From a virus (taxonomy: Duplodnaviria; Caudoviricetes), in IMG/VR virus record IMGVR_UViG_2891785506_000002, positions 2,420 to 66,419 of that record: a DNA stretch of 64,000 nucleotides; one strand, 5' to 3'. The notes below the pieces were generated by a model. That model had not been told where the DNA came from. It did not search any database and was given only the letters and a program-made list of their open reading frames with translations. The position numbers were made by a program, and so were the translations under genes. Shown in pieces: positions 1 to 64,000 of this stretch. Every line of letters begins with the position of its first letter. The first letter of the stretch is position 1.

Positions 1-303
1 GTCATTCGTTTTATTCACGGAGATATTCCCGCTTGCCGTGTTGATATTATCCCCGTGTTCGTTTGTTTGGTTGACGTTTTGAATTATCATATCCCCTTTA
101 CCTTTCATCAACCAATCAGGAGAAATAAATAGCGATTCTGCACTAAGTATTTTTTCAAGAACATCATATCCCGGCTTACTAAACCTTCCTCCAACAATAT
201 CTTTTAATGTCGATTGACTTATATCGATTGCTCTTGCAAATGCACTCACATTTCCATCAAAACACTCATCTACAATACATTTTATTCTTTCATTTACATT
301 CAT
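1..303 (-). CDS. XRE-family (CI-like) phage repressor, truncated by the window edge
   Basis: Manual translation from ATG at 303: MNVNERIKCIVDECFDGNVSAFARAIDISQSTLKDIVGGRFSKPGYDVLEKIL...PDWLMKGKG. XRE HTH pattern with the typical WL..G.G end; divergent from the early operon. Not in the ORF track. Confidence 0.85.
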   Translation of the reverse strand, partial: MNVNERIKCIVDECFDGNVSAFARAIDISQSTLKDIVGGRFSKPGYDVLEKILSAESLFISPDWLMKGKGDMIIQNVNQTNEHGDNINTASGNISVNKTND

Positions 304-367
304 ATTGGTATTATTATTTTTATTCATTATAAATTATCGCTATTTCACTAAAATATTTGTGTTTAAT

Positions 368-398
368 TTTGACATAGTGCAATTTCACTATATATTTG
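368..398 (+). promoter_or_regulatory. Bacteroidota promoter of the early operon with an overlapping palindromic operator
   Basis: TTTG 368-371, 19-nt spacer, TATATTTG 391-398. Palindrome ATAGTG-N6-CACTAT at 374-391 lies between the boxes. Confidence 0.7.
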
Positions 399-470
399 TA
401 TTCGAAATCATGACACAGTGACCGACACAATATCATAAAATTAAATAATGTTCAAATATAAAAAGTAATT

Positions 471-674
471 ATGGGAAAAACAATCACGAAACCGAAAACT
501 TTAGAAGACCAGCTTCTAAATGTTGAAATGGGGAAAAATGTACTTGTAAAATACGTTGATTATTCCCCGGAGCATATCAGGAGAACCGTGAGCAAGCTGA
601 ACAAGAAAGGTTACTCTTTCGAGGCAACGTCATCACAGAGAGATAGTGGAATTATTGTTTCACGAATAAGATGA
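471..674 (+). CDS. Small DNA-binding protein (Cro-position)
   Basis: 67-aa basic ORF, first gene divergent from the repressor. Confidence 0.55.
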   Translation: MGKTITKPKTLEDQLLNVEMGKNVLVKYVDYSPEHIRRTVSKLNKKGYSFEATSSQRDSGIIVSRIR

Positions 675-701
675 TTGAAAAACCTATAAAATAACACGAT
701 C

Positions 702-935
702 ATGGCAATCAAACGCAACCCCAGGATAATAAAAGCTGACGAAATCGGGTACGTCCCGAGAGAGGCTATAAAAGAAACATTGCGTGTTAGTGATGACACG
801 CTTGAAGAATGGAGGAAACTAGGTCTTACTAGAAGAGTGATCGGTAAAAAGGTTTTTTACTCGTTGCAAGAATTGCAACGATTCATGGAGGCATTCAGGG
901 AGGAGCAAGAAGAGTACAAGCACGTTGGAATTTAA
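702..935 (+). CDS. Excisionase-like/MerR-type HTH protein
   Basis: REAIKETLRVSDDTLEEWRKLG...IGKKVFYSLQELQRFM is a winged-HTH Xis-like pattern. Confidence 0.6.
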   Translation: MAIKRNPRIIKADEIGYVPREAIKETLRVSDDTLEEWRKLGLTRRVIGKKVFYSLQELQRFMEAFREEQEEYKHVGI

Positions 936-945
936 TTAAAGTAGC

Positions 946-1155
946 ATGACTATAAATTTCGATAAAGAGGGCATTCCCGTTAAAGACAAATCATTCAGGG
1001 AGTTCAAGACAGCTTATTTGATAGGCATGACTAAAGTACAAAAGTACGTCGAATGTATTGCTGATCGGCTAAAGGTAAAATACAACTTGACAGACGAGCA
1101 ATACATGGATGCAGTAGATGTAATAGTTAATGAACAATTTATTCAAAAGCCATGA
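946..1155 (+). CDS. Hypothetical phage protein
   Basis: 69-aa ORF in operon register. Confidence 0.55.
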   Translation: MTINFDKEGIPVKDKSFREFKTAYLIGMTKVQKYVECIADRLKVKYNLTDEQYMDAVDVIVNEQFIQKP

Positions 1156-1334
1156 AAAAATTTGGAATCACACTAGCGGCTCTTCTATCCTGCTTGGGAA
1201 TCGCTGCTTTATTTGCAGGATTATTAGGGAAAACTCATCAGTTTGCAATGTTTGTAATTTGCTTGATCGTGGCAATTCCCATGTGGGAAGAAATATACAA
1301 GGAGTGGAAAAAAGAGAAAGCGAATGAGTTATAA
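1152..1334 (+). CDS. Small membrane protein
   Basis: Two hydrophobic segments; ATGA overlap with the upstream ORF. Confidence 0.55.
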   Translation: MKKFGITLAALLSCLGIAALFAGLLGKTHQFAMFVICLIVAIPMWEEIYKEWKKEKANEL

Positions 1335-1614
1335 CGCCCCTTTCGGATCGGAAAGCCATCCATATTGCCCTTGGCATGGTAACTCGGGAGCAAGCGATCT
1401 CCCCTTGCAAGACAAGTGCGTATTCTGCGAGGAGATGGTGAATGATGAAGATTGCGAGGTTATACACGGTTTGGTTTTCTGCAACGAATGCTTGAAGGCT
1501 ATAGAAGAGCACGGGGACGGGATAGAGGAAGAGATTAAACATTTCCTGACAAGCAATGATTTATGTAAGGTTAGCCCGGACAAAGTAGCGATACTCGAAA
1601 GGGCGAATTTTTAG
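1324..1614 (+). CDS. Cys-rich (zinc-finger-like) hypothetical protein
   Basis: CxxC pairs CVFC and CNEC. Confidence 0.55.
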   Translation: MSYNAPFGSESHPYCPWHGNSGASDLPLQDKCVFCEEMVNDEDCEVIHGLVFCNECLKAIEEHGDGIEEEIKHFLTSNDLCKVSPDKVAILERANF

Positions 1615-1638
1615 AAACTTCTTAATACTAATATAAAC

Positions 1639-2655
1639 ATGAAAGCGTACAAAGGTTTTAAAAAAGATTTTACATGTAGAGGATTTCAGTTCGAGGAAGG
1701 CAAGGAATACGAGGAAAAAGAGGCGGTGTTATGTGAAAAAGGTTTCCACGCCTGTATTAACCCTCTTGATGTACTTAACTATTATAAAGATATAGATAAC
1801 AGATATTGCGAAATAGAACTTGACGAGGTATCAAACGACAAAAAATATAATGATTCTAAAATCTGCGGCAAGCGTATAAAAATAAACGCCGAAATCGGAT
1901 TTATTGGATTATTCAAAATGGGGATAGAATGGTTGAAGGAACAAACTATATTCTCGAAAAATGATATAGAGGAGTTAGAAAAATCGTCGGGTAATGATGC
2001 AAAGATCGGGTCGTCGGGTGATTACGCAAAAATCGGGTCGTCGGGTAATGATGCAAAGATCGGGTCGTCGGGTAATGATGCAAAGATCGGGTCGTCGGGT
2101 GATTACGCAAAGATCGGGTCGTCGGGTGATTACGCAAAGATCGGGTCGTCGGGTGATGATGCAAAGATCGGGTCGTCGGGTGATTACGCAAAGATCGGGT
2201 CGTCGGGTGATTACGCAAAAATCGGGTCGTCGGGTGATTACGCAAAGATCGGGTCGTCGGGTGATTACGCAAAAATCGGGTCGTCGGGTTATAATGTACA
2301 GATCGGGTCGTCGGGTGATTACGCAAAGATCGGGTCGTCGGGTAATGATGCAAAGATCGGGTCGTCGGGTGATTACGCAAAAATCGGGTCGTCGGGTGAT
2401 TACGCAAAGATCGGGTCGTCGGGTGATTACGCAAAGATCGGGTCGTCGGGTAAAAATAGCGTGGTGATGTGTGCTGGGTGTAATTCGATAGCGAAGGCAA
2501 AAATTGGCTCTTGGATAACACTTGCCGAATATAAATATGAAAATGGAGAATGGGTGCCTGTAAACGTGGTAACCAAAAAAGTTGATGGTATCGAGATAAA
2601 AGAAGACACTTATTACAAGTTAGTCAACGGGGTATTCACGGAAGTAAACGAATAA
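1639..2655 (+). CDS. Phage protein with a 9-aa SSGxxAKIG repeat (beta-solenoid-like)
   Basis: N-terminal KAYKGF...CRGFQFEEGKEY...GFHAC domain followed by 17 nonapeptide repeats. Confidence 0.8.
   Translation: MKAYKGFKKDFTCRGFQFEEGKEYEEKEAVLCEKGFHACINPLDVLNYYKDIDNRYCEIELDEVSNDKKYNDSKICGKRIKINAEIGFIGLFKMGIEWLKEQTIFSKNDIEELEKSSGNDAKIGSSGDYAKIGSSGNDAKIGSSGNDAKIGSSGDYAKIGSSGDYAKIGSSGDDAKIGSSGDYAKIGSSGDYAKIGSSGDYAKIGSSGDYAKIGSSGYNVQIGSSGDYAKIGSSGNDAKIGSSGDYAKIGSSGDYAKIGSSGDYAKIGSSGKNSVVMCAGCNSIAKAKIGSWITLAEYKYENGEWVPVNVVTKKVDGIEIKEDTYYKLVNGVFTEVNE
1984..2442 (+). repeat. 27-bp coding tandem repeat, 17 copies
   Basis: Unit TCGTCGGGT(G/A)AT(TAC/GAT)GCAAA(G/A)ATCGGG counted directly; one divergent unit (YNVQ). 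Confidence 0.95.
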
Positions 2656-2666
2656 AATTAAGAGAT

Positions 2667-2819
2667 ATGAAAAAAGGCGACAAAGTAACGAGCTCCTATA
2701 TCGAAGGAGTGTTCACGATTAATAGTTTGGATAAAAACAACGGTTTTGCCCTGTTAAAGCAGAGGGGCTGTAAAACACTTGTAAGAGTGCCGATAAATAC
2801 TCTAAGCAAAGTTCTGTAG
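2667..2819 (+). CDS. Hypothetical protein (50 aa)
   Basis: Manual translation MKKGDKVTSSYIEGVFTINS...; below the track length cutoff. Confidence 0.5.
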   Translation: MKKGDKVTSSYIEGVFTINSLDKNNGFALLKQRGCKTLVRVPINTLSKVL

Positions 2820-2869
2820 TTCTTTTATTTGTTTGTATTAAAAACAGCCGGGTGGAAGTCCCGGCACAC

Positions 2870-2955
2870 GGGAGCGCACAGCTTGGAGAAGCATTCTTTT
2901 CTACACTTTCGCACACATACACACACCCACGAGGGTTCGAGCCCCTCCGCTCCCA
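2870..2955 (+). ncRNA. tRNA-like element (intact acceptor stem and T-arm, no anticodon arm)
   Basis: GGGAGCG 2870-2876 pairs with CGCTCCC 2948-2954. T-arm GAGGG-TTCGAGC-CCCTC. Interior is unpaired and AC-rich. Confidence 0.6.
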
Positions 2956-3195
2956 CTAAAAAAAAGAAACCGCCTCCTTGAAAGCAGCGGTTGGGTTCTT
3001 TGAAATAATTAGGGGTCTCTTTAACTATCGGGATGATGGTAATAGAGAATCGTCAAAATATACAGTTAACGACGGGTTGTGATGGTGACATCAATTATCC
3101 CGTTTAGTGATTAACCAGTTTAATCCCCCGGTCGATTCAGTCGTGCGCTTCGATGCGAGCCGGGGACAAATATTAATTAATTCAGATACAAAGAT

Positions 3196-4176
3196 ATGAA
3201 AGATTTAGTTGCTACACAAGTTCCTGAAACGGTGTACAATTTGGATAACGAGTTGTATCACCGTGGGGAACCGTATAGACAATACGCGTCTTCCACTCAG
3301 CTAAAGGATTACCTTGTATCGCCCAAGTTCGCTAAATACAAGCGGGAACACCCGTTAGAATTTGAGATTAGTATGGAGGCGAGCGAGAAAGGCAGCCTGT
3401 ACCACGATTGCATGGCAAGCATCGTGAATACGGGTGACACGAGAGAATTCGAGAGATCTGTGATCGTGTTTAATCCCCCGATCAATCCACGAACGGGAAA
3501 TCCTTACGGGTACGACACGGCGGCTTACAGGGAAGCGTTAAAAGACTTCACGGCAGCTTATCCAGACAAAAGGCTGGTTTCTCAATCGGATTTAGACCTT
3601 ATTCACGTGATGATAAACGAAGCCTTGAATAATTGTCGTGAAACATCCCACAGTATTAGGCAAATAATCCGGTGGGGCAAGGCAGAAGTGAGCCATTTTA
3701 TAGAGTACAAAGGCGCTAAATTCAAGTATAGACCTGATATAGAAACAAAACGCAAGATTGTTGATTGGAAGACAGTATCAGTTGATGATTTACACGAGGA
3801 CACGATTAATAAAACAATCTTGAAGTTCAAGTACGACATATCGGCTGCTTTCTATCAGTTTTTCGAGCATGAAAGAACAGGACAATGGAAAGAATTCTAC
3901 TGGATTTTCCAACAAAAAAAAGCCCCGTATGATACCGTTCTAGTAAGCGCAGAAGAGTACGCCTATAATTACAAGGAGAACGACGACATGACGTTGTTAG
4001 GTCCGGGAGCGTTAAAGTTTCAAGCATTGTTAGACCAACATATTTACGCCATGACATCCAGCGTGTATGACGGGGCACAAGTATTCATTCAACCCGGATT
4101 CCAAAATAAAAGAATCATGGTTCCCACTCCCCCGGGGTACGAGAAGCAAAAATCATTAACTTATTACAATGAATAA
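3196..4176 (+). CDS. RecE/ExoVIII-like PD-(D/E)XK exonuclease
   Basis: SSTQLK...GSLYHD, K.RPD...IVDWKT and Y..SAAFY motifs; directly upstream of RecT. Confidence 0.75.
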   Translation: MKDLVATQVPETVYNLDNELYHRGEPYRQYASSTQLKDYLVSPKFAKYKREHPLEFEISMEASEKGSLYHDCMASIVNTGDTREFERSVIVFNPPINPRTGNPYGYDTAAYREALKDFTAAYPDKRLVSQSDLDLIHVMINEALNNCRETSHSIRQIIRWGKAEVSHFIEYKGAKFKYRPDIETKRKIVDWKTVSVDDLHEDTINKTILKFKYDISAAFYQFFEHERTGQWKEFYWIFQQKKAPYDTVLVSAEEYAYNYKENDDMTLLGPGALKFQALLDQHIYAMTSSVYDGAQVFIQPGFQNKRIMVPTPPGYEKQKSLTYYNE

Positions 4177-5077
4177 CATGACACAAGCAAAAGAACAACA
4201 AGCACAAATGTCGTTTGAACAAGGATCGGATAACAAGGTAGTTAAAGTAGAAAACAAGCAAGAGGCTCCGGTAGCGAAAAAAGAAAATCTTCCCGCTATT
4301 CCAAAGAAACTGGTTGATGCTGGATTAGCGACCTGTTTTCTTGCGCCTAAGCAAGCATTTTTGGCGGCAGGTGGCAGCAAAGAACAATTCGCGAGGGAAG
4401 TAAACTTCTCTATGCAGGCGTTGATGAACAACGAGTTTCTATTAAATTGCGCTAAAAGCAACCCGGAATTTCTTATTGAAGCGATAAAGAATGTCGCTCT
4501 AACAGGCTTGACGCTTAATCCCGAATTGCGACTTGGTTATCTTATCCCGTATAAAGGGAAAATAACTTTCCGCAGTTCTTACATGGGCAAGGTTGATATT
4601 CTTATCCGTTCCGGTATCGTTAAATGGATTGAAGCCAATCTAGTTTACGAGAAAGATACCTTTAACGTGGTTAAAGGTAGCAAAGAAGAGATCACGCATT
4701 TTCCCGATGTATTCGCTTCTGACCGTGGAGGTGTACAAGGAGGTTACTGGATTGCCACCATGCCGAACGGGTTAAAGGTTTTCGGGGTGATGTCGAAAAA
4801 CGACATAGATCAAATCAAGCAAAGAAGCGAATCGGCAAAATCCGGAGGACAAACACCTTGGAACACGGACTACGAGGAAATGGCGAAGAAAACGATAATA
4901 AACAGGGCGTTTAAATCTTTGCCGAAGTCCGGCATATCTGATGCCGTGTTAAAGGCGATGGAAATTGACGGGCAATATGACCGGGAAGAGTTTGAAGACT
5001 GGAAAAAGCAGCAAGAAACAAACGTTAGAGATCGTTTTAACGAGGATGACGTAACAGAGGCTAGCATAGTGGAATGA
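4169..5077 (+). CDS. recT: RecT-family single-strand annealing protein
   Basis: GL.LNP.L..GYLIPYKG, SYMG, PW.TDYEEMAKKTII.RAFK.LP motifs. Confidence 0.9.
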   Translation: MNNMTQAKEQQAQMSFEQGSDNKVVKVENKQEAPVAKKENLPAIPKKLVDAGLATCFLAPKQAFLAAGGSKEQFAREVNFSMQALMNNEFLLNCAKSNPEFLIEAIKNVALTGLTLNPELRLGYLIPYKGKITFRSSYMGKVDILIRSGIVKWIEANLVYEKDTFNVVKGSKEEITHFPDVFASDRGGVQGGYWIATMPNGLKVFGVMSKNDIDQIKQRSESAKSGGQTPWNTDYEEMAKKTIINRAFKSLPKSGISDAVLKAMEIDGQYDREEFEDWKKQQETNVRDRFNEDDVTEASIVE

Positions 5078-5511
5078 TTTATAACGGCAAGAAAAAAGAA
5101 GACCGGGAAAGCGCGAAAAAACGACTTGATGAATTATGTAATAGGGAAGCGAGATTCGAGATAGTAGAAAAGAAAAAGAAACGGACATTAAAACAAAACT
5201 CGTATTTGCACCTGATTCTTGGATTCTTCGCTATTGAAACAGGAAACACTCTGGAATTCGTGAAAAAGCAATATTTTAAAAGACTTTGCAATCCACGAAT
5301 TTTTATTATCTCGAAAAATGACCCTTACCTCGGTAATATACAAGTGTTGAAAAGTTCACGTGATATAGACACAGGGGAGATGACAACGGCTATTCAGCGT
5401 TTTCGTAACTGGTCCTCAGCAGAAGCTGGAATATATCTCCCGGAGCCGAACGAACAAGAATTTTTAGATTACATCGAGAATGAATTGGAACGACACAAGG
5501 AATACTTATGA
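5074..5511 (+). CDS. NinB-like recombination-associated protein
   Basis: RTLKQNSYLH...KSSRDIDTGEMTTAI..FR.W....GIYLPEP pattern. Confidence 0.55.
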   Translation: MIYNGKKKEDRESAKKRLDELCNREARFEIVEKKKKRTLKQNSYLHLILGFFAIETGNTLEFVKKQYFKRLCNPRIFIISKNDPYLGNIQVLKSSRDIDTGEMTTAIQRFRNWSSAEAGIYLPEPNEQEFLDYIENELERHKEYL

Positions 5512-5702
5512 AATCCATCCCCAACACCCTACACGCCGACTTGATCAAGTTACTTGAATCGTTACCCGATCACGTGACGGGGGTATCTGTTCGGGAGCTT
5601 GAATTCAAAAGAAAGGCAACGTTATTAAAAAGGAAACTTGAAAGATGTAAGGACATAATACATGAAAGTACAGTTAATCAACCTCGGGAGGAACAACATT
5701 AA
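5508..5702 (+). CDS. Hypothetical protein
   Basis: Operon-coupled ORF. Confidence 0.5.
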   Translation: MKSIPNTLHADLIKLLESLPDHVTGVSVRELEFKRKATLLKRKLERCKDIIHESTVNQPREEQH

Positions 5703-5865
5703 CAAGATTGTTTACCCGGCAGACAAGCAAGCGTTGCAGCGAGAGATTAACCGGCACGTGTTGACTACCTGCTGGACGCTTGAGCAATCTCCAAAAGAAG
5801 AAAATGAATACTATGTCCTTCGTGGCATGGACGTGATAGGAATGATTAAAATTTTAAAACAATAA
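5662..5865 (+). CDS. Hypothetical protein
   Basis: Operon-coupled ORF. Confidence 0.5.
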   Translation: MKVQLINLGRNNINKIVYPADKQALQREINRHVLTTCWTLEQSPKEENEYYVLRGMDVIGMIKILKQ

Positions 5866-5876
5866 ACACTATAATC

Positions 5877-6443
5877 ATGGCTAATAAAGACACTAGAAGA
5901 GTAAACTTCAACAAATCATTACAGATGCACCTCGCTTGCGCTACTGACGATCTTAGGGTAGTGATGGAGCACATCTATTTTCAAGACGGTTTCGCTTACG
6001 CTTCAAACGCTCACGTGTTGGTGAAAAATGATTTATCCGTTTGCTCGTCTATCTCGCAAGAGCAGATCGAGATCCTTAACGGCAAATTGCTTCACAAAGA
6101 CGCTTACAAAGAGATTCTCAAGTACGATGTTATCGATATATCGGAAGAGGGCATCCAGTGCAAAAAAGGGAATAATACAACTTTTTTCTACTTCAACACA
6201 GACGGATCATTAAAATATCCAAAGGCGAAAGAACTGGTTGAAGAGAAATACGCTTTGTCTACCGTTCCCACTCCTCAAATATCCATCAACGCCAAACTGA
6301 TAGAAATTATTAATAAGGCGTTGTATCATCAACGAGAATTAAAATTCACTTTCAAGGGAGTTAACGAAAGTATCCTCTGCGAGGATAACGATATCGATTC
6401 GACAAATTGCGTTGGCTTGATAATGCCTTGCATGACACTATAA
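5877..6443 (+). CDS. Sliding-clamp (DnaN)-like fragment protein
   Basis: ACATDDLRVVMEHIYFQDGFAYASNAHVLV resembles clamp D..R..l.gi.......AtdghrL; ends with GLIMP. Confidence 0.45.
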   Translation: MANKDTRRVNFNKSLQMHLACATDDLRVVMEHIYFQDGFAYASNAHVLVKNDLSVCSSISQEQIEILNGKLLHKDAYKEILKYDVIDISEEGIQCKKGNNTTFFYFNTDGSLKYPKAKELVEEKYALSTVPTPQISINAKLIEIINKALYHQRELKFTFKGVNESILCEDNDIDSTNCVGLIMPCMTL

Positions 6444-6468
6444 ACACTGCCCGGTTTCACGGGCACAC

Positions 6469-6652
6469 GAACGAGAATAGTCATAGGGTGCTAAGACCAA
6501 ATGAACGGAAGTTGCAAGTGTACATAGCAATGTATGTCATCAAGACCGTGCAGCAGCAGACATCTAGTAGGTAAGACGTGAGAATAGCCAATATCACGAA
6601 CGAACGTAGAAAGCTGACGATACTTGTGCGGGTTCGACTCCCGCCTCGTTCT
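6469..6652 (+). ncRNA. Large (184-nt) tRNA-like structured RNA
   Basis: GAACGAG 6469-6475 pairs with CTCGTTC 6645-6651. T-arm GCGGG-TTCGACT-CCCGC 6628-6644. About 150-nt structured interior; fills an intergenic gap. Confidence 0.65.
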
Positions 6653-6672
6653 CGAATCAAGAATGAATATTT

Positions 6673-7032
6673 ATGAAAGACAGAGAACATCAAACGCAAG
6701 TGGCTTGCGTGAACTGGTTCCGGGTACAATATCCCGGCAAATTGATACACGCTATCCCTAACGGTGGGGCTAGAAATATCGTCACCGCAGCCAAGCTGAA
6801 AGCGGAAGGAGTTGTATCAGGTGTCCCGGATTTGTTCATCCCGGAGCCGTCCGGACAATATCACGGTCTATTCGTAGAAATGAAGGTGAAGGGTGGACGG
6901 TTACAAGAAACGCAAAAGGACATGATTGGTAAGCTGAAAGAGAGAGGTTACAAGTGTGCCGTGTGCTGGTCGCTTGACGATTTCATGAAGGTTGTGAACG
7001 AATATTTTAATAGACATGAAACGACTGATTGA
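6673..7032 (+). CDS. VRR-NUC domain nuclease
   Basis: EHQTQ...HAIPNGG.R....AAKLKAEGV.SGVPDL...GLFVEMK...GRL...QK motif. Confidence 0.9.
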   Translation: MKDREHQTQVACVNWFRVQYPGKLIHAIPNGGARNIVTAAKLKAEGVVSGVPDLFIPEPSGQYHGLFVEMKVKGGRLQETQKDMIGKLKERGYKCAVCWSLDDFMKVVNEYFNRHETTD

Positions 7033-7162
7033 ATACTTCAAAAGAAAACAAGATGCGAGACTCAAACGCTTATGCGTTAAAGAATCGGCAAAATCATGCA
7101 AGAGCGGTGAAGAATTAGTCTCCACCGCCAAATGGATTTACGATTGGATTAAAAGCAAGTGA
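7016..7162 (+). CDS. Hypothetical protein (48 aa)
   Basis: Manual translation MKRLIEYFKRKQDARLKRLCV...WIYDWIKSK. Confidence 0.45.
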   Translation: MKRLIEYFKRKQDARLKRLCVKESAKSCKSGEELVSTAKWIYDWIKSK

Positions 7163-7163
7163 T

Positions 7164-7499
7164 TCATTTCAATTCAATCGGGATGTTAAATTTGATTTTA
7201 GACAAGGATGCTTGTTGATATTCTGTGTTCCCTTTTGCTCCCAAGTTAATAGACCCTAGCAAAACACCTATTCCAGAACTAACACCATCCTTGTTTGATT
7301 CAGTCAAGGAAACTTCAAATTCTAAATTTGAAATCATTTTGGCTTCGGCTGTTGGCCCAATACCGTTTTTCACGTATGGGATTCCTTCTGAAACTAGACC
7401 ACCTGACGGGAGAATAGATTTTCCTGTTGTTTTCTTAGCTTCTGCGATGCCATTATAGATACTTGTTATAACATCCTTGATAAATTCATTTAATTCCAT
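7164..7499 (-). CDS. Antisense moron, Trypco2-like domain protein
   Basis: MELNEFIK.VI..I..GI..A...LEFEVSL......G.GIGV....I.LG.KG...S.IKF.IPI pattern. Own TAAATTTG promoter on the minus strand near 7530-7537. Confidence 0.55.
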   Translation of the reverse strand: MELNEFIKDVITSIYNGIAEAKKTTGKSILPSGGLVSEGIPYVKNGIGPTAEAKMISNLEFEVSLTESNKDGVSSGIGVLLGSINLGAKGNTEYQQASLSKIKFNIPIELK

Positions 7500-7834
7500 G
7501 ATAAAATATAATTTGAAATTCGACTATCACAAATTTAATAATTAACGAGCGACATTTCTATTTATCCACTTGATAAAATTGAAATTCGACACTTCAATAT
7601 AGAATGTCGCTCTTGTTTTACATTACTATGATGAGAAGACCGCCCAAACCACCCTCTAACCCACCGGATCGAGGTATAGTGATCATCGCTACATCCCCTC
7701 CTTCAGACTGCCTAACCTGTATTCACCATTCTATTTGGAAATACAATCTAATCGAATGCAAGTACAGGATTTGCCCGCAACCGAATTGCAAGGATAATAA
7801 CATTACATGTATAAACTATAAAGAATAAACAACT

Positions 7835-8011
7835 ATGAAAGAAGACTTATTAAATCAAGTTGACAGTGTAATTCGTAAATTACATGAAACGATTTTAGAA
7901 ACAGAAAAAATCCGCCAGCAAATTAATAATAGCGGGGAAACAACACGAGATAATAAAGGGTTTAATAAGACATCACATATCGTTACAGAGAAATTTCTTG
8001 TTAAACAGTGA
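7835..8011 (+). CDS. Hypothetical protein (58 aa)
   Basis: Manual translation MKEDLLNQVDSVIRKLHETILE... Confidence 0.4.
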   Translation: MKEDLLNQVDSVIRKLHETILETEKIRQQINNSGETTRDNKGFNKTSHIVTEKFLVKQ

Positions 8012-8221
8012 TACATACCCGCATTGTGGACAATACGCCATTACAACAGGGAATGTTGCCATACTTTTCAATCCAACAGTATGTAATTCTTGTCTATTGA
8101 ATCCTGTTAAATGAAATTCTTCCATGCAGAGTTCCTTGTTCCCAACAAATCCACAATTTGGACATGATCCTACTTTTAATTTCTTTTCAATTTTTAATTG
8201 ATCTTCTTGTGATAATTCCAT
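7973..8221 (-). CDS. Antisense moron, zinc-ribbon protein
   Basis: CPNCG and CPQCG pairs; own TAATTTTG promoter on the minus strand near 8248-8255. Confidence 0.65.
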   Translation of the reverse strand: MELSQEDQLKIEKKLKVGSCPNCGFVGNKELCMEEFHLTGFNRQELHTVGLKSMATFPVVMAYCPQCGYVSLFNKKFLCNDM

Positions 8222-8342
8222 GATTTATAAAATTTAAATGTGACAACACAAAATTAATAATAATTACAGCACGTCCCACTTGTGGTATTTTAAATGTGAC
8301 AAATTTCTAATTACCGGGGCGTGCTTACTAACAAATTATACG

Positions 8343-8831
8343 ATGAAGAAAATTAAAAAATCATACATACGATTGGAATATATTAACTGCACGAATGACG
8401 CTGATATTATTGAAGCGCATGGGAATAGAATGGTACATATTTATTCCCGTGAACATGGACTATACTGTATCGGACTAAGCGGGTACACGAAAGACAAGAC
8501 GAAGGCTTACACTTTCACTCTACGACAGGCTTACGGGCTCACGAAGCTATGCGGTCCAGAAAAAGGGATAGAATTTCATTTTCTCGAAAAAGTACCCCAA
8601 GTAGACACGATAATTTGCCCTAATTGCGGGGAACCATGTCAAGCGGAAGTGAAAGAATCATTCCCCTTTAATGACTTCACTCACCAGTGCGAGCATTGCG
8701 GTTACTGGATCATGGAATCTGAATATGAAACTATTAAAAAAATAAACAACGATGGAATTACAAGACAGAGTAACCGTGGTATTAACCAAATACGGTGCAA
8801 ACGTGCTAAACAAGCAAAACAAGGAGTATAA
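8343..8831 (+). CDS. Hypothetical protein with a C-terminal zinc ribbon
   Basis: CPNCGE...CEHCG; likely start is ATG 8343. Confidence 0.55.
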   Translation: MKKIKKSYIRLEYINCTNDADIIEAHGNRMVHIYSREHGLYCIGLSGYTKDKTKAYTFTLRQAYGLTKLCGPEKGIEFHFLEKVPQVDTIICPNCGEPCQAEVKESFPFNDFTHQCEHCGYWIMESEYETIKKINNDGITRQSNRGINQIRCKRAKQAKQGV

Positions 8832-9642
8832 CGATAAATTTCCCAAGGCGGAATGCCGAAGAACGGATTATGCTGTTGGGGATTTTTTAAGTGATCATTT
8901 ATTCTGTATCATCGACACTTTCAAAGATCACTTCCACATAGAAACGAAGGCTTGTTTCATGAATATAATTCCCGAGATAAAAGGTATACAAGAGAGTAAA
9001 TGTCGTGTCCTCGAGGATCTAGAAAACTTGAAACTGAGAACGGATAAGTTAAATCTTGAAAGAGAATACCTTGAACGGCTAGGGGTCACGTTTAAAGGCG
9101 ATAAAATGATCATGGGACAGGTCAAAGTTACTGCCGACACCCCGAATTCGACACGAGGCAAACGTGGAGATATTCAGATAAAAACATGTACCGGGGTGTT
9201 CTTGAATGGTAAGCTTGTAAGTATTTTCGATAGAGAACCCACGCCGGTAAACATTCCGGCAGAAAAAGACGAGTTTGTTTCTCTAGCTGCTTACGAGATG
9301 CTAGAAAAAGAGAACGAAATATTGCGAGAGATAAACAATTCTATCGAGCATGCTTCTAAATCCTGTGACAATACCCGAGAGATATTCGACGAAATGCGAA
9401 AAGGATACGAGAAATTCATGGAGAATTTAAACGCCCGTTTAATGCAAGACCAAATGGAAGCCTACAAGTCTATTATATTCCGGGTTAAAAATAGAATCGA
9501 ATCCGAATCTGAAGTTATAGGAAAGTTGATCGGGGAAATTGAGAATGGTGAAATAAACGGGAAACAGTTTTCGGAAAATATGAAGGTTATCTTATCCCGT
9601 TTAATCGCCGAGAGCAAACAATTAAAAAATGAATTTCAATGA
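8752..9642 (+). CDS. Coiled-coil hypothetical protein
   Basis: 296-aa ORF, helical C-terminal half. Confidence 0.6.
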   Translation: MELQDRVTVVLTKYGANVLNKQNKEYNDKFPKAECRRTDYAVGDFLSDHLFCIIDTFKDHFHIETKACFMNIIPEIKGIQESKCRVLEDLENLKLRTDKLNLEREYLERLGVTFKGDKMIMGQVKVTADTPNSTRGKRGDIQIKTCTGVFLNGKLVSIFDREPTPVNIPAEKDEFVSLAAYEMLEKENEILREINNSIEHASKSCDNTREIFDEMRKGYEKFMENLNARLMQDQMEAYKSIIFRVKNRIESESEVIGKLIGEIENGEINGKQFSENMKVILSRLIAESKQLKNEFQ

Positions 9643-9857
9643 AAGAATCCACCGAAAGACGAATCTACCGGGAGAAGTGCAAACACTTTCTCCCCATGTC
9701 TGGAATGTGTTGCATGAAGAGCCACGGGGCAAACGGGTGGCATATATCTATCGGGTGTGATGGGAAATGTCCCCGGATGAATCGTTATGATAGAAAACAA
9801 GAGAAAAGTAAAATAGCGGGAAGCGTTATTTTAGAAAATGGCAAAAAAGTAAAATAA
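9639..9857 (+). CDS. Cys-rich hypothetical protein
   Basis: Operon-coupled ORF. Confidence 0.5.
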   Translation: MKESTERRIYREKCKHFLPMSGMCCMKSHGANGWHISIGCDGKCPRMNRYDRKQEKSKIAGSVILENGKKVK

Positions 9858-9863
9858 GAAGAC

Positions 9864-10025
9864 ATGAAAGTAAAGATAACAAGAGTCGTTCTCGTGATGG
9901 AGGACGGCAGTAAAACAACGATCAAGCCAAATAAAATCGTTGAAGACGTGGAAGCTTATAGAGCTTTACAAAAGGAGGCTAACAATGCCTCTAAGGTTTT
10001 GTTTGTGATAGAAGAAATCGAATAG
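9864..10025 (+). CDS. Hypothetical protein (53 aa)
   Basis: Manual translation MKVKITRVVLVMEDGSK... Confidence 0.45.
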   Translation: MKVKITRVVLVMEDGSKTTIKPNKIVEDVEAYRALQKEANNASKVLFVIEEIE

Positions 10026-10027
10026 CT

Positions 10028-10210
10028 ATGGCAAACACATATTTGAAAATAGAAGGCGAAACTTCGGCTTTAGAAGTTGGAGTTGATGAAGGATATTTAA
10101 AAATATCTATGAAGGACAACGATAATCAAACTATTACCTCTATACTTCTCGACTATAAAGAAATTGAAGACCTACTGGAATTTATCGAGAAGAAGAAAAA
10201 AGAATTGTGA
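10028..10210 (+). CDS. Hypothetical protein
   Basis: 60-aa ORF in operon register. Confidence 0.5.
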   Translation: MANTYLKIEGETSALEVGVDEGYLKISMKDNDNQTITSILLDYKEIEDLLEFIEKKKKEL

Positions 10211-10211
10211 T

Positions 10212-11234
10212 ATGCGTGACCAAGGATTTATAAAATTAAGCAGAAAGTTTTTTGAAAACGCCCTCTGGAAAGAACCCCGTCAGTATTCCCGTTCCGAAGC
10301 CTGGATAGATTTAATTCAAATGGCAGGATTTGAAGACTCGAAATATATACTGAACAACCGGGCGATAGAAGTCCAAAGAGGAGAGATAGTTGCTAGTCGT
10401 AGATTCTTGGAAAATAGGTGGTTATGGGGAAGTACAAAGGTTACTAACTTTTTAGATTTCTTAAAGAAAGAAGGCATGATAAACCAGCGACAAACCAACG
10501 GACAAACCATAATAACGCTTTGTAATTACGACACTTACAATACAAGGCAAACCAGTGATGATGTGGAAAACAAACCACCGACAAACCACCGACAAACCAG
10601 AGACAAACCACCGACAAACCAAAATAAAGAATATAAAGAAAGTAAAGAAGGAAAAGAAAGTAAAGAAAAAAGTAATTATTTATCTCCTAACGGAGATATT
10701 CCCCAGGGGGAACTTGAATTTCCTATCGATGAAAATTTTGAATCTCCCATAAAACATGAAGGAGAAAAAGAAAAAAGTTCCGCGAAAAAAGAAAAAGAAT
10801 CCGAAAGAGAGCTAGTGAGCAAAGTCGTGAATTACTATCACGAGAAATGTCCCGCCCTTGCCCCGGTGAAGACGATAACGGATAAACGCGTATCTACCGT
10901 AATGGCAAGAATTCGGCAGTATGGCAAAGAAAAAGTTGCCGAGATGATAGAGAAAGCCGGATTATCTAATTTTCTCTCGGGGGACAACCAAAGGGGATGG
11001 ATAGCAGATTTTGACTGGATTTTTAAACCGACAAATTTCGTGAAAGTGTATGAAGGAAAATATGACAACAGAAATCGAACTAGCAAGGAATTACCTGCAA
11101 GCGGTCGAGAAGGAGTCGTCGGAAACGGGAATAATCCCCGCCGGAATGATGCCGAAAACAAGAGAGCAGAGCGTGATGCTCTTGGCGAGATTGCCCGACA
11201 GGTACTTCACCGCACTATGCCCGAGGGATTTTGA
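10212..11234 (+). CDS. Phage replication initiator (lambda-O/DnaD-like)
   Basis: GFIKLSRK...AWIDLI...RGEIVAS.RFL..RW.W N-domain, ITLCNYD.Y, C-terminal GWIADFDWIFKP.NF.KVYEGKY; internal iterons. Likely start 10212. Confidence 0.8.
   Translation: MRDQGFIKLSRKFFENALWKEPRQYSRSEAWIDLIQMAGFEDSKYILNNRAIEVQRGEIVASRRFLENRWLWGSTKVTNFLDFLKKEGMINQRQTNGQTIITLCNYDTYNTRQTSDDVENKPPTNHRQTRDKPPTNQNKEYKESKEGKESKEKSNYLSPNGDIPQGELEFPIDENFESPIKHEGEKEKSSAKKEKESERELVSKVVNYYHEKCPALAPVKTITDKRVSTVMARIRQYGKEKVAEMIEKAGLSNFLSGDNQRGWIADFDWIFKPTNFVKVYEGKYDNRNRTSKELPASGREGVVGNGNNPRRNDAENKRAERDALGEIARQVLHRTMPEGF
10489..10675 (+). repeat. Iteron-like origin repeats inside the initiator gene
   Basis: GACAAACCA at 10489, 10501, 10580, 10591, 10602 and 10613 (AACAAACCA at 10569), mostly at 11-bp period, followed by A-rich TAAAGAAAG repeats. 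Confidence 0.65.
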
Positions 11235-11682
11235 CGATACATTGGCAAGCGTAACTCCAACTTTAGCGAGTTTCAAGAAATTTACCGACGAAGCCGCTTT
11301 AAAATCCATGTTCTATCTAATCGTGAAAGATGTACTTGATTTCTTCTCGGTTGGCAAGACAATTGGGGCGATGCAATTGCTAGGGACAATCCAACTAATT
11401 ATCGACGATTTTTATTACTTGAACATTGACGACTTTAAACTTTGCTTCAATAACGCCAAACGAGGCGTTTACGGCAAGATTTACGACAGGGTGGATGGGA
11501 ATATCATTTACGGGTGGATCTCTCAATACGCACAAGATAAACATTGTTATTGCGAGTCTATTGACGACCGCCTAAAAATGACAGACACGAGCGAACGAAT
11601 TTCCTCTAGAAGCAAAAATGAAGACCGGATGTATCGAATTTCAGAGATTCAACACAAGTATGGAAAAAATGTAACAAAGTAA
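11062..11682 (+). CDS. Replication accessory / helicase-loader-like protein
   Basis: Overlaps the 3' end of the initiator. FYYLNIDDFKLCF..AKRG.YGKIYDRVDG..I..W pattern is typical of Bacteroidota phage genes at this position. Confidence 0.5.
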   Translation: MTTEIELARNYLQAVEKESSETGIIPAGMMPKTREQSVMLLARLPDRYFTALCPRDFDDTLASVTPTLASFKKFTDEAALKSMFYLIVKDVLDFFSVGKTIGAMQLLGTIQLIIDDFYYLNIDDFKLCFNNAKRGVYGKIYDRVDGNIIYGWISQYAQDKHCYCESIDDRLKMTDTSERISSRSKNEDRMYRISEIQHKYGKNVTK

Positions 11683-11685
11683 TTT

Positions 11686-11913
11686 ATGCATTTAATCGAC
11701 AATTATGACTTTGCCAGCCCCAAAAACAAGGCTGACATGGACAAGAACACCCTTAAACAAAAGGGTATAACCTCTCCCAAACTCGGGAAATACAGGGTAA
11801 AGAAAGGGAATGCTATATTCTTCTTTAAAACCAGAGAAAGAATGGAGAATAGCGTTATACACACGGATAAGTTTAAAAACAGGGGAATGGATAAATGCTT
11901 CCCGGGAGAATAA
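11686..11913 (+). CDS. Hypothetical protein
   Basis: 75-aa basic ORF. Confidence 0.45.
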   Translation: MHLIDNYDFASPKNKADMDKNTLKQKGITSPKLGKYRVKKGNAIFFFKTRERMENSVIHTDKFKNRGMDKCFPGE

Positions 11914-11928
11914 TTTAAAACAAACAAC

Positions 11929-13983
11929 ATGATACACGCTTCTTTATGCACCGGGATCGGTGCCTGCGAACTCGCTGCCACTTGGATGGGGTGGGAGAAT
12001 GCCTTCTCTTGCGAAATAGACGAGTTCTGCAACAAAGTATTAAGTTATCATTACCCTAACACTACACATTATGGAAACATATTCGAGCAAGATTTTAGAG
12101 AATGGAGAGGAAAAATCGACGTCCTCACGGCAGGGTTTCCGTGTTTCGTGGCGGGAACACCAGTACTGACTAGAAAAGGATTCTTGCCTATTGAAGACGT
12201 TCAAGTTGGCGATGAAGTACTCACGACAGATAGAACATATCATCCAGTAGAATGTACTATGAAACATGATGCAGATGAAATAATTTATCTACGTGCCCAA
12301 GGAATGTTCAAAGAACTAAAATGTACACCAAATCATCCATTTTATGTTCGAACAAGAAAAGGAAGAAAATTCATGCTTCCTGAATATATACATGCTTCTG
12401 ATTTAAAAAAGGGAGATAAAATAGGATATCCAATACATGAAGGTGATGATACTTCCTTCACTCCAGCTTTTTGGGAATTAGTAGGCACGTGGATAGCCGA
12501 TGGGTGGTGTGATAACAATAAACGTTCTGGTAGAAAAAATAGTTATAATCACAAAACCATAATATGTTGTGGGAAACATAATATCACAAGACTTCATCAT
12601 GTTATTCAAAGATCAGGGTATAAATATACCTTAACAGAAGATAAGTCTATTTACAAGGCTATAATCTGTGATGAATGGCTTTGTGATTTCTTAAATGATT
12701 TCGGGAAATACGCTCACGGGAAACACCTATCTCCACAATGTTTTATTCTTGATAATGCGAGAAAGAAGTCATTGCTTAAAGGATGGTTTGCGGATGGTTA
12801 TGTTTGTCAAAATGGTAGTATAAAAATAACGACTGTAAGCGAGAAATTATCCTTAGATATGGCTCAAATAGCAAGAGATGTTTACCATTGTCCAGTAAGT
12901 ATAAGTAAAAAAACATCAAAACGTACTTGCATAATAGATGGAAGGGTTGTTAATGAACGTCCTCAATTTTGCATTACAATATCTCGTAGTGATAGATATG
13001 GTTTCTATGAGAATGGATTTGTTTGGTGTAATGTAAAGAGCATCAGAAAAGAAAAAGAAAGTAATGCCGTTTATAATTTAGCAGTAAATGAAGAACACTC
13101 ATACAATGTTTACGGAATCGCAGTCCATAACTGCCAGCCATTTAGCTACGCAGGAAAGCGAAATGGAGCGGAAGATGACCGCTACCTCTGGAACGAGGTG
13201 TTTCGTGTCATCGACGAGGTTAGACCCACTTGGTTTATTGGTGAAAACGTTACTGGAATCATCTCGATGGTACTCCCCGGCGAGGAGGTTAAAGTGGGAA
13301 GTTACACGGACGTTTGCGGAGAGAGTTACACGTTTTACGAGAAACGACAACGATACGTCATCGAACAAATCAGACTCGACCTCGAATCAATCGGATATAC
13401 TATCAAGCCAGTTGTTATACCGGCTTGTGCCGTCGGAGCGCCCCACAGGAGAGATCGGGTGTGGTTTTTGGCAAGAAAAAATGATACTCCCAACACCGAC
13501 AGCACAGGATTACAAGCGCAGGGGTCCGAACAGCAAGCAACAAGGATTGCCGGAAGCGGCTTACAAAGGGATGTTACCGACACCGACAGCAATAGATTCG
13601 GGATCAGGGAGAATAAACAAGGGAACATCACCGGGAGCCAAGGAAAGACCAACGATTGCACTTGCAGCGAAGATGGGATTACTACCAACCCCAACGGCAA
13701 GTTGTCGGAATACTGGGACAATAGCAAACCGTCAAGATGGATCATTGAGGACTTCTCAATTGAATCACAAAATTGCGAAAGATGTTGGGAAAAATTCCCA
13801 ACTCAATCCCCTGTATGTAAGCGAGATGATGGGATTTCCCTTGGATTATTTGGTATCTCCTTTTCAAAATGGCGACAAGAAAGCATAAAGGCTCTCGGGA
13901 ATTCCATGGTTCCGCAAGTAGTTTACGAGATATTTTTAGCAATAGAACAAGTAGAAGAAACATTAACGAAGAAAACAATATAA
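11929..13983 (+). CDS. C5-cytosine DNA methyltransferase (large subunit) with an intein
   Basis: Motif I (SLCTGIGA), IV (GFP|CQPFS), VI (GENV), VIII (PHRRDRVW), X (ALGNSMVPQV). Motif IX is absent in this frame. Confidence 0.92.
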   Translation: MIHASLCTGIGACELAATWMGWENAFSCEIDEFCNKVLSYHYPNTTHYGNIFEQDFREWRGKIDVLTAGFPCFVAGTPVLTRKGFLPIEDVQVGDEVLTTDRTYHPVECTMKHDADEIIYLRAQGMFKELKCTPNHPFYVRTRKGRKFMLPEYIHASDLKKGDKIGYPIHEGDDTSFTPAFWELVGTWIADGWCDNNKRSGRKNSYNHKTIICCGKHNITRLHHVIQRSGYKYTLTEDKSIYKAIICDEWLCDFLNDFGKYAHGKHLSPQCFILDNARKKSLLKGWFADGYVCQNGSIKITTVSEKLSLDMAQIARDVYHCPVSISKKTSKRTCIIDGRVVNERPQFCITISRSDRYGFYENGFVWCNVKSIRKEKESNAVYNLAVNEEHSYNVYGIAVHNCQPFSYAGKRNGAEDDRYLWNEVFRVIDEVRPTWFIGENVTGIISMVLPGEEVKVGSYTDVCGESYTFYEKRQRYVIEQIRLDLESIGYTIKPVVIPACAVGAPHRRDRVWFLARKNDTPNTDSTGLQAQGSEQQATRIAGSGLQRDVTDTDSNRFGIRENKQGNITGSQGKTNDCTCSEDGITTNPNGKLSEYWDNSKPSRWIIEDFSIESQNCERCWEKFPTQSPVCKRDDGISLGLFGISFSKWRQESIKALGNSMVPQVVYEIFLAIEQVEETLTKKTI
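12142..13131 (+). mobile_element. Intein with LAGLIDADG homing endonuclease (330 aa)
   Basis: Starts CFVAGT; block B CTPNHPF; LAGLIDADG-like LVGTWIADG and LKGWFADG; ends AVHN followed by the +1 Cys (catalytic). Confidence 0.95.
13163..13888 (+). CDS. Out-of-frame internal ORF: putative methyltransferase small subunit (TRD-like repeats + motif IX)
   Basis: Track ORF 13088-13888; first ATGs outside the intein are 13163 and 13175. Three LPTPTA repeats and LNPLYVSEMMGFPLDY (motif IX-like). Confidence 0.7.
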   Translation: MERKMTATSGTRCFVSSTRLDPLGLLVKTLLESSRWYSPARRLKWEVTRTFAERVTRFTRNDNDTSSNKSDSTSNQSDILSSQLLYRLVPSERPTGEIGCGFWQEKMILPTPTAQDYKRRGPNSKQQGLPEAAYKGMLPTPTAIDSGSGRINKGTSPGAKERPTIALAAKMGLLPTPTASCRNTGTIANRQDGSLRTSQLNHKIAKDVGKNSQLNPLYVSEMMGFPLDYLVSPFQNGDKKA

Positions 13984-13987
13984 AGCA

Positions 13988-14794
13988 ATGGAAGGACACG
14001 TGAAGCGTAGTATAGATCTGATTTGTAGTCTTGAAACAGACAAAATATATAACTTGGGTTTCTCTGGGGGGAAGGATAGTGTTGTTCTTCTTGATATAGC
14101 GAAGAAATCCGGGGTAAAATTTGAGGCTGTTTACTCTAACACAACGATAGATCCTCCCGGAACAATCCCGTTTATCCGGGAGAATTACCCGGAAGTCAAG
14201 ATCGTGAACCCGAAAGAGTCGTTTTTACAGCTTGTGGCGAGAAAAGGTTTTCCATCCCGGCAACGAAGATTCTGTTGCGAGGTCTTGAAAGAGAGTTACG
14301 GCATAGGGAAAAGGAACTTGGAAGGGATGCGCAGGGATGAATCTAACAATAGGTCAGATTACGAACCGGAGCAATGTGATAGCAGGAAAAGCATGAAGGG
14401 TGCTTGTCACGTGTTGCCCCTTGTATTTTGGACGGGAAGGCAAATTTGGGAATACATTCACAAGCATAACCTTCCTTATATGAAGTATTACGATCCGCCT
14501 TACAACTTCACCCGTCATGGCTGTGTCGGATGTCCTCTCGCGACGAAACAACAAATGAGAATCGAGTTTAAAACGTTCCCCCGGTACGCGATAAACCTCA
14601 TGAAAGCTATAAAAAAGTTCATGGAAACGCACCCTGAAACATTTTGGGGGAAGAATTTTGATAATGAACAAGAGGCGTTTTATTACTACATCAACGACTT
14701 GTCTTTACAGGATTTCAAGTTCATGAAAACGGCATCCATGTTCAAGAATGATTTCAGGAGGATGGTAAACAATTATTTAGGAATTAATGAATAA
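13988..14794 (+). CDS. PAPS-reductase-family protein
   Basis: GFSGGKDS PP-loop, NTTIDPP, R.CC.VLKE, GMRRDES..R, R.GCVGCP. Confidence 0.88.
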   Translation: MEGHVKRSIDLICSLETDKIYNLGFSGGKDSVVLLDIAKKSGVKFEAVYSNTTIDPPGTIPFIRENYPEVKIVNPKESFLQLVARKGFPSRQRRFCCEVLKESYGIGKRNLEGMRRDESNNRSDYEPEQCDSRKSMKGACHVLPLVFWTGRQIWEYIHKHNLPYMKYYDPPYNFTRHGCVGCPLATKQQMRIEFKTFPRYAINLMKAIKKFMETHPETFWGKNFDNEQEAFYYYINDLSLQDFKFMKTASMFKNDFRRMVNNYLGINE

Positions 14795-14804
14795 AAGCTG
14801 AAAA

Positions 14805-15314
14805 ATGGATACCAAACTAACAATAGATGAAATAGAACTTGCTATCGTGAATAGCAGTATATTCAATAAGAGAGGAGATATATTTGTCCCCAATGTTTCT
14901 TGGGGGCTGCTTAACCACGAGGCCGATATGGTCGTAATGACCAAATCGGGATACTTAACGGAGATCGAGATAAAACGGTCTTGGGAGGATTTCAAGGCGG
15001 ATTTCAAGAAAGATCACGAGCACAAGGACGAGAGGGTGTATAAGTTCTATTACTGCGTTCCCTCCTCGATAAAAGACAAGGTTATAGAGCTATTTAAAAC
15101 TAAACACGAGTTTATCCCTGCTGTCTTGTCTTACACGGAAGAAGGAGTCGTGACTGACTTGAAGGTTGGCTTCCCTAACACGAACCGGGGAAGAAAGTTG
15201 TTCCTAGAGGAGCAATTAACTATCGCCCGCCTTGGGTGCATGAGGGTGTGGAATTTGAAACAGAAGTTAGTTGATATTATGCACGACAATGAATCACATA
15301 AAGCACAATCATGA
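14805..15314 (+). CDS. MmcB-like PD-(D/E)XK nuclease
   Basis: EADMVV......LTEIEIKRS.EDFKAD..K motif. Confidence 0.6.
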   Translation: MDTKLTIDEIELAIVNSSIFNKRGDIFVPNVSWGLLNHEADMVVMTKSGYLTEIEIKRSWEDFKADFKKDHEHKDERVYKFYYCVPSSIKDKVIELFKTKHEFIPAVLSYTEEGVVTDLKVGFPNTNRGRKLFLEEQLTIARLGCMRVWNLKQKLVDIMHDNESHKAQS

Positions 15315-15326
15315 AAAAGATAATGC

Positions 15327-15566
15327 ATGGAAATTAAAGATGTAATATTAAAAAGATACATCCCATCTGATGGGATGGCGTTAAAGATAACACGAGATTG
15401 TTTCGGGTGTAATGGAATTTGTAAAGATGTATCGTATTCTAGTAGACCTGTTATCGCGTACGAGGATGATCCATCGTTTTCCGTCGAAGAGGTTCCGGTA
15501 CAGGAATACGAGAAGTGGGTAAAAGAAAAAGGTTGTCGCGTGAGTGTTGAATCGTTGATTCAGTAG
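15327..15566 (+). CDS. Hypothetical protein
   Basis: 79-aa ORF. Confidence 0.5.
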   Translation: MEIKDVILKRYIPSDGMALKITRDCFGCNGICKDVSYSSRPVIAYEDDPSFSVEEVPVQEYEKWVKEKGCRVSVESLIQ

Positions 15567-15590
15567 ATACGAAAAAATAATGTGGTGAAA

Positions 15591-15826
15591 TTTGAAATTA
15601 CGGATAATAGTTGTATGTTTGCCTCACCTTACATAGTCATAGGCGAGTGACGCTCGCTGTTAGGTGAGCATTTTTTTATGCTTGCAAGATTGGTGCTGCC
15701 AAAATATACGGTTGCTACCCCCGTGTGGAACGTTAATGCGTCCACTGCCTATGACGGTGTAAGGTAACGGGAAAGGGCAACCGTTTTTATTGCCTATAAT
15801 GCCAAAATTACCTTATAGTCATGGCA
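15591..15826 (+). ncRNA. Promoter plus C4/CI-like antisense regulatory RNA region upstream of the antirepressors
   Basis: TTTG 15591-15594, 19 nt, TATGTTTG 15614-15621. seqA 15626-15644 and seqC 15808-15826 are both complementary to seqB 15747-15765, which lies inside a stem-closed structure 15710-15785. Confidence 0.65.
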
Positions 15827-16324
15827 ACACAAACTATCTCATCAAGTGCATCATGCACTAAAAATCTAGTATCCGTAAATGACGGAAAAGTCGTAACCAC
15901 ATCTTTACAAGTTGCAGAACATTTTCAACGTCCACACAAAGACGTGTTAAGTTCTATAAGAAAACTTGATTGTAGTCCTATTTTTCAAGAGCGAAATTTT
16001 TCGCTTTCGTTCTATCACAGGCAATTACTAAATGGAGGTTATAAAAAAGAACCGATGTACTACTTAACCCGTGACGGCTTCACTTTCCTTGCGATGGGAT
16101 TCACCGGTAAGAATTTTGAGGTAGTTGACATTGTTTTTTCCGGTTTTATTCGTATGTTTGTCACGTCAGAACAAACATACAATCGTTGCAAGAGTGCATC
16201 GACAAAGGATAATAGAAAGCATAAGCAGTTCTATTTAGATTCGTTACATATATCCTTGATGTATGTTTGCTCTGACAGGTTAGAATCTAATAGAGCTGCT
16301 ATTTTGTTTAATTCATCTAATTAG
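15821..16324 (+). pseudogene. Rha-family antirepressor, apparently truncated after GFTGK
   Basis: Rha motifs TTSL.VAE.F.R.HK.VL and YYLTRDGF.FLAMGFTGK. The expected KAA.FK..YI.AF continuation is replaced by unrelated sequence from about 16110. Confidence 0.6.
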
Positions 16325-16334
16325 TCAGAGCAGG

Positions 16335-17000
16335 ATGAAAACAATTAATTCAATTTCATGCCCAACAAACGGGCTTGTAATGGTCAATCGTGACCAAGTA
16401 GTAACTACTTCCCTAAAAGTAGCCGAGTATTTCGGGAAAGATCACAAACTCGTTTTAAGAGCAATCCGAAACTTAGAGTGTTCTGCTGAATTTACAGGGC
16501 GCAATTTTGCACCATGTTTCTATTTCAGTGAGTTACGTAATAACGTGAAAAGAAAGCTCCCGATGTATTACATGACAAGAGACGGTTTCACGCTATTAGT
16601 TATGGGGTTCACCGGCAAGATTGCCGCTCGATTCAAGGAAGCCTACATTAACGCATTTAATGAAATGGAGGAACGTTTGCGAGGCGTAACGGTTAAAGAG
16701 GAAGATATTGCCACGTACCTCCGGTCGCTGTGCGAGGACATGGACACGAGGATGAAAGGACACGAGAAACAACTCGCTAAGCGATACGGCAGCACACCGA
16801 ACCCCGGGATGCTATCACCTGCATTGTTCTGCACGGGGTCGTTGAAAAGCCAGCTGGATTACATATTCAAGGCTCTGAACAACGATATTCTTGCCGGGCA
16901 ATTCGCCTGGGCGAAGCTTGAAAAGGTAGAGAGGGAGAACAAGGAAATGAAACGAGAGCTTGCTAAGGTGGCGAGCAAATTATTGAATTATTATTACTAA
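16335..17000 (+). CDS. rha: Rha-family phage regulatory protein/antirepressor
   Basis: Complete Rha domain ...MTRDGFTLLVMGFTGKIAARFKEAYINAFNEME. Confidence 0.9.
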   Translation: MKTINSISCPTNGLVMVNRDQVVTTSLKVAEYFGKDHKLVLRAIRNLECSAEFTGRNFAPCFYFSELRNNVKRKLPMYYMTRDGFTLLVMGFTGKIAARFKEAYINAFNEMEERLRGVTVKEEDIATYLRSLCEDMDTRMKGHEKQLAKRYGSTPNPGMLSPALFCTGSLKSQLDYIFKALNNDILAGQFAWAKLEKVERENKEMKRELAKVASKLLNYYY

Positions 17001-17013
17001 CGATAAATTAATC

Positions 17014-17787
17014 ATGGAAAACAACATTCAATTATTCAAAAACGATCAATTCGGGGAAGAGAGAGTAACCGAGTTGAACGGGGAGCCGTTATTTTGTCTT
17101 TCCGACGTGTGTAACATACTTGGATTAAGACAAGGTGATGTAAGACAACGATTAGACGAGGGGGTGGTTTCAACCCAACCCCTTCAGACAGCAGGAGGAA
17201 TTCAGCAAGCCAATTTCGTTAATGAAGATGGCTTGTATGATACAATACTCGATAGTCGGAAACAAGAAGCGAAACAATTTCGGAAATGGGTAACAAGTGA
17301 AATTTTACCATCTATCCGCAAAACTGGTGGTTATCTAGTCACATCAGAGAACGACACTCCGGAAATGATCATGGCAAAAGCTATTATTGTGGCACAAGAA
17401 ACTATAAAGAAAAAGGACGAGAAGCTAAAACAACTCGAACACCGTAATAGCATCCTTGAACCGAAAGCCGAGTTGATGGACAAGGTGATGGACTCGGATC
17501 AGAAAATCGACGTCGGGCAAGCGGCTAAAATCCTTCAATTGCCGTTCGGGAGGAACACTCTCTTTCAGAAATTGCGAGAGAAAGGTGTTTTCTTCTCCAA
17601 TAGAAACGAACCGAAGCAAGAATACATTAAACGTGGCTATTTCGAGCTAAAAGAGAAATGGATTGATCGGGATAATCATGACGGCTTTATGGTTGTAAAA
17701 GTATTGGTAACACAAAAAGGACTTGATTTTATAGCGAAGTTGTTTGAGATCGTTAAACATACCAAGCAGCTAGCAAAAATAATGTAA
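17014..17787 (+). CDS. BRO-N + KilA-C (ANT) antirepressor
   Basis: PLFCLSDVC.IL, FVNEDGLY..IL.SRK.EAK.FRKWVTSEILPSIRKTGGY; C-terminal GRN.LF..LR...V.QKG. Confidence 0.9.
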   Translation: MENNIQLFKNDQFGEERVTELNGEPLFCLSDVCNILGLRQGDVRQRLDEGVVSTQPLQTAGGIQQANFVNEDGLYDTILDSRKQEAKQFRKWVTSEILPSIRKTGGYLVTSENDTPEMIMAKAIIVAQETIKKKDEKLKQLEHRNSILEPKAELMDKVMDSDQKIDVGQAAKILQLPFGRNTLFQKLREKGVFFSNRNEPKQEYIKRGYFELKEKWIDRDNHDGFMVVKVLVTQKGLDFIAKLFEIVKHTKQLAKIM

Positions 17788-17961
17788 TAACCCTCCCCGT
17801 CTAACCACGGGGAGATAAAATAAAAGATAAAGTAATTAATTATGCCACAAGAATGCTGGTTTACTAATTATCGCTTCCCTGTTTTGAGCGATCCAACAAA
17901 AGTAATAATAATCCGATGTAATTTATTAAACGACAGTTTACCTAAAACAAAAAGAACAGGT

Positions 17962-18132
17962 ATGAAAGAACACTTAATTAAAACATGGTTATTCTCCCGC
18001 TCCTTGTTAGAGGAAGCGGCACAGATGTTAAACATCCATTCTGCCGGAAGCAGAGCGGTGTTAGAAATTAATTTATGTAGAAGATCCTACAAGGAATTAA
18101 AGGAAGTTATATCCAAAATGTATTCTAAATGA
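17962..18132 (+). CDS. Hypothetical protein
   Basis: Track ORF 17842-18132; likely start is ATG 17962. Confidence 0.4.
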   Translation: MKEHLIKTWLFSRSLLEEAAQMLNIHSAGSRAVLEINLCRRSYKELKEVISKMYSK

Positions 18133-18150
18133 ATATAATATGGATTACAA

Positions 18151-18396
18151 TTGATTAAAATAAGACCTATGAATAACCAATTAAATCACATAAACAAGAA
18201 TAGTTTCTGGGGAACGATAATAATTTCTATTATTCCCGTGACTGTTTTTTCACTCAGTTATGAAGAGTTTGGTATTTACGGAACTGCGGTCATTATAATG
18301 ATTATATGCTGTCTTTACTTTATTAAATTTAGGCAAGACATAATCATTGACTACTTGAAGATGAAACAAGACGAAGAATTAACTAGAAATAGGTAA
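18151..18396 (+). CDS. Small membrane protein
   Basis: Two hydrophobic segments. Confidence 0.45.
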   Translation: MIKIRPMNNQLNHINKNSFWGTIIISIIPVTVFSLSYEEFGIYGTAVIIMIICCLYFIKFRQDIIIDYLKMKQDEELTRNR

Positions 18397-18408
18397 CAGG
18401 GGAGAATT

Positions 18409-18669
18409 ATGAAAATATCAGGATGCATCATACAAAAACGCAATATTAAGGAAAGTAACAAAGATACTTTCTACGCAAGCTACAGGGGAAAAAGAATATA
18501 TGTTTCTTCCAATCATGGGTTTGGGAAGGCAGAATACGATCATCTTACTCGTTTTTATATCTTCGTGGTTGATGCAAAAACAGAAATATGCGACGTGGAT
18601 ATGTACGAGGATTGCCATGATATTCGAGAAGCGATAAGAGTAGCATTGAAAGGAGCGTGTTTTATTTAA
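18409..18669 (+). CDS. Hypothetical protein
   Basis: 86-aa ORF. Confidence 0.55.
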   Translation: MKISGCIIQKRNIKESNKDTFYASYRGKRIYVSSNHGFGKAEYDHLTRFYIFVVDAKTEICDVDMYEDCHDIREAIRVALKGACFI

Positions 18670-18682
18670 CAAATTTACGACT

Positions 18683-18832
18683 ATGAGTAAGAAACGTAAA
18701 GAGAAGGTGGTATACATTCCTAACCAGTTATACTACCAAAACACCTTTTACAATCGTGGAGAAAATGATTACCTCCACAACAAGAATTTAAGTAGACAGT
18801 ATCAATACAAACTCGCTAAAAAGAAGAAGTAA
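18683..18832 (+). CDS. Small basic protein (49 aa)
   Basis: Manual translation MSKKRKEKVVYIPNQLYY... Confidence 0.4.
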   Translation: MSKKRKEKVVYIPNQLYYQNTFYNRGENDYLHNKNLSRQYQYKLAKKKK

Positions 18833-18833
18833 C

Positions 18834-19184
18834 ATGCAACAAAAAGTAGAAGAAGCAGCCCATTTATTTGCTGAAAGTAGGAGCAGCGGTAGTGACTTCC
18901 CTGCATATTACCATGGATTTATAGCTGGTGCAGAATGGCAGGCTTGTCATCCTCTATGGATAAACGCTAAGATACAGTTACCAAAAGATTATGAGCAAAA
19001 ATTAATCCTTTTAAAGGACTGGAAAGTTAGAATTGCTATATTAGATTCTTTCGATGAGAATGATTTTAAGACTACTTATTTCTGGTATGACAGAGAAATC
19101 GACGAGAGTTTTGATTTGGAAGATGTTGTCGCATGGGCACCTATTCCATCTTTTTATGAAATAGTAATTACGAAAAAGAAATGA
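18834..19184 (+). CDS. DUF551-like hypothetical protein
   Basis: AGAEWQ...WINAKIQLP...VVAWAPIP pattern. Confidence 0.55.
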   Translation: MQQKVEEAAHLFAESRSSGSDFPAYYHGFIAGAEWQACHPLWINAKIQLPKDYEQKLILLKDWKVRIAILDSFDENDFKTTYFWYDREIDESFDLEDVVAWAPIPSFYEIVITKKK

Positions 19185-19360
19185 GCCAAGTTTGTTCTAC
19201 AATGTGGTATGATAACGGATGGTGGTGTACGTGTCCGTGGTGTGGAGAATTTATTGAAGTAAGTGACGCTGATAATATGTTGTTTAATAACAATTGTTCC
19301 ATGTACATAGTATGCCCCAATGAAGAATGTGGAAATAGTTTTTATTTAGAAAAGCAATAA
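19181..19360 (+). CDS. Zinc-ribbon protein (59 aa)
   Basis: Manual translation with CPWCG and CPNEECG. Confidence 0.5.
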   Translation: MSQVCSTMWYDNGWWCTCPWCGEFIEVSDADNMLFNNNCSMYIVCPNEECGNSFYLEKQ

Positions 19361-19362
19361 TC

Positions 19363-19644
19363 ATGGGAGTAGAGAAAAATATAAGCATGGATAAATTCCC
19401 CAAACAGCATCTACCCGAAGAAACTGTTATGGGTGGGATAGGTAGAATCGTGAATGTTTGTTTTAACTACGATTCGGCAAAGAGAATACGTGGTGTAATA
19501 ATTAGAGATGACAAAGAATATCCAGGTGTTACTATTATTAGACTAGTTGACGGAAGAATTGTTTTGTCTAGTGAATGCCAGTATTCTACAACAGATGAAG
19601 TATATGAAACGGTAACTCGTAGTTTTATATTTAAAAATAGGTAA
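19363..19644 (+). CDS. Hypothetical protein
   Basis: 93-aa ORF. Confidence 0.55.
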   Translation: MGVEKNISMDKFPKQHLPEETVMGGIGRIVNVCFNYDSAKRIRGVIIRDDKEYPGVTIIRLVDGRIVLSSECQYSTTDEVYETVTRSFIFKNR

Positions 19645-19646
19645 TT

Positions 19647-19856
19647 ATGGAAGAATATAAAGTAGGCGAAGTGTTCCAGTTTGGAAGGATTAAACTGAGA
19701 TGCGTGGAAGTTTCAGGCGGGAATTGCAATGGATGTTATTTGCGTGATTTAATTGATTGTGGATCGTGTGTTGGAGAATGTTTTTGGGCGAAAAGATCAG
19801 ACCACAAGAACGTGGTATTTGTTGAAGTAACAGAAGAAGACAATGGCAAAATTTAA
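19647..19856 (+). CDS. Cys-rich hypothetical protein
   Basis: YKVGEVF...C.GC...C..R.D...VVFVEV pattern. Confidence 0.6.
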   Translation: MEEYKVGEVFQFGRIKLRCVEVSGGNCNGCYLRDLIDCGSCVGECFWAKRSDHKNVVFVEVTEEDNGKI

Positions 19857-19881
19857 ATAATAAATAATACAAAAAAACGAT

Positions 19882-20082
19882 ATGAGTACAGCTTGCGTGC
19901 AGGATATATACAAGTGCGCCACATGTAAATCGGCAGCGGACGAACACGGGAGAGGATGCAAGTATGGATTATTATTCCCCTTGCTTCTAGTTATAACGGA
20001 ACAGCCTAATTGCAAGAATTATGAATTTGACATGGAAAAGGCAAGACTGCAACTGAAAAAACTAGAAGAATCTAAAACATAA
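19882..20082 (+). CDS. Cys-rich hypothetical protein
   Basis: 66-aa ORF. Confidence 0.5.
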   Translation: MSTACVQDIYKCATCKSAADEHGRGCKYGLLFPLLLVITEQPNCKNYEFDMEKARLQLKKLEESKT

Positions 20083-20100
20083 ATAAAAGTAATATTAAAA

Positions 20101-20418
20101 ATGGAAGATACACAATTTATAGTACAAGCGTTGTTTTTTATCGTAAATTGTTTCGCTATTGCCTTCATCTGCACCGTGGTTACAAGGTGGATACAACGGG
20201 TCGAGGAGTTAATTAGCGTCGCCAATAAGTCAATCGACGCCTCGGCGAAAAGATTGGACAGCGTCTACGTGAACCAGTTGTTATTATTGCAACAAATGTA
20301 CGCCGCAACCGAACAATACGAGGAAGCGGCAAAGGTTAAGAGATTAGTGGAAATAGAACTTAAACTACAAAAAGAACGTTTAAATGAAAAGAGTGTACAA
20401 GATCGGAACCAAGGGTAG
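20101..20418 (+). CDS. Membrane-anchored protein with UVR-like C-terminal helix
   Basis: N-terminal TM segment; EQYEEAAKVKR resembles the UVR motif. Confidence 0.5.
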   Translation: MEDTQFIVQALFFIVNCFAIAFICTVVTRWIQRVEELISVANKSIDASAKRLDSVYVNQLLLLQQMYAATEQYEEAAKVKRLVEIELKLQKERLNEKSVQDRNQG

Positions 20419-20569
20419 CGTGATAACCCTATACCGGAGGAGATTTAAACTCTTCTGGCTCCCCGTCGAATCCAAGAACTTTTACTATTCAGAACACAGG
20501 ATAAAAATAATATGGGATTGGGTAGTAAAATACGGGAAGGATAATTTTATCTCGGACAAGTGTTATTAA
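20384..20569 (+). CDS. Hypothetical protein
   Basis: 61-aa ORF. Confidence 0.45.
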   Translation: MKRVYKIGTKGSVITLYRRRFKLFWLPVESKNFYYSEHRIKIIWDWVVKYGKDNFISDKCY

Positions 20570-20654
20570 AATGGAAAGTAAAAAAATCGGGAATTCCGAT
20601 TTTCTCAATAAACTGAAATTAGATGTCGAGTGTTGCAAGGATAACTCTCGAACG

Positions 20655-20690
20655 GTAGGGGCATTCCTTCTCGGGAGTGCCCTTTTTTTA
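20655..20690 (+). terminator. Intrinsic terminator ending the early operon
   Basis: AGGGGCATTCC...GGGAGTGCCCT hairpin followed by a T-run. Confidence 0.65.
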
Positions 20691-20764
20691 TATAGAATTG
20701 AAACAAATAAAACGAAAATATCGTAAAATAAAGAAGAATTCTTGCAAGATTTAATCCTGGAATT

Positions 20765-20857
20765 TATATTTGCGACATAATTACGCTCTTGGCTTCGCAT
20801 ATCTCAAATCAATTTGATTCTAATAACGAGGATGCCGACCCAAGAGCCTCGTTTTTT
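20765..20857 (+). promoter_or_regulatory. Promoter and attenuator-like leader of the NYN gene
   Basis: TATATTTG 20765-20772. GCTCTTGG/CCAAGAGC long hairpin competes with the AACGAGG/CCTCGTT + T6 terminator. Confidence 0.55.
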
Positions 20858-20864
20858 ATAGCTT

Positions 20865-21668
20865 ATGGAAAAGAAAAACTCGAACAAAACAGACAATTCA
20901 ACAAATTTTAATATTCCAGTTAAAATAGCCGTATTGATAGATGGGGGATTTTTCATTAAAAGATACAATTCTCTTTACAATAAAGAAAAATCAAAAACCG
21001 CAGAGGAAGTTGCTGACGATATATACACGTTAGCTCATTCTCATGTCGGAAAAGAAAATTATTTATACCGTATTTTTTTCTATGACTGCCTCCCGTTTGA
21101 AAAAAGAGTTCACAACCCGATATCCAAAAAATGTATTGTTTTCGAGAAAACGCCAGAAGCGATTTTCAGGAATCAAATATTTGAATTTTTAAAACAGAAA
21201 AGGAAAGTAGCCCTTAGATTAGGATACCTGAAAGATTCAGGTAATTGGCTAATCAGACCAAGTAAAGTAAAGGAACTCCTATCTAAAAATATTGTAATTG
21301 ACGATTTGTCCGAGGATGATGTTTATTATGATTTAAGACAAAAAAGCATAGACATGAAAATAGGTGTCGATATAGCTTCGTTGTCTTTAAAACATTTTGT
21401 AGACAGGATTGTGCTTATTTCTGGTGATGCTGATTTTGTTCCAGCTGCAAAACTCGCAAGAAGAGAGGGGATAGATTTTATTTTAGACCCGATGATGGCG
21501 CATGTGGATAATTCCCTGTTCGAGCATATAGACGGAATGAAGTCGCCTAAATTTTGTAGAAAAGCGGATTCTAGCACAGGAAGTATAACAGATGGAAAGA
21601 CAGATAGCCCTAAACCCTCGGGTAAAATCAAGCGGAAAACAATAAAAAAAGTGCCTAGAAATAAATAA
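20865..21668 (+). CDS. NYN (PIN-fold, LabA/DUF88-like) ribonuclease
   Basis: VLIDGGF, RIFFYD, QK.IDMKIG.D, LISGDADFVPA.K.ARREG. Confidence 0.9.
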   Translation: MEKKNSNKTDNSTNFNIPVKIAVLIDGGFFIKRYNSLYNKEKSKTAEEVADDIYTLAHSHVGKENYLYRIFFYDCLPFEKRVHNPISKKCIVFEKTPEAIFRNQIFEFLKQKRKVALRLGYLKDSGNWLIRPSKVKELLSKNIVIDDLSEDDVYYDLRQKSIDMKIGVDIASLSLKHFVDRIVLISGDADFVPAAKLARREGIDFILDPMMAHVDNSLFEHIDGMKSPKFCRKADSSTGSITDGKTDSPKPSGKIKRKTIKKVPRNK

Positions 21669-21684
21669 CTAGCATTTTATTTAT

Positions 21685-21812
21685 TACTTTTGCATATAAT
21701 AATGTAACTATTATACACCTAAGGAGAGAAGCCTTAGTCTAATTCCCCAATTAGATAATAGTCTAAAAGAAAGTGAATCAGGATTGCCGTCTTTAATTCA
21801 CTTTCTTTTTTA
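21685..21812 (+). ncRNA. Candidate small RNA downstream of the NYN gene
   Basis: TACTTTTG 21685-21692, two short hairpins and a bidirectional terminator 21766-21812; no ORF. Confidence 0.4.
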
Positions 21813-21893
21813 TATGCCAAAAATAAAGGGGCATCCCGCCCCTCTAACACATCGCCAACTGTGCTACACTTTAAAACAACTATCTAACCGCTC

Positions 21894-21998
21894 TTAAACG
21901 AGATTGAGCATTTCCGCTACAATTATCGCCGCAACTCCGGCAATACACTCGTTGTCCAGCAAGTCCATTAAATAAACAAAATTAGCCTCGTTCTTCAT
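21894..21998 (-). CDS. Small protein (34 aa)
   Basis: Manual translation MKNEANFVYLMDLLDNECIAGVAAIIVAEMLNLV. Confidence 0.35.
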   Translation of the reverse strand: MKNEANFVYLMDLLDNECIAGVAAIIVAEMLNLV

Positions 21999-22011
21999 GG
22001 CGCGTGTTTTT

Positions 22012-22458
22012 TTAAGTTTTACATTTACAAATTTCCCTCTCTATATCTTTATCGTGATTACAACAGGTACACAGGAACATCTTGTTTACCGGGAACAAAT
22101 CACGCCGTATCTCCCCGGACAGGTAAGCGACATCCTCTCCGCCTGTTTCCAACCCGAATGCTTTAGCCACGTGGTCAGTGAAATGTCTTAGCTCGTGCGA
22201 GAACGAATTATCGAACTCTGCCGGACTTTCCCACATCCCGATAACCATCACCGTTTCACGCAGGGCGTTATTGGAATATGTAAGACCCGTGTTCAACCTG
22301 CATGAAGCCATGTTCCGGTAGGCTCTTTCAAGATTATTCCTCGGGCATTGTATCGCTCTTAACTCGTTAATAATATCACGAGTGTAATAACAATCCACGG
22401 CGTAGAACACTCGAAGGTGCCAGTCGTAACGGTCAATATACAGGTCTTGCACTATCAT
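22012..22458 (-). CDS. Hypothetical protein with an HExxH-like motif
   Basis: NSFSHELRHFTDH. Confidence 0.6.
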   Translation of the reverse strand: MIVQDLYIDRYDWHLRVFYAVDCYYTRDIINELRAIQCPRNNLERAYRNMASCRLNTGLTYSNNALRETVMVIGMWESPAEFDNSFSHELRHFTDHVAKAFGLETGGEDVAYLSGEIRRDLFPVNKMFLCTCCNHDKDIEREICKCKT

Positions 22459-22691
22459 CGGTTCAATTTCGCTAGTTGTTTTTCCAACCTACGCCTTTGC
22501 GCTCGATTTAAGACACTTTTATCTATGCCTTTGGCGAAACCCTTTAACTTGTTAAAATCATCCTCTGGCATCGATTTAATAACACTCTCCGGGTTTTCTC
22601 CTCGGAGAATCCTAAGCACGTACTTTAACCCTTTCATAGTATCTCGTCCCATTCTACCGGTTCGCCGGCCGCCACCATCGTGGCGTACCAC
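22455..22691 (-). CDS. Hypothetical protein
   Basis: Operon-coupled ORF; start uncertain. Confidence 0.5.
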   Translation of the reverse strand: MVRHDGGGRRTGRMGRDTMKGLKYVLRILRGENPESVIKSMPEDDFNKLKGFAKGIDKSVLNRAQRRRLEKQLAKLNR

Positions 22692-23056
22692 CTTCTCATC
22701 GTTGTGCCATCGGCGGCATCGGGATCGTCAATAACGTCTTTAACGTACAAGGCTAAATGCTGCTCGTCCTTTATCGAGGAACCTAGAAAATCCGCTTTCG
22801 CCATGTTGGCGGCGTACAAATAGTCTAAGCCCGTGGCGTTTCCCAGTTTAACACCGTTCCTTGATAACAGGTCATCAACTTGCTCCTTCGTGTAAGGATC
22901 TATCTTTTCCATCTTCCCCGTTGCCGGGTTATTTTTCTTCATTTTGGAGGTAGCGTATTCTACCGCCTTCTTGTTAAAATGCCACCCGTTGTTTCTCAAG
23001 TAAGCTTTCATCTCCCGTGGCATATCGTCGTACAAGTCTAAAGCTGGTCTACACAT
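22634..23056 (-). CDS. Conserved hypothetical phage protein
   Basis: YL..NGWHFNKK...YAANM.KADF..SSI.DE.HLA.YVKD.IDDPD..DG...RRW.A pattern. Confidence 0.7.
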   Translation of the reverse strand: MCRPALDLYDDMPREMKAYLRNNGWHFNKKAVEYATSKMKKNNPATGKMEKIDPYTKEQVDDLLSRNGVKLGNATGLDYLYAANMAKADFLGSSIKDEQHLALYVKDVIDDPDAADGTTMRRWYATMVAAGEPVEWDEIL

Positions 23057-23106
23057 TGTAATTTTTTTTTAAAAGGAGGCGAGAAAACCCGCCTCCCGGT
23101 TAAACA

Positions 23107-23364
23107 CTACCGGTAACGCGAATACCTACCGGTTCCACGGACTCCCCTGCGGTTACCGTAACCACCACGACCGGAGCCGCCGCTATAACCGCCACGTTCT
23201 CCCATGTCGTCGTAATCCTCGTCATCGTCCCAGCGTTCGCCCATGCTTTCCCCGTTGGAAAGTTCCTCGAGACATTGCATCAACTTGCCGCCGTAACGAA
23301 CCATTTTTTCAGCGTAGTCGGACATTTTCTCGACCTTGCTCTCTGATATTTCGATCATAACCAT
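23107..23364 (-). CDS. Small protein with a Gly/Arg/Tyr-rich disordered tail
   Basis: Ends GGYSGGSGRGGYGNRRGVRGTGRYSRYR. Confidence 0.65.
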   Translation of the reverse strand: MVMIEISESKVEKMSDYAEKMVRYGGKLMQCLEELSNGESMGERWDDDEDYDDMGERGGYSGGSGRGGYGNRRGVRGTGRYSRYR

Positions 23365-23898
23365 TTAACTTGTTTTTTTACTGTTACTACTACCGTTTAA
23401 AGCTTTCGACAGCATCTCTCTTATATCCGTCAGTGTGCCTTCCATGCCGGAAACCTTTTGTTCCAACGCCCCGATTTTCTCCTCTTGCGCTTTCTCTTTA
23501 GCGAGTTGCGGGTTTAACACCTTTAGCATGTCGTCGCAAGAAGCTATAACGCTTTCATGGTAAGGAATGCTCTCGATAACTTGCTTGCTCGTTCTTAGCA
23601 TTGCCTCCACCTCGGCGTTCATCGCTTCCCTGCTCTCGGATACCACGACGCCGCTAGAACCGAAATTAGCGATAGACAAGGTTGCCGGGAGCTGTTTGAA
23701 CTCCATCGTTTCCTCCCCGACCTTCACCGACACGTCAACCACCGTTTCCACGTTTTGCCCGAAGGCTTGACCCGGCACGAGTTGGCCGTACTTGGGTTGC
23801 GGGTTACTCACGGAAACCACCTGACCGACCTTCAAACTTGGATTGTCGCCTTTTTGAAGGATGTAAAATATATTCTGTTGTCTTAAACTTTGAAACAT
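23365..23898 (-). CDS. Conserved hypothetical protein with C-terminal coiled coil
   Basis: 177-aa ORF abutting the next gene. Confidence 0.7.
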   Translation of the reverse strand: MFQSLRQQNIFYILQKGDNPSLKVGQVVSVSNPQPKYGQLVPGQAFGQNVETVVDVSVKVGEETMEFKQLPATLSIANFGSSGVVVSESREAMNAEVEAMLRTSKQVIESIPYHESVIASCDDMLKVLNPQLAKEKAQEEKIGALEQKVSGMEGTLTDIREMLSKALNGSSNSKKTS

Positions 23899-23943
23899 GA
23901 TTAATTAACTCTTTAACAAGCGGGATAACTCCCGCTCCTGATT

Positions 23944-24288
23944 TTACACTACTCCTGTCAAAATTTGCAAGGTGTTACTTCCAGACTCGTAATAACACAG
24001 GTAAATACCCGTTCCTGTTATATCCGAGGCCGTCACGTTGGCACCCGCTATCGTTGTCAGTTCTTGGGTCGCCCCGTTCGTGTCGAAAACCACCGGGAGA
24101 GTTCCCGTGGTTCCAGCCGGGATGGGCTGGGCCAGCCTGAAAAGAATCAGACCGCTAAACGGTGCGGACAGGAAAGGGTGATTACGGAACGAGAAACGCA
24201 CGTTGGCGGTTCCTACCGTAACTCCCGTGCTTTCAAGCCTCGGGATCCCGTTCTTGTTCGCCATTATGAAAGGATTTATAAATGCCAT
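23944..24288 (-). CDS. Beta-sandwich-like hypothetical protein
   Basis: 114 aa, alternating beta-strand pattern. Confidence 0.65.
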   Translation of the reverse strand: MAFINPFIMANKNGIPRLESTGVTVGTANVRFSFRNHPFLSAPFSGLILFRLAQPIPAGTTGTLPVVFDTNGATQELTTIAGANVTASDITGTGIYLCYYESGSNTLQILTGVV

Positions 24289-24412
24289 AATACTTGTTTT
24301 AATAGATTATTACTATATTTGCACTGGGATAGATGAGAGTAATTAACTCATTGACAAGAGGTATGTCAACGCCTCTTCCCTTATTTTCAATGTTGACATC
24401 ATAAATATAAAG

Positions 24413-25057
24413 TTGACGATGACTAACGAAGAATTTATCAAAAGCATTTCTCTTGAAGGGGAAGAATGGCGAGATGTAACAGGCTGGGAAGGATTATATG
24501 CTGTCAGTAACATTGGACGTGTAGTCTCATATGGTCGTATCCAGCGTATAAGCAATGGACGCGGGAAAGCACATGAAATACATTTTCCCAAGAAAATTAT
24601 GAGTCTTTGCGAACATCATAATCACCACAAAAAAGGTGATGATTCGTATTTTTCCGTTATGTTACGAAATAACGGAAAAAACAGACGCTTTTTAGTTCAC
24701 AGGATTGTTGCGACGGAATTTATACCTAACCCTCTTGGCTACAAACATATTGATCATATAGATGCGAACAAACACAATAACAGGGTGGAAAATCTCCGGT
24801 GGTGTAATCCTATAATTAACATGGGAAACCCTTTAACAAAAGAAGCGATAAGTCGTGGCGCCAAAGGAAGAATAGCTCATAATCGTAGAAAAATACTATC
24901 ATTTAAAAATTCTTCTTTGGTTAAAGAATACGAATCACTAGCTTCTGTAAAGTCGGATGGATTTAGCCCTTCCAACGTGTATCTATGTTGTGTTGGTAGA
25001 CAGGTGATACACAAAGGATATAAATGGATGTACGCTGATGAATACGCAACCTCTTGA
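24413..25057 (+). mobile_element. Free-standing NUMOD4-HNH homing endonuclease
   Basis: EEWRDV.GWEGLYAVSNIGRV (NUMOD4); VHRIVA.EFIPNP....IDHID.NK.NNRV.NLRWC (HNH); C-terminal NUMOD1-like. Own TATATTTG promoter at about 24314. Confidence 0.9.
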
Positions 25058-25097
25058 CAATAAATCAAAGAACTCTTTATCTGCTCCTAGTTAGGCA

Positions 25098-26057
25098 TTA
25101 TCCCCATAACCCTCCATTGGGAAGATTGTTAAACCCAATCCCGTATTGAGCAGCCACGCAAGTCGGGACACCAACAATCGGACTGTAAGGTATTGTTACT
25201 GTTTCCGGAGCTTTACATTCGATCTTGGCTAATCTTGCCGATAAATCAGCGAGTGCGGCATTCGCGGGGGCAACAGCAGAACCAATCATCTGCCCAAATT
25301 GTGCAGTTTGATGTTCTTGTGAAAGTTGACCTGCAAGTGCCGTGCTACGAGCTCTTTCCGCGTCAAGTTTAGTCTGCATTTCACGCATTTCTAACTGGCA
25401 GAACCTGTCATTAATGATTTGCGTTTGGGCGTCAATTTTGGCAGCGATCACGTTTGCGTTGCTTGTTGCGTTTTGTACAATCTCTTGTGTCTGTTGAATT
25501 GTACGTAACTGACCCTCGTACCCTTGTGTAGTTACCAGGTTTTTCATGTCGCAGCAGCAAGAAGCGATCTGTTGGGCGATCTGGCAATTCCCTTGCTGGA
25601 TGGCGTTGATGATCTGCATGGAGCTTTGTCCGACTTGATTGCCAACTTGCTGAACTTGAGACATGACACCGTTGATGGCTTGCTGGATTTGTCCCACCGA
25701 GCAATTCAAGTTGGTTGCCAGCGTGTTGATGGCTTGCCCGTTACCTTGGATGGCGGACATCAGCAATTCTCTACCGTTGTCATTGTTGATAAGGTTCGGG
25801 ATGGCACCTAATCCACCGTTCTCGCCGTTTCCTCCCCAGAGTCCACCACGTCCCATGAGCGGGAACAAGAAGAACAAGAAAATTACCCACATGAACCAGC
25901 CTCCCTCGCCACCGAATCCACCGTTTCCACGGTTGTTCATGGCTAAAAGCAAGTTCGGGTCAAGCCCGTTTTTCTGGAGAAGCGGGGCAAGCATACCCAG
26001 CATCCCGTTTCCGCTACCTCCTTCGTTCGGGAATACAAAAGTTTTAGTTTCACTCAT
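25098..26057 (-). CDS. Gly-rich membrane-anchored, Q/N-rich coiled-coil protein
   Basis: GGFGGEGGWFMWVIFLFFLF TM segment, Q/N-rich helix with CQ/CCC motifs. Confidence 0.75.
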   Translation of the reverse strand: MSETKTFVFPNEGGSGNGMLGMLAPLLQKNGLDPNLLLAMNNRGNGGFGGEGGWFMWVIFLFFLFPLMGRGGLWGGNGENGGLGAIPNLINNDNGRELLMSAIQGNGQAINTLATNLNCSVGQIQQAINGVMSQVQQVGNQVGQSSMQIINAIQQGNCQIAQQIASCCCDMKNLVTTQGYEGQLRTIQQTQEIVQNATSNANVIAAKIDAQTQIINDRFCQLEMREMQTKLDAERARSTALAGQLSQEHQTAQFGQMIGSAVAPANAALADLSARLAKIECKAPETVTIPYSPIVGVPTCVAAQYGIGFNNLPNGGLWG

Positions 26058-26110
26058 ATTTTTAAAATTTATAATCGCCCGGCACCATTACCGGGTATCA
26101 CAAATTTCAC

Positions 26111-26416
26111 TTATAACGAGTTGCTAGTTAAATTATTGGTTGCTATGTCGTTGCTACATTGTTTATAATAAGTTGCTAAAATGTAGCTGTGTTTCTTGCG
26201 GTTATCTAGCGTGTTTTTTAACTTGTTTACCCCTTGCCGGGTAATATGCAAGTAAGTTGCCGTTAGCGTGTCGGAGAAACCTAAATTAGACAACAAGCTT
26301 ACAAGAATACTTCTAGCATCGACGTGGTCTTGTTTCTTGCTATATATTAAATCGTTGCCGTCTATTCCTGTTCTCTCCGAGATAATTTTTACCACCTTGT
26401 TGAAAATTTTTTCCAT
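26111..26416 (-). CDS. DnaA C-terminal-like HTH regulator
   Basis: VVKIISERTGI....L..SKKQD.VDARSILV.LL...G.S....A.YL..TRQ.V. Likely start is ATG 26416. Confidence 0.65.
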   Translation of the reverse strand: MEKIFNKVVKIISERTGIDGNDLIYSKKQDHVDARSILVSLLSNLGFSDTLTATYLHITRQGVNKLKNTLDNRKKHSYILATYYKQCSNDIATNNLTSNSL

Positions 26417-26532
26417 TTTTCTTGTTTTTAGTGTAACAAATAAAAATCCTGTCCGTAAAACTTTCAACTTTGAGAGAGAAAGCTACGAACAGGATTGGGT
26501 GGTGCTAATTCTTTAGAGAGGTTCTCTCTCTT

Positions 26533-27069
26533 TTATATTTTTATAAGCCTAAGTTTCCGGAGTATTTTAATAATGGAAGGCACGCTTAACCCGGCTAACA
26601 AGATAACCAGCCACCACAAGGATCTAGGAACCCTATACCTCTCTTTAACCACTTCAACCGGGTAAGGTTCCCTGATAGTATCTCGTTGGCTTACATAGAT
26701 GGTATCCCGGCTATATCTGTCCCTGTACACGGTTTTCGTCCTGTCCCTGTACACGGTGTCGCCCTTTACAAGCACGAACACGCTATCCTTCTCGTGGATG
26801 CTGTCCACTCTAAACCTATCCACGTATTCCGTCTTCGTTTCCGTTGTTTTAACGGGGATGTACTTAATACTATCGCAAGAAACAATAAAAAGAGCCATGA
26901 AAAATAACAAAAACAGCCTTCCTTTCAGTGATTTTGATTGATATAGGGCTAGAACATCATTCCCATACGCTCCAAGTTCCCCGCTAGGATCGGGATGTCC
27001 GTTCGTGATTATCTCGAAATGGGGAATATTCACGACACGAGGTTTAAAATTTGTTTCTAACTTTTTCAC
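26533..27069 (-). CDS. Spanin-like lipoprotein with C-terminal TM helix
   Basis: Hydrophobic stretch ending in lipobox IVSC, beta-rich middle, C-terminal WWLVILLAGL TM; follows the endolysin. Start uncertain. Confidence 0.55.
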   Translation of the reverse strand: MKKLETNFKPRVVNIPHFEIITNGHPDPSGELGAYGNDVLALYQSKSLKGRLFLLFFMALFIVSCDSIKYIPVKTTETKTEYVDRFRVDSIHEKDSVFVLVKGDTVYRDRTKTVYRDRYSRDTIYVSQRDTIREPYPVEVVKERYRVPRSLWWLVILLAGLSVPSIIKILRKLRLIKI

Positions 27070-27521
27070 TGCACGTACTTTTTGTAATTAGCGATAAACT
27101 CTTCCTCCTTCCCTTTGCCTAAAGGCGTGTTGTAATAGCGCTTCCAGTAAGTAGCCCATCCTTCTAGGTTGCTCGGTATTGCCTTCTTTACACGTAAATA
27201 ATGCACCCGTGCCATGCAAATTGCTAGCAAGTCGTTGTTCTCTATATCCTCCGCTTTAAAACGGGACACACGAGCGGCACGTTCAATTTTTGCCGCCAGT
27301 TCCGGTTTATACCGGAGATAATTATTCACGATGTCGTTGAAAGTTGCCGGCTCCATCTGGAATATCCCCAATGCCGGACCTCCTCCTATTTGTTTCCTGT
27401 ACTTGCCTAGACGGCTCTCTTGCGCTGCCGTGCCCATTAACAAGTTCACGGCATTGTCCGAGTAAAGTCCTATTTCCTTCAAAACGGACGTTATCAAGTT
27501 TCTAATCGTCACCTTGTTCAT
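27066..27521 (-). CDS. Endolysin (lysozyme-like fold)
   Basis: GTAAQES.LG.Y..QIGGGPALGIFQMEP.T and W..YWKRYYNT..GKG; lysis-module position. Confidence 0.8.
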   Translation of the reverse strand: MNKVTIRNLITSVLKEIGLYSDNAVNLLMGTAAQESRLGKYRKQIGGGPALGIFQMEPATFNDIVNNYLRYKPELAAKIERAARVSRFKAEDIENNDLLAICMARVHYLRVKKAIPSNLEGWATYWKRYYNTPLGKGKEEEFIANYKKYVQ

Positions 27522-27897
27522 TCACGAAGTTATTAGGTGGGACTCTTTTAAAACATCTCAAAGCTATATTGCACTTCAGAAACTCGAGCTCTTGTTTTTC
27601 AAGTTTCAATCGTGTTATCTCTTCCATGCTTTCACGTATTCGCAAGCGATCATCGTTTTTTTCCGAGTAAAGCTTGTCTATCTTCCCTTTAAGTTCTATA
27701 GCCTCGGCGTCCTTCTTGTCGTACAACTCCTTCCATTCATCGGCGTACTGGCTCGTGTATTCCGCTTCTGCCTTTACTGCCGCCGCAGTTTCTTTCCGCC
27801 TCTTGGAATTGTAAAACAAGAATATCCCGAGCAACGGTACAATTATTATTGTCACGACCTTGCTAATCAGATCTACGATTTCTTTTATCTCCTCCAT
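27502..27897 (-). CDS. Holin-like protein (N-terminal TM + coiled coil)
   Basis: One TM helix then a coiled coil; overlaps the endolysin start. Confidence 0.6.
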   Translation of the reverse strand: MEEIKEIVDLISKVVTIIIVPLLGIFLFYNSKRRKETAAAVKAEAEYTSQYADEWKELYDKKDAEAIELKGKIDKLYSEKNDDRLRIRESMEEITRLKLEKQELEFLKCNIALRCFKRVPPNNFVNEQGDD

Positions 27898-28078
27898 TTC
27901 ATTATTTTAAAATTTAGTTATACATTCGCGAAAAGGTTCTTCTGAACCTTGGTGCCTAGAGCGAAGTACCGGGATGGGAAACGCTCTTTTTTTTATGCCC
28001 TAGCGAAGATATTTCCCCGCTAGAGCCAATAGGTTAATTCCCGAGTTGGTTGTAGAACTCCATTATTTTCACCTCCAG

Positions 28079-28315
28079 TTACGGAAGGAAGTTAGACGGA
28101 AGGTTTGCCCCGTTAATGCTAGACACCATCTCGTTCACGCAGTCGTATGTGCCGTTAATGTTCACGTACGGGTTTCCATCTTCCTGCAAAGTTCCCTCGC
28201 AATAGAATGTAACATTCGTCGGGTTCGCGCTTTGATCGTACTCTGCCGATAAATGCACGTTTACTCCTTTAATAACATCGCTAGCAGATGCTTGTGTTTT
28301 GTAATTAATTTCCAT
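28079..28315 (-). CDS. Small tail-associated protein (possible premature stop)
   Basis: 78 aa; the frame continues 14 codons past the TAA to 28034. Confidence 0.55.
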   Translation of the reverse strand: MEINYKTQASASDVIKGVNVHLSAEYDQSANPTNVTFYCEGTLQEDGNPYVNINGTYDCVNEMVSSINGANLPSNFLP

Positions 28316-28332
28316 GATTATAAATTTTTAAA

Positions 28333-28680
28333 TTAAACGTTTTCTTTCTCCACAACAAGGTCATCTATCTTGTAGAATAGACTCTTGTTGCGCCCTGTTA
28401 TACATTTCGATTCATCGGCAAAGTCAAGGACAACTCTCTTTAAAGTTTCGGCCTCAATTCCGATTAACTCGATATCCTTCTCGAAGTCTTTCCCCGGGTT
28501 AAAAGTATTCTCCCCTTCCTTGTGTATCTCTCCTCGTTCTATTTCCTCGTTGGAAAATTCCACCTTCGGCACGAAGTTATCGAGCACTTTTCTTTCCTGA
28601 AAAGAACTCCCGGCTACTTTTATTAGCCCGAGTAGGTTTAATCTCTCTACAATGTTTAGTTTTAATGTTTGCGTTTCCAT
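28333..28680 (-). CDS. Tail-associated hypothetical protein
   Basis: 115-aa ORF directly downstream of the tail protein. Confidence 0.6.
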   Translation of the reverse strand: METQTLKLNIVERLNLLGLIKVAGSSFQERKVLDNFVPKVEFSNEEIERGEIHKEGENTFNPGKDFEKDIELIGIEAETLKRVVLDFADESKCITGRNKSLFYKIDDLVVEKENV

Positions 28681-28701
28681 GTTATTGTTATTAATTTAAT
28701 T

Positions 28702-31700
28702 TTAGAATGTTATTCCCGTCGTGTGTTCTGATCTTACTATCCAGCAATTAGTCCCATTGTATTTTCCTATATATTGGCACACCGCAGTGACTTTAATACC
28801 TCCACTTGTAGCGCTTATTTCAGCCCAAGGGGAAAAGCTGCCTCCTTGTAAAATTCGATCATTCCCATTACCAATTATTCCAACAGCATAACCCGTTAAA
28901 GGAATTATTCTAACAACATGTCCTGGCTTAATGTATCCACTAGCAGGGAGAGTAACGTTTATCTTACTAGAATTAGCACACACGACAACGGTCTGATACG
29001 CGTTTAACACTATCCCCGTGTTAACAAATAGTACGGACGAAGGGATATAACCACATCCTCCGACTGTATAACAATAGTTACTCATTCTTAAGTCGTGCCA
29101 ATCGGAAGCTATTTCTATCGATCCATTTTCCACGTAAATGTCCCCATTTTTCGAATGCAAGGCACGGGCTGGAGTTTGGGATCCGTAATTGCCTGAATTA
29201 TTCCAATATGGATTTTCAGCGTACAACTCTAGAGCCGTGACATTGGCTAAGTAATTACCCGTGGTGTGTTTAGCGACTATTTCTAATCCAAGAATGCTTG
29301 CGTTATCTCGCAATACCCGTATTAATCCCGCTTGAACGATCCCGCTAGACAATGGCAGAATCCCAGTACTTTCCGGAGATATTACCATACCACCATCGCC
29401 GAACAACTTGGAACCTTTCGCGTTATCTGAATCAACAAATGGTGAAACAAATTCTTTACTTTGGAATCCAGATGCCGTTATTACCCATCCTGAAATCATG
29501 TTTTTACTTCCTATCTGGAAAATAGGGTCACTTACATTCCCATCAATCCCCTTTAGTCCCCAATCGCTCGCGCTTATGTAGAACATCTCCACGTAATGCG
29601 AGGCATCCTTGTAAGCTTTAAATGACCTCTCCTCGCCTGTCGATGTTATCTTCACCCCCGGACCGATACCAAAGTCTTTACCGCCAATTACCTTGTAATC
29701 CTGAAACGAAAACCCGGCAACGGCGAGCATGTTGGCACTAATCGAGTTCGCTTTCAGGATATTGGTTTTCAACTTGTCTATAAAACCATCAACCGCGATC
29801 AAGGCATCTGCCGTGAGCAATGCCGTGTTTATCATTCCTGCCTTGACAAGTGGTCCTTTGGTTACAGCGTTTGCTTTTAACGCCTCGAAATTTGTAAACC
29901 CGAGTTGAGCCGCGAAAGAATCTTTCGTCGTGATCTCCACGTCCGCGTAACCGTCCGCCGTTTGGTCTATAACTGTGGCATAATCCACGAACCACTCTAA
30001 TGGATTACCCGATGGCTTCACCGGACCAGAAAGGCAAAGGAAATTAATCGTACTAAAAGTACCAGTTGGACCGCAAGTTTCTTTAAAAATATACCTTTCA
30101 AACTTTTCGGTTCCTGTCATTGGCGTTAATGCCTCTTGTTTATATCCATCGCCATGAGCGTTATGAATATTTCTAAGCGTGTATCCGACCGGAATTTTAG
30201 CACTAACCTCCACGACAAATACCGCGTTAGCTCTCGAATTGTGCCCGAAATAAAATCCCCCCAAATGACTTGTTGTCGTACCACCGTAAGCCTTTATATA
30301 TAAACACCATTCAGAATCAGCATAAGGCGATCCGACTAATTCGTTCTTTATATGCAAAGCGGTATCCGAATCAAACGAGTTTGAAGCAGTTTGCCCTGTA
30401 GATTTACGAACCCTGTGAATCTCCACTACACCGCCGTTATTTTGCGCATTGTATGTTCTGGTTCCATTCAACCCCAGCTTAAACTCCGGGTCCTTGTATA
30501 GCATCTTTCCGTTAATAGATCCCCCGGGTTTCCCTTGGGCTCCCGTCGCACCGGTTGCCCCCTTAAACGCTATCGAGTACGAGAACACCTTGGTAAACAC
30601 CTTACCATCCACTGTAACTGGGATTTTAACCGTCCCGCTTGCAGTTTTCATGCTCGTTGTTACGGTAAAGGTAATAACGGGTGCCGTGGTGCCGTTGCTT
30701 GCCACACTTGCCGTCATACCCGCTGGTAACCCAGTTATCGTGCCGATAGTAGCAACTACTTGCGTCGCCCCCTTGTATGCAGTAACACCACATGTAGTAG
30801 AGCCAGCCAATGCCGCTGCCGTGGAACCAGCAAAGGCGTGCGATTCATTGCCAAGCAACACCGTGTAGGCGTCTTTCCCTGCAGCTCCCGTCGCTCCGGT
30901 AGCACCATCCGCCAACTTCGCTATCGTAAAACTATCGGACAACTTCTCGTCCCCGTTACAGATACACCGGAATGTCCTAACATTCGTACCGGAAGGGAAA
31001 AATGTAGTATTACCCGGGGAAACGGTATAAGTCGAGGATGTCGCACCGCTTATGTTCGTCCACGTGCTGCCATTAAGGTATTGCCACTGGTAAGAAGTAG
31101 GGGTAAAATTCCTCGGGATTGCCGTTAACACGATGCTCGCCGGGGTTGGCGTACCAGTATAACCTGCCCCGTACTTGAACACTTGCGATGGGGCGGTAAC
31201 ATCTACTGTTTTGGCGATAGCGTCCTGAATCGCTTGCTCCATGTCTTCCGGGGCTTGCACCCAATCTAAAGGTGGCTTTATATGTCCCTCGTAAAGACAA
31301 GCCCATTTTATCGTTGCAGGGTTGGCTGAAGAACCGGAAGAAGGAAAATTGTAAATATTTATTTTTCTCTTGTAAATTTCTTGTACAGTTGATGCGGTAA
31401 TGTGGATAAAAGCAACTTCACCACTCATGTCGACTGGGAGATATCCAGCCAAGGCATTTCCATCATTAAACCAAACTCCAAATTTTTGTCCTCCTGTCGT
31501 TGTCCCTCTTAACACTAACGTGTATTTCCCGCCAGTAATGAGGTCTATAGATGTGTAATAGTTTTTTATGTTATAGGAATTGTTTGTTACCTCTTTCCCA
31601 GAGTCCAAAAACAAGTTTCTAACCCCTATCTGTATCCCGTCCACCTTGTTCGTTGCATCCTGTTCCGCCAACTCTTTAATCCGGTCCTGTATCGCCTTGT

Positions 31701-34700
31701 CCGCTTCCCCGACCCTTGTTTTGTAAGTAGAAAGCGCCGTGTTATAAGCGGTGAATTTAGCGTTCACGTCCGCTTTCTCCGCTGCCGTTGCCTTCCCGTC
31801 AGCGATAGCGGTATTGATCGAGGATATTAAGTTGGCGTGTGCCGTGTTATAAGCAGTTTTGGCACTAGCGAGATTTGTTTTAGCTGTTCCGATTAGATAG
31901 GCGTTAGCGTACAACTTGGTATAGTAAGCGTCTATATCCGCTTTCTCGGCGTTAAGGATGTTTATATTCGACGCTATCGCCTTCGCCTCCGCCTCGTCAA
32001 TAATACCATCCTTAAAAGCCCCGGTAATCGTGGTATTAAGGTTTGTAACCGCATCGCTTACATCCTTAATATCCTTCGCCACGTCACCGGGAGAGGGTGA
32101 GTAAGAAGAAGGAGCGGTGAAGCCCTCGACGAGCATTACTTCCGAGAACTTCACGGAATTGCCAGCGGTGGAGCCGTATTTCCCAGCGAATAGACATAAT
32201 CTACCCTCTCCATCGGTAAAGTTATTAGTAGTTATAAGAATGCCACCGGAAATACTTAGTAAACCTGCATATTCAACGTTAGCATTAGCATTCCTTATTT
32301 CAGCTTTATATTCTGTTGGAGTTCCAACCAAATTCTCTGCCTTGAACGACAAGTGATAAACCGTATTAGGCTTTAATTTAGGTATTACTAATGCTTTAAA
32401 GTAAGTATTGTTTGTACCTGCATTCACCGTCACCTCTTCCCCCCCGTCAACCAGGTTAACATTGCTCTGCCCCGTTAGGTCTTCCGTGGCAACGGGTATC
32501 TCGGGTAATGGCTTGTTGCCCTCGAATAAGCCGAGGGAGTAAACTAAAACATTATTATAAGAATTGATGTAACAAACTATTTTCTGTATAGTTTTATTCT
32601 TGTCCGTTATTAAATCAACTCTTTTCTTTGTGTTTGAACCTGACATTGGAATGGCAGAACGTGTCCCATCCGTGTATATAACATATAATGTCGCCCCCGA
32701 TTTATTTTCACTATTTTTGCAATCTATACTTATTACATATTGTGTATTTGGCTTGTAAGAGCCAATAAATATATCTTGTGCATTATTTATATTTGCTGTG
32801 ACATCTACCGCCAACCCTACACCTGCCATGGCAGATAGATTCCATTTTAAATACACCCCATCCGCATCCTGTCCCCACACCGCTATATCCTTGTTCTTCT
32901 CGTTCCAAGCAAGCATCATTTTGCGGGAGATAAGGTTTACTGATCCGATTTGGAGATTATCTACCGACTCCTCTGCCACCTTCTGTGCTATAGTGTTGGC
33001 GAATGCCGTCCTCTCCGAGTAATAATTGGCAAAGTCTTGGTTGTACTCTGTCTTCTGCGCCACGGTCAGTGATGTGTCTATATTCTGCGACAACTTAACC
33101 GTGTTCGTTAAAAAAGTACTAAGAGTGTTGTAAGCATTCTGTAAGGCGGTTATAGAAACTCCGTACTTCGTCGCCTGTGCTTGATAAGATGTAAATTCCT
33201 TCTGTATCTGGTTCCACGTGTCCCGGAGAGATGCTTTTTCTTCTTTGGAGATAACCCCATCATCCGCCATTTTAGCAAGCCGAAGCATTGTATCGTTAAA
33301 CAGCTCCCAATCGGCGGCAGAACCTTGCATCCCGTCCATCTTCTGTGCCCGGCAAATGTACATGGAACCATCTTCTTTAATCCACAAATCGTCGATGTTA
33401 TAGGCGGGGGTAGGAACGTTATTGGAATAAGTAATAGAGTTTTTCTTCCCTACTGTCCCTGTCAACTCCCGCAGCTTAACCTCCAGTTCCGCCGACACGC
33501 TGTCTGCCACCTTTTCCCACTTGTAAACACCATCAACAAAACGGAAATTGTACCTGCTGGATACCGTGTTTCCCTCGCTGTCCGTGGTGTAATAGATGTA
33601 AGTATCTCCCACGTGCTTGGCTCTCTCGTCCCTTCCTGTTTCTTCATCAAACCACTCGTTAGCCGGGTAATTGTTTAGAGTCGGTTCGACCTCCCCGTCC
33701 CAGCTCTGTATAGCCCCGTCAAGCTGGTTTTGCATATCGGGGATGATAATTCCTGTTAAGTTATCCACGACGGATTGGATGGCGTCAGTGGCATCCTTGG
33801 CGTCTTGAATGGCTTGCTGGTTATCCTTTATGTCTTTGTTTATCCCGTTAATCACGTCGCTAAACTCCCCGTGCCTCGTGAAGAGCCCTATTCTGGTTTG
33901 ATCCTCCGGGTCGACTCCGATTCTCAATACCCATTTATCGGACAAGTCGTAACTATTCACCCCGGCGTATATCGTTCTTCCGGCATCGTCCGGGAATGAA
34001 GAGTCCATCACTACCCATTGCAAGTAAGGATCTGTCCTGTGCCCGAACTGCACCACGTCATCACCCACGGCGGGAACTCCCGAACCGGTGTCGCAATCCG
34101 TTTTCGAGAGGTCGGCATAGTTTTCTCCTATCCCCGTTACTAGACGCCAGTAGTATTTCTGTGTCCCGTTGCCGTAATTATTGCATCTCGCTTGCGCACC
34201 AACCGTGAAATCGTTCGTCTGACCGTCTTCCGTTTCCATGTAAAGACGCCAGTAATCGGCATATTCCTCGACCTTGCTTACCTTCATCCCGGCAGGGGAT
34301 AAGCATTGCCTACCACCTCGCCAGTACATTTTAGAAACAACAAGCGCCAACACCTCTATGTACTTTCTAAACACCCCTCTATCCGTGTGTAACTCGGATT
34401 TGTTGACAATACCCGTACCTGCTCCCGTCATCCCGGCGATAAAATCATCCGTCATCAACCCGCCCGTGATCGTTATCACTCGACCGAGAATATCCCGGAA
34501 CTCCGCATCTCCCAACGCATCGATTATCCAGCCCTTTATCTTACTCTCGAACTCGGTGGATTGAAGGCTCTTGAATTTTACATCGTCGAAGGTATGCAAC
34601 TCTTGATCAAACCATTTCACTCTCCACGACTCCACCCACGTGCCAAAAAGGCTTTTAGCTTGATCTAACGTGATACCCGTGTTGTTGGCAATCTGGCTGA

Positions 34701-36321
34701 TAGAATTCTGTATCTTGTCTATCGTGCTAGCCACCCTGTCATTAAACAAGGTAATTTCATATTCCGGAACCGAACCTCCCTCTTTTATAACCAAAGACTG
34801 GATTATCACGCTGGCATCAATACCTAGATCTACATCCTTGAAATCAAATATATCTCCCTCTTTTATGGAATCGTGAAGTTCGGGGTGTCTTGCCATAAAC
34901 ACATTGTCGATTTTAGGGACATAAGTATACTTGCTCTTGTCATTCTCTGCCAAATACTTCTTGGCGGCAGCGAGAAGTCGTTGTTCGGCAGCCTTTATAT
35001 AAATCTCGTCCATCGATATACCAATGAAAACGAAATAATCTCCAGCTGATATTTGATAAGGTATATTAGGGAACACGATATTAATGGAACTATCCGCTTC
35101 CCTGTTACACGTTAAAATATAATTATTATTTTTTTTCTCACATCCCGTTATTTCAAACTCACGCCCGCCACACATGCCACTTTTCATCACTATTTTAGGC
35201 GTTTCTCCCACTACTAGATGCTCTTGATCAACCGGATTGAAACCGATATCTTTCAGTGTCAACGTGAATGTCTTCTTTTTTATTTCTCCCTCTTCCGGTA
35301 TAACGCCATCATCCGTCATCTGTTCCGCCGTAACGACTTCATCTATCCGTCCCGTGGCATTCACGTTTTTGCCAGCTTCTTTCAAATCCTCTGCCGTCAC
35401 ACCCTCCAGGGAAGGATATATGTCTTGCAATTCCCCGCTTCCATCAAAAAACACGGATCCTTCTCTTATGCCGAACTCACTAATACTAGAAGAATCAACA
35501 TAGGCATCCCCTCCATTTTCCGCGAAACCGGGTAACATCAGATTCTTCACGTACATACTCTCGGGTATCAGTAAATTACCTTCCGAGTCTTTCAACTTGT
35601 TGTAATACCTGTAAGGCAAATTACGCTGGCTACCGTAAGCTCTCAACCTGGTAATAATCAAAGCGTCTTGATTAGTGCTCTGTTCTATATCGTACAACCC
35701 GTTTCCTTTCCCGTATCCAAAAACTTTCCCTACAGACATCCCGGCGGTGCCTATCTTTATCGTCCGTCCCTTTATAATAAAATTTGCGTCAAAGTCCGAA
35801 TTAACTAGCGATAAAGCTTCCCAGCAATTCTTTTTATCCACGACGATACTTTTATCCCTTACCGCCACTTCCTTTTCTACCGTTACCGTCCATTTCTTGT
35901 CCCCAGAGTACATCCTGTCAAGGTTAGCCTGTATCCGGTCGGCAAGATCATTAACCGTGGAAGCGTAAAAAGAGAAACTTGATAACCCGGAAAAATGAAC
36001 ATGATTATCCGCCAAAACGTAATCCAGAAAGTCACATCTTGTCAACTCGTCAGCAAGCGAGTTCATCTTCACGTCCCGGTACTCGAAAGCGTTACCCGAT
36101 TCCATCGGGTTACTATTCTTCACGGCAGATGGAGTGTAATTAAGAACGTATCTCTCTCCCCTGTATTCAAGGTAATCACCAATCTCGAACAATACAGGAG
36201 TTGGACTATTAAAATTAAACGTAACATAACTCTCCCCCATGAAAGTCCCGTTATAACTAAGACTCTCGATAATGCACCTTACTATATTCCCAGTTTTATC
36301 AAATACACTCCACATGGTCAC
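28702..36321 (-). CDS. Large baseplate-hub/tail-tip and host-specificity protein (2539 aa)
   Basis: N-terminal Tal-like region (GYGKGNGLYDI, TRLRAYGS.RNLP), repeated xNL...PED modules, collagen-like linkers; follows Dit. Confidence 0.85.
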   Translation of the reverse strand: MTMWSVFDKTGNIVRCIIESLSYNGTFMGESYVTFNFNSPTPVLFEIGDYLEYRGERYVLNYTPSAVKNSNPMESGNAFEYRDVKMNSLADELTRCDFLDYVLADNHVHFSGLSSFSFYASTVNDLADRIQANLDRMYSGDKKWTVTVEKEVAVRDKSIVVDKKNCWEALSLVNSDFDANFIIKGRTIKIGTAGMSVGKVFGYGKGNGLYDIEQSTNQDALIITRLRAYGSQRNLPYRYYNKLKDSEGNLLIPESMYVKNLMLPGFAENGGDAYVDSSSISEFGIREGSVFFDGSGELQDIYPSLEGVTAEDLKEAGKNVNATGRIDEVVTAEQMTDDGVIPEEGEIKKKTFTLTLKDIGFNPVDQEHLVVGETPKIVMKSGMCGGREFEITGCEKKNNNYILTCNREADSSINIVFPNIPYQISAGDYFVFIGISMDEIYIKAAEQRLLAAAKKYLAENDKSKYTYVPKIDNVFMARHPELHDSIKEGDIFDFKDVDLGIDASVIIQSLVIKEGGSVPEYEITLFNDRVASTIDKIQNSISQIANNTGITLDQAKSLFGTWVESWRVKWFDQELHTFDDVKFKSLQSTEFESKIKGWIIDALGDAEFRDILGRVITITGGLMTDDFIAGMTGAGTGIVNKSELHTDRGVFRKYIEVLALVVSKMYWRGGRQCLSPAGMKVSKVEEYADYWRLYMETEDGQTNDFTVGAQARCNNYGNGTQKYYWRLVTGIGENYADLSKTDCDTGSGVPAVGDDVVQFGHRTDPYLQWVVMDSSFPDDAGRTIYAGVNSYDLSDKWVLRIGVDPEDQTRIGLFTRHGEFSDVINGINKDIKDNQQAIQDAKDATDAIQSVVDNLTGIIIPDMQNQLDGAIQSWDGEVEPTLNNYPANEWFDEETGRDERAKHVGDTYIYYTTDSEGNTVSSRYNFRFVDGVYKWEKVADSVSAELEVKLRELTGTVGKKNSITYSNNVPTPAYNIDDLWIKEDGSMYICRAQKMDGMQGSAADWELFNDTMLRLAKMADDGVISKEEKASLRDTWNQIQKEFTSYQAQATKYGVSITALQNAYNTLSTFLTNTVKLSQNIDTSLTVAQKTEYNQDFANYYSERTAFANTIAQKVAEESVDNLQIGSVNLISRKMMLAWNEKNKDIAVWGQDADGVYLKWNLSAMAGVGLAVDVTANINNAQDIFIGSYKPNTQYVISIDCKNSENKSGATLYVIYTDGTRSAIPMSGSNTKKRVDLITDKNKTIQKIVCYINSYNNVLVYSLGLFEGNKPLPEIPVATEDLTGQSNVNLVDGGEEVTVNAGTNNTYFKALVIPKLKPNTVYHLSFKAENLVGTPTEYKAEIRNANANVEYAGLLSISGGILITTNNFTDGEGRLCLFAGKYGSTAGNSVKFSEVMLVEGFTAPSSYSPSPGDVAKDIKDVSDAVTNLNTTITGAFKDGIIDEAEAKAIASNINILNAEKADIDAYYTKLYANAYLIGTAKTNLASAKTAYNTAHANLISSINTAIADGKATAAEKADVNAKFTAYNTALSTYKTRVGEADKAIQDRIKELAEQDATNKVDGIQIGVRNLFLDSGKEVTNNSYNIKNYYTSIDLITGGKYTLVLRGTTTGGQKFGVWFNDGNALAGYLPVDMSGEVAFIHITASTVQEIYKRKINIYNFPSSGSSANPATIKWACLYEGHIKPPLDWVQAPEDMEQAIQDAIAKTVDVTAPSQVFKYGAGYTGTPTPASIVLTAIPRNFTPTSYQWQYLNGSTWTNISGATSSTYTVSPGNTTFFPSGTNVRTFRCICNGDEKLSDSFTIAKLADGATGATGAAGKDAYTVLLGNESHAFAGSTAAALAGSTTCGVTAYKGATQVVATIGTITGLPAGMTASVASNGTTAPVITFTVTTSMKTASGTVKIPVTVDGKVFTKVFSYSIAFKGATGATGAQGKPGGSINGKMLYKDPEFKLGLNGTRTYNAQNNGGVVEIHRVRKSTGQTASNSFDSDTALHIKNELVGSPYADSEWCLYIKAYGGTTTSHLGGFYFGHNSRANAVFVVEVSAKIPVGYTLRNIHNAHGDGYKQEALTPMTGTEKFERYIFKETCGPTGTFSTINFLCLSGPVKPSGNPLEWFVDYATVIDQTADGYADVEITTKDSFAAQLGFTNFEALKANAVTKGPLVKAGMINTALLTADALIAVDGFIDKLKTNILKANSISANMLAVAGFSFQDYKVIGGKDFGIGPGVKITSTGEERSFKAYKDASHYVEMFYISASDWGLKGIDGNVSDPIFQIGSKNMISGWVITASGFQSKEFVSPFVDSDNAKGSKLFGDGGMVISPESTGILPLSSGIVQAGLIRVLRDNASILGLEIVAKHTTGNYLANVTALELYAENPYWNNSGNYGSQTPARALHSKNGDIYVENGSIEIASDWHDLRMSNYCYTVGGCGYIPSSVLFVNTGIVLNAYQTVVVCANSSKINVTLPASGYIKPGHVVRIIPLTGYAVGIIGNGNDRILQGGSFSPWAEISATSGGIKVTAVCQYIGKYNGTNCWIVRSEHTTGITF

Positions 36322-36788
36322 TTCGTTAAAATTATATCAGTTACAGGATCATTGACCTTGAACGTGACCTTGAACAAAAAAACATCTCCCTCGGCGTCGC
36401 TTCTAACATATTCTCCATCTTGGGAAACACTCATGAATCTCACGTTTTTACGACCGATTCCAGTGAAAGAATCATATACTTTCAAACTAGCCCCGCTTCC
36501 ATCTCTACCAGTCAAGTAATCCAGAAAGTCACGTATCTTTTCATTTGCCGATCCCGACACGCCCTTGTAAGCAAACTCAACACTTATCTCGTATGATTTT
36601 AACCTTATAACGTCAGGAATAAACTCGTCATCTCCGTCCTCGTCAGACCATTCGGTATTCGCTAGTTCCTTCGCGTCCCCGTGTATCTTGAATGGGAAAT
36701 CCTTGCACCATATCCCGAAATCGGAAACGCTTTCCTTCACTAGCGAACCTTCCTTCTCCTTTTGAAAATATATTCCTTTGTACGCCAT
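36318..36788 (-). CDS. Distal tail protein (Dit)-like
   Basis: 156 aa between tape measure and Tal; F..TFKVNDP.T C-terminus. Confidence 0.7.
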   Translation of the reverse strand: MAYKGIYFQKEKEGSLVKESVSDFGIWCKDFPFKIHGDAKELANTEWSDEDGDDEFIPDVIRLKSYEISVEFAYKGVSGSANEKIRDFLDYLTGRDGSGASLKVYDSFTGIGRKNVRFMSVSQDGEYVRSDAEGDVFLFKVTFKVNDPVTDIILTK

Positions 36789-36799
36789 ATCATCAAAAT

Positions 36800-36887
36800 A
36801 AAAAAAAAGCCCGTCATCCGGAATTAATACTCCAGGTGCCGGGCTTCAATTGAGCCTCATTCTTTACATTATGGTAGTACAAATATA
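36800..36887 (-). promoter_or_regulatory. Promoter + GAGG + terminator-like hairpin leader of the tail-tip operon
   Basis: Minus strand: TATATTTG (36887-36880), 21 nt, GAGG (36858-36855), hairpin AAGCCCG/CGGGCTT, T9. Confidence 0.6.
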
Positions 36888-37045
36888 CAAATAAATACTA
36901 TTAAACAACATGATAAAAGCATTTATTTAAAGTATTACTTTAATATACTAATTCAAAATTTGAAGTTCATGTTTGGGATTAAACACATTCTAAATTACGA
37001 TCAAATAACGCGGGGATAATAAAATTATAAATTTATATTGTAACT

Positions 37046-37654
37046 TTGTACTTGAATCATCTAAGAATTATTACCATGTGTATAGGCATTCGGACAAACA
37101 AGGAATTAATCGGTAATTTGATGATACTTCTTGCCAACGCTTGCAAGCCATTATATCACACCAAATTACTTAAATTGCTCTACTTGATAGACGAAGAATC
37201 AGTCAAGAGAACAGGAGTTCCCATCACGTGGTTGAACTACAAAGCATGGATGCACGGTCCGGTAACCGAAGATGTCTATTACTCAAAAATCAAAGGACAT
37301 AATAAATTCTCTGATTACGTTTCATTTAATGATATGGCGGATGGATCTTGTATCATTAAGCCGGTGGCACAATTTGATGATGGCGAGTTTTCAGATTTAG
37401 ACTTACAGGTTATAAATGATATACTGAAATTGTATGGAGGGAAAACAGCACGTCAACTTGTGGACTTAACGCACCAGCCAGATTCTTTATACGATATCGC
37501 GAAAAAGAAACATGGCATCGAATTTTCGGAAGATAATTGCACTTCCGAGATAGAGATTGATTTCCAACAGCTACTAGATTCAGATTCTCGAAAAGCGGAA
37601 TTCAATTACGCGTTAGAAAACATGAAAACGAAGATATACTCGGGGAATGTATAA
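37046..37654 (+). CDS. Panacea-domain (DUF4065/SocA-like) antitoxin
   Basis: TKLLKLLYLID...G.PIT...YKAW.HGPV...; YG..TA.QLV.LTH; start uncertain. Confidence 0.85.
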   Translation: MYLNHLRIITMCIGIRTNKELIGNLMILLANACKPLYHTKLLKLLYLIDEESVKRTGVPITWLNYKAWMHGPVTEDVYYSKIKGHNKFSDYVSFNDMADGSCIIKPVAQFDDGEFSDLDLQVINDILKLYGGKTARQLVDLTHQPDSLYDIAKKKHGIEFSEDNCTSEIEIDFQQLLDSDSRKAEFNYALENMKTKIYSGNV

Positions 37655-38084
37655 CATAGGTGATATTCTTCTCGTGGAAAATTATCCACTTCCATCGGAA
37701 TATAAGGACAAGTTTTTCATCGTGATCGGGAATATGGAAACAGGATACCAACTGTTATCCATGACAACCTCCCAATTATATTTTGACATCAGCCTCGTTA
37801 AACACGGCGAAATTGTCGACCGTGAACTATCCGGTTTCTGTTTCCCCGCAGGGCACGTCATTGGAATAAATAATTTTTGTTTCAATAAACACACATTTTT
37901 ATCTCATCGAGGTAGCATTCGGGAACATGACGATAATTTCCTTTCCAAATTCAACGTGGTACGCGTGGATCATATTAAAGATGATGAACTTGAAGATTTA
38001 GTCTACAGTTTCTACAAAAGCGAAAAGGTAAAAAGAAAGTATAAACCGTCCTTGGAAAATGTATTGGAAAATATAATAAAATAA
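37647..38084 (+). CDS. Putative toxin, PemK/MazF-like
   Basis: GDILLV.......KDKFFIVIG......LLSMTTS N-terminus; overlaps the antitoxin stop. Confidence 0.5.
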   Translation: MYNIGDILLVENYPLPSEYKDKFFIVIGNMETGYQLLSMTTSQLYFDISLVKHGEIVDRELSGFCFPAGHVIGINNFCFNKHTFLSHRGSIREHDDNFLSKFNVVRVDHIKDDELEDLVYSFYKSEKVKRKYKPSLENVLENIIK

Positions 38085-38106
38085 AGCCGGGATTCCCCCG
38101 GCTTAC
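38084..38106. terminator. Bidirectional terminator
   Basis: AAGCCGGG-ATTCC-CCCGGCTT between convergent genes. Confidence 0.6.
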
Positions 38107-38107
38107 A

Positions 38108-41100
38108 TTACACGTTCAATCTAACCCCGCTACCTGGCGTCGTTGCCCTCCTGAACAAATCCCTGAACTCCGTCAACACCTGCACGTTATTAGCGGTATT
38201 AACCTGTATCATGGTCAACTGCGTCAACTGCGCCTCAGCGATCAAATTCACGGATGGATACGTTTCATTCAAAAACTTTTCCCATTGCATCTTGATGATG
38301 CTAACGTCCGCACGAGTGGCGTTAAGATAGGATGCCAATAAATTACCAGTATCTTCCGTCAGAGATTGCACGCTTTTCCCAAGAGTTGGCGCGTTAGTGT
38401 CTTTCCCGAACACGTCAAACCCATGATTTTTCATGATATTTTTATACATTTCTAAAAATGCTTCTCCCATTTTAGTCGCCTTCTCTGAATCCTTGGCTAA
38501 TTCCTCGGTAGCATCGGCAATCTCTCCTGATAATAACGCGTTAGCAATAGCATCTACAAAAGCATTACCTGTTTGCCCTCCACCGTAGTCTCCATAATTT
38601 TCATATGCTTTTTTTATTCTCTCTTGATACTTGTCAAACATTCCTTGCATGAAAGTGTTCTTCAAGATTTGTTCCCCAACGTCTTCAAGAACTTCAACCA
38701 CGCTATCCCGAAATGACTTCGCGGCATCGGTACCGTTTCTAAAAGCGTCCACGATACTATTACTCAAACTATCTGCAAGACTTCCAAATGTTTCAGATAT
38801 ATACTCCGATATAGCTTTCTCCGCTTCTTGTATTTGCTTTTCCAGTTCAACTAACTTCCGGAGATTGTTTTCCGTTTCACCTGCTAGATTATCAGCATTC
38901 TCTAGCAGAGATTCAGCTACCGCGAGATTCAACCTTCCATCAGCAAAAAATAACTCGGCACCATCCATATTCTCCTTAACCCATTGCACTAGATCTTGAG
39001 TCTTAGTGTGCTTGCCTCCTATCCCGAGAAAACCTTTCTTTCTCGTTCGGGTGATATAACGAAGATTATCTTTTAATGCCACGTACTCGCTGTCATTTTT
39101 CGATACAGAATTCAACACGGTGTTTGTAACTATTCCTCCCCACCATCTCCATTTACTCTTCGGATCTTTCCAAGCTTTTTGCTGCTCGTTCAACTTGTTA
39201 TTGTAATTATCCGTGGCATCATTAAGAGCTTGAATAGCATTTAGTGCGTTCGATATCTGCTTGGTTCCCCACACGTCTTCCTGCAACAGTTTTGTTTCAA
39301 CAAGCTTCTTGTTATACGTGTCCTGCGTATCCACGATGCCTTGCAACCAACGTTGATATCTTTCCCGATCCTCGTTTCCACTCAACCATCCTTTGATTTT
39401 ATCCACGATCTGCATGGCTGTCGAGATTACCTTCAATATAACTGACGCTGATTCTATCATGGCTACTGCTTTCGCCCCAGCAGTGGCGGCAACCTCCACG
39501 GCATCGATACTGTTCATAATTCCTTGTGCCGACTCCGTGGCGAACATACCTATATCCCCGATCAACGATATAATGTCACCAGCGGTTCCGCCGATACTCC
39601 CTCCAAGGTCTTTCAACGCCCCCGAAAAATCATCCACGGTTCCAGCTACCGACGACATGGCTTTTTTCATCTTGCTCGTCTTGTCAAGATAGTTATCCGT
39701 GGCTTCGTTTAATTCCTTCATGGCATCAGCCTCGCTCATCACCTTGTTTGCGCCAGACAGAACGAATTTCACCGTGTTTTGAGCTTGATGTAACCTCGTG
39801 GTTGCGGAATTTACTTCATCGATGCTATCCTTCAATGCCTTGAATGGGTCACGTTCCGTTAATTTATCTGCAATACTTTCTATTATTCTGACAAACTCCT
39901 TCATGTTCGTCAAGTCAAAAGATTCAGCAGCCTCTAGTTTAAACTTTTCAAGTTGTTCCAGCAAAAATTGCAAAGTCCAGGTTGACGTTTTATCCAAATC
40001 CTCGAAAGCCCTCAAGTACTCCGGGGAATTCTTGAACTGGTCAAACTTTGTTTTCAATATGTCCGATTGTTCATCTCTCTTTCTTTTCGCTATTGCCTTA
40101 TCCGTCGCCTCGTCACCGAGCATCGCTCTCTGCTCCTCCAGTTTCCGTATATCATCGTTCGCTTTCCTTTTTATCTCCACGATCTTTTCCTCGTAATCAC
40201 GATATTTATTAATCAACTTGGCAGCGTCAAGCATATCTTCTTCCGTAAGCTTCGAAGTAGCCTCCTTGATCTTTTTCACGATGGGGGACAAGTTGCCGTA
40301 TTCGCCCAATTGCCGGTCGCTCATCCCGAGCAACTCTTCAATCGTCACTTTCTTCCCGCTTGCCTCAATCTCTTTTCTCAACTTCTCCCGCAATTCCTCT
40401 ATCTCGCTATTGAAAGAAACATTACCACCGAATGCAGCCATCATTGCCCCCTCTTTGCTACCTGTCAAGTCATACAACTTCCTGTACAACTCCCATTTCC
40501 TGGCAACGAGCTCCACTTCCTCTCTCATCAACTGCACGGAGTCTTTCAAGTCATTCTTCTCATCTTCCCTAATGCCTTTCGCCCCTGACTTAGAGTACGC
40601 CGTCAAATCAACACCGAAAGACTGCCCGAAAGATTCATACTGCTTTTTCTGGAACTTGAATATCTCCAGGTTCTCCATCGCTTTACCATCAAGCAACTTG
40701 GGAGAAAGTTTCTCGATACTCTCTATCTCTTTTTTAACATTGTCGTACTCTTCTCCTATACGCTCTAGGAACTTGATCACGTTAGCTTTCTCCTCGTCTT
40801 TCGGGGCAAGGAAATTAGTTGTCACATCCCGCCCACCAACGCTTAACTCTTCCCTTGATAACCGTTCCGCCGTTTTTACCCACTCGTCCGACTCTTTGCT
40901 CAACTCAGCTATCCGGGCATTAATATTCGCTATATAGTTCCTCGTGTACTGGTCATCAGCATCCCCGAACACCTTCAACTGTTCTGTGAGCATCTCCACT
41001 TGATGCGCCCTCGCTTTCTCCGAGTCACTAGGCATCGTTTTAGCGTAACGTTCCTCAATCTTCCTTAGCTCATCTTCATACAATTTTATCCCATTGTACC

Positions 41101-43468
41101 TGCTATCCAAACTTCTTGAAAACTCATTTTCTGCTTTCTTTTGTTCTTGAATTAACTCCCGAATACGATTCGCATAAGTAACAATACTTTCATCGCCAGT
41201 AAAAGCTTCTGTTATATGAATATCCTTCCCGTATAACTTTCCTACTTCAGAAAGTATTTTGTAGGCGTCAGTCACCGAATCTCTAGTCAACCTGTATACA
41301 AAATCACTAGCAAATTTCTTTGTCATACTGGGGTCTAACCCTATTTTTTCAGCGATCTGTTCTTGCAATTTGATATTAGTTTTACTTATTTTTTCAGCAT
41401 ACTCTTCTTCTATCTTCTGCACTCCCTGCTCGTAAGCCTGCGCCTGCGTTCTGCGCTTGATTGCTTCTGTTACTTTATCAATAGATGCTGCTACTTGCTC
41501 GTTACTGTCCGCCTCCTTGAACAAATTAGGCAAATACTCCCCGTACCGGTTATTAATTTGATTGATAATATCCAAACGCTCTTTAGAACCTGTATTCGCC
41601 TTCTTTAAACGATCTACAAGATTATTGTATCCTGCCACTGCCACTGTAACGGAAGATCCTGCCTTATCGCCGATCTCGTCCAACTCTCTTTTAAGCTTTG
41701 TTGCTTCCTGGCTAACGTTATATAAATGAATGCCTAGACTAACAACCGCTCCAAGAACCAAACCAATCCATCCACCTTTTCCAACAGAAGAAAGTACTCC
41801 GTTTAATTTATTTATTCTACCGATAGTCACGGCTGTAGCGGCGTTCATTTTAGCTGCTGCCGCTGTTTCTGCAACCATGGCTGCCGCCGCTCTTTGCGTG
41901 GCCAAAGCCAAACCTTGCTTTCTAACAATTTGTATAGCATCTAACGTGTTGGCTATCGTTACCGCTGCCTTATACGCCCCATAAGTAACTACAAGAGAGC
42001 CGATAACCATTGAAACACCCCGCCAGTTATTCATCAAGCTTGTCAACATCTCTAGGCTCGCCTTCAATGGTCCGTTATTCCCCTCCGCTATCTCCGATAA
42101 CATGATGTCGTAGCTATCTCGCAAGTTCGACCATTTGCCCGCCAAACTTTCTGCCAACTCCTCTTGCATGTTATAAAACTTACCTCCCTCGTTCGTTAAA
42201 TCCCACAGCACCTCTTTCACCATCTCGAAACTAACCATCCTCTTCGATATCCGGTCAAACACCTCCCCGGCAGAAACAACGTTACCCTCCAGTTGGGAGA
42301 ATTTCTTCGCTAGTTCGTCAATCAACGGGATTCCAGCCTCCGTGAACTGCCTTACCTCTTGTCCACGCAGGAAAGCCGCACTTCTAACCTGCCCGTAAGC
42401 CAGTATAATACGCCCCATGTCAACCCCGAGGCCGGCAGAAATATCCGCCAAACGTTTCGTCGTGTCGTACAACTCCTCGTAAGGGATTGCAAAAGCGGAA
42501 AGTTGCTTGGCATAGCTGGCTAAATCCTTGAACTCGAAAGGAGATTCAACAGCTAAAGTTTTAATTTGGCTGAAAATAGTTTCTGCCCGAGAGGCATCCC
42601 CAATAATAGAACGCAAGGCGATCTTCTGCTTCTCGAACTCTCCTCCAATCTGTATAATACTTCCTAGAAAACGTTCTGCGGCGTAAATAGACAAATATCC
42701 AGATATTTGATTTTTAACCTCGCTTGCAATTCTACCTTGACTCGACAATCTCGTGTTTGCATCACTCGTGAACTTTGCTAGATTTCTTTGCTCTTGTGCC
42801 GCTTGTCTAGTTTGCTCGGCAAGTCGATTGGCTTCACTTCTCCTTTGAATATTATTCAGCTTGTCCTGTTCTTGTGCCAGCAAACGAATTGAATTCAATT
42901 GCCGGGTCAAATTGCTCCCGATAGCATTTTGAATCCCTCGCGCATCTTCTCTGTCAAGCGACCTTAAAGCGTTCTTTATTTGTTCTATCTTTCGTAACGC
43001 CTCTTCGTACCCTTTACCACCACCAGAAAATTTGCCAGTAGAGCGTATCTTGCTCTCTAAAGTATCCAGTTTATTAAGGGCACCTTGTATCCGTGCTATA
43101 TTTTGAAGCCTTGTGTTATCTGATAACACTCTCGCTTTGCTCTCCGCGTCAGCTTTACGTTCCAAATCCCGGTAATAGTCACCCATCTTCTTCAACTCGT
43201 CATTTACCTTTCCGATAGAATTAATAGATTCCACCATCTGACCGGTCATCTGTTTCGAGATAGAAGCGTTTAACTTCTCTTTTGCCAAAGCGGCTGCTGC
43301 TTGCGCTTTCTCGTACGCCCGTTCCAGCTTGGTCACGTCCACATCAGGGCGCACGTTCATTCTAACGTCTTTTAATCTCGCTTCAACCCTCTTCTTTATC
43401 TTATCGTAATCCTTCTCCGTTTCGTCCTTCAACCCCAACGAAAACCACAACTTTCCCAAATCTGCCAT
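38108..43468 (-). CDS. Tape measure protein
   Basis: 1786 aa helical; tape-measure core (AVESPFEFKDL..YAKQL.AF, YGQVRSA.FLRGQE.RQF.EAGIP). Confidence 0.92.
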   Translation of the reverse strand: MADLGKLWFSLGLKDETEKDYDKIKKRVEARLKDVRMNVRPDVDVTKLERAYEKAQAAAALAKEKLNASISKQMTGQMVESINSIGKVNDELKKMGDYYRDLERKADAESKARVLSDNTRLQNIARIQGALNKLDTLESKIRSTGKFSGGGKGYEEALRKIEQIKNALRSLDREDARGIQNAIGSNLTRQLNSIRLLAQEQDKLNNIQRRSEANRLAEQTRQAAQEQRNLAKFTSDANTRLSSQGRIASEVKNQISGYLSIYAAERFLGSIIQIGGEFEKQKIALRSIIGDASRAETIFSQIKTLAVESPFEFKDLASYAKQLSAFAIPYEELYDTTKRLADISAGLGVDMGRIILAYGQVRSAAFLRGQEVRQFTEAGIPLIDELAKKFSQLEGNVVSAGEVFDRISKRMVSFEMVKEVLWDLTNEGGKFYNMQEELAESLAGKWSNLRDSYDIMLSEIAEGNNGPLKASLEMLTSLMNNWRGVSMVIGSLVVTYGAYKAAVTIANTLDAIQIVRKQGLALATQRAAAAMVAETAAAAKMNAATAVTIGRINKLNGVLSSVGKGGWIGLVLGAVVSLGIHLYNVSQEATKLKRELDEIGDKAGSSVTVAVAGYNNLVDRLKKANTGSKERLDIINQINNRYGEYLPNLFKEADSNEQVAASIDKVTEAIKRRTQAQAYEQGVQKIEEEYAEKISKTNIKLQEQIAEKIGLDPSMTKKFASDFVYRLTRDSVTDAYKILSEVGKLYGKDIHITEAFTGDESIVTYANRIRELIQEQKKAENEFSRSLDSRYNGIKLYEDELRKIEERYAKTMPSDSEKARAHQVEMLTEQLKVFGDADDQYTRNYIANINARIAELSKESDEWVKTAERLSREELSVGGRDVTTNFLAPKDEEKANVIKFLERIGEEYDNVKKEIESIEKLSPKLLDGKAMENLEIFKFQKKQYESFGQSFGVDLTAYSKSGAKGIREDEKNDLKDSVQLMREEVELVARKWELYRKLYDLTGSKEGAMMAAFGGNVSFNSEIEELREKLRKEIEASGKKVTIEELLGMSDRQLGEYGNLSPIVKKIKEATSKLTEEDMLDAAKLINKYRDYEEKIVEIKRKANDDIRKLEEQRAMLGDEATDKAIAKRKRDEQSDILKTKFDQFKNSPEYLRAFEDLDKTSTWTLQFLLEQLEKFKLEAAESFDLTNMKEFVRIIESIADKLTERDPFKALKDSIDEVNSATTRLHQAQNTVKFVLSGANKVMSEADAMKELNEATDNYLDKTSKMKKAMSSVAGTVDDFSGALKDLGGSIGGTAGDIISLIGDIGMFATESAQGIMNSIDAVEVAATAGAKAVAMIESASVILKVISTAMQIVDKIKGWLSGNEDRERYQRWLQGIVDTQDTYNKKLVETKLLQEDVWGTKQISNALNAIQALNDATDNYNNKLNEQQKAWKDPKSKWRWWGGIVTNTVLNSVSKNDSEYVALKDNLRYITRTRKKGFLGIGGKHTKTQDLVQWVKENMDGAELFFADGRLNLAVAESLLENADNLAGETENNLRKLVELEKQIQEAEKAISEYISETFGSLADSLSNSIVDAFRNGTDAAKSFRDSVVEVLEDVGEQILKNTFMQGMFDKYQERIKKAYENYGDYGGGQTGNAFVDAIANALLSGEIADATEELAKDSEKATKMGEAFLEMYKNIMKNHGFDVFGKDTNAPTLGKSVQSLTEDTGNLLASYLNATRADVSIIKMQWEKFLNETYPSVNLIAEAQLTQLTMIQVNTANNVQVLTEFRDLFRRATTPGSGVRLNV

Positions 43469-43472
43469 AACA

Positions 43473-43742
43473 CTATTCTTTGTTTAATTTTCCAGTTTTC
43501 AAAAAATCATTCAGGTTAAATTTTGTCCCGCTCGCCTCTCTCTTCGCCTTCTTTGCCTTCCACCGTTCTACCCAGTCATCCACGTCCTTCTTCGTCCGTT
43601 TCTTCTCCTTTACCTTGTGGTCATAAACAACAAGGGGTACATCGCAAGTGAACAGCTCTATTTGAGCTATCGTGTACACTTGCATGTACCCCCATCTCGG
43701 TATACTCCACAACCCCCAGAATAATATCAATGGTTTTAGCAA
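43473..43742 (-). CDS. Tail assembly chaperone gpT-like extension
   Basis: Lies in the -1 frame of the upstream chaperone, with no good independent start. Confidence 0.6.
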   Translation of the reverse strand: MLKPLILFWGLWSIPRWGYMQVYTIAQIELFTCDVPLVVYDHKVKEKKRTKKDVDDWVERWKAKKAKREASGTKFNLNDFLKTGKLNKE

Positions 43743-43759
43743 CCATTGGTGCTTCTCGC

Positions 43760-44215
43760 CTATAAAGTGGCTCGCTCCCCACGAGGTTCTCGAAGGAAAC
43801 GTTCTACTTCCTCCTTCTTCATCGCCATGATCGTGTCCCGCATCCCGATCGCTAACATGATATTCCCGTAAAACTGTTCTTGCTGTACTTTTTTTTTACC
43901 TTCAACAATTAATGGCATTAGCTGGCTCTCGTCATATTGCTTCACGTAATAAAACCATCGCCACGTGAGCCACCAGAAAAAAAGCAATTTCCAGTAATCG
44001 TTCAGCACGATAGCCGCCGCCACCTTGGCACTGATCTTGTCATCATTGCCATCCTCTCTTAAAACACGGGTAATCTTCCGGGTAGTAATACCTTTCAGCC
44101 ATTTCACCTTGTACGACTTCCTCGTGTGGGGAATATTAACCACGTTAGGCAAATTGTCTATGATACTGTTCAACACGCCCTCCGCATTCTTATCCGGTTG
44201 TTCAATACACTCCAT
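43760..44215 (-). CDS. Tail assembly chaperone gpG-like
   Basis: Between major tail and tape measure; contains an A9 slippery run. Confidence 0.65.
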   Translation of the reverse strand: MECIEQPDKNAEGVLNSIIDNLPNVVNIPHTRKSYKVKWLKGITTRKITRVLREDGNDDKISAKVAAAIVLNDYWKLLFFWWLTWRWFYYVKQYDESQLMPLIVEGKKKVQQEQFYGNIMLAIGMRDTIMAMKKEEVERFLREPRGERATL

Positions 44216-44270
44216 ATACTCCAGTAATTATGGCGGGCATATGTAAGCCCGCCAAAATGAATAATCAGCT

Positions 44271-44852
44271 TCAGACTTGGGTGTCTTGCGTTGTATCTCT
44301 CGTCAAGAAAGCGATATTGTCATCACTCGCTCCAGTTGCGGCAGCGTCATCCAGAACAATACTTCCGGTCAACGTGAATCCCAACGGTTTTGTCGTCGGG
44401 GAATCTAACGTAGGGGTAGCATAAACGGTCATGTTTTTAACCACGAAAGCGTGGCTATCGTCCTCCGACAATAAAACCATGCCAACATTCAACTTAACGT
44501 CTTTTAATGTCGCCGAGATCCCCTTGTATCCCTTGCCGTTAATCTTTGATGCCGCCACGGCGTTAGCCTCGCCGAGGAAATAATTAATCAAATCCTCGTG
44601 AACGCTAGGGACAAAAGCACTAAACTCGAACTCCCCTGGAGTCGAAGTAACCGCCCAATCAGATTGCAAACCATGAACCTTGTAATGATTTAACGTGGGA
44701 GCACCTTGCGACATGGATAAACTATCCACTTCTACAGGAAGATCAAAATCAGCTTCCACCGTGGCAAAATCCGTGATACCACCTTTTTTAATTAGAATTG
44801 AAGCTAGACCGGAAAAAACCTCTTTTAGCTCCACCTTGCTTTTCATTGTCAT
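44271..44852 (-). CDS. Major tail protein
   Basis: 193 aa, beta-rich; position after the tail terminator. Confidence 0.7.
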   Translation of the reverse strand: MTMKSKVELKEVFSGLASILIKKGGITDFATVEADFDLPVEVDSLSMSQGAPTLNHYKVHGLQSDWAVTSTPGEFEFSAFVPSVHEDLINYFLGEANAVAASKINGKGYKGISATLKDVKLNVGMVLLSEDDSHAFVVKNMTVYATPTLDSPTTKPLGFTLTGSIVLDDAAATGASDDNIAFLTRDTTQDTQV

Positions 44853-44876
44853 AACTTAATATTTTTAAATTAAACA

Positions 44877-45284
44877 CTAACTTGTAATCACTTGTGCTTG
44901 AATTGTCACCGTGTGGAAACCGAAACCGTCAGCACCACCCATCACCACCGAAGGATTAGAAGCGACAATGCCGTTATTGCTGATAGGGAATAGGTCTATA
45001 ACATCGTTAACCAAATCATCCATCCTCTTCACGTGTTCCACCTGTTTCTTGTCCCGGACAAAAATCTCCACCCAGCAAGTGGTCCTCGTCAGCCCGTAAG
45101 CATCCCTTGTCCCGTGAGTCATGTTAATCACGCTAACAGGAAGGCTCACAACGGCGAACTCGCTCATGTGCTCCGGCACACTCTTTGGTCTGCTAGTTGG
45201 GAATACACGTATTCCTAAACCGCTAACGGCAGTATCTAGCATCTCCAGCGTTTCTCCTATCCTGAACAACTTTCCCATAATCAA
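44877..45284 (-). CDS. Tail terminator/completion protein
   Basis: FPTSRP...FAVVSLP...VEIFVRD pattern; neck-module position. Confidence 0.55.
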   Translation of the reverse strand: MIMGKLFRIGETLEMLDTAVSGLGIRVFPTSRPKSVPEHMSEFAVVSLPVSVINMTHGTRDAYGLTRTTCWVEIFVRDKKQVEHVKRMDDLVNDVIDLFPISNNGIVASNPSVVMGGADGFGFHTVTIQAQVITS

Positions 45285-45805
45285 CTTAAATCAAAATCTA
45301 AACTAGAGGGAAACACGCTCCCCGTAATCAGACCGTCCCTCGTCACCTGACAAAACTGGAATGTATCCGTCATCACGTTCAACTGCCTAACCTTCTCCAC
45401 GTACTCGGCGTATTCAGTGCCAACTACAAAAACGATATCAAAACCATTCTTAACCGACGGAGTGAAACTCTTTAAGAATTTTACTGACTCCTCGTCACCG
45501 TAATAATGATTTTCTCCAGTGGGAGCCTTGAAACCTTTGTACCTTTCACCCTTGATTAACGTCCTTCGTTTAATATACTCTCTCGCATAAGGAGTGTCAA
45601 CAATCTTCAAATTCCCATCATAAAAAATCCCGAAAGCGATACTTCCCCTCGTGTTTCCCGTGACATTATGATATCTACCATCATGCCGTATCCTGTTAGC
45701 AACACGCTCGGAAATAGCATCTACAATTACCGATAAATTGCCATACATTTCGGAAGATAACTTCCGTTTCGCCTCTTTGAACGCCTTATCGTTAATTCCT
45801 GACAT
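45281..45805 (-). CDS. Neck protein (HK97 gp10-like)
   Basis: Y.NVTGN.RGSI...EYA.YVE pattern. Confidence 0.6.
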   Translation of the reverse strand: MSGINDKAFKEAKRKLSSEMYGNLSVIVDAISERVANRIRHDGRYHNVTGNTRGSIAFGIFYDGNLKIVDTPYAREYIKRRTLIKGERYKGFKAPTGENHYYGDEESVKFLKSFTPSVKNGFDIVFVVGTEYAEYVEKVRQLNVMTDTFQFCQVTRDGLITGSVFPSSLDFDLS

Positions 45806-46118
45806 ACCTCCAAGTTATATCCGTTCCTAGATTATTCGGCTCGCAGTCTACTACCTCGCCTTTCTCCGTGGAGGTCCCAACTTCAACAATTACCTTATCT
45901 CCCGTGAACGGCATAACCACCCAGTCGAACGTGGTCATGGGTATGGCAAGAATCCGGACGCTGGCTATAACATTACCAGCCCCCTTCGTCACGTACCGGG
46001 TATAACTCCTGCACTTCCCCTCGTACAACACCGTTTCAACCGGTTCTTTGTCGTCGTAAGGGTTCGCTTCCCCTTCCCTGTAAATCTTGCACCTATGCGG
46101 GAACCTCTCGTTATTCAT
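45792..46118 (-). CDS. Head-closure protein
   Basis: RFPHRCKIYR...VLYEGKCR; likely start is ATG 46118. Confidence 0.55.
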   Translation of the reverse strand: MNNERFPHRCKIYREGEANPYDDKEPVETVLYEGKCRSYTRYVTKGAGNVIASVRILAIPMTTFDWVVMPFTGDKVIVEVGTSTEKGEVVDCEPNNLGTDITWRYVRN

Positions 46119-46506
46119 GGCATCTCCTTCTTTTCCCCATGCCCCATGACACGATTTTGATAACACTCTTCACGAACTTGTCCTCTCCCCATTTCACCCT
46201 CAACTCGTTCGCCCTTTGTAGCATCGCCTTCTTGTCCGTGGCGTAAAACTCCGTTTGCCCCTCCTTGTGCTTCCACTGACCGTCAGCATCCTCCACCGAG
46301 CCTCGCACGCTAGGGATCGTTATCCCTCGATACAGCAACTCCGCTTCTGCCAAATCCAAATCCCGTTCTGAGAGAGAATCCACGGGAGTACCCCGCTCGA
46401 TTCCCCTCTTCACGAGAATAGCTTTGATCATATCGTCTGTCACCGTGAAACCAACGCACCCGCGCAAGTAATCCTCTATCGTGTAAAGACCGGTATCGTC
46501 TGCCAT
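46111..46506 (-). CDS. Head-tail adaptor
   Basis: Directly after the capsid gene. Confidence 0.55.
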   Translation of the reverse strand: MADDTGLYTIEDYLRGCVGFTVTDDMIKAILVKRGIERGTPVDSLSERDLDLAEAELLYRGITIPSVRGSVEDADGQWKHKEGQTEFYATDKKAMLQRANELRVKWGEDKFVKSVIKIVSWGMGKRRRCHE

Positions 46507-46508
46507 GG

Positions 46509-47621
46509 TTACTCGGTTTTAGTTTTCAACACGAACACGTTATTCGGGTTCTTGATCACGGGCAAAGCCCACAACTCCGTTTCGATAATATTCTTGATTG
46601 GGCTTTCCTGCCACATGTCAAGGATTGCAATACGGTCTTCAACAAAAGAATACATCGCGGTGGATGCAACTGGCCCCGCCGCCACTCTCTGTCGATATAC
46701 CGAATTAGCGCACTTCATCTCGAAAATCTGACCCAACTGGCACAACACGCAATTATCCTCGTTGAAAGCAGAAGGCGATAACTCTGCCACTCCGTCCACC
46801 TCGTGAGCGCTCTTCTCGTCAACTACACGGATGGGCAAAACGCCTAAATCATGAATCACTCGCAAAATCTCCGCTTCTGTCACCGTGTAATTCGTGGGAT
46901 TGTACACATTCATTCTCCCCGTTACAACCTTTGTGGTGTTCGGGTGATTTATAAACTGATCGTACTTGCTTTTCTTCATCTCCCAGTGGTCGAAGCTCAT
47001 GTTGTCATCACTAGCCACTTTCTGGCTGTCAAGCAAATCTTTAATCGGGGTTGCGCCCTCCTTGTCCCACCCGACGCTAACGGTGGCGAAATGATTCGAC
47101 TTGAACTTGTAATCGATATCCAATGGGACACCGTCAACGTTATCAGTCACGGCTTCTCTAATGAATCCGGTAGACAATGCCTGGTAAACGAAGGTATTCA
47201 ATTTGTTATGAATACCACCGATAAGCTTATCAAGCGTGTAGACTAACCTATCCATCATCATGTCGCTCAACCGGGCGGAACCTTGAGCGGACAATTCCTG
47301 CATCGTCAATAAATCCGCCTCGTCTATAGACAAACCGTGACCGATCTTCGGAATCGATCCTCCGTAAGAACTGTATCCCGTGGTACTTCTCTGGGGTTTG
47401 GGAGCTCCAACTGAAAGCACGGATGCTTTCACGATGATCTCGTCGTTCTTCACGAAATTAGCCCACAACCTACTGTTTTGCGGTATTCCCCATCCGGCGT
47501 AAGTCTGCCATCCCCTGTTATTATACTTCGAGTTCACGTAATTCACGATTTCCCCGAACTCCTCCGGAGAAACGTAACGTCTGACATCGAACTGATCGTA
47601 TTGAGTGTAACTTCTATTCAT
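46509..47621 (-). CDS. Major capsid protein
   Basis: 370 aa after scaffold and decoration genes; G.IPKIGHG, final LP......VF.LKT. Confidence 0.8.
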   Translation of the reverse strand: MNRSYTQYDQFDVRRYVSPEEFGEIVNYVNSKYNNRGWQTYAGWGIPQNSRLWANFVKNDEIIVKASVLSVGAPKPQRSTTGYSSYGGSIPKIGHGLSIDEADLLTMQELSAQGSARLSDMMMDRLVYTLDKLIGGIHNKLNTFVYQALSTGFIREAVTDNVDGVPLDIDYKFKSNHFATVSVGWDKEGATPIKDLLDSQKVASDDNMSFDHWEMKKSKYDQFINHPNTTKVVTGRMNVYNPTNYTVTEAEILRVIHDLGVLPIRVVDEKSAHEVDGVAELSPSAFNEDNCVLCQLGQIFEMKCANSVYRQRVAAGPVASTAMYSFVEDRIAILDMWQESPIKNIIETELWALPVIKNPNNVFVLKTKTE

Positions 47622-47634
47622 CCTCTACCCTCCT

Positions 47635-48282
47635 TTATTTACGGTTACTGAACCTGAAAAAACAATCTGCATCTCTCAACGCCTTTTTGATAGCCGGGGC
47701 AATTGGCGGGATCCTTCTTTCAAGTATAGGTCGGTCACAAGCCCACACGGCATCACCGTTAATACTTTTGGCATCAGGAGCCAATCTCTTATCGCGGTCT
47801 GTAAGTGAATTGGGCACGCACTTTATTTTTGCCGTTTCCCCGGATTTGTCTGCCTCCACGAGCACATCGCCAACTGCCAACGTTCCAGGAGCCGAAGCCA
47901 ACGTGATCTCGTCGAAATCGTCGTTCGTTGTCACTACCGAGTTAACCTTGATACCCGTCCCGGCGGTATCCACGTCTCCGGGAGCTACCATCAAGAACAT
48001 TCCGGCTTTCACCCGGCTACCCTCGAAACCTTTTTTCACCTTCACCTTGGCTCCCGTGGTCACGGCTTCCGCCACCTCGAAAGCGTAATGAATCTTGATA
48101 GTTCTCGCTTGCTCGTCCACCTTTATAGGCGAACCGGCGGGAAGTACCCATGGATAAGCGGGCAACTCGGACTTGTCAAACATGAAACCTCCAACGAGCA
48201 AATTGACATGCCCCTCGTACACGTTCCTAGCCCCGCCCACTTTGTCGCTAAACTCCAAAATTTGGTCTGCTACATGAATCAT
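47635..48282 (-). CDS. Head decoration protein
   Basis: 215 aa between scaffold and capsid genes. Confidence 0.6.
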   Translation of the reverse strand: MIHVADQILEFSDKVGGARNVYEGHVNLLVGGFMFDKSELPAYPWVLPAGSPIKVDEQARTIKIHYAFEVAEAVTTGAKVKVKKGFEGSRVKAGMFLMVAPGDVDTAGTGIKVNSVVTTNDDFDEITLASAPGTLAVGDVLVEADKSGETAKIKCVPNSLTDRDKRLAPDAKSINGDAVWACDRPILERRIPPIAPAIKKALRDADCFFRFSNRK

Positions 48283-48300
48283 AATTCTCTTTTTTTATGT

Positions 48301-49017
48301 TTATTTCAACTCGGAACGCACTTTCTCCATCATCTCGCCGTTAGTCTTATCCCGTTCTTTCAAGCGATCGATATAGCTCTTGCCGCCTTGTTCACCTTCC
48401 GCTATCAAGGGGCTCGAACCGTTGCCGAATACAGCCTTGTACTGGCTCTCGTAATTGGATTGCAATGCCGCTTGTAATGCCGCGTCATCCATTCCTTCAG
48501 ATAATGTTGTCAGAATTTTTGCCATGCTTAAAACACCATCATTCACGACTCCGCCAACGGATTCGATTTTATTCCTCAACACCGTCATGGCATTCTTGAA
48601 CATCATCTCCGTTTTTTCCGCTGCTTTCTCCGACTCTCGCTCTTTTTTCATATCAGAAACAGCTTTAACTGCTTCCTTCAACTGGTCTGCTAACTCTTTG
48701 TTTGATGCTAAAAGTTGTTCCACTACCTCGTTGCCGGGTTTCGACTGTTCGGTGGTTTTCACCTGTCCTTGTGGCTTGTATTTTTTCACGAACTCGCTTT
48801 TCTCGTGCCTTAACTGTCCTCCAACAGATTTCAGGAAATTCACGTGGCGATCGTAAAACGAATCGTTTACCATGTCATCCGAGGCAATCTCTGGCAAAAT
48901 ACTATCAACGTAAGCCTCAAGTGTTCTTTGGCTTATTCCGGTTTCTCCGATAAAGCCATTCTCGTCGGGGTTTCCGATCTTTCCGTTAAAACCGGATAAA
49001 AGGATCTCTTTCTCCAT
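48301..49017 (-). CDS. Capsid scaffolding protein
   Basis: Charged coiled-coil protein at the start of the head operon. Confidence 0.55.
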   Translation of the reverse strand: MEKEILLSGFNGKIGNPDENGFIGETGISQRTLEAYVDSILPEIASDDMVNDSFYDRHVNFLKSVGGQLRHEKSEFVKKYKPQGQVKTTEQSKPGNEVVEQLLASNKELADQLKEAVKAVSDMKKERESEKAAEKTEMMFKNAMTVLRNKIESVGGVVNDGVLSMAKILTTLSEGMDDAALQAALQSNYESQYKAVFGNGSSPLIAEGEQGGKSYIDRLKERDKTNGEMMEKVRSELK

Positions 49018-49035
49018 CTAAAATTGTTTTGTGAA

Positions 49036-49088
49036 AACGAAAAGCCCCGACCGACTATTTTACTAGTCAATCGGGGCTTAAAGTCCTC
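49036..49088 (-). promoter_or_regulatory. GAGG + terminator-like hairpin upstream of the head operon
   Basis: Minus strand GAGGACTTTAAGCCCCGA...TCGGGGCTTTTCGTTTT. Confidence 0.55.
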
Positions 49089-49115
49089 TGTTATACCAAA
49101 ATGAAATACTATATC

Positions 49116-49295
49116 CTAAACGGTAACTTCAACGGTAGATCCGCACCTCTTGCACTTCAACCTGATCACGCTCCCGTTACTCCTCTTTACTTCCAATAGC
49201 TTATGTCCGCATTTGCAACGAACCTCTTCCAGTTTTATCCCAAGGTTACGCAGGACGTAATCACTATCATGCACGATTTCTACCTTCTGTTTCAT
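49116..49295 (-). CDS. Com-like zinc-ribbon regulator (59 aa)
   Basis: Manual translation MKQKVEIVHDSDYVLRNLGIKLEEVRCKCGHKLLEVKRSNGSVIRLKCKRCGSTVEVTV; own TATATTTG promoter at about 49314-49321. Confidence 0.65.
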   Translation of the reverse strand: MKQKVEIVHDSDYVLRNLGIKLEEVRCKCGHKLLEVKRSNGSVIRLKCKRCGSTVEVTV

Positions 49296-49400
49296 TACAA
49301 TCGTTTAACAATACAAATATAAAAACTTTATTTTCAACAAACAAAATAAGTTCATTTAAATTTTTACTTTAAGTTGTTTTGTATAACGCACTAATATAAG

Positions 49401-49484
49401 TATATTTGCACGAAATTACATAGTATTCAGAGGTTTTTAAAGACCCGCTAGCGGACAAAATATCCGGTAGTGGGTCTTTTTTTT
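49401..49484 (+). promoter_or_regulatory. Promoter + GAGG + terminator-like hairpin leader of the terminase operon
   Basis: TATATTTG 49401-49408, 21 nt, GAGG 49430-49433, AGACCCGCTA/TAGTGGGTCT hairpin, T8. Confidence 0.6.
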
Positions 49485-49493
49485 ATCATCAAC

Positions 49494-51140
49494 ATGGAAC
49501 AATTCAGCGACATACAGACAATAAATGGTGTTCCGGTATATTCAAACGATCACGTGCAACACCTGCGCGAAATCGACAAAGGGAGAAACAATCCATTGAG
49601 GATCATCGCTCAAAAAGGTTGCCAGGAAAAATTCCTATCCACGACAGCCGACATCACCATATTCGGCGGGAACAGGGGAGGGTCCAAGACATTCTCGCTG
49701 CTCATGGAAGGGCTGAAAGACGTTAAAAACCAATATTTCAATGCCACGCTTCTGCGTAACGAGAAAGACGACCTGTTGGACATGATAAACACGTCATACT
49801 CGCTATACACCCCGTTCGGGCAATACAACAAGTCCATACAGGACATGACATGGTACTTCAACAACGGTGGGAAACTCAAATTCTCTTACTATTCCGACTC
49901 GTTCGAGGATTTCAAGAAACGATTCCAGGGGAAACAATTCTCGTACATCGGCATTGACGAGATCACCCACATCGCTTACAACAAATTCAAGTACCTGATC
50001 ACGTGCAACCGGAACGCCTACAACATACGCAACAGATTTTACGGCACATGCAACCCCGACCCCGATTCTTGGGTAAGAGTGTTCATCGACTGGTGGATAG
50101 GAGAAGATGGATTTCCCATAGAGGAACGTGACGGCGTGATCCGTTACTGCTTCATGGAAGGAGATTCACCCACGTCCATATACTGGGGAGACACCCCTGA
50201 AGAAGTCTACAACCAGTGCAAGGAAACCATCGACAAACTATGGAAGCCGGCTTACGAGGAACTAGGGTTCAACAAAATGACCATGTTCGTCAAATCCGCC
50301 ACTTTTATAAAAGGGAAACTCGAGGAAAACATAAAGCTAATATCTTCCGACCCGAACTACGTCGCGAACCTCGCCCAGCAAGACGAGGAACAACGCTCTC
50401 GTGACCTAGACGGGAACTGGAACTTCAAAAATACCGGCGACGACATGATAAAGCTCGGTGACATGGAGAGATTCTACGCCGCCCCGTACAACACGGGTGA
50501 TGAAACCCGCCGTGCATCATGCGACATCGCTTTCACCGGTGGCGACTCGCTTGTCATGTGGCTATGGATAGGATGGCATATCGAGGATGTATTCGTTATC
50601 AGGATGGACGCCAAAACAGTGATTAGCGCCGTTAAATCCAAACTAGATGAATGGGGAGTGAGAGAAGAAAACTTCGTGTACGACCTCAACGGGCTCGGGC
50701 AAGTATTCAAACCCTCCAATAACGGTTCCGGGTTCTTCCCGAAAGCGGTACCGTTCAATAACCAGCAGGCTCCTTTCGCCACCACTAGGGAACAGGAAGA
50801 TAGCATTAAATACATGTACGCCAACCTCAAATCACAATGCGCTTACATGTTAGCGTCAAAAATAATCAAGGGAGAAATTTCTATTAATGAACGATTACTC
50901 GACCTTCAGTTCAACGGTGACGGGTTCGAGAAAATGCCATTACGCCAAATCTTGATCAAGGAACGAAAATGCGTACGCCAAGAAGAGGAAACGGCTGACA
51001 AGGGATTCAAGCTCATAAACAAAAAAACAATGAAAAAAATAGTGGGTCATTCCCCGGACTATTTCGAGGGACTGATCATGAGAATGGTATTCGAGATGAA
51101 AAAACAATACACAAAACCTAAAGGACTATGGAAACTGTAA
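49494..51140 (+). CDS. terL: Terminase large subunit
   Basis: Walker A GGNRGGSKT, Walker B IGIDE, GTCNPD, nuclease CDIAF.GGD and HSPDYF; likely start 49494. Confidence 0.92.
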   Translation: MEQFSDIQTINGVPVYSNDHVQHLREIDKGRNNPLRIIAQKGCQEKFLSTTADITIFGGNRGGSKTFSLLMEGLKDVKNQYFNATLLRNEKDDLLDMINTSYSLYTPFGQYNKSIQDMTWYFNNGGKLKFSYYSDSFEDFKKRFQGKQFSYIGIDEITHIAYNKFKYLITCNRNAYNIRNRFYGTCNPDPDSWVRVFIDWWIGEDGFPIEERDGVIRYCFMEGDSPTSIYWGDTPEEVYNQCKETIDKLWKPAYEELGFNKMTMFVKSATFIKGKLEENIKLISSDPNYVANLAQQDEEQRSRDLDGNWNFKNTGDDMIKLGDMERFYAAPYNTGDETRRASCDIAFTGGDSLVMWLWIGWHIEDVFVIRMDAKTVISAVKSKLDEWGVREENFVYDLNGLGQVFKPSNNGSGFFPKAVPFNNQQAPFATTREQEDSIKYMYANLKSQCAYMLASKIIKGEISINERLLDLQFNGDGFEKMPLRQILIKERKCVRQEEETADKGFKLINKKTMKKIVGHSPDYFEGLIMRMVFEMKKQYTKPKGLWKL

Positions 51141-52657
51141 AAACGAAAGAAATAATGGTACGTCGTCCCTTCAAAAGAGCGTTACCATACGGGTACAAGA
51201 GAGGTGGAGAGTCAGATTTCAAGAATATAATGATAGAACCAGCTGACTATATAAGATACCAGATCATCACGCAAGCCGACTTCATGCGTGAATTCGAACC
51301 ATCTTCACACTCCATTAACGACCCAGCATTCTATCCAGACATCATTCACGAGGACCCCGATGGGAAGAAATACATAGAGTACGTCGACAGGTGCTCGTTC
51401 GCGTTCCAACGAATCATCACCATCAAACAACTAGCCCACTTGTGTGGTAATAATATACAGTTCGAGTTATACGATTCACGTGCCACGAGAGAGTGGAGCG
51501 ATGAAAAAAGAAAAGAAATATTCCGTGAATATCGCAAAGGATGGGCTATAAAAGACATGGAAATAGCGTGGTACGAATCGGCTAAATCCGTGAAAACAAC
51601 AGGTGACACGGCGTTCGTTGGATTCCTCAACAAAGGAAAATTCGGGTGGAAAGTGCTATCTTACGCCAATGGCGACACCTTGTACCCGCACTTCGATAGC
51701 CTAACAGGAGAACTAGTTCTTTTCGCCCGTGGATACAACCAGGTAGATGCCGACGGGAGAACCGTTTCGAGATGGCTGGAAGTATGGGACGACGAGTACT
51801 TCTACAGGTTCCGTGAAGACCACTCTGGAATCGTGAACAAATCAAAAACAATAATCAAGAAAATATTCGGTCTTGAATCATACTCCGTGGTGTCCGTGGA
51901 AAAACACGGGTTCAACTTTATACCGGTGGCGTATAAAAGGAACGAAGAGGGAGCGTGCTGGACAAACTCGCAGGACACCATAGAAGAATTCGAGGTCGCT
52001 TTCTCTCGCCTGTCGCAAAACACCGCCGCGTTCGGGTTCCCCGTGTGGTACTTCAAGGGGAACGACATATCCGTGGCTGGCGACCCGTTAAAAGGCAGTA
52101 TCAAAACAATAGTCATACCGGACAAAGACGGGGAAGTAGGTGCCATCCCGGGGCAAGACGCCTCCAATTCATTCTCTACGCAGCTCGACAAACTATACAA
52201 ACTCATATACGAGCAATCATTCGCCGTCATACCCCCGGACCTCAAATCGGGAGACTTACCCGGCGTTGCCGTGAAGTTACTTTATTCCCCCGCGTACGAG
52301 AACGCCATGAAAGACGCCAACGAGTTCAGTAAATTCATCAACCAAATGAGAAAAATATACGCTTTCGGGTATGGCGTGGAAATCGAGATGATGATCGACT
52401 TCATGCAACTTGAAGTCTACTCGTGGATAAAACCATACATCCACCAGAACTGGACGGAAACCATCACCAACCTCGCCACATCCGTTCAAAACGGGTTCCT
52501 TTCCCGGCAAAGAGCGAACGAGGTCGCCGACGAGTATTCCACCTCCACCGACTGGGACACCATCCTTCGTGAACAAAAACAAAAGCAACAAGAAGAAATT
52601 CAAAAGCAAATCGAAATAGAGGAAACAAAAACTACTGTAAACCCGGAAACAGAATAA
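51128..52657 (+). CDS. Portal protein (SPP1 gp6-like)
   Basis: 509 aa after TerL; SG.L.GVAVKLLYSP, YIHQN..E. Confidence 0.85.
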   Translation: METVKTKEIMVRRPFKRALPYGYKRGGESDFKNIMIEPADYIRYQIITQADFMREFEPSSHSINDPAFYPDIIHEDPDGKKYIEYVDRCSFAFQRIITIKQLAHLCGNNIQFELYDSRATREWSDEKRKEIFREYRKGWAIKDMEIAWYESAKSVKTTGDTAFVGFLNKGKFGWKVLSYANGDTLYPHFDSLTGELVLFARGYNQVDADGRTVSRWLEVWDDEYFYRFREDHSGIVNKSKTIIKKIFGLESYSVVSVEKHGFNFIPVAYKRNEEGACWTNSQDTIEEFEVAFSRLSQNTAAFGFPVWYFKGNDISVAGDPLKGSIKTIVIPDKDGEVGAIPGQDASNSFSTQLDKLYKLIYEQSFAVIPPDLKSGDLPGVAVKLLYSPAYENAMKDANEFSKFINQMRKIYAFGYGVEIEMMIDFMQLEVYSWIKPYIHQNWTETITNLATSVQNGFLSRQRANEVADEYSTSTDWDTILREQKQKQQEEIQKQIEIEETKTTVNPETE

Positions 52658-52659
52658 AT

Positions 52660-53160
52660 ATGGACTTTTCAAAATCTCTTAAAACAGAATGTCGCCGTTC
52701 AGCATTAGGTTCCGTGCAGGAAAAAATCATGGCGGACCTAATGGCTATCGGCTGGCGTGATGTCAACGCCTATGTTGCCGCCTACGGCTACAACGCCCAG
52801 TACTCCGACGACTACAACAAACAGCAAATAGAGAAAATAACATCTCGCCCCGAGTTCCAAAAATACCTAGAACGCACCCGGAAACGCTACTCCAAAGATG
52901 CCGATGTGGCATCCGACGACGATTTTGACCCGTCTAGCGTGTCAAAGGAACAGACCCTGAAAGAACTCGCCATAGCCAAGAAAAAAGCATCCATCGGGAG
53001 CAAGGAATGGCTCGAGATAAACAAACAAATCATAGAAGTCACGCAGATGAAAAAAGACGAGGTAAAAGACGAGGACAACACCGTGCATTTCTACCTGCCT
53101 TTATCTTGCTATCAATGTGAATTATACGCCGCTCACCAGAAAAAAGTAAAGAAATCATGA
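52660..53160 (+). CDS. Hypothetical protein, possibly terminase small subunit
   Basis: AY..AYGY and helical pattern adjacent to the packaging genes. Confidence 0.4.
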   Translation: MDFSKSLKTECRRSALGSVQEKIMADLMAIGWRDVNAYVAAYGYNAQYSDDYNKQQIEKITSRPEFQKYLERTRKRYSKDADVASDDDFDPSSVSKEQTLKELAIAKKKASIGSKEWLEINKQIIEVTQMKKDEVKDEDNTVHFYLPLSCYQCELYAAHQKKVKKS

Positions 53161-53522
53161 TCAAAATAACAGGCAAAAACGTCCCGTCAAAGAAAAACTC
53201 CAAACAATGGACCGGCAAACGTGTCATATCATCAAAACTATCGCGTGAATACGACCAATGGATACAACCTCTCCTGCTTGTCAACAAACCCGCTTGGATA
53301 AAAGAAACCGCCGGAAAACCATATCCCCTCCGTATCGGGCTCTACTTCTACCGGGACAGCCGACGACGATGGGACTTCAACAACATCTCCCAATCCATCG
53401 CCGACAACCTCGTTTCCGCTGGCTACATCCCCGACGACGACACCACGCACTTCATCCCCGTCTACCTCGGCGAAGAACTCGTCAAAAAAGAACAATCAGG
53501 ATTCCACATGGAAATTTTATGA
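53157..53522 (+). CDS. rusA: RusA-like Holliday junction resolvase
   Basis: VPSKKNS, RRRWDFNN....IAD.LV.AG.IPDD. Confidence 0.75.
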   Translation: MIKITGKNVPSKKNSKQWTGKRVISSKLSREYDQWIQPLLLVNKPAWIKETAGKPYPLRIGLYFYRDSRRRWDFNNISQSIADNLVSAGYIPDDDTTHFIPVYLGEELVKKEQSGFHMEIL

Positions 53523-53861
53523 ACAACATTCAGCCGGTATTTCTGGGTATTTTTTATACTCCCAGCATTCCGCACCGTCGTACTCGTGCCTTTCAAACCA
53601 CGTCCCGTCATTCATCCAGACATACCCGAACAACTCTTGTCCCCCGAAACCGTTGTCATAATCAATATCAAGCTGATTTAAAAATTCGTCTAAATCTTTG
53701 TCACACCACCCTTCTTGCAAGATAATTTTTATTCTCGGATCGCAAGGATGAGCATCATGCGTGTTAGTGTCAATGTCACAATAATATAATGTTATATAAG
53801 CACACTTTACATCCCTTACTCTATCACCTATTTCCCTTAAAAATTCCTCTCTAGCGTTCAT
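53517..53861 (-). CDS. Hypothetical protein
   Basis: YDNGFGGQELFGYVW..DGTWFER.EYDGAE.W pattern. Confidence 0.65.
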   Translation of the reverse strand: MNAREEFLREIGDRVRDVKCAYITLYYCDIDTNTHDAHPCDPRIKIILQEGWCDKDLDEFLNQLDIDYDNGFGGQELFGYVWMNDGTWFERHEYDGAECWEYKKYPEIPAECCS

Positions 53862-53873
53862 AGAGTATATTAT

Positions 53874-54305
53874 TCATAAGTTTACATTCAATTCTTGACC
53901 TGTTAACACAAAATACAAATTTTGGAGTTGATGCAAGCAAATAAAGTTATAACCATTCACATCAACCAATGTCCATCCGCCAATACCGAACCTTTCTCTA
54001 GCGAACCTATAACTATTATTTTTGCAATATAACACCAAGTTATTATCTGGAGTTGAATATATTTTATCTACCCAACTGTAACAACTTCTACCAACAAGGA
54101 CATCAAACCCACACTTCAAAAGCAACTCTTCCTTGAGAGGTACTGGATTCAAACATAAATACGAATCACTTCTCTTTCTATTACCATAAGTAGTGACATC
54201 CGTACCTCTTAACTCTCTTATTTTAGCAGGCATTTCAACCCCTTCTTCCTTTCTACTTGGGATATAAACCCAATTCCCTATTCTCAATTCATTTGGACGT
54301 ATCAT
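53874..54305 (-). CDS. Hypothetical protein
   Basis: ELRIGNWV...P.PL.EE.LLKCGF...LHQLQNLYF.LTGQEL pattern common in Bacteroidota phages. Confidence 0.65.
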   Translation of the reverse strand: MIRPNELRIGNWVYIPSRKEEGVEMPAKIRELRGTDVTTYGNRKRSDSYLCLNPVPLKEELLLKCGFDVLVGRSCYSWVDKIYSTPDNNLVLYCKNNSYRFARERFGIGGWTLVDVNGYNFICLHQLQNLYFVLTGQELNVNL

Positions 54306-54642
54306 GCTTCAAAAATTTACCAATTATTTCAACTCTCTTCTCCTCCCACCAATCATGTAGATCTATTACTATATTTCCCGTCTTAATATTTAAAATAGAA
54401 CTTAACACCCAAACGACAAGCGTGCTGCCCAAACTAAATGCCGTTGGATCATTTTCTCCCGGGAACGCCACGTGATACCAAACTAGAGGAGTGATTATAG
54501 GTTGTACCAGCCAAAATAATCCAAGTACCCGAGTCCAATTGTAGACAACTAAACCACCAACTATCACAACTATAAAAAACGCACCTAAAATGTCCTTCCA
54601 GTCAATCATCAAAACATCATTCATGCTTTCCTGTTTTAACAC
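54289..54642 (-). CDS. Membrane protein
   Basis: Three hydrophobic segments. Confidence 0.55.
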   Translation of the reverse strand: MLKQESMNDVLMIDWKDILGAFFIVVIVGGLVVYNWTRVLGLFWLVQPIITPLVWYHVAFPGENDPTAFSLGSTLVVWVLSSILNIKTGNIVIDLHDWWEEKRVEIIGKFLKHDTSK

Positions 54643-54994
54643 TATTAATACAATTCGCTATATACCCGCACAAGTAAGCGAAAGGCTCTTGATTCTTCGT
54701 GTCAACACTCGCCCCCACGTAATCAAACACCTCCAACGCCGCATGAACAGCCTCGTGAGAGATAGTTCCAACGGTCATCGCGCCCTTATTCTTGAATCTA
54801 ATCAACACGCCACCCATAGGCTCCGGGTTCATCCTTCTGTTTACTGTTACCGTGGCATCTTCGCTTATATCCATTTCATCGTATGAACTCTCGAAAAACT
54901 CGTTCAACTCCTTTAACGGAGCCGCCACGCTCACCCATATTTTCCTCGGGTAAACGTGTAAATCGAACTCGTGTACACGTGTTTTATTATCCAT
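54617..54994 (-). CDS. Hypothetical protein with an HExxH motif
   Basis: ISHEAVH...NQEPFAYL. Confidence 0.6.
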   Translation of the reverse strand: MDNKTRVHEFDLHVYPRKIWVSVAAPLKELNEFFESSYDEMDISEDATVTVNRRMNPEPMGGVLIRFKNKGAMTVGTISHEAVHAALEVFDYVGASVDTKNQEPFAYLCGYIANCINSVKTGKHE

Positions 54995-55811
54995 TTTTAT
55001 TCTCGATTTTAGACTTTATATCACGGTATTTCCTAGCCTCATCACACAACTTCTTCAACTCGTCATGAATATCAAGTTCTTGAGCGTCCAGCGGAATATC
55101 CCCAAGAAGAATTACAGGTTCTTTAGTATCACCTTTACAGAAAGCAGTAACCAAAAGATACAAATAATGATGATACGTCTTCCATTTCATGTTTTCCTCC
55201 GTCAATTCCTTAATAATATCGACAGTTCCTCTATCCACGTTCTCGTTTTTTATATTCACGTTTAACTTGTCCGTGCCATTATCGAAACAAGTAACAGGTA
55301 TCGGGGCAACTGGAATTGGTTTACTATTTTTTTTCTCCGATTTCAAATCTTGATTTTCTTCTATCAACCGACCAACGATTCCGACCAACCTGGAACAACA
55401 ACGATCGATTTGTTCTAATTCCGGGACGGGATATGGCAAACGAACATACCCGTCTTCTATCATGCCAATAATTAATTTAATAACGCTCACGTACATCTTT
55501 TCAGTTAAAGCCAGCTTCTCGTTCTCTTTTTTCAATTTATTTCTCTTCCACATCATTTTTATCTTTTGAGTAAATAATATTTTACCTCGTTGCCTAGAAA
55601 CAAGTGGTAACGGATCGACGAATTGCCTCAAGTTGTCACGAATGCTTCCATCATGGTTTATTATTCCAACGGGCCTAGTATCCACGAATTCAAAACCTCC
55701 ATCCGGTGTCACGTTATCGAGTATCAATTCCGGATTATTGTGCAAGAATTCATTTAAACCATCTATTTGCTCTCGTGTAAGCATTATACCCGTCAACGTA
55801 GCTTTACTCAT
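54987..55811 (-). CDS. Hypothetical protein
   Basis: 274-aa ORF. Confidence 0.6.
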   Translation of the reverse strand: MSKATLTGIMLTREQIDGLNEFLHNNPELILDNVTPDGGFEFVDTRPVGIINHDGSIRDNLRQFVDPLPLVSRQRGKILFTQKIKMMWKRNKLKKENEKLALTEKMYVSVIKLIIGMIEDGYVRLPYPVPELEQIDRCCSRLVGIVGRLIEENQDLKSEKKNSKPIPVAPIPVTCFDNGTDKLNVNIKNENVDRGTVDIIKELTEENMKWKTYHHYLYLLVTAFCKGDTKEPVILLGDIPLDAQELDIHDELKKLCDEARKYRDIKSKIENKNG

Positions 55812-56187
55812 TCTCTAATTTATCAAGTTCCTCTCTCATCTCGTGCGATCTTCTCTCGTCCTTCAAAATCTTGGCATCCTCGTCGTCATCAATAGGCTTT
55901 TCATTCTTTTTAAGTTTCTCGAAATACTTGTCGATAGAATTCATCAACTCTCCCGTGAAATCCCCGTCAACGATATGACAAGCGGCATAAAGCGAAGTTA
56001 TCCACGTGTGAAGAGATTCCTCGGCATCTTTCTCTACCGTGTCGAGCGACCTAAACATCTTGTTATCCGCCCTAAAAGACATCGACCATACCCCGGACAA
56101 TGTACTAACAATTATAAACGTCACCTTGCCCTGTTTTTTCTTCGTTAAAACGAAATTCCCGATTTTTTTCTTCGTTCCTAAATCCAT
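55804..56187 (-). CDS. Hypothetical protein
   Basis: 127-aa ORF. Confidence 0.6.
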   Translation of the reverse strand: MDLGTKKKIGNFVLTKKKQGKVTFIIVSTLSGVWSMSFRADNKMFRSLDTVEKDAEESLHTWITSLYAACHIVDGDFTGELMNSIDKYFEKLKKNEKPIDDDEDAKILKDERRSHEMREELDKLENE

Positions 56188-56198
56188 GATTATAATAT

Positions 56199-57761
56199 TT
56201 ATTCATCGTAAACAAAACCTTCATTACCAGTTTCCACGTTCATGTCGCAAACCACCGGAACCGGACTCATCAAAGCATCCTGCGTCAACCCGTAAACCTT
56301 GTAATACACGGTTCCACCCACTTTCCTTTTATTATTCTTCCCGAAACCTAAATCCCGCAAGTGAGCCGCCAAAGTCTGCTTGCTCACCATCGGGAAACCG
56401 TTCTCCTCGGCATACCTCTCGATATCCTTGTACATGACCGAGAAATCAATCTCGCACCAAGAGTCATTCCTAACACCCTGCCGGGGCAAAGCGAAACATC
56501 CCCTCGCCATAGCCCACGACTTCCCTAGAGCCGATAACCCCATCTCCGTTATCTTTTTCCTTATACATCCCTCGCTCTCTGGAAACTTGAATTTATTCTT
56601 CTTCAAAAGAACCGCTCCCCTTCGTATCCAATTCAAAATACCCGGGTATTCCTTCATCAAATCGTGAGTCAATTGCAAATTCTGCTTTTTCTCGTCTATA
56701 ATCCGGTCAAAAACGATAAAAATAAACCTCCTGAAAAATCCAAAACTACTATCATTACCCGATGGGAACCTGTTAGCGTTGAAGATAAAATAGGGTATAT
56801 TCGTGATTTTGAAAGCATCATTACCTATCCTTCTCCCAAGCTGAGGTTCTCCGGATATCAAACTCTTGGCAGCATCCTCTTTCCCCGCGAAAGTCCTTGA
56901 CTCAACCTCCCCGCTCCAGTTAAATATCTTACCGTCTATCTGCGACAAATTCCTCTGCCTCTCGTCACCACCTCTCAATAACGCCTCCATGCTCAAATTG
57001 GATATATTCTCCCCTCCAAACACTCCCGTCACCGTATCCATGATAACACTCTTACCATTACTCCCATTACCGAACAAGACCAAGCTATTCTCCACCTTCT
57101 TGTCCATCGTACCCCTGTCATACAACCCCAAACCAAGAAACATTTGTAGTATAGCCCTGTCATTCTTGTCCGGCAAAACTCCTCCGGAATACTTGCCCAA
57201 ACCAACACACCTCCCCCTTAAAAACTCTTTCCACATCGGGCAATCTGCTGAAGGATCATAATCGTAGCCATGAAGGTAAACAACATGATGATCTTTGCTA
57301 AAAGGCATCAATACCCCGTCACTCATGTCTACAACACCGTTATTGAATGCCATCAAGTTAAAGCGAGGCTTCAACATCCTGTTATTATTCAACGCCTGAT
57401 AAGCCTCCTTGATAATATTATCGAGCGACTTCAATATAAAGTCAACTGGAACATGAACCTTGCCCAAGAATAACTTGATAGCCCTCCGGAAACAAGAGGT
57501 ACTCGGGATAGGCTCGTATACCTTGCCCGTGAAAAACCATATACCACCCTTGTACCTCCCAAACCCACTCCTCGAGATCGTTTTATAAACCGCCTCCGTC
57601 ACTTTATACAAGTTCTCGTAATAAACCCTCTGGTACTCCTTCGACGTCGGAGAACTCGTTATATCATAATCGTATTTCCCCGAACTTTCGTACAGGTTTT
57701 GTACCATATTGTCAATTAACCCGTTATCTACATCGTAATTCATAAAATATACACAAAACAA
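56199..57761 (-). CDS. D5/P4-primase-family SF3 helicase
   Basis: AFNNGVVD, YDYDP.ADCP.W..FL (D5_N), Walker A GNGSNGKS, FFRRFIFI.F. Confidence 0.88.
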   Translation of the reverse strand: MFCVYFMNYDVDNGLIDNMVQNLYESSGKYDYDITSSPTSKEYQRVYYENLYKVTEAVYKTISRSGFGRYKGGIWFFTGKVYEPIPSTSCFRRAIKLFLGKVHVPVDFILKSLDNIIKEAYQALNNNRMLKPRFNLMAFNNGVVDMSDGVLMPFSKDHHVVYLHGYDYDPSADCPMWKEFLRGRCVGLGKYSGGVLPDKNDRAILQMFLGLGLYDRGTMDKKVENSLVLFGNGSNGKSVIMDTVTGVFGGENISNLSMEALLRGGDERQRNLSQIDGKIFNWSGEVESRTFAGKEDAAKSLISGEPQLGRRIGNDAFKITNIPYFIFNANRFPSGNDSSFGFFRRFIFIVFDRIIDEKKQNLQLTHDLMKEYPGILNWIRRGAVLLKKNKFKFPESEGCIRKKITEMGLSALGKSWAMARGCFALPRQGVRNDSWCEIDFSVMYKDIERYAEENGFPMVSKQTLAAHLRDLGFGKNNKRKVGGTVYYKVYGLTQDALMSPVPVVCDMNVETGNEGFVYDE

Positions 57762-58819
57762 AAATTCTTACTCCCCTTTGATAAGATCAAATATCTTTAT
57801 TCAATTTATTTATTACACCACAAATATAACGTATATTTTATACAAATCAAAATATATAAATACTTACACACAATATATTATATGAATCAATTAAAGTATT
57901 ACTTCATATATATTTTTATACACGAAATGATACAAAACACGGAGAAAACAAAGTTGTTAATTTTCGTTTGGCAATGTAAACAATGATGACACTAAAAAAT
58001 AAGAAAAAAAATTTTTAGATGGGGTGAATAGCCCCGTTTCTCGTTATCTCGCAGGGGGGGGAGGGTACAGTATATTATATGTATAATATTCAAAATTAAA
58101 ATTATACACATATATGTACTAGCGTGTTATGTTTGCGCATTCGTGAATATTTTATGTACTTTTAGATATTTACAGGTGTTGTTTTAGACACTTTTTAGTC
58201 ACTTTGATAGACTGAAAACACATCGACGATAAAAGAGATTGAATCGAGGTAATCCATCCTTATATCTTCCTATATCATTATTCACGCCTTACATGCGTAT
58301 ATTATTGTTATACTCTTTGCATTGTGGAATGTTTGTAGATGTATTGCTTTATTATCCCGATGGAATGCTATAAATTACACATCTGATGCTGGCTATACAT
58401 TGTTGTGTATTATATTATCATTGTGTTATAATATTTGCCAAAAATAAGTGTTAAAATATCATTGATTTGGCATGTATGAAATAATTTAGAATGGTTCAAG
58501 ATAACCTTTCCCTCGTACGCTTAATTGTGTCGTGTTATAGGGCACTTATTACGAATGGTATCCGGTCTTATCTTTATAAAAATAGTGCGAATGGTGGTAT
58601 TTATTTGATTATACGTTTAAAATACGGTGTTATTGCATGGCATATATTTCTATACAACTGTATATCAATCAAATAACCATTAAAATATTTTGCTATTTTG
58701 CTACATTGTAGTATCTTTAAGTATAGAACAAAAGGAGATAACAAAATAGTTACTCTTTCGCCGGTCTTAAAGTTGTTCGCCGGTATATAAACAGGAAGCT
58801 TCGAACCGAATAAAGGTTG

Positions 58820-58883
58820 TATATCTTAATGCGGCTGCCATTGGTAACGGTTCCAAGCCCGTGATAACGCAGAGGAAGATATA
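58820..58883 (+). ncRNA. Twister ribozyme (type P1)
   Basis: P1 TATATCT/AGATATA, UAA, P2 TGCG/CGCA, P3 TGCC/GGTA, P4 ACGG/CCGT, L4 TTCCAAGC; pseudoknots TCC/GGA and GC/GC. Predicted cut U58827^A58828. Confidence 0.88.
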
Positions 58884-58949
58884 ATAAAAAAGGGGCAATG
58901 AAGCCCCGAACGTTACCGGCGTATTCCGGTAAACAAAATCCGTACTAAT

Positions 58950-59012
58950 ATGGAACTGACAATTTGTATTAGAGTTTGGAAAGTAAAGCTAACGATTAGC
59001 GTAAAGCTTTAA
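58950..59012 (+). CDS. 20-aa small ORF inside a long-range stem
   Basis: MELTICIRVWKVKLTISVKL; flanked by AAAATCCGT/ACGGATTTT. Confidence 0.4.
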   Translation: MELTICIRVWKVKLTISVKL

Positions 59013-59067
59013 TTCCAAAACCCCGGGTAAAACCGGGGACGGATTTTTGCAAATATACGAAATAATC

Positions 59068-59241
59068 ATGAAAACGTACACGAAAGCACAATTAATTAAA
59101 TCGGCTGTAAAAATGGGTTGCAATCCCTTGGAAGCCACCAATCGAATAAACAAAACTTATAACTATTACGTGACTTATAGAAGTGACTACAATTTGAAAA
59201 AAGCGGCTCATTATTGCATGTATATAGCACCTTGTAACTAA
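59068..59241 (+). CDS. Small hypothetical protein
   Basis: Likely start is ATG 59068 (MKTYTKAQLIK...). Confidence 0.55.
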   Translation: MKTYTKAQLIKSAVKMGCNPLEATNRINKTYNYYVTYRSDYNLKKAAHYCMYIAPCN

Positions 59242-59242
59242 T

Positions 59243-59286
59243 TCCCCGAACGGTTTACGCCCTTGGTTCGATTCCTGGGCGGGGAC
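59243..59286 (+). ncRNA. tRNA-minihelix-like element (acceptor-like stem + T-arm)
   Basis: TCCCCG/CGGGGA stem stacked on a stem with a TTCGATT loop. Confidence 0.45.
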
Positions 59287-59316
59287 AAATAATAATAACA
59301 ATTAAAATAAATAATC

Positions 59317-60486
59317 ATGAAACACTTTAAAAACATTAGCAGCATTGCGGAATTGAAAAAAGAGTATCGCAAACTAGCCCTAGCGAATCACCCGGACAAA
59401 GGAGGTAACACCGAGGTAATGCAAGAAATAAACGTTGAATTTGACGTACTTTTCAAGATCTGGAAAAACGAACCATCAAAAGATGATGAAGTAGAAACAG
59501 CAACGAGTGAAACAGCTAGCGAGTACCGGAGGAACTTTTACACGTCTAATGGTTGGGAAGGTAGCCGTTACGATTTTAGCTTAAGCACGAAAGACATTGC
59601 CGCCAGGGTAAGAGAATACGTTAAAATACAGTGGTCAGGATGGAAATTTAGCGTGCGTTGCAAATACGCGTCCATGTGTTCCGAAATCGTAGTTTATCTC
59701 AAGGGCGGACCGGTGGCAGATCCGCTATCTAGTGAAGGGAGAGAAAAAGGATATTATAACCCGCAAATCTCATACATGAAGGAAGAAGATAGTCGGTTAA
59801 ACGATCTAGTGAATGCCGTTATGCTGGACGTGAACGCCTATATAGACAGTTTCCGGTACGACGATAGCGACGGAATGATAGACTATTTCGATACCAATTT
59901 CTACAAGTTCGTTGAGGTCCGCTCGTCCGATTGGGAGGAAATACACAAAACAGCACGGGTGAAAGAAGCTAAAAAAGGGGTAATGGTTAGTGAGGATCAC
60001 GAGGAAGAAACGAACACGGTAACGGTTGAAGATATAGAAATCATCGATTACTCGGAAAAAGCGGTCGCTGTGTTTGGCAACACGAAAGCTATAAAAGAAG
60101 ATTTAAAACAGTTGGGAGGACGATTTAACCCGGCTTTGAAGTACGACGGCGGGAAGCGTGCCGGGTGGGTATTCTCGAAAAGTAAGCGCGAAGCACTGGT
60201 AAGCCTGTTAAAAGGGATTGACATGGACGAAAAGCCCAACGAGGGAAACGATATACAGTTAATTCCCAGCAGCCGAGAAGAACGCGCGAAAATGGATACC
60301 GTTGCTTTCACGGATTTTATCTCGTGTATTCAGAGAATAGCGATCGAAAACGGGTATTTACACGCTAGAAATCACGTGAAAGAAAAGCTAAAAAACTACT
60401 ATATGAAATTCGTGCAATTGAAATATATTGCCGTTATGCTGGCGGAATACAAGAAGAGGAGCAGTAATAACACGATGGCAGCTTAA
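59317..60486 (+). CDS. J-domain (DnaJ-like) multidomain 'polyvalent' protein
   Basis: ELKKEYRKLALANHPDKGG...MQEIN..F (J-domain with HPD); middle LPD29-like region (DIAARVR.YVK..W..WKFSVR); C-terminal YSEKAVAVFG.TK.IKE.LK.LGGRFN domain. Confidence 0.7.
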   Translation: MKHFKNISSIAELKKEYRKLALANHPDKGGNTEVMQEINVEFDVLFKIWKNEPSKDDEVETATSETASEYRRNFYTSNGWEGSRYDFSLSTKDIAARVREYVKIQWSGWKFSVRCKYASMCSEIVVYLKGGPVADPLSSEGREKGYYNPQISYMKEEDSRLNDLVNAVMLDVNAYIDSFRYDDSDGMIDYFDTNFYKFVEVRSSDWEEIHKTARVKEAKKGVMVSEDHEEETNTVTVEDIEIIDYSEKAVAVFGNTKAIKEDLKQLGGRFNPALKYDGGKRAGWVFSKSKREALVSLLKGIDMDEKPNEGNDIQLIPSSREERAKMDTVAFTDFISCIQRIAIENGYLHARNHVKEKLKNYYMKFVQLKYIAVMLAEYKKRSSNNTMAA

Positions 60487-60515
60487 TTTTAATAATAACC
60501 ACCCTTTGTTTGTAA

Positions 60516-60586
60516 GCCGTCCTGGCGGCATTAAATAGCTTTTAAGCCGGGAGCGTCCCGACCAGATTTGCCCGGTCGGGGGTAAG
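60516..60586 (+). ncRNA. Pistol ribozyme
   Basis: P1 GCCG/CGGC; loop TCCTGG pairs with CCGGGA (pseudoknot); conserved TTAAATAG and GCGT; P3 CCCGACC/GGTCGGG; P2 CTT/AAG. Predicted cut G60582^U60583. Confidence 0.88.
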
Positions 60587-60603
60587 AATTAAATTTTAAT
60601 ATC

Positions 60604-61566
60604 ATGGAAACAATTAAAGACACTGGAAATATAAATAGTGCTCTGTTTAACAATGGAGTGAGCGACCATACTATTATTGGTATGATAAATTCGGGGATGC
60701 TACCGGAAGAGATTAACGATATAGACGTTTTTAAGCGAGAATGGCGTAAAACATTCACGGGTAGTTTTTTGCTTAAATACCCGAGGTATTACGGGATAAT
60801 CAATACAATACGACGGATAGTTGGACGCCTCCCGGAATGGGATGATTTCACGAGGCAAAATATACGGGATATCTCGGAATACTTTAAAAATAATTGTTGC
60901 GGTAGTTCGGCACGGACATACACGGCTATGATCCGTTCCGTGCTGAATTATAACAGGGAAATAGCCAATATCCCGTGCAAAGATTTCGAGAACGAGTTAA
61001 GGGTGAAAAACGAGCCGCACGTGGCGATATACTTGACGGTGGACGAACTGTGCAAACTGGAAAGATTCAAGCCGGAAAACGAACGGGAAGAGGTTATTTT
61101 AGCGCAATTCCTTGTCGGATGTTATACCGGAGCCAGGCATTCGGATATCTTGTGCATGAACGAGGATAATATACAAGGAAAATATATAACCTACGTTAGC
61201 AAGAAAACGAAAATTCCGGCAACGATAGAACTGAAAAAAGGCCTTCCCAAGTTACTGGAAATAGCCGTTACCCGGGAGTATGCCGAATCTACTTTTAACG
61301 ACACGATAAAAGATATATGCCGGAAAGCGGGGATTGATAGTAAAGTGAAGGTTTTTAAAGCCGGGAAAAGCTTGACTGGGCACAAGTACCAGTTTGTTAG
61401 CAGCCACACTGCTAGACGGTCGTTTGCTTCCAATTTGGCAATTCTTGGAGTTCCCATCCGGGAAATACAATTGAGAATGGGTCATAGCAGTACAACCATG
61501 ACCGAGCGTTATATTTTGGCTCCGGTGAATAAATTACCCGAGTCAGCGAGAGAGTATTTCAAGTAA
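60604..61566 (+). CDS. Tyrosine recombinase (second, no arm-binding domain)
   Basis: YTGARHSD, KKTK, SSHTARRSFA, MGHSS..MTERY: R-K-H-R-H-Y catalytic set. Confidence 0.92.
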   Translation: METIKDTGNINSALFNNGVSDHTIIGMINSGMLPEEINDIDVFKREWRKTFTGSFLLKYPRYYGIINTIRRIVGRLPEWDDFTRQNIRDISEYFKNNCCGSSARTYTAMIRSVLNYNREIANIPCKDFENELRVKNEPHVAIYLTVDELCKLERFKPENEREEVILAQFLVGCYTGARHSDILCMNEDNIQGKYITYVSKKTKIPATIELKKGLPKLLEIAVTREYAESTFNDTIKDICRKAGIDSKVKVFKAGKSLTGHKYQFVSSHTARRSFASNLAILGVPIREIQLRMGHSSTTMTERYILAPVNKLPESAREYFK

Positions 61567-61598
61567 ATTATTAACTTTACAATTTAAATTTATAGAGT

Positions 61599-61739
61599 AT
61601 GCTAACGATTGGTGCGATAATATGGTTTATTATAATTCTGATCATTTTGGTAAACTTGATCGGGTGGGGTTCATTGATTTTCGTGGCTCTTTTTTTCTTG
61701 TTTTTCTTTATTAATTACAAAGGGAGGAAACAGGAATAA
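61599..61739 (+). CDS. Small hydrophobic membrane protein (46 aa)
   Basis: Manual translation MLTIGAIIWFIIILIILVNLIGWGSLIFVALFFLFFFINYKGRKQE. Confidence 0.45.
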   Translation: MLTIGAIIWFIIILIILVNLIGWGSLIFVALFFLFFFINYKGRKQE

Positions 61740-61885
61740 CTGTATTTCCCAAGAATCATTTTCTTGAGATAAATTCTATTTTATAAAATTTCATCCCCGA
61801 ATAAGTTCTATAATTCGGAATTATTTTGCGTATTTAGTGACAAAACTTACATATTGTTGAATAATATATTTAAGTATTATATATC

Positions 61886-61914
61886 TGCCCCGCTTTTGTA
61901 GCGGGGCTTTATTT
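61886..61914 (+). terminator. Intrinsic terminator
   Basis: GCCCCGC-TTTTGTA-GCGGGGC followed by TTTTATTTTT. Confidence 0.7.
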
Positions 61915-62054
61915 TTATACGTGGTTATTATTTGTATTGTGTATAAATAACAAATTTCCATGAAAATATTTTGATTTAATATATACTATTTCAAATAAAA
62001 GTTCTATATTTGCATTGTAGTTAAATCAATAGTAACAATCAAAAAATTAAAGCC

Positions 62055-62261
62055 ATGATGAACGCAGAATTTATAAACAAGGTTATTGAAGAAGTAAAAA
62101 CTTGGACTAAAGGTTACGAGGCAAAAGAAGAAAACGGTTTAGTTGTAGTTTATTTTAACGGGAAAGAAGTTGCTTTTATAAAGGATTACAAAGCAGATAG
62201 CGAAGAAGACGGGAATGAAAGTGAAGTTGAAACATTGCAGTGTTATTGCGACACTTTCTAA
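62055..62261 (+). CDS. Small acidic hypothetical protein
   Basis: 68 aa; promoter TATATTTG at about 62005. Confidence 0.55.
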   Translation: MMNAEFINKVIEEVKTWTKGYEAKEENGLVVVYFNGKEVAFIKDYKADSEEDGNESEVETLQCYCDTF

Positions 62262-62315
62262 TAAAAAAGCCGGGACATTATCCCGGCTAAATTGTAGTTA
62301 AATCATAGCAACGCC

Positions 62316-62507
62316 ATGAATCAGGACAAAGATACAAAAAAAAGGGGAGGCAAACGCCAAGGGGCTGGGAAAAAAGCCACTTGTGGAAAACCGATACTTT
62401 TCAAACCAGATTTAGACCTAGAAGAATTTATCCGGGCGCAAAAAAACGTGAATCGATTTATAAACGAAACGATTCGAGAAAGATTAGAACGTTCAAAAAA
62501 TATATAA
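62316..62507 (+). CDS. Small DNA-binding protein (RGG.R.GAGRK + RHH-like)
   Basis: KRGGKRQGAGKK...NRFINE.IRE. Confidence 0.6.
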   Translation: MNQDKDTKKRGGKRQGAGKKATCGKPILFKPDLDLEEFIRAQKNVNRFINETIRERLERSKNI

Positions 62508-62516
62508 TAAACTAAT

Positions 62517-62786
62517 ATGGACAAAAGAGAATTAATTAAAATAACCTCTGCTGAAACTGGGATATCGCAAACAGATGTACAAAGGGTTATAAACGTTGTT
62601 CTAGGTACAATTCTAAGTACTATAAAAAAAGAAGAGCCTGTTAAAATTATGGGATTCGGGACATTTTCGGTGCAAGTCCGAAAAGAGCGCAAAGGGTACG
62701 ATCTATGGGAAAAGAAATCTGTAGTTATTCCCGAGAGGAAAATTGTAAAATTCACTCCATCGAAATTAATAAAATTGCCAAAATAA
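62517..62786 (+). CDS. hup: HU/IHF-family DNA-binding protein
   Basis: MDKRELI..., V.IMGFGTFSV..RKERKG......K.VVIPERK.VKFTPS. Confidence 0.9.
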   Translation: MDKRELIKITSAETGISQTDVQRVINVVLGTILSTIKKEEPVKIMGFGTFSVQVRKERKGYDLWEKKSVVIPERKIVKFTPSKLIKLPK

Positions 62787-62818
62787 AGCGGGATTATCCT
62801 CCCGCTTTATTTATTTTC
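62784..62818. terminator. Bidirectional terminator between HU and integrase
   Basis: AATAAAGCGGGA-TTATCC-TCCCGCTTTATT. Confidence 0.7.
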
Positions 62819-64000
62819 CACTTGATTCAAGCAATCAATCACTTTGCGATTATTTTCATCTATCTGCCTCGTGTCATACCTAGCATATATATCCGTTACA
62901 TCAAAACTGCCATGTCCCAACATTTCGGCAACATCTTCTTTACTTATGTGCAACAATTTACGAGCGATAGTAGCGTGCGTGTGCCGGGCATGATAAAGCT
63001 TCAATCCAGGTTCGCCAATAACCTTCCCGATAACCTTTAAATTAAAATTAACATTAGCATTAAAAGCGTGCGTGCTCCTGTATCTCTTGTAAAAACTAAA
63101 CATTCTCTCGTCATCCTTGTATTTCTCGATTAACTCTAAAAGTTCCGGTTGTAAGCCTATGTCATAGCGTTTCCCGGTCTTGTTTCTTTTGTACACGCAT
63201 CGGCTCCCTTTCTTTAACTCGTATAAATCAGAAGAATTTATACCGATAAGATAAAATGTAGCCATGAATACATCTTTAGCAATCTCTATCGATTCGCATT
63301 TCGCCTGGTAGTCGCGAATAGCACGCATTTGCTCTATCGTCAATGGCATTGTATCCGACATCTTTTTGGATTCAATCTTATATTTACGGAACGGGTAAAC
63401 CGATATTAATTCATCATCCAAGGCGTCATTGAAAATTTTACGAATATTTCTTAAATGCAAGGATCTAGTGTTTAAAGAAGGGCAATCCTTTTTCAGCCAC
63501 TTGTCAAACGCCTTAATCCATGGCACATTCATTTCCTCGAAAGTAAGATCCACTCCACCATATTCCACGACTTTTTTTAGGGTTTCCGTGTATATTTCCC
63601 GGGTTCTTTCATTGTCCATTAAATCCAGAGCATTACGATAATATTCAGCAAAAATAACTTTATGATTCTCTTCTTCTTTCTTTTCCCTGGAAGAATCTAA
63701 AATATATTTTTTAAGTTCCGTAACGTTCATAGTTTCAATTTTCCCGTTTTGTTCTAGTTGCAAGATGCAACTCTGGACCTTGTTCATCGAACGCAATAAA
63801 TCCGCATTAATCAAGGAGGCATTAGGATAAGTTTTTTTCACTTCCATTCCTATTTTCCCTTTTACCCACATATCCCTCGGGATAGAAATTCCCATCGCCA
63901 TAGCCGTGGTCTTCCGGTTGCATGTCAAACGAATAATAACAGGATAAGTATTATCCTTTCGCTTGCTTCTCTCGTCAATAGTCAATACTGCTGATGCCAT
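62807..64000 (-). CDS. int: Phage integrase (tyrosine recombinase with arm-binding domain)
   Basis: N-terminal arm-binding domain (DN.YPVIIRLT..RK), SAM-like middle, catalytic GIN..DL, RNKT, YHARHT.ATIA, LGH......TDIYA. Confidence 0.93.
   Translation of the reverse strand: MASAVLTIDERSKRKDNTYPVIIRLTCNRKTTAMAMGISIPRDMWVKGKIGMEVKKTYPNASLINADLLRSMNKVQSCILQLEQNGKIETMNVTELKKYILDSSREKKEEENHKVIFAEYYRNALDLMDNERTREIYTETLKKVVEYGGVDLTFEEMNVPWIKAFDKWLKKDCPSLNTRSLHLRNIRKIFNDALDDELISVYPFRKYKIESKKMSDTMPLTIEQMRAIRDYQAKCESIEIAKDVFMATFYLIGINSSDLYELKKGSRCVYKRNKTGKRYDIGLQPELLELIEKYKDDERMFSFYKRYRSTHAFNANVNFNLKVIGKVIGEPGLKLYHARHTHATIARKLLHISKEDVAEMLGHGSFDVTDIYARYDTRQIDENNRKVIDCLNQVENK

Follow-up and report, generated by a model that had tools for sequence, protein, structure and literature searches.

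Two ribozymes and a tRNA-like minihelix as candidate RNA-processing signals in one operon of a Bacteroidota-type prophage

Clusters of ribozymes near phage genes have already been published (Weinberg et al. 2015, as cited in PMC4604425 and PMC6765202), and hammerheads have been reported in prophage polycistrons (Perreault et al. 2011, PMC3088659). The pistol ribozyme was first characterised from Alistipes putredinis, a species of the Bacteroidota. The role of twister, pistol and most bacterial hammerheads has been open since their discovery and is called 'largely elusive' in PMC6765202; processing of polycistronic RNA by ribozymes has been proposed in section 13 of that paper and in PMC4604425. 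The locus described here is part of a 64,000 nucleotide stretch of viral DNA (Caudoviricetes; IMG/VR record IMGVR_UViG_2891785506_000002), referred to as the window. As in the published clusters, its twister and pistol are less than 2 kb apart, beside phage genes and on the coding strand, and in both cases function is a proposal. Unlike those clusters, the operon adds a tRNA mimic of the host-enzyme type, and its relatives permit a comparison junction by junction.

Folds resembling tRNA are known between coding regions in mitochondria, as plant t-elements and as tRNA punctuation (Forner et al. 2007, PMC1920247), where cleavage by RNase P and RNase Z is believed to define the ends of mRNAs (PMC1920247). 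The likeness lies in a tRNA-like fold placed between coding regions, often right after a stop codon. The differences from t-elements are that this is a bacteriophage rather than an organelle, that the 43 nt minihelix has neither D nor anticodon arm, and that processing is here predicted. Bacterial and phage substrates of RNase P other than tRNA include intercistronic sites in operons of E. coli, the C4 RNA of P1 and P7, and the species 1 and species 2 RNAs of T4. In these, as proposed for the present candidate, an enzyme of host tRNA processing acts on a phage RNA or mRNA that mimics the acceptor and T-arm. They are single cases, however, whereas the minihelix belongs to a sequence family that recurs between genes and has at least 115 members. 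The 'undescribed system' that an earlier note on this DNA saw here is half right, since ribozyme clustering and the processing idea are published, and the literature search found no paper on punctuation by tRNA mimics in phages.

The best explanation is that positions ~58720-61917, approximately 3.2 kb, form a single operon of accessory genes in a gut prophage of Bacteroidota type, and for this reading as a whole, including the cutting of the RNA, the chances are about even. The operon looks like a single transcription unit, judged from the one promoter and one strong terminator (61887-61907, or to 61917 as listed in Table 1) that bracket all three elements. The promoter is kept in the related lineages L106, L109, L110, L113 and L135. 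The leader is almost unchanged across the window, L106, L109 and L110, and is more conserved than the twister that follows it (alignment A4). Downstream of the twister, the second of two hairpins changes from TACCGG/CCGGTA to TCCCGG/CCGGGA in L110, which is compensatory. The terminator-like hairpin is kept in the alignment with L109 and L110; it could halt many transcripts before they reach the genes, which counts against a message that is cut into segments.

Table 1. Features of the operon and other tRNA-like elements of the window.
Feature	Positions	Strand	Evidence
tRNA-like element, 85 nt	2870-2954	+	strict scan; fold z-score -3.2
Second minihelix, linker CGATTCAGTCGTG, 6 nt TTCGAT loop	3125-3168	+	alignment and covariance model R1, 58.2 bits (a match by construction, because the R1 alignment includes this sequence)
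tRNA-like element, 183 nt	6469-6651	+	strict scan; MFE fold closes on acceptor stem
Bacteroidetes-type promoter, TTTG-N19-TATCTTTA	58689-58719	+	sole TTTG-N17-22-TANNTTTR match on the + strand, 58200-62000
Leader of ~100 nt 5' of the twister, TTCGCCGGT present twice	58720-58822	+	alignment A4
Type-P1 twister, RF03160	58823-58880	+	53.5 bits, E 2e-10, full model 1-68
Two conserved hairpins 3' of the twister	58892-58932	+	fold z-score -2.7
sORF, 20 aa	58950-59012	+	within a domain closed by a 9 bp long-range stem, 58935-58943 with 59039-59047
Terminator-like hairpin, possible attenuator	59021-59048	+	terminator scan: all-GC 6 bp stem, then ACGGATTTTT
57 aa gene	59068-59241	+	ORF list
tRNA-like acceptor/T-arm minihelix, 43 nt, GG-containing linker	59243-59285	+	fold read and conservation in relatives
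J-domain and LPD29 protein, 389 aa	59317-60486	+	Pfam profiles and HPD motif
Conserved box ACCACCCYTGTTGTA, directly 5' of the pistol	60498-60514	+	also ahead of the L106 and L135 pistols
Pistol, RF02679	60515-60587	+	61.9 bits against gathering score 34.5, full model
Tyrosine recombinase without arm-binding domain, 320 aa	60604-61566	+	PF00589, PHROG 1
Hydrophobic ORF, 46 aa	61599-61739	+	ORF list
Intrinsic terminator closing the operon	61887-61917	+	terminator scan: 8 bp stem, 7 GC pairs, then TTTATTTTTA

The ORF list and Pfam bear out the order of genes given in the earlier note, from the sORF through the 57 aa gene and the J-domain gene to the recombinase. Read from the sequence, the sORF differs from that of L109 at 10 nucleotides, of which 4 are synonymous and 6 conservative. 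Homologues of the 57 aa gene, with 72-84% identity, are present in L109, L110 and L135, and searches of Pfam and PHROG returned no match for it. The 389 aa protein matches LPD29 (Pfam, 45.2 bits) and scores 25.6 bits against a cut-off of 27.8 for DnaJ (PF00226), with an HPD read from the sequence at codons 25-27. For the catalytic domain of the recombinase, PF00589 gives 46.4 bits against a cut-off of 27.1; this protein also matches the integrases of PHROG 1 and has 569 homologues. The N-terminal part of the 46 aa ORF (26-31 aa) is 64-65% conserved inside longer, 111 aa ORFs of L109 and L110.

It is confirmed that the twister, the minihelix and the pistol are genuine, strand-specific RNA folds under selection. 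The twister, at 53.5 bits, lies below the Rfam gathering score of 67.2, which counts against the cutting of the message, and the twisters of relatives score 46.8-50.7 bits. In each of the 4 sequences, every one of its 18 pairs is standard, from helices P1, P2, P3 and P4 to the T1 pseudoknot, and 11 of the 18 have compensatory changes on both sides, including two of the three T1 pseudoknot pairs. None of 500 shuffles paired as well, and slid controls gave 35-52% pairing. The conserved UAA is at 58827-58829. The predicted cut, which we take from published structures to fall at the U-A step of this motif, would be between U58827 and A58828, in agreement with the RNA end at 58828 that the earlier note had predicted. 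That note was also correct that the twister is genuine and on the coding strand. It had placed it between genes; the ribozyme is actually in the 5' leader, approximately 100 nt past the promoter.

The pistol has a score above its cut-off, a conserved core and the G-U cleavage dinucleotide, as expected of the class. Its consensus blocks CGUC, GGCG, UUA, GAGCGU and GGU match, as do four of the five positions of AUAAA, the first A being a U in the window. P2 is short, with 3 bp in the pistol of the window and 4 bp in that of L106. Cleavage would presumably occur between G60582 and U60583, the position within the motif being taken from published structures, and leave a 21 nt leader; the end at 60583 that had been proposed coincides with this consensus cut. 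Homologous pistols score 55.3 bits (L106/L108) and 57.7 bits (G018/L135), and with the window there are intact pistols in three lineages. The distance from the pistol to the recombinase start is 16 nt in the window and 17 nt in L106.

The minihelix has a 6 bp acceptor stem (59243-59248 with 59280-59285), a linker at 59249-59260, a 6 bp T-stem with one U-U mismatch (59261-59266 with 59274-59279) and the T-loop TTCGATT (59267-59273). It is 1 nt past the stop codon of the 57 aa gene and 31 nt ahead of the next ATG, or 2 and 32 nt if it starts at 59244, so that a tRNA-like fold is present between apparently co-transcribed coding regions, as in a t-element. L113, L109-L112 and L135 keep the element at this junction, where CCCCG/CGGGG has become CCCTT/AAGGG, a compensatory change. 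With an acceptor and T-arm of ~12 bp and a T-loop of tRNA consensus, the window copy has the form of a minihelix-type substrate for RNase P and RNase Z. The mismatch in the T-stem counts against cutting, as does the 3' tail, which is ACAAAT rather than RCCA, with no encoded CCA. The identification of 59243-59285 as a tRNA was rejected, since it has no D or anticodon arm and only 12 nt between the acceptor strand and the T-stem. What the earlier note called a tRNA-minihelix is thus a conserved fold at a gene junction and not a tRNA gene: ARAGORN found 0 tRNA genes in the window, and the Rfam tRNA model RF00005 gave no match at E<=10 within 58400-62000.

One narrow pattern, searched over IMG/VR, matched at least 115 viral contigs that have this minihelix family in common, and as far as cmscan shows the family has no entry in Rfam 15. 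In 92 of 113 distinct copies, the flanks, which the pattern left unconstrained, pair over 5 or more contiguous positions to make an acceptor stem; when flanks were exchanged between elements, a control in a test that presumes no pairing, approximately 8 of 113 did so. Of 78 copies, 60 have an acceptor/T-arm stack of 11-12 bp, resembling the 7+5 stack of tRNA. These 78 copies have 43 different acceptor sequences with 27 G-U pairs, and 46 have an A discriminator; the tails are mostly ACA or ACG. Most conserved are the T-loop and the GG linker, the elbow mimic. Copies outside tRNAs are almost solely on the coding strand (39 matches against ~4 in shuffles). Those matches of the covariance model that are neither in the window nor in the training set are all on the + strand, and its sole minus-strand match is weak and inside the window. 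Copies occupy gaps between co-directional ORFs, 0-37 nt past a stop codon and 12-48 nt ahead of the next start, and fill such gaps in L121, L132, L153, L175 and L180. Many phages have 4-6 copies.

Across six related lineages, the twister is present in three, the pistol in three and the minihelix in five, always at cistron boundaries and on the coding strand, and sometimes beside different cargo genes. The elements are 20-48 nt 5' of the next start codon. The pistol is absent from L109-L113, which have a gap of 54 or 40 nt there, and the twister from L113 and L135; L115-L119 have no ribozymes. In L135/G018, the minihelix, a 66 aa gene and a pistol repeat the bracket of the window around different cargo, and the L135 pistol precedes an unrelated 132 aa gene. 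The twister of L110 directly precedes a 135 aa gene that is missing from the window. In L003 a hammerhead II and a minihelix flank one ORF. The claim that cutters sit at the junctions holds for boundary and strand; their conservation is patchy, with gains and losses among relatives. To judge by these genomes, the elements are dispensable in close relatives, which also counts against segment cutting.

There is roughly an even chance that three processing modules, co-oriented and placed at cistron boundaries, split the RNA of the operon. Self-cleavage of the twister at 58827/58828 would shed the ~100 nt triphosphate leader, and the ribozyme fold would cap the 5'-OH end of the RNA 3' of the cut. 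The 43 nt minihelix may imitate the acceptor/T-arm stack and elbow of tRNA and draw the RNase P of the host, with a predicted cut immediately before 59243 and one or two bases past the stop codon of the 57 aa gene. RNase Z possibly cuts after 59285/59286, and this processing would free a J-domain mRNA with an AU-rich leader of ~30 nt. Pistol cleavage at 60582/60583 would leave that mRNA with a folded 3' end bearing a 2',3'-cyclic phosphate; the mRNA of the recombinase would begin with a 21 nt 5'-OH leader. The outcome would be separate RNAs, with stability and translation free to differ. Cleavage in vivo, the enzymes and the purpose we infer from the folds, the selection on them, their position and their strand.

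This reading rests on the Rfam matches, the covariation of the twister, the pistols in three lineages, the compensatory changes of the minihelix and the flank-pairing test, together with the coding-strand bias, the placement between ORFs, the single promoter and terminator, the mixed brackets of L135 and L003, and the published idea of ribozyme processing (PMC6765202). The central proposal of the earlier note, a polycistronic message cut into segments, is in part sustained, as covariation and boundary positions make it the best reading. Its 'protected ends' suit the minihelix poorly, since an RNase P cut right past the stop codon would produce an unprotected 3' end; these ends, control of stoichiometry and evasion of host RNases are conjecture.

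Presence and absence of the elements vary among relatives that are 80-86% identical, yet the 20 nt before the recombinase start are conserved; minihelix and pistol flank the 389 aa J-domain gene in the window and the 66 aa and 132 aa genes in L135; and the conserved box at 60498-60514 travels with the pistol. All of this would be expected if the elements were boundary markers or passengers of exchangeable gene cassettes, either selfish insertions or intergenic linkers conserved as sites of phage recombination, with cleavage that has no role in the expression of their neighbours. This is unlikely in view of the compensatory changes that preserve RNA helices and a pseudoknot. The G-U pairs and strict coding-strand orientation also point to selection on RNA, not DNA, and acceptors differ between copies and so offer little homology for recombination. 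It is similarly improbable that the minihelix is a tRNA mimic with a non-cutting job, as a stabilising 5' cap, a translation insulator, or a binding site or decoy for host proteins that recognise the T-arm (for example the CCA-adding enzyme, TruB, TrmA and tRNA-directed defence nucleases). The acceptor/T-arm stack and the discriminator are features that RNase P and RNase Z gauge, and the 11-12 bp stack and frequent A discriminator fit this. The minihelix also fills a type of slot that self-cleaving ribozymes fill in the window operon and L003, and, having no anticodon arm, could not be a decoy for anticodon nucleases. A non-cutting job would nevertheless suit the distance to the downstream start (27-48 nt), which is tighter than that to the upstream stop (1-37 nt), the strong conservation of the T-loop and the elbow mimic, and the 4-6 copies in many phages.

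The ribozymes might also be mainly 5'-end remodellers or switches of single genes rather than coordinated punctuation, the twister stripping a regulatory triphosphate leader and the pistol tuning the recombinase by uncoupling it from the upstream message. The L135 pistol and the L110 twister are beside other genes, so neither ribozyme is bound to one gene, and we give this explanation a low probability. It draws on the position of the twister in a leader more conserved than itself, on the nearly constant spacing of the pistol ahead of the recombinase in the window and L106, and on the independent gain and loss of twister, pistol and minihelix.

More tentative than the segment cutting of this one message is the idea that RNA punctuation is general and modular in phages: interchangeable cutters, either self-cleaving ribozymes or small tRNA mimics relying on the RNase P and RNase Z of the host, would mark the boundaries of exchangeable gene cassettes and split polycistronic RNA. 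The earlier note suggested, as a check, looking for junctions where relatives exchange cutter classes; none was seen in the relatives, whose changes are of presence and absence, and among variants of the tRNA mimic. A pistol was found in one of 50 other phage records with the minihelix and hammerheads in none of five multi-copy records, so the mixing of ribozymes and mimics is lineage-specific. What the three elements are predicted to have in common is the cutting of RNA where one cistron meets the next, with two ribozyme classes sharing a type of slot with an element seemingly built for host tRNA-processing nucleases. If modular punctuation is true, it would supply a long-sought job for bacterial twister and pistol ribozymes and establish tRNA-mimic processing signals as a large family that is missing from catalogues. 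Cutting of minihelices by RNase P or RNase Z would add a layer to phage operon maps and expression models and offer compact, host-powered insulators for synthetic operons. The natural relatives that are missing one or another element make this a concrete, testable system.

Further tRNA-like elements exist elsewhere in the window, where the earlier note had listed them at 2870, 3124 and 6469. Two of them, at 2870 and 6469, came out of the strict acceptor-plus-T-arm scan, for which the expectation is 0.005 per shuffled window, and that at 3124 was identified by alignment and R1. The element at 6469-6651 has a 7 bp acceptor and T-arm around a 152 nt insert, and is between a 188 aa gene and a VRR-NUC gene. 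The one at 2870-2954 has a 7 bp acceptor, a T-arm, a D-like hairpin and a CA-rich insert, with a hairpin and ACAC ahead of it; its positional homologue in G018 is altered in the acceptor and T-stem. The minihelix at 3125-3168 is 27 nt ahead of a PD-(D/E)XK exonuclease gene and has an independent homologue, with covarying stems, at L056 7007-7055. At the same junction in G018, a minihelix with a 7 bp acceptor takes its place.

The window derives from a 66.4-kb provirus in IMG/VR. Promoter motifs of the -33/-7 type found by motif search, the domains of the integrase, and the names of the RecT homologues, labelled Dysgonamonadaceae and Azobacteroides by their sources, point to a host among the Bacteroidota. 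Close RecT homologues were found solely on contigs of 2-3 kb, and the complete DTR phage record G018, of the same lineage as locus L135, was used for comparison in their place. ARAGORN called no tRNA genes in the window.

Features of the punctuated operon and of related parts of the window
Feature	Position	Strand	Evidence or remark
Variant minihelix	3125-3168		recombination operon
Bacteroidetes-type promoter	58689-58719		single; brackets operon on 5' side
Type-P1 twister, full-length	58823-58880		Rfam 53.5 bits, E 2e-10; below gathering score of 67.2
20-aa sORF	58950-59012	+	ORF list
Weaker terminator-like hairpin	59021-59048		terminator scan
57-aa gene	59068-59241	+	ORF list
Minihelix	59243-59285		6-bp stem around 12-nt linker AACGGTTTACGC and T-arm, loop TTCGATT
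389-aa protein, HPD J-domain and LPD29 domain	59317-60486	+	domain search
Pistol	60515-60587		Rfam 61.9 bits; gathering score 34.5
320-aa tyrosine recombinase	60604-61566	+	domain search
46-aa hydrophobic ORF		+	downstream of recombinase; last in gene list
Strong terminator	61887-61907		single; brackets operon on 3' side
Integrase, Arm-DNA-bind_5 and SAM_5 domains	62807-64000		domain search

The twister-P1 is found again at the operon head in the related loci L109, L110 and L112 (49-51 bits) and L106 (46.8 bits). In a four-sequence alignment, each of its 18 pairs, those of the T1 pseudoknot among them, is standard throughout, and 11 have changed on both sides; this pairing was not matched, or even approached, by 500 shuffles or any slid register. 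The pistol lies immediately 5' of the recombinase in L106 and L108 (55.3 bits) and is present in G018/L135 (57.7 bits). The two ribozymes are evolving under selection. Cleavage is predicted at 58827/58828 and 60582/60583, taking the positions within the motifs from published structures, and these are the sites that an earlier note on this DNA had placed at 58828 and 60583.

Several conserved sequences adjoin the ribozymes. The leader of about 100 nt between promoter and twister (58720-58822) is better conserved than the ribozyme that follows and contains two copies of TTCGCCGGT, separated by 11 nt; possible roles are those of an operator or of a small RNA that is released. In L109 and L110 the 20-aa sORF MELTICIRVWKVKLTISVKL is conserved, its changes being synonymous or conservative. 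It is enclosed by a domain (58935-59048) with a 9-bp long-range closing stem and a terminator-like hairpin at its end. This region may act as an attenuator that encodes a leader peptide, or may yield a discrete small RNA with a twister-made 5' end. A box, ACCACCCYTGTTGTA, stands immediately 5' of the pistol in three lineages (window 60498-60514; L106 4893-4909; L135 2190-2206, minus strand) and falls beyond the Rfam pistol model. It may extend the ribozyme, or may pair alternatively with the GGGGG beside the cut site. The only blastn match in the 'phages' collection was a twister stretch of 50 nt in Phage Phass-1 from the human gut (OQ749652.1, 109033-109081, minus strand), 88% identical to the twister core at an unannotated site.

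The minihelix, an acceptor/T-arm fold, is real and part of a large family. Its L109 counterpart has the stem CCCTT/AAGGG in place of CCCCG/CGGGG and a pair in place of a T-stem mismatch. The family pattern AACGGYT-N7-9-GGTTCGATTCC, which fixes only the start of the linker and half of the T-arm, matches at least 115 IMG/VR contigs. Among the matches listed, 92 of 113 distinct copies have unconstrained flanks that can pair over at least 5 contiguous positions, against about 8 after flanks are exchanged from one element to another; the stems come in 43 different sequences with 27 G-U pairs, and T-stem and acceptor together make 11-12 bp, equal to the tRNA stack, in 60 of 78 copies. Scanned with looser criteria, related loci totalling about 0.85 Mb yielded 39 matches versus about 4 in shuffles. 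The non-tRNA matches are nearly all on the coding strand, and every linker contains GG at the point of contact that a D-loop would make with the T-loop. Copies begin 0-37 nt past a stop codon and end 12-48 nt ahead of the next start, and in contigs with 2-6 copies successive inter-ORF gaps are occupied. Five phage contigs (L132, L175, L153, L180 and L121) have 2-6 AACGGTT-type minihelices each, all on one strand; the acceptor stems differ among the copies of one contig, and the copies occupy successive gaps between small genes. A scan of Rfam 15 found no matching family, and literature searches turned up no description.

A reading of the minihelix as an intrinsic terminator was rejected because no U-tract follows the element. 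A reading as an attP site or a fragment of a tRNA gene was rejected too, since its 5' and 3' strands co-vary and several copies stand between genes in many phages.

Relatives of the operon were obtained through recombinase homologues of 80-86% identity and then the contigs encoding them; direct searches of viral-contig and genome-contig collections gave no recombinase relatives.

Operon layouts in six lineages (read from the promoter)
Lineage	Layout
Window	leader, twister, hairpins/sORF, 57 aa, minihelix, J/LPD29, pistol, recombinase
L106-L108	leader, twister, 29-aa sORF, pistol, recombinase
L109	twister, hairpins/sORF, 57 aa, 72 aa, minihelix, J/LPD29, plain hairpin, recombinase
L110-L112	like L109; 70-aa gene for 72 aa; extra 135-aa gene directly 3' of twister
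L113-L114	no twister; minihelix, LPD29 (473 aa), 40-nt gap, recombinase
L135/G018	no twister; 58 aa, 68 aa, minihelix, 66 aa, pistol, 132 aa

From this comparison it follows that element positions are conserved where the elements are present, but each element is dispensable, and the same bracketing elements enclose different cargo genes: in L113 and L109-L112 the minihelix precedes the J/LPD29 gene, in L135 a 66-aa gene that is unrelated. The suggestion that relatives might exchange one cutter class for another at the same junction was not borne out, as among the relatives compared no junction showed a tRNA mimic in place of a ribozyme. In the more distant L115-L119 the layout still runs primase, promoter, small genes, recombinase, but there are no Rfam ribozymes.

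In L003 one ORF is flanked by a type II hammerhead and a minihelix. At the gathering threshold, 18 loci with distant J-domain homologues gave one hammerhead II and no other ribozyme; none was found in 8 minihelix-bearing loci at E<=0.05, and neither hammerhead II nor hammerhead 3 in 5 multi-copy minihelix records. A general co-occurrence of pistol and mimic was rejected because G018 alone among 50 minihelix-bearing records has a pistol. Near a relative of the J-domain/LPD29 gene, L034 carries a DUF3800-I RNA (7397-7520, minus strand; 84.4 bits).

Twister, minihelix and pistol are all RNA folds on the coding strand, subject to purifying and compensatory selection and placed at cistron boundaries with a short AU-rich spacer before the next start codon. 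The minihelix combines an acceptor/T stack of suitable length, a tRNA-type T-loop and an elbow mimic, the features by which RNase P and RNase Z recognise their substrates. Because cutting of the primary transcript by all three elements is the most economical reading, the punctuated operon of the earlier note is the best explanation, to which we give about an even chance. Cleavage in vivo, the enzymes that would cut the mimic and a benefit to the cell or phage are what we infer. The 'protected ends' of the earlier note are only partly plausible: twister and pistol would leave a folded ribozyme body on one product; the 3' end made by an RNase P cut 1-2 bases past a stop codon would be bare.

The discovery of the pistol rested on ribozyme clustering near phage genes. 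Processing of polycistrons by ribozymes is an already published hypothesis (PMC4604425; PMC6765202, section 13). What is new here is a tRNA-mimic family occupying the same slots as ribozymes, the nearest analogues of which are mitochondrial tRNA punctuation and the plant t-elements (PMC1920247).

Other tRNA-like elements accompany recombination genes. Ahead of the exonuclease gene, whose leader is conserved, the variant minihelix of the window is replaced in G018 by one of canonical type that has a 7-bp acceptor. A homologue of this second minihelix type in L056 (7007-7055) keeps the linker CGATTCAGTCGTG and the loop TTCGAT while both stems co-vary, and marks a separate subfamily. Two large tRNA-like elements, of 85 nt and 183 nt, each lie 3' of a hairpin and ACAC, with which they span 2848-2954 and 6449-6651; their identity as tmRNA or intron-bearing tRNA was rejected, ARAGORN being negative. 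The 85-nt element has a positional homologue in phage G018 (L237 1560-1660, minus strand), in which the hairpin is the same and the acceptor and T-stem sequences have changed. Oversized tRNA-like RNAs occur in the RecT operons of related phages (L081 6051-6213; L090 8474-8636; L070 6982-7088; L236 about 905-1035, minus strand). These have a tRNA-Leu-type D arm (GGCGGAATTGGAAGACGC), a T-arm and an insert of 60-130 nt replacing the anticodon arm, and none was called by ARAGORN. Among RecT-operon relatives, L061-L069 carry an 80-nt coding-strand element with a 7-bp acceptor and T-arm (e.g. L061 8234-8313), 3' of a conserved hairpin; ARAGORN made no tRNA calls in L061, L064 and L065. L135 (1500-1555, minus strand) has a 55-nt fold with an acceptor, an anticodon-like arm (loop TCTAAAG) and a T-arm and without a D arm, followed by a terminator, with the arm-type integrase of phage G018 just downstream. 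This fold could be an attP core or a further punctuation element.

Follow-up and report, generated by a model that had tools for sequence, protein, structure and literature searches.

Self-cleaving ribozymes leave a 2′,3′-cyclic phosphate on the 5′ fragment and a 5′-OH on the 3′ fragment, and the 3′ fragment of a twister can still fold into both pseudoknots and bury its 5′ end (PMC8782182). In the solved twisters of O. sativa and env22 the scissile bond is a U-A step, and the two pseudoknots, T1 and T2, are formed by L4 paired with L1 and L2 (PMC6154101). Bacterial ribozyme classes cluster near each other and near phage genes, an association which led to the discovery of pistol, and what purpose small ribozymes such as twister and pistol serve in bacteria and phages remains largely elusive (PMC6765202). 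The glmS ribozyme is a self-cleaver of a 5′ leader that leaves a 5′-OH on the coding RNA and alters the fate of this product (PMC6765202). The twister described here would share with glmS the place in a 5′ leader and the 5′-OH on a coding RNA, while it belongs to another fold family and gives no sign of a ligand requirement.

The element lies in a window of 64,000 nucleotides (64 kb), the whole stretch of DNA that was analysed, which makes up most of a 66.4-kb IMG/VR provirus record with an estimated completeness of 95%. Judged by its sequence, it is a complete type-P1 twister and an ordinary member of this well-known RNA family. We put at roughly 85% the probability that it is a functional twister in the 5′ leader of a rightward transcript from the divergent region between a primase gene and a J-domain gene. 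Its parts, in positions of the window, are the following:

58820–58883, plus strand: type-P1 twister ribozyme (RF03160 match, MFE fold, pairing across 51 distinct phage twisters)
58820–58826 (UAUAUCU) with 58877–58883 (AGAUAUA), plus strand: P1, 7 bp, AU-rich
58827/58828, plus strand: scissile step U58827^A58828 within UUAA, with the active-site loop UAA
58830–58833 (UGCG) with 58868–58871 (CGCA), plus strand: P2
58834–58835 (G58834 C58835) with 58857–58858 (G58857 C58858), plus strand: pseudoknot T2, the GC after P2 with a GC in L4
58836–58839 with 58843–58846, plus strand: P3, 4 bp, UGCC/GGUA round a triloop
58847–58849 with 58860–58862, plus strand: P4, ACG/CGU, closing the loop GUUCCAAGCC
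58852–58854 (U58852 C58853 C58854) with 58874–58876 (G58874 G58875 A58876), plus strand: pseudoknot T1, the 5′ part of L4 with the strand between P2 and P1

Read along the sequence, the 64-base element has all its parts in the correct order and register, and every element that the earlier note had listed, with its pairing, was found again at the same coordinates. In the covariance-model alignment and the MFE fold, P1, P2 and P4 are present with internal loops and the RNA ends in P1, which is what structurally defines type P1. Compared with the RF03160 family (structures reviewed in PMC6154101), the element agrees in connectivity, in ending in P1, in the U-A scissile step, in P2 and P4, in T1 and T2 and in the L4 loop GU(Y)CCAAGCC, and it has the optional P3, as most annotated twisters do. 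It differs in the outer pair of T1, which is U-A against C-G in the consensus, in its minimal P3 (4 bp and a triloop) and in having no P0. The cleavage at U58827^A58828 that the note had proposed is in register with the family, since U58827-A58828 stands opposite U5-A6 of the model in the cmscan alignment and the scissile bond is a U-A step in the solved twisters; G58872 stands opposite the conserved G after P2. The stems P1 to P4 are also reproduced by a plain MFE fold. The stability of that fold is close to that of shuffled sequences (z −0.65) and so uninformative as evidence for a twister, as would be expected of a small fold relying on pseudoknots that the folding program cannot model.

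The search against the Rfam twister-P1 model that had been suggested as a check gave a full-length match. With cmscan in E-value mode, model positions 1–68 of RF03160 were aligned to 58823–58880 at 53.5 bits, with an E-value of 1.7e-11 over 301 nt and of 3.6e-9 over both strands of the whole 64-kb window. The gathering threshold of the family is 67.2 bits, so that a default gathering scan skips the element and only the permissive mode shows it. All six other phage twisters compared fall below this threshold as well, at 56–64 bits, and in 13 further twister-bearing phage loci the gathering scan listed no twister; over L003, L026, L049, L091, L014, L189 and these 13 loci, the RF03160 scores are 51–64 bits, all under 67.2. 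The value of 67.2 is a curation cut-off and no structural criterion, and it is not diagnostic for phage copies. Therefore the sub-threshold score carries little weight against the twister, because every phage twister scored is likewise below 67.2, and phage twisters are systematically under-reported by default Rfam annotation pipelines. Hammerhead, hatchet, twister-sister and HDV-like ribozymes gave no match at E <= 1 in the whole 64-kb window.

The pairing was followed across other phages. At least 116 stretches of IMG/VR matched a pattern search, and when pair counts were restricted to the matches with twister loop context, the outer pair of T1 was U..A in 57, C..G in 38, U..G in one and C..A in none. 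An alignment of the window element with 50 other distinct phage twisters was then scored on the full structure, both pseudoknots included. All six helices pair, with 85.8% of the cells paired against 69.4% in shuffles (0 of 500 shuffles as high), and pairing falls to 28–43% once the partners are slid; the covariation score is 0.393, against 0.136 in shuffles. The T1 helix is 100% paired across the 51 distinct twisters, with an outer pair of U-A (27), C-G (23) or U-G (1). Covariation is likewise seen in the outer pair of P4 (C-G 24, A-U 21) and the inner pair of P2 (A-U 31, G-C 17), and the combination found in the window is an allowed one in both. The window element has 27 of the 27 invariant columns, several of which are fixed by the search pattern, so that evidence comes solely from the variable pairs; the positions of T2 are invariant, which the pattern partly imposed. 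The earlier note had read TCC/GGA in place of CCC/GGG as a compensatory change, and the counts bear this out, with U..A and C..G both frequent and C..A absent. Phage twisters carry U-A and C-G at this place about equally often, so that the U-A form of T1 is an everyday natural variant and no peculiarity of this element.

The phage itself appears to be temperate and of Bacteroidales type, to judge from its terminase, its integrase domains and a promoter motif. The large terminase shares 60% identity with its counterparts in the Bacteroides phages LoVEphage and BI-TP1 and the Phocaeicola phage PV4-TP1, and the integrase at the right end carries Bacteroidetes-type Arm-DNA-bind_5 and SAM_5 domains. 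The motif TTTG-N17-23-TAnnTTTG occurs eight times in the window against 2.6 expected, a count reached in none of 100 shuffles. The twister is situated within a 1.3-kb AT-rich divergent intergenic region, on the same strand as all the genes downstream of it. The surroundings are these:

56199–57761, minus strand: primase/helicase gene (D5_N and DUF5906, by Pfam/PHROG), the left border of the divergent region
57821–57851, minus strand: full Bacteroidetes-type promoter motif, from the motif scan
58689–58719, plus strand: putative rightward promoter, with TTTG at 58689–58692 and again at 58697–58700 and the −7-like box TATCTTTA at 58712–58719
59069–59241, plus strand: 57-codon ORF, the first gene after a terminator-like hairpin
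59317–60486, plus strand: J-domain/LPD29 gene (Pfam LPD29 1.6e-11; DnaJ 1.3e-5, below the DnaJ cut-off)
60515–60587, plus strand: pistol ribozyme RF02679 (61.9 bits against a gathering threshold of 34.5, model positions 1–68)
60604–61566, plus strand: tyrosine recombinase/integrase gene (Pfam Phage_integrase 4.9e-12; PHROG 1 integrase 1.2e-22)

The candidate rightward promoter was placed by alignment to the syntenic relative L177. Its TATCTTTA box has one mismatch to the Bacteroidetes TAnnTTTG motif and is aligned opposite a perfect TATATTTG box of L177, equally far from a shared TATATCAATC block. If transcription began near 58725–58730, about 100 nt of leader would precede the twister. The rightward string then consists of the 57-codon ORF, which has no Pfam or PHROG match, the J-domain/LPD29 gene, the pistol, the tyrosine recombinase and an HU gene. 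The twister had been described in the earlier note as the head of the right-hand operon. The shared strand of the downstream genes agrees with this description, whereas the position at the head depends on the putative promoter, and a module ending in a terminator (58935–59047) intervenes between the ribozyme and the first sizeable gene.

Three other features of this region were observed. A conserved block in the divergent region is composed of AAAATTTTTAGATG, about 35 nt, a run of 8–11 G and (T)AGGGT (58008–58066; L177:4166–4232, minus strand), and it possibly serves as an origin or in regulation. A tRNA-like minihelix with the T-loop motif GGUUCGAUUCC occupies 59243–59285 on the plus strand, in the gap that follows the 57-codon ORF and precedes the J-domain gene; neither ARAGORN nor Rfam recognises it, and its fold is weak (z −1.0). 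The segment with the 5′ strand of twister P1 and the cleavage site, AAAGGTTGTATATCTTAATG (58813–58832), is closely similar to the promoter segment AAAGTTGTTGTATATTTGTAATG of L177 (L177:3628–3650, minus strand), and the positional homologue of that L177 promoter is located 100 nt upstream of AAAGGTTGTATATCTTAATG in the window. The similarity may go back to a duplication where the element was inserted, or be a coincidence in AT-rich DNA.

Directly behind the twister, a structured leader is found, with the following components:

58885–58907, minus strand: GC hairpin 58892–58907 and A-run, terminator-like, followed by T6 on the minus strand (terminator scan)
58913–58932, plus strand: second leader hairpin, UUACCGG/CCGGUAA (MFE fold)
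58935–59047, plus strand: conserved structured RNA module of 113 nt, closing stem 58935–58943/59039–59047
58945–58972, plus strand: hairpin A of the module, a 10-bp hairpin that sequesters an AUG
58950–59012, plus strand: predicted 20-codon ORF MELTICIRVWKVKLTISVKL, inside the module
58975–59019, plus strand: hairpin B of the module, in two parts
59021–59038, plus strand: GC hairpin C of the module and then a U-run, terminator-like (plus-strand terminator scan)
59050–59057, minus strand: perfect TAnnTTTG box TATATTTG, without a −33 TTTG, pointing through the module towards the minus-strand terminator 58907–58885

From the end of the twister it is 1 nt to the A-run, 2 nt to the 58885–58907 element and 8 nt to the hairpin 58892–58907. 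The stretch 58884–59050 has an MFE of −62.3 kcal/mol against −35.9 +/- 3.7 kcal/mol in shuffles (z −7.2). Independent folds of five divergent loci (window 58884–59060, L014:2988–3215, L125:3478–3662, L167:3586–3765 and L177:3372–3575 on the minus strand) give one and the same arrangement of four helices, with helix sequences that differ. The A-run and its hairpin occupy the same position in all five distinct loci, and the equivalent of the second leader hairpin keeps its pairing in relatives despite changes on both sides. The small ORFs of L014, L125, L167 and L177–L180 have 20–21 codons, with M1, W10 and K13 invariant and conservative changes elsewhere, and the predicted peptide is amphipathic and basic with no clear membrane helix. 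No Rfam family matches the module; the peptide motif occurs no further in 1.68 Mb of phage loci, where looser peptide patterns brought nothing new, and an exact-pattern scan of IMG/VR for the small-ORF module found L014 only. A minus-strand TAnnTTTG box stands just 3′ of the module in 4 of the 5 distinct loci. From this box and the terminator, one would expect a convergent antisense transcript of about 150 nt that stops a few nucleotides short of the twister.

The type I toxin-antitoxin (TA) loci hok/sok and tisB/istR-1 have structured, self-silenced toxin mRNAs and cis-antisense RNAs, and in the known type I TA systems the mRNA is processed by host RNases, with no ribozyme involved. In its layout, the module resembles such a locus or a leader-peptide attenuator. 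The features in common with hok/sok and tisB/istR-1 are a tiny ORF, a buried start, a long-range closing stem, a convergent putative antisense promoter and terminators on both strands. It differs from them in that the peptide cannot clearly be called a membrane helix, and processing would be by a ribozyme and not by host RNases.

On this basis, the twister could be a dedicated 5′-processing switch for a small-ORF/antisense module of the type I TA kind and not a general trimmer at the head of an operon, its cleavage making an inert primary transcript competent for translation or for pairing with the antisense RNA. The end of the twister directly adjoins the A-run and the hairpin that form the minus-strand terminator, the module is extremely structured with its AUG buried in a 10-bp hairpin, and four to five divergent loci share the fold, the 20–21-codon ORF and, on the antisense strand, the terminator and the TAnnTTTG box. 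We nevertheless regard this explanation as unlikely. No ribozyme adjoins the modules of L014, L125, L167 and the L177 group, the twister of L014 being 2 kb downstream, and a module of which 4 of 5 distinct versions are without an adjacent ribozyme works without the twister. Moreover, the 20-residue peptide shows no obvious membrane helix, and the antisense box is without a −33 element. Quite unlikely, too, is the fuller form of the idea, in which the twister would be the processing enzyme of a TA-like or attenuator-like switch and the balance of cleaved sense RNA and antisense RNA would gate expression of the J-domain, pistol and recombinase genes. If this form were true, the gated genes would bear on lysogeny, and a definite regulatory task could be assigned to a bacterial twister, with the twister-less relatives as natural controls.

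The flanks of other phage twisters bear on a second alternative. The 40 nt upstream of 74 distinct IMG/VR twisters (L002–L117) fold with a median of −13.7 kcal/mol, and 54% of them reach −12 kcal/mol or lower, while the medians are −3.95 kcal/mol for the downstream flank and −6.1 kcal/mol for random windows. The upstream hairpin of most phage twisters is probably the optional P0, and after cleavage it would stand close to the new 3′ end of the 5′ product. At the window twister this layout is reversed, with −4.6 kcal/mol upstream and −13.0 kcal/mol downstream. Its P1 has 7 bp, against the 3–5 bp usual in phage twisters, and none of the 74 distinct IMG/VR twisters is followed by a hairpin and a small ORF in this way. 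In its core, the element is close to other phage copies: that of the unrelated gut phage Phass-1 (OQ749652; 56.2 bits with RF03160) is 88% identical, and L026, L049, L091 and Phass-1 all have a near-identical core with the U-A variant of T1 and an intergenic place in gene arms of non-structural function, on their coding strand. Most phage twisters come after a strong hairpin and before unstructured RNA, and others stand in tRNA arrays (L026, Phass-1) or in tandem (L049), whereas the window twister would lie in a promoter-proximal leader, directly before a hairpin and a structured module.

Some arrangements in these loci were observed in passing. Three twisters follow each other in tandem in L049 (935–1972, plus strand), about 450–550 nt apart. 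In Phass-1 (L188:2501–2549) and in L026, small ORFs flank an unannotated twister that lies within a long tRNA array. A type II hammerhead lies in L006 (4061–4131, plus strand), 1.4 kb from the twister and on the same strand.

The second alternative is an insulator or 3′-end former, which would cut read-through from the 1.3-kb AT-rich region before it enters the recombinase operon. Promoter-like boxes do occur far upstream on the plus strand, such as TATGTTTG at 58128, and it has been suggested that bacterial ribozymes split polycistronic RNAs into pieces of differing stability (PMC6765202). However, the stable hairpin that would protect a new 3′ end, present upstream of 54% of the phage twisters, is missing here (−4.6 against the median of −13.7 kcal/mol), so the upstream product looks unprotected, and nothing is coding upstream on the plus strand. 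The probability of this function is low as well.

The pistol ribozyme is the only ribozyme listed by a default Rfam gathering scan of the window. It shares the strand of the twister, follows it at a distance of about 1.6–1.7 kb and precedes the start codon of the recombinase gene by 17 nt. A twister and a pistol about 1.6 kb apart beside integrase and phage genes fit the published ribozyme-ribozyme association (Weinberg et al., reviewed in PMC6765202). Pistol is known mainly from Firmicutes (PMC6154101), and the present case differs in that the phage seems, by terminase similarity and promoter motif, to be of Bacteroidales type. A pistol alongside a twister was found in none of 13 other phage loci examined, a small sample.

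Eight IMG/VR loci carry a primase 69% identical to that of the window. The order of primase, divergent region, LPD29 gene and recombinase is common to the two relatives compared in detail, and in the syntenic relatives the position of the pistol is filled by a 47-codon ORF (L177:1567–1710). Six of the eight loci were scanned and gave no match to any Rfam family at E <= 0.01, L014 and L177 have no pistol, and LoVEphage and BI-TP1 have neither twister nor pistol. The related locus L014 does carry a twister, 2 kb farther down the same operon and flanked by small genes, a placement that points to mobility of ribozymes within this gene arm. Both ribozymes are accessory in this phage lineage, and since the twister is not kept in position among relatives, it is dispensable for this type of phage.

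A gene-specific link between the twister and the J-domain/LPD29 gene was considered as well and was rejected, with twister-P1 found in 0 of 50 phage records bearing a homologue at E <= 0.001. In 19 of these J-domain/LPD29 loci, the sole ribozyme was one hammerhead II. A type II hammerhead is seen at L119:2545–2609 (plus strand), downstream of a J-domain/LPD29 homologue.

An absence from the syntenic relatives and from the LoVEphage-type phages, by which the twister is not essential, and a score below the Rfam cut-off are also what a decayed, catalytically dead relic of a past insertion would show. Such a relic is very unlikely here, as the invariant positions are all intact, all helices pair, the 7-bp P1 is kept, the sole deviation from the Rfam consensus is doubly compensated and the score is less than 3 bits under the lowest of the six other phage twisters (56–64 bits). 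A chance resemblance in AT-rich intergenic DNA, in favour of which the sub-threshold Rfam score and nothing else can be named, is effectively refuted by the full-length match with its E-value of 3.6e-9 for the whole window and by the 88%-identical core in an unrelated phage.

The preferred reading is thus a functional twister in the leader of the rightward transcript, and its action may be pictured as follows. The leader would be transcribed rightward, and P1, P2, P3 and P4 would fold co-transcriptionally and be locked by T1 and T2. The 2′-OH of U58827 would then attack its own phosphate, with the cut at 58827/58828. A leader fragment of about 100 nt with a 2′,3′-cyclic phosphate end would be released, held only by the AU-rich 7-bp P1. 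The downstream RNA would begin at A58828 with a 5′-OH and would carry nearly the whole ribozyme fold as a 5′ cap, as the earlier note had proposed, a sound inference by analogy with the published behaviour of the twister 3′ fragment (PMC8782182). From there it would run into the structured module and, by read-through, into the J-domain/LPD29 gene, the pistol and the recombinase gene. The most likely role would be a constitutive trimming of the 5′ end, which would detach the module and operon RNA from the upstream transcript and leave it with a structured 5′ end that is defined and carries no phosphate, and this end may set stability or translatability.

The locus is new in no kind, yet it is a tidy test case for the role of phage ribozymes. 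It belongs to what appears to be a temperate Bacteroidales-type phage related to the cultivable LoVEphage-like and BI-TP1-like phages, with a probable promoter-proximal leader twister and a pistol just before the recombinase gene, and it has syntenic relatives with the same genes and the same leader module and without both ribozymes. A comparison of RNA ends, half-lives and lysogeny between such relatives, or between wild-type and dead alleles, could reveal the purpose of the cut.

Follow-up and report, generated by a model that had tools for sequence, protein, structure and literature searches.

A Predicted Pistol Ribozyme Between an LPD29/J-Domain Gene and a Tyrosine Recombinase Gene in a Bacteroidales Prophage

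Introduction

What does a self-cleaving ribozyme do when it stands directly ahead of a recombinase gene in a prophage? The question is raised by a stretch of 64,000 nucleotides, here called the window, which makes up most of a 66.4-kb IMG/VR provirus record. The pistol class of self-cleaving ribozymes was reportedly described by Weinberg et al. in 2015. Pistols occur near bacteriophage genes, and one from Alistipes putredinis (Bacteroidales) was shown to cleave (Harris et al. 2015, PMC4604425). Furthermore, prophage hammerheads were found near integrase genes and were proposed to cut long transcripts into gene-length messages (Perreault et al. 2011, PMC3088659). In our study, the likely answer was that a working-type pistol cuts the polycistronic RNA of an LPD29/J-domain gene and a recombinase gene, and that it is an exchangeable and dispensable cassette, not one dedicated to the recombinase.

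Identity and Elements of the Pistol Ribozyme

The window was searched with cmscan against Rfam 15, a check that the original prediction had proposed. The sole match above its gathering score in the whole 64 kb was Pistol (RF02679), with 61.9 bits against a cut-off of 34.5, an E-value of 7.5e-09 and coverage of model positions 1-68 of 68. The complete pistol fold had been claimed, and every element listed for it was recovered by reading the sequence and in this full-length match. The claimed span, 60516-60603, corresponded to the ribozyme without its first model base, plus the leader of the downstream gene. The elements of the ribozyme were as follows:

60515-60587, + strand: pistol self-cleaving ribozyme, full length (Rfam RF02679 match)
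60516-60529, + strand: P1 hairpin, GCCG at 60516-19 with CGGC at 60526-29 (sequence)
60520-60525, + strand: P1 loop UCCUGG, the 5' half of the pseudoknot (sequence)
60531-60538, + strand: conserved linker UUAAAUAG (sequence, Rfam model, conserved columns)
60547-60552, + strand: CCGGGA, the 3' half of the pseudoknot and partner of 60520-60525 (sequence)
60553-60556, + strand: core GCGU (sequence, Rfam consensus)
60556-60581, + strand: P3 hairpin UCCCGACC ... GGUCGGGG (sequence, Rfam model)
60582-60583, + strand: predicted cleavage site between G and U, the two-base P3-P2 junction (Rfam model position)

The pseudoknot UCCUGG/CCGGGA, which joins the P1 loop to the P2-P3 junction, comprised six pairs, one of them U.G, and the P3 strands (60556-63 and 60574-81) formed eight, namely seven Watson–Crick pairs and a closing U.G. 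P2 consisted of three pairs between CUU (60539-41) and AAG (60584-86), and the base of P1 carried an A.A mismatch in the Rfam alignment. The linker AAA, purine 32, G33-C41, G40 and G42, which mark the class, were conserved, partly as letters fixed by the search pattern. The core GCGU at 60553-56 was taken to be the counterpart of G40-C41-G42-U43 in env25 numbering. Its G, C and G were invariant in 66 other pistols; the search pattern fixed these letters, which the Rfam consensus also gives in upper case. In members of the class, exactly two nucleotides, usually GU, separate P3 from P2, and this junction was G60582-U60583 in the window. The cut was predicted between these two bases, 21 nt before the ATG at 60604 of an intact recombinase gene (PF00589 match and catalytic residues), exactly where it had been placed originally. 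A G/U cut at the P3-P2 junction matches the published site of the class (PMC4604425).

When the ribozyme was folded alone, the minimum free energy gave an uninformative z-score of -1.67, from a program that nests the pseudoknot helix and cannot draw the pseudoknot. With our own covariance model, R1, the window pistol scored 90.4 bits. Judged from its sequence, this RNA belongs to the pistol class in its canonical form, and self-cleavage is predicted.

Conservation and Covariation

The R1 model was built from the pistols of three orthologous loci and was searched against IMG/VR loci fetched by a loose pistol pattern, which gave 84 matches, 71 of them distinct. In the family alignment of the 71 distinct pistols, 97.4% of the cells were paired, compared with about 40% in slid-partner controls, and both sides had changed in 21 of the 23 pairs, including five of the six pseudoknot pairs; the alignment was fitted to R1, which favours pairing. 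Moreover, the window pistol agreed with all 22 columns that were at least 90% conserved in 66 viral pistols outside its own subgroup, several of these columns being fixed by the search pattern and the same letters being upper case in the Rfam consensus.

Compensatory changes were also found among close relatives. A P1 pair differed between the window and L002, L041 and L239 (C-G to U-A), P3 was compensatorily changed in at least three positions between the window and its relatives (L002, L041), and the pseudoknot U.G of the window was C-G in the orthologous loci (L002-L004, L239). As the intact copies kept the conserved nucleotides and compensated the changes in their stems, purifying selection on activity is suggested, which, as far as comparison of sequences can tell, argues against mere drift.

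Operon Setting and Transcription Unit

The ribozyme lies in a rightward operon near one end of the prophage. The following features surround it:

58128-58135, + strand: TATGTTTG at the operon head, a candidate -7 promoter box of Bacteroidota type (TAnnTTTG motif match)
58823-58880, + strand: candidate twister-P1-like ribozyme, within the same operon (RF03160)
59317-60486, + strand: 389-aa LPD29 protein with a weak J-domain (PF18847, 45.2 bits; DnaJ, 25.6 bits, just under the cut-off)
60583-60603, + strand: predicted post-cleavage leader of the recombinase message, 21 nt (sequence)
60604-61566, + strand: 320-aa tyrosine recombinase (PF00589 Phage_integrase, 46.4 bits; phrog_1 integrase)
61887-61907, + strand: terminator-like hairpin with a T run, where the transcription unit probably ends (motif match only)
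62807-64000, - strand: large convergent integrase at the prophage end (Arm-DNA-bind_5, SAM_5 and catalytic domains)

The stop codon of the LPD29/J-domain gene was located 28 nt 5' of the ribozyme, and the spacer of 117 nt between this gene and the recombinase gene was mostly occupied by the pistol. On the + strand, TAnnTTTG occurred only once between 54157 and 62005, at 58128, with the next occurrence at 62005; the motif was not enriched in the window, which makes it weak promoter evidence. No Bacteroidota-type -7 box was found on the + strand from 58135 to 62005, and the single intrinsic-terminator-like site between the LPD29/J-domain gene and the recombinase gene was P3 itself. The evidence at the level of motifs fits transcription of the region between about 58.1 and 61.9 kb as a single RNA, which the ribozyme would cut.

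A promoter directly 5' of the ribozyme was also considered and was rejected, as the sigma-70-like match at 60467-60496 was no better than in shuffled sequence and TAnnTTTG did not occur there. When sequencing runs were searched for the window sequence, no RNA run was found, and one rat-gut DNA run matched with a small word share.

The twister-P1-like candidate, 1.7 kb upstream of the pistol, matched the full RF03160 model with 53.5 bits (E-value of 2.9e-10) and did not reach the gathering score of 67.2, so it is regarded as a candidate only. A 50-nt part of it had an 88% match in Phage Phass-1 (OQ749652.1).

In the related locus L002, the counterpart of the large integrase adjoined a tRNA gene, and the chromosomal flank encoded a DHDPS protein 100% identical to the Butyricimonas muris homologue. 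From this identity, the hosts of the phage group were assigned to Butyricimonas-like Odoribacteraceae (Bacteroidales).

The Tyrosine Recombinase and Its Leader

The catalytic residues R178, K201, H268, R271, H294 and Y303 of the recombinase were all present, and in the alignment they were invariant in 16 homologues. The start codon at 60604 and the first residues were conserved in the orthologues. In the search for a target of the enzyme, no convincing inverted repeats flanking an invertible segment were found within the window.

The leader from U60583 to C60603 contained only two G/C and was about 90% A/U, and the bases AAG(A) at its beginning also serve as the P2 3' strand. The stretch 60583-60620 was predicted to be unpaired when folded alone, and the leader had no Shine-Dalgarno sequence. 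Bacteroidota messages generally lack Shine-Dalgarno sequences, and an A/U-rich unstructured leader suits them. The original prediction had described the cleavage products as a short AU-rich leader with a 5'-OH and an upstream RNA with a structured 2',3'-cyclic-phosphate end, and these products are what would follow from the published pistol chemistry (PMC4604425).

Distribution Among Recombinase Orthologues and Other Relatives

A related-locus search of viral and genome contigs with the recombinase yielded zero relatives; the relatives described here were obtained by a search for homologous proteins, followed by collection of the contigs encoding them. Six recombinase orthologues with 79-100% identity were compared, and the pistol was present in three, absent in two and represented by its 3' half only in one:

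Window: recombinase 100%, pistol present
L239: recombinase identity 88%, pistol present
L002-4: recombinase identity 86%, pistol present
L237/L238: recombinase identity 85%, pistol absent, spacer of 40 nt
L005-L009: recombinase identity 80%, pistol absent, spacer of 54 nt and, across the upstream stop codon, a different hairpin
L240: recombinase identity 79%, only the 3' half of the pistol, at the contig start

In L002 and L239, the distance from the cut to the ATG was kept at 21-22 nt. Among more distant relatives with 41-62% identity (L010-L020, L241), no pistol was found. Since the 85% and 80% orthologues have no ribozyme, the pistol cannot be a requirement for expression of the recombinase.

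In two syntenic relatives of the window (L041:2101-2174 and L236:1592-1665, both on the - strand), the same pistol as in the window, together with its 5' flank of about 20 nt, UACCACCCCUGUUGUAAG, preceded an unrelated ORF of 132 aa by 47 nt. The 5' flank CCACCC(C)UxUUGUAAG was common to the window, L002, L239, L041 and L235 with very low divergence, and it might be part of a mobile unit or an alternative-pairing element. The pistol of L235 (L235:3480-3565) was decayed, with the 5' strand of P3 deleted and the cut-site G changed to A; the recombinase gene was gone and leader-like sequence remained. In addition, the ribozyme content varied between relatives, which had a twister only, a pistol only, both or none. 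For instance, L002 and L041 had the pistol and no twister match, and the pistol-less L005 had a twister-like match at L005:1915-1973. The link to the recombinase drawn in the original prediction was thus upheld as adjacency, but the special link that it implied was not, given the orthologues without a pistol and the same pistol before another gene.

Two further structures were observed at these loci. In L240:1-69, P3, the cut site and P2 were recognisable and the 5' half was unrelated in sequence; either this copy has been rearranged, or the end of the contig was assembled wrongly. At L005:3900-3946, and also in L006-L009 and L237, all without a pistol, a GC-rich hairpin (AACCGGGG...CCCCGGUU) overlapped the upstream stop codon, and it might serve in place of the structure that the ribozyme provides at the 3' end.

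Layout and Neighbours of Viral Pistols

Both flanks were available for 59 distinct viral pistols, and in these the ribozyme was located between co-directional ORFs. The gap between the ribozyme and the same-strand stop codon upstream of it had a median of 5 nt and was at most 10 nt in 41 of the 59, and the gap from the end of the ribozyme to the next start had a median of 42 nt; these spacers rest on raw ORFs of at least 40 codons, not on called genes. The shorter spacer was upstream in 43 cases versus downstream in 15 (sign test, p = 0.0003). The window pistol, with 28 nt upstream and 16 nt from the model end to the start, had the minority layout (15/58) and was within the observed range. The layout between co-directional ORFs is in agreement with intercistronic processing, which was proposed for prophage hammerheads (PMC3088659).

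Five IMG/VR loci (L052, L099, L093, L053 and L133) contained 2-5 pistols each in successive gaps between small genes, and these are arrays of the "punctuated operon" kind.

A general association of pistols with tyrosine recombinases was also considered. Among 39 ORFs downstream of viral pistols, PF00589 matches were obtained only for the window and its orthologue L002, by which such a link was rejected. No tyrosine recombinase followed any of the other viral pistols, about 35 in number, whose downstream ORF could be used, and a Mu-type transposase was found 128 nt downstream of the pistol at one other viral locus.

Proposed Mechanism and Alternative Explanations

In the reading that we prefer, the early or lysogeny-side rightward operon of the prophage would be transcribed into one RNA that starts at a promoter near 58130 and ends at a terminator near 61900. 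The nascent ribozyme would fold through P1, the pseudoknot, P3 and the 3-bp P2, and it would cut between G60582 and U60583. The LPD29/J-domain message would then carry the compactly folded ribozyme and a 2',3'-cyclic phosphate at its 3' end, and the recombinase message would begin with a 5'-OH and the unstructured A/U-rich leader of 21 nt. After the cut, the two cistrons could have separate fates. Self-cleavage would be constitutive, and the pistol would be a "punctuation" cassette of the phage group. The starting point of this reading is what was observed directly, namely the motif with its conservation and covariation, the arrangement of the genes and the patchy occurrence of the ribozyme. 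Co-transcription and cleavage in vivo are what we infer from these observations, together with any effect on stability or translation. The pistol may tune expression of the recombinase, or it may be a nearly neutral cassette.

An unlikely alternative is that an active pistol is a neutral or selfish passenger, which spreads and decays in a variable region and has no selected effect on the recombinase. Its patchy presence in recombinase orthologues of 79-100% identity would be in agreement with this, as would the cassette and its 5' flank of about 20 nt before the unrelated 132-aa ORF in L041 and L236, the P3 deletion and the cut-site change from G to A in the decayed L235 copy, and the different ribozyme content of relatives (twister only, pistol only, both or none). 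However, a passenger of this kind does not account well for the intact copies, in which the conserved nucleotides were all kept and the stem changes were compensated, or for the non-random positions of phage pistols, right behind stop codons.

It was also considered that, in this phage group, swappable pistol and twister cassettes determine how much of a second, non-integrase tyrosine recombinase is made, through detachment of its message from the upstream cistron and through the unstructured 5'-OH leader, which we regard as quite unlikely. If it were true, natural variants of the prophage that carry the pistol and those that lack it would have different recombinase levels and hence a different excision, resolution or lysogeny behaviour, and this would be the first biological role assigned to a pistol ribozyme.

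Cleavage might further be a required or regulated activation, which is very unlikely. In this reading, the folded ribozyme abuts the landing zone of the ribosome, and only the cut, which frees the leader from the 3-bp P2, would make the message both translatable and protected by its 5'-OH and so set the dose of the recombinase. The AUG is only 21 nt from the cut, the 3' strand of P2 provides the first bases of the leader, and the released leader was predicted to be unstructured. Moreover, the pistol is nearer to the start that follows it than to the stop that precedes it, as in a minority of viral pistols (15/58), and L002 and L239 keep the spacing of 21-22 nt. All of this would suit an activation, but the orthologues without a ribozyme have ordinary spacers of 40-54 nt, which indicates that translation can do without the pistol, and in L041 the distance from the same ribozyme to the next start is 47 nt. 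A ligand-binding or switch element was not seen either, and pistols were fast and constitutive in vitro (PMC4604425).

Finally, it is extremely improbable that the match arose by chance or is a dead copy incapable of cleavage, because the A.A mismatch at the P1 base and the short P2 are outweighed by an E-value of 7.5e-09 for the whole window with nearly twice the gathering score, by the presence of every conserved core position and by the compensated stem changes of the orthologues.

Comparison With Known Systems

Compared with the published pistol class (RF02679), the processing cassette proposed here had the same fold, conserved nucleotides, G/U junction and setting near phage genes in Bacteroidales. 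It differed from published pistols in its position in an Odoribacteraceae prophage with a tyrosine recombinase 21 nt downstream, and most pistols examined adjoin the upstream stop codon, unlike the window copy. Prophage hammerheads (PMC3088659) are similar in that the ribozyme lies between co-directional genes near integrases, with several per operon. However, the ribozyme class is different in the window, and its operon mixes a pistol with a twister-like candidate. The window pistol is a further example of a known ribozyme class in a known kind of context, and the locus adds no new class or architecture.

The Bacteroides phages LoVEphage (MW660583.1, L243) and BI-TP1 (PQ571265.1, L242), the latter from Bacteroides intestinalis, are temperate Bacteroidales phages of about 70 kb. 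At their lysogeny end, as in the window, a large convergent integrase follows a small tyrosine recombinase, which is about 40% identical to that of the window. In both phages, the small recombinase gene is 2 nt after a ParA-like gene without a ribozyme, whereas in the window its neighbour is the LPD29/J-domain gene, with the pistol between them. The ParA-like neighbour hints that the small recombinase may have an episomal, multimer-resolution or directionality role rather than one in integration.

Together with its close relatives, the window offers a natural comparison of near-identical prophage operons from Butyricimonas-like gut bacteria, in which the pistol is present, is absent, precedes another gene or has decayed. 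Given a cultivable lysogen, this set of natural variants would allow a direct test of the effect of cleavage on the fate of the downstream message.

Elsewhere in the window, 18 head-to-tail copies of a 27-nt unit were found at 1876-2559 on the + strand, inside the ORF at 1639-2655, where they would encode a 9-residue repeat in a 338-aa protein.
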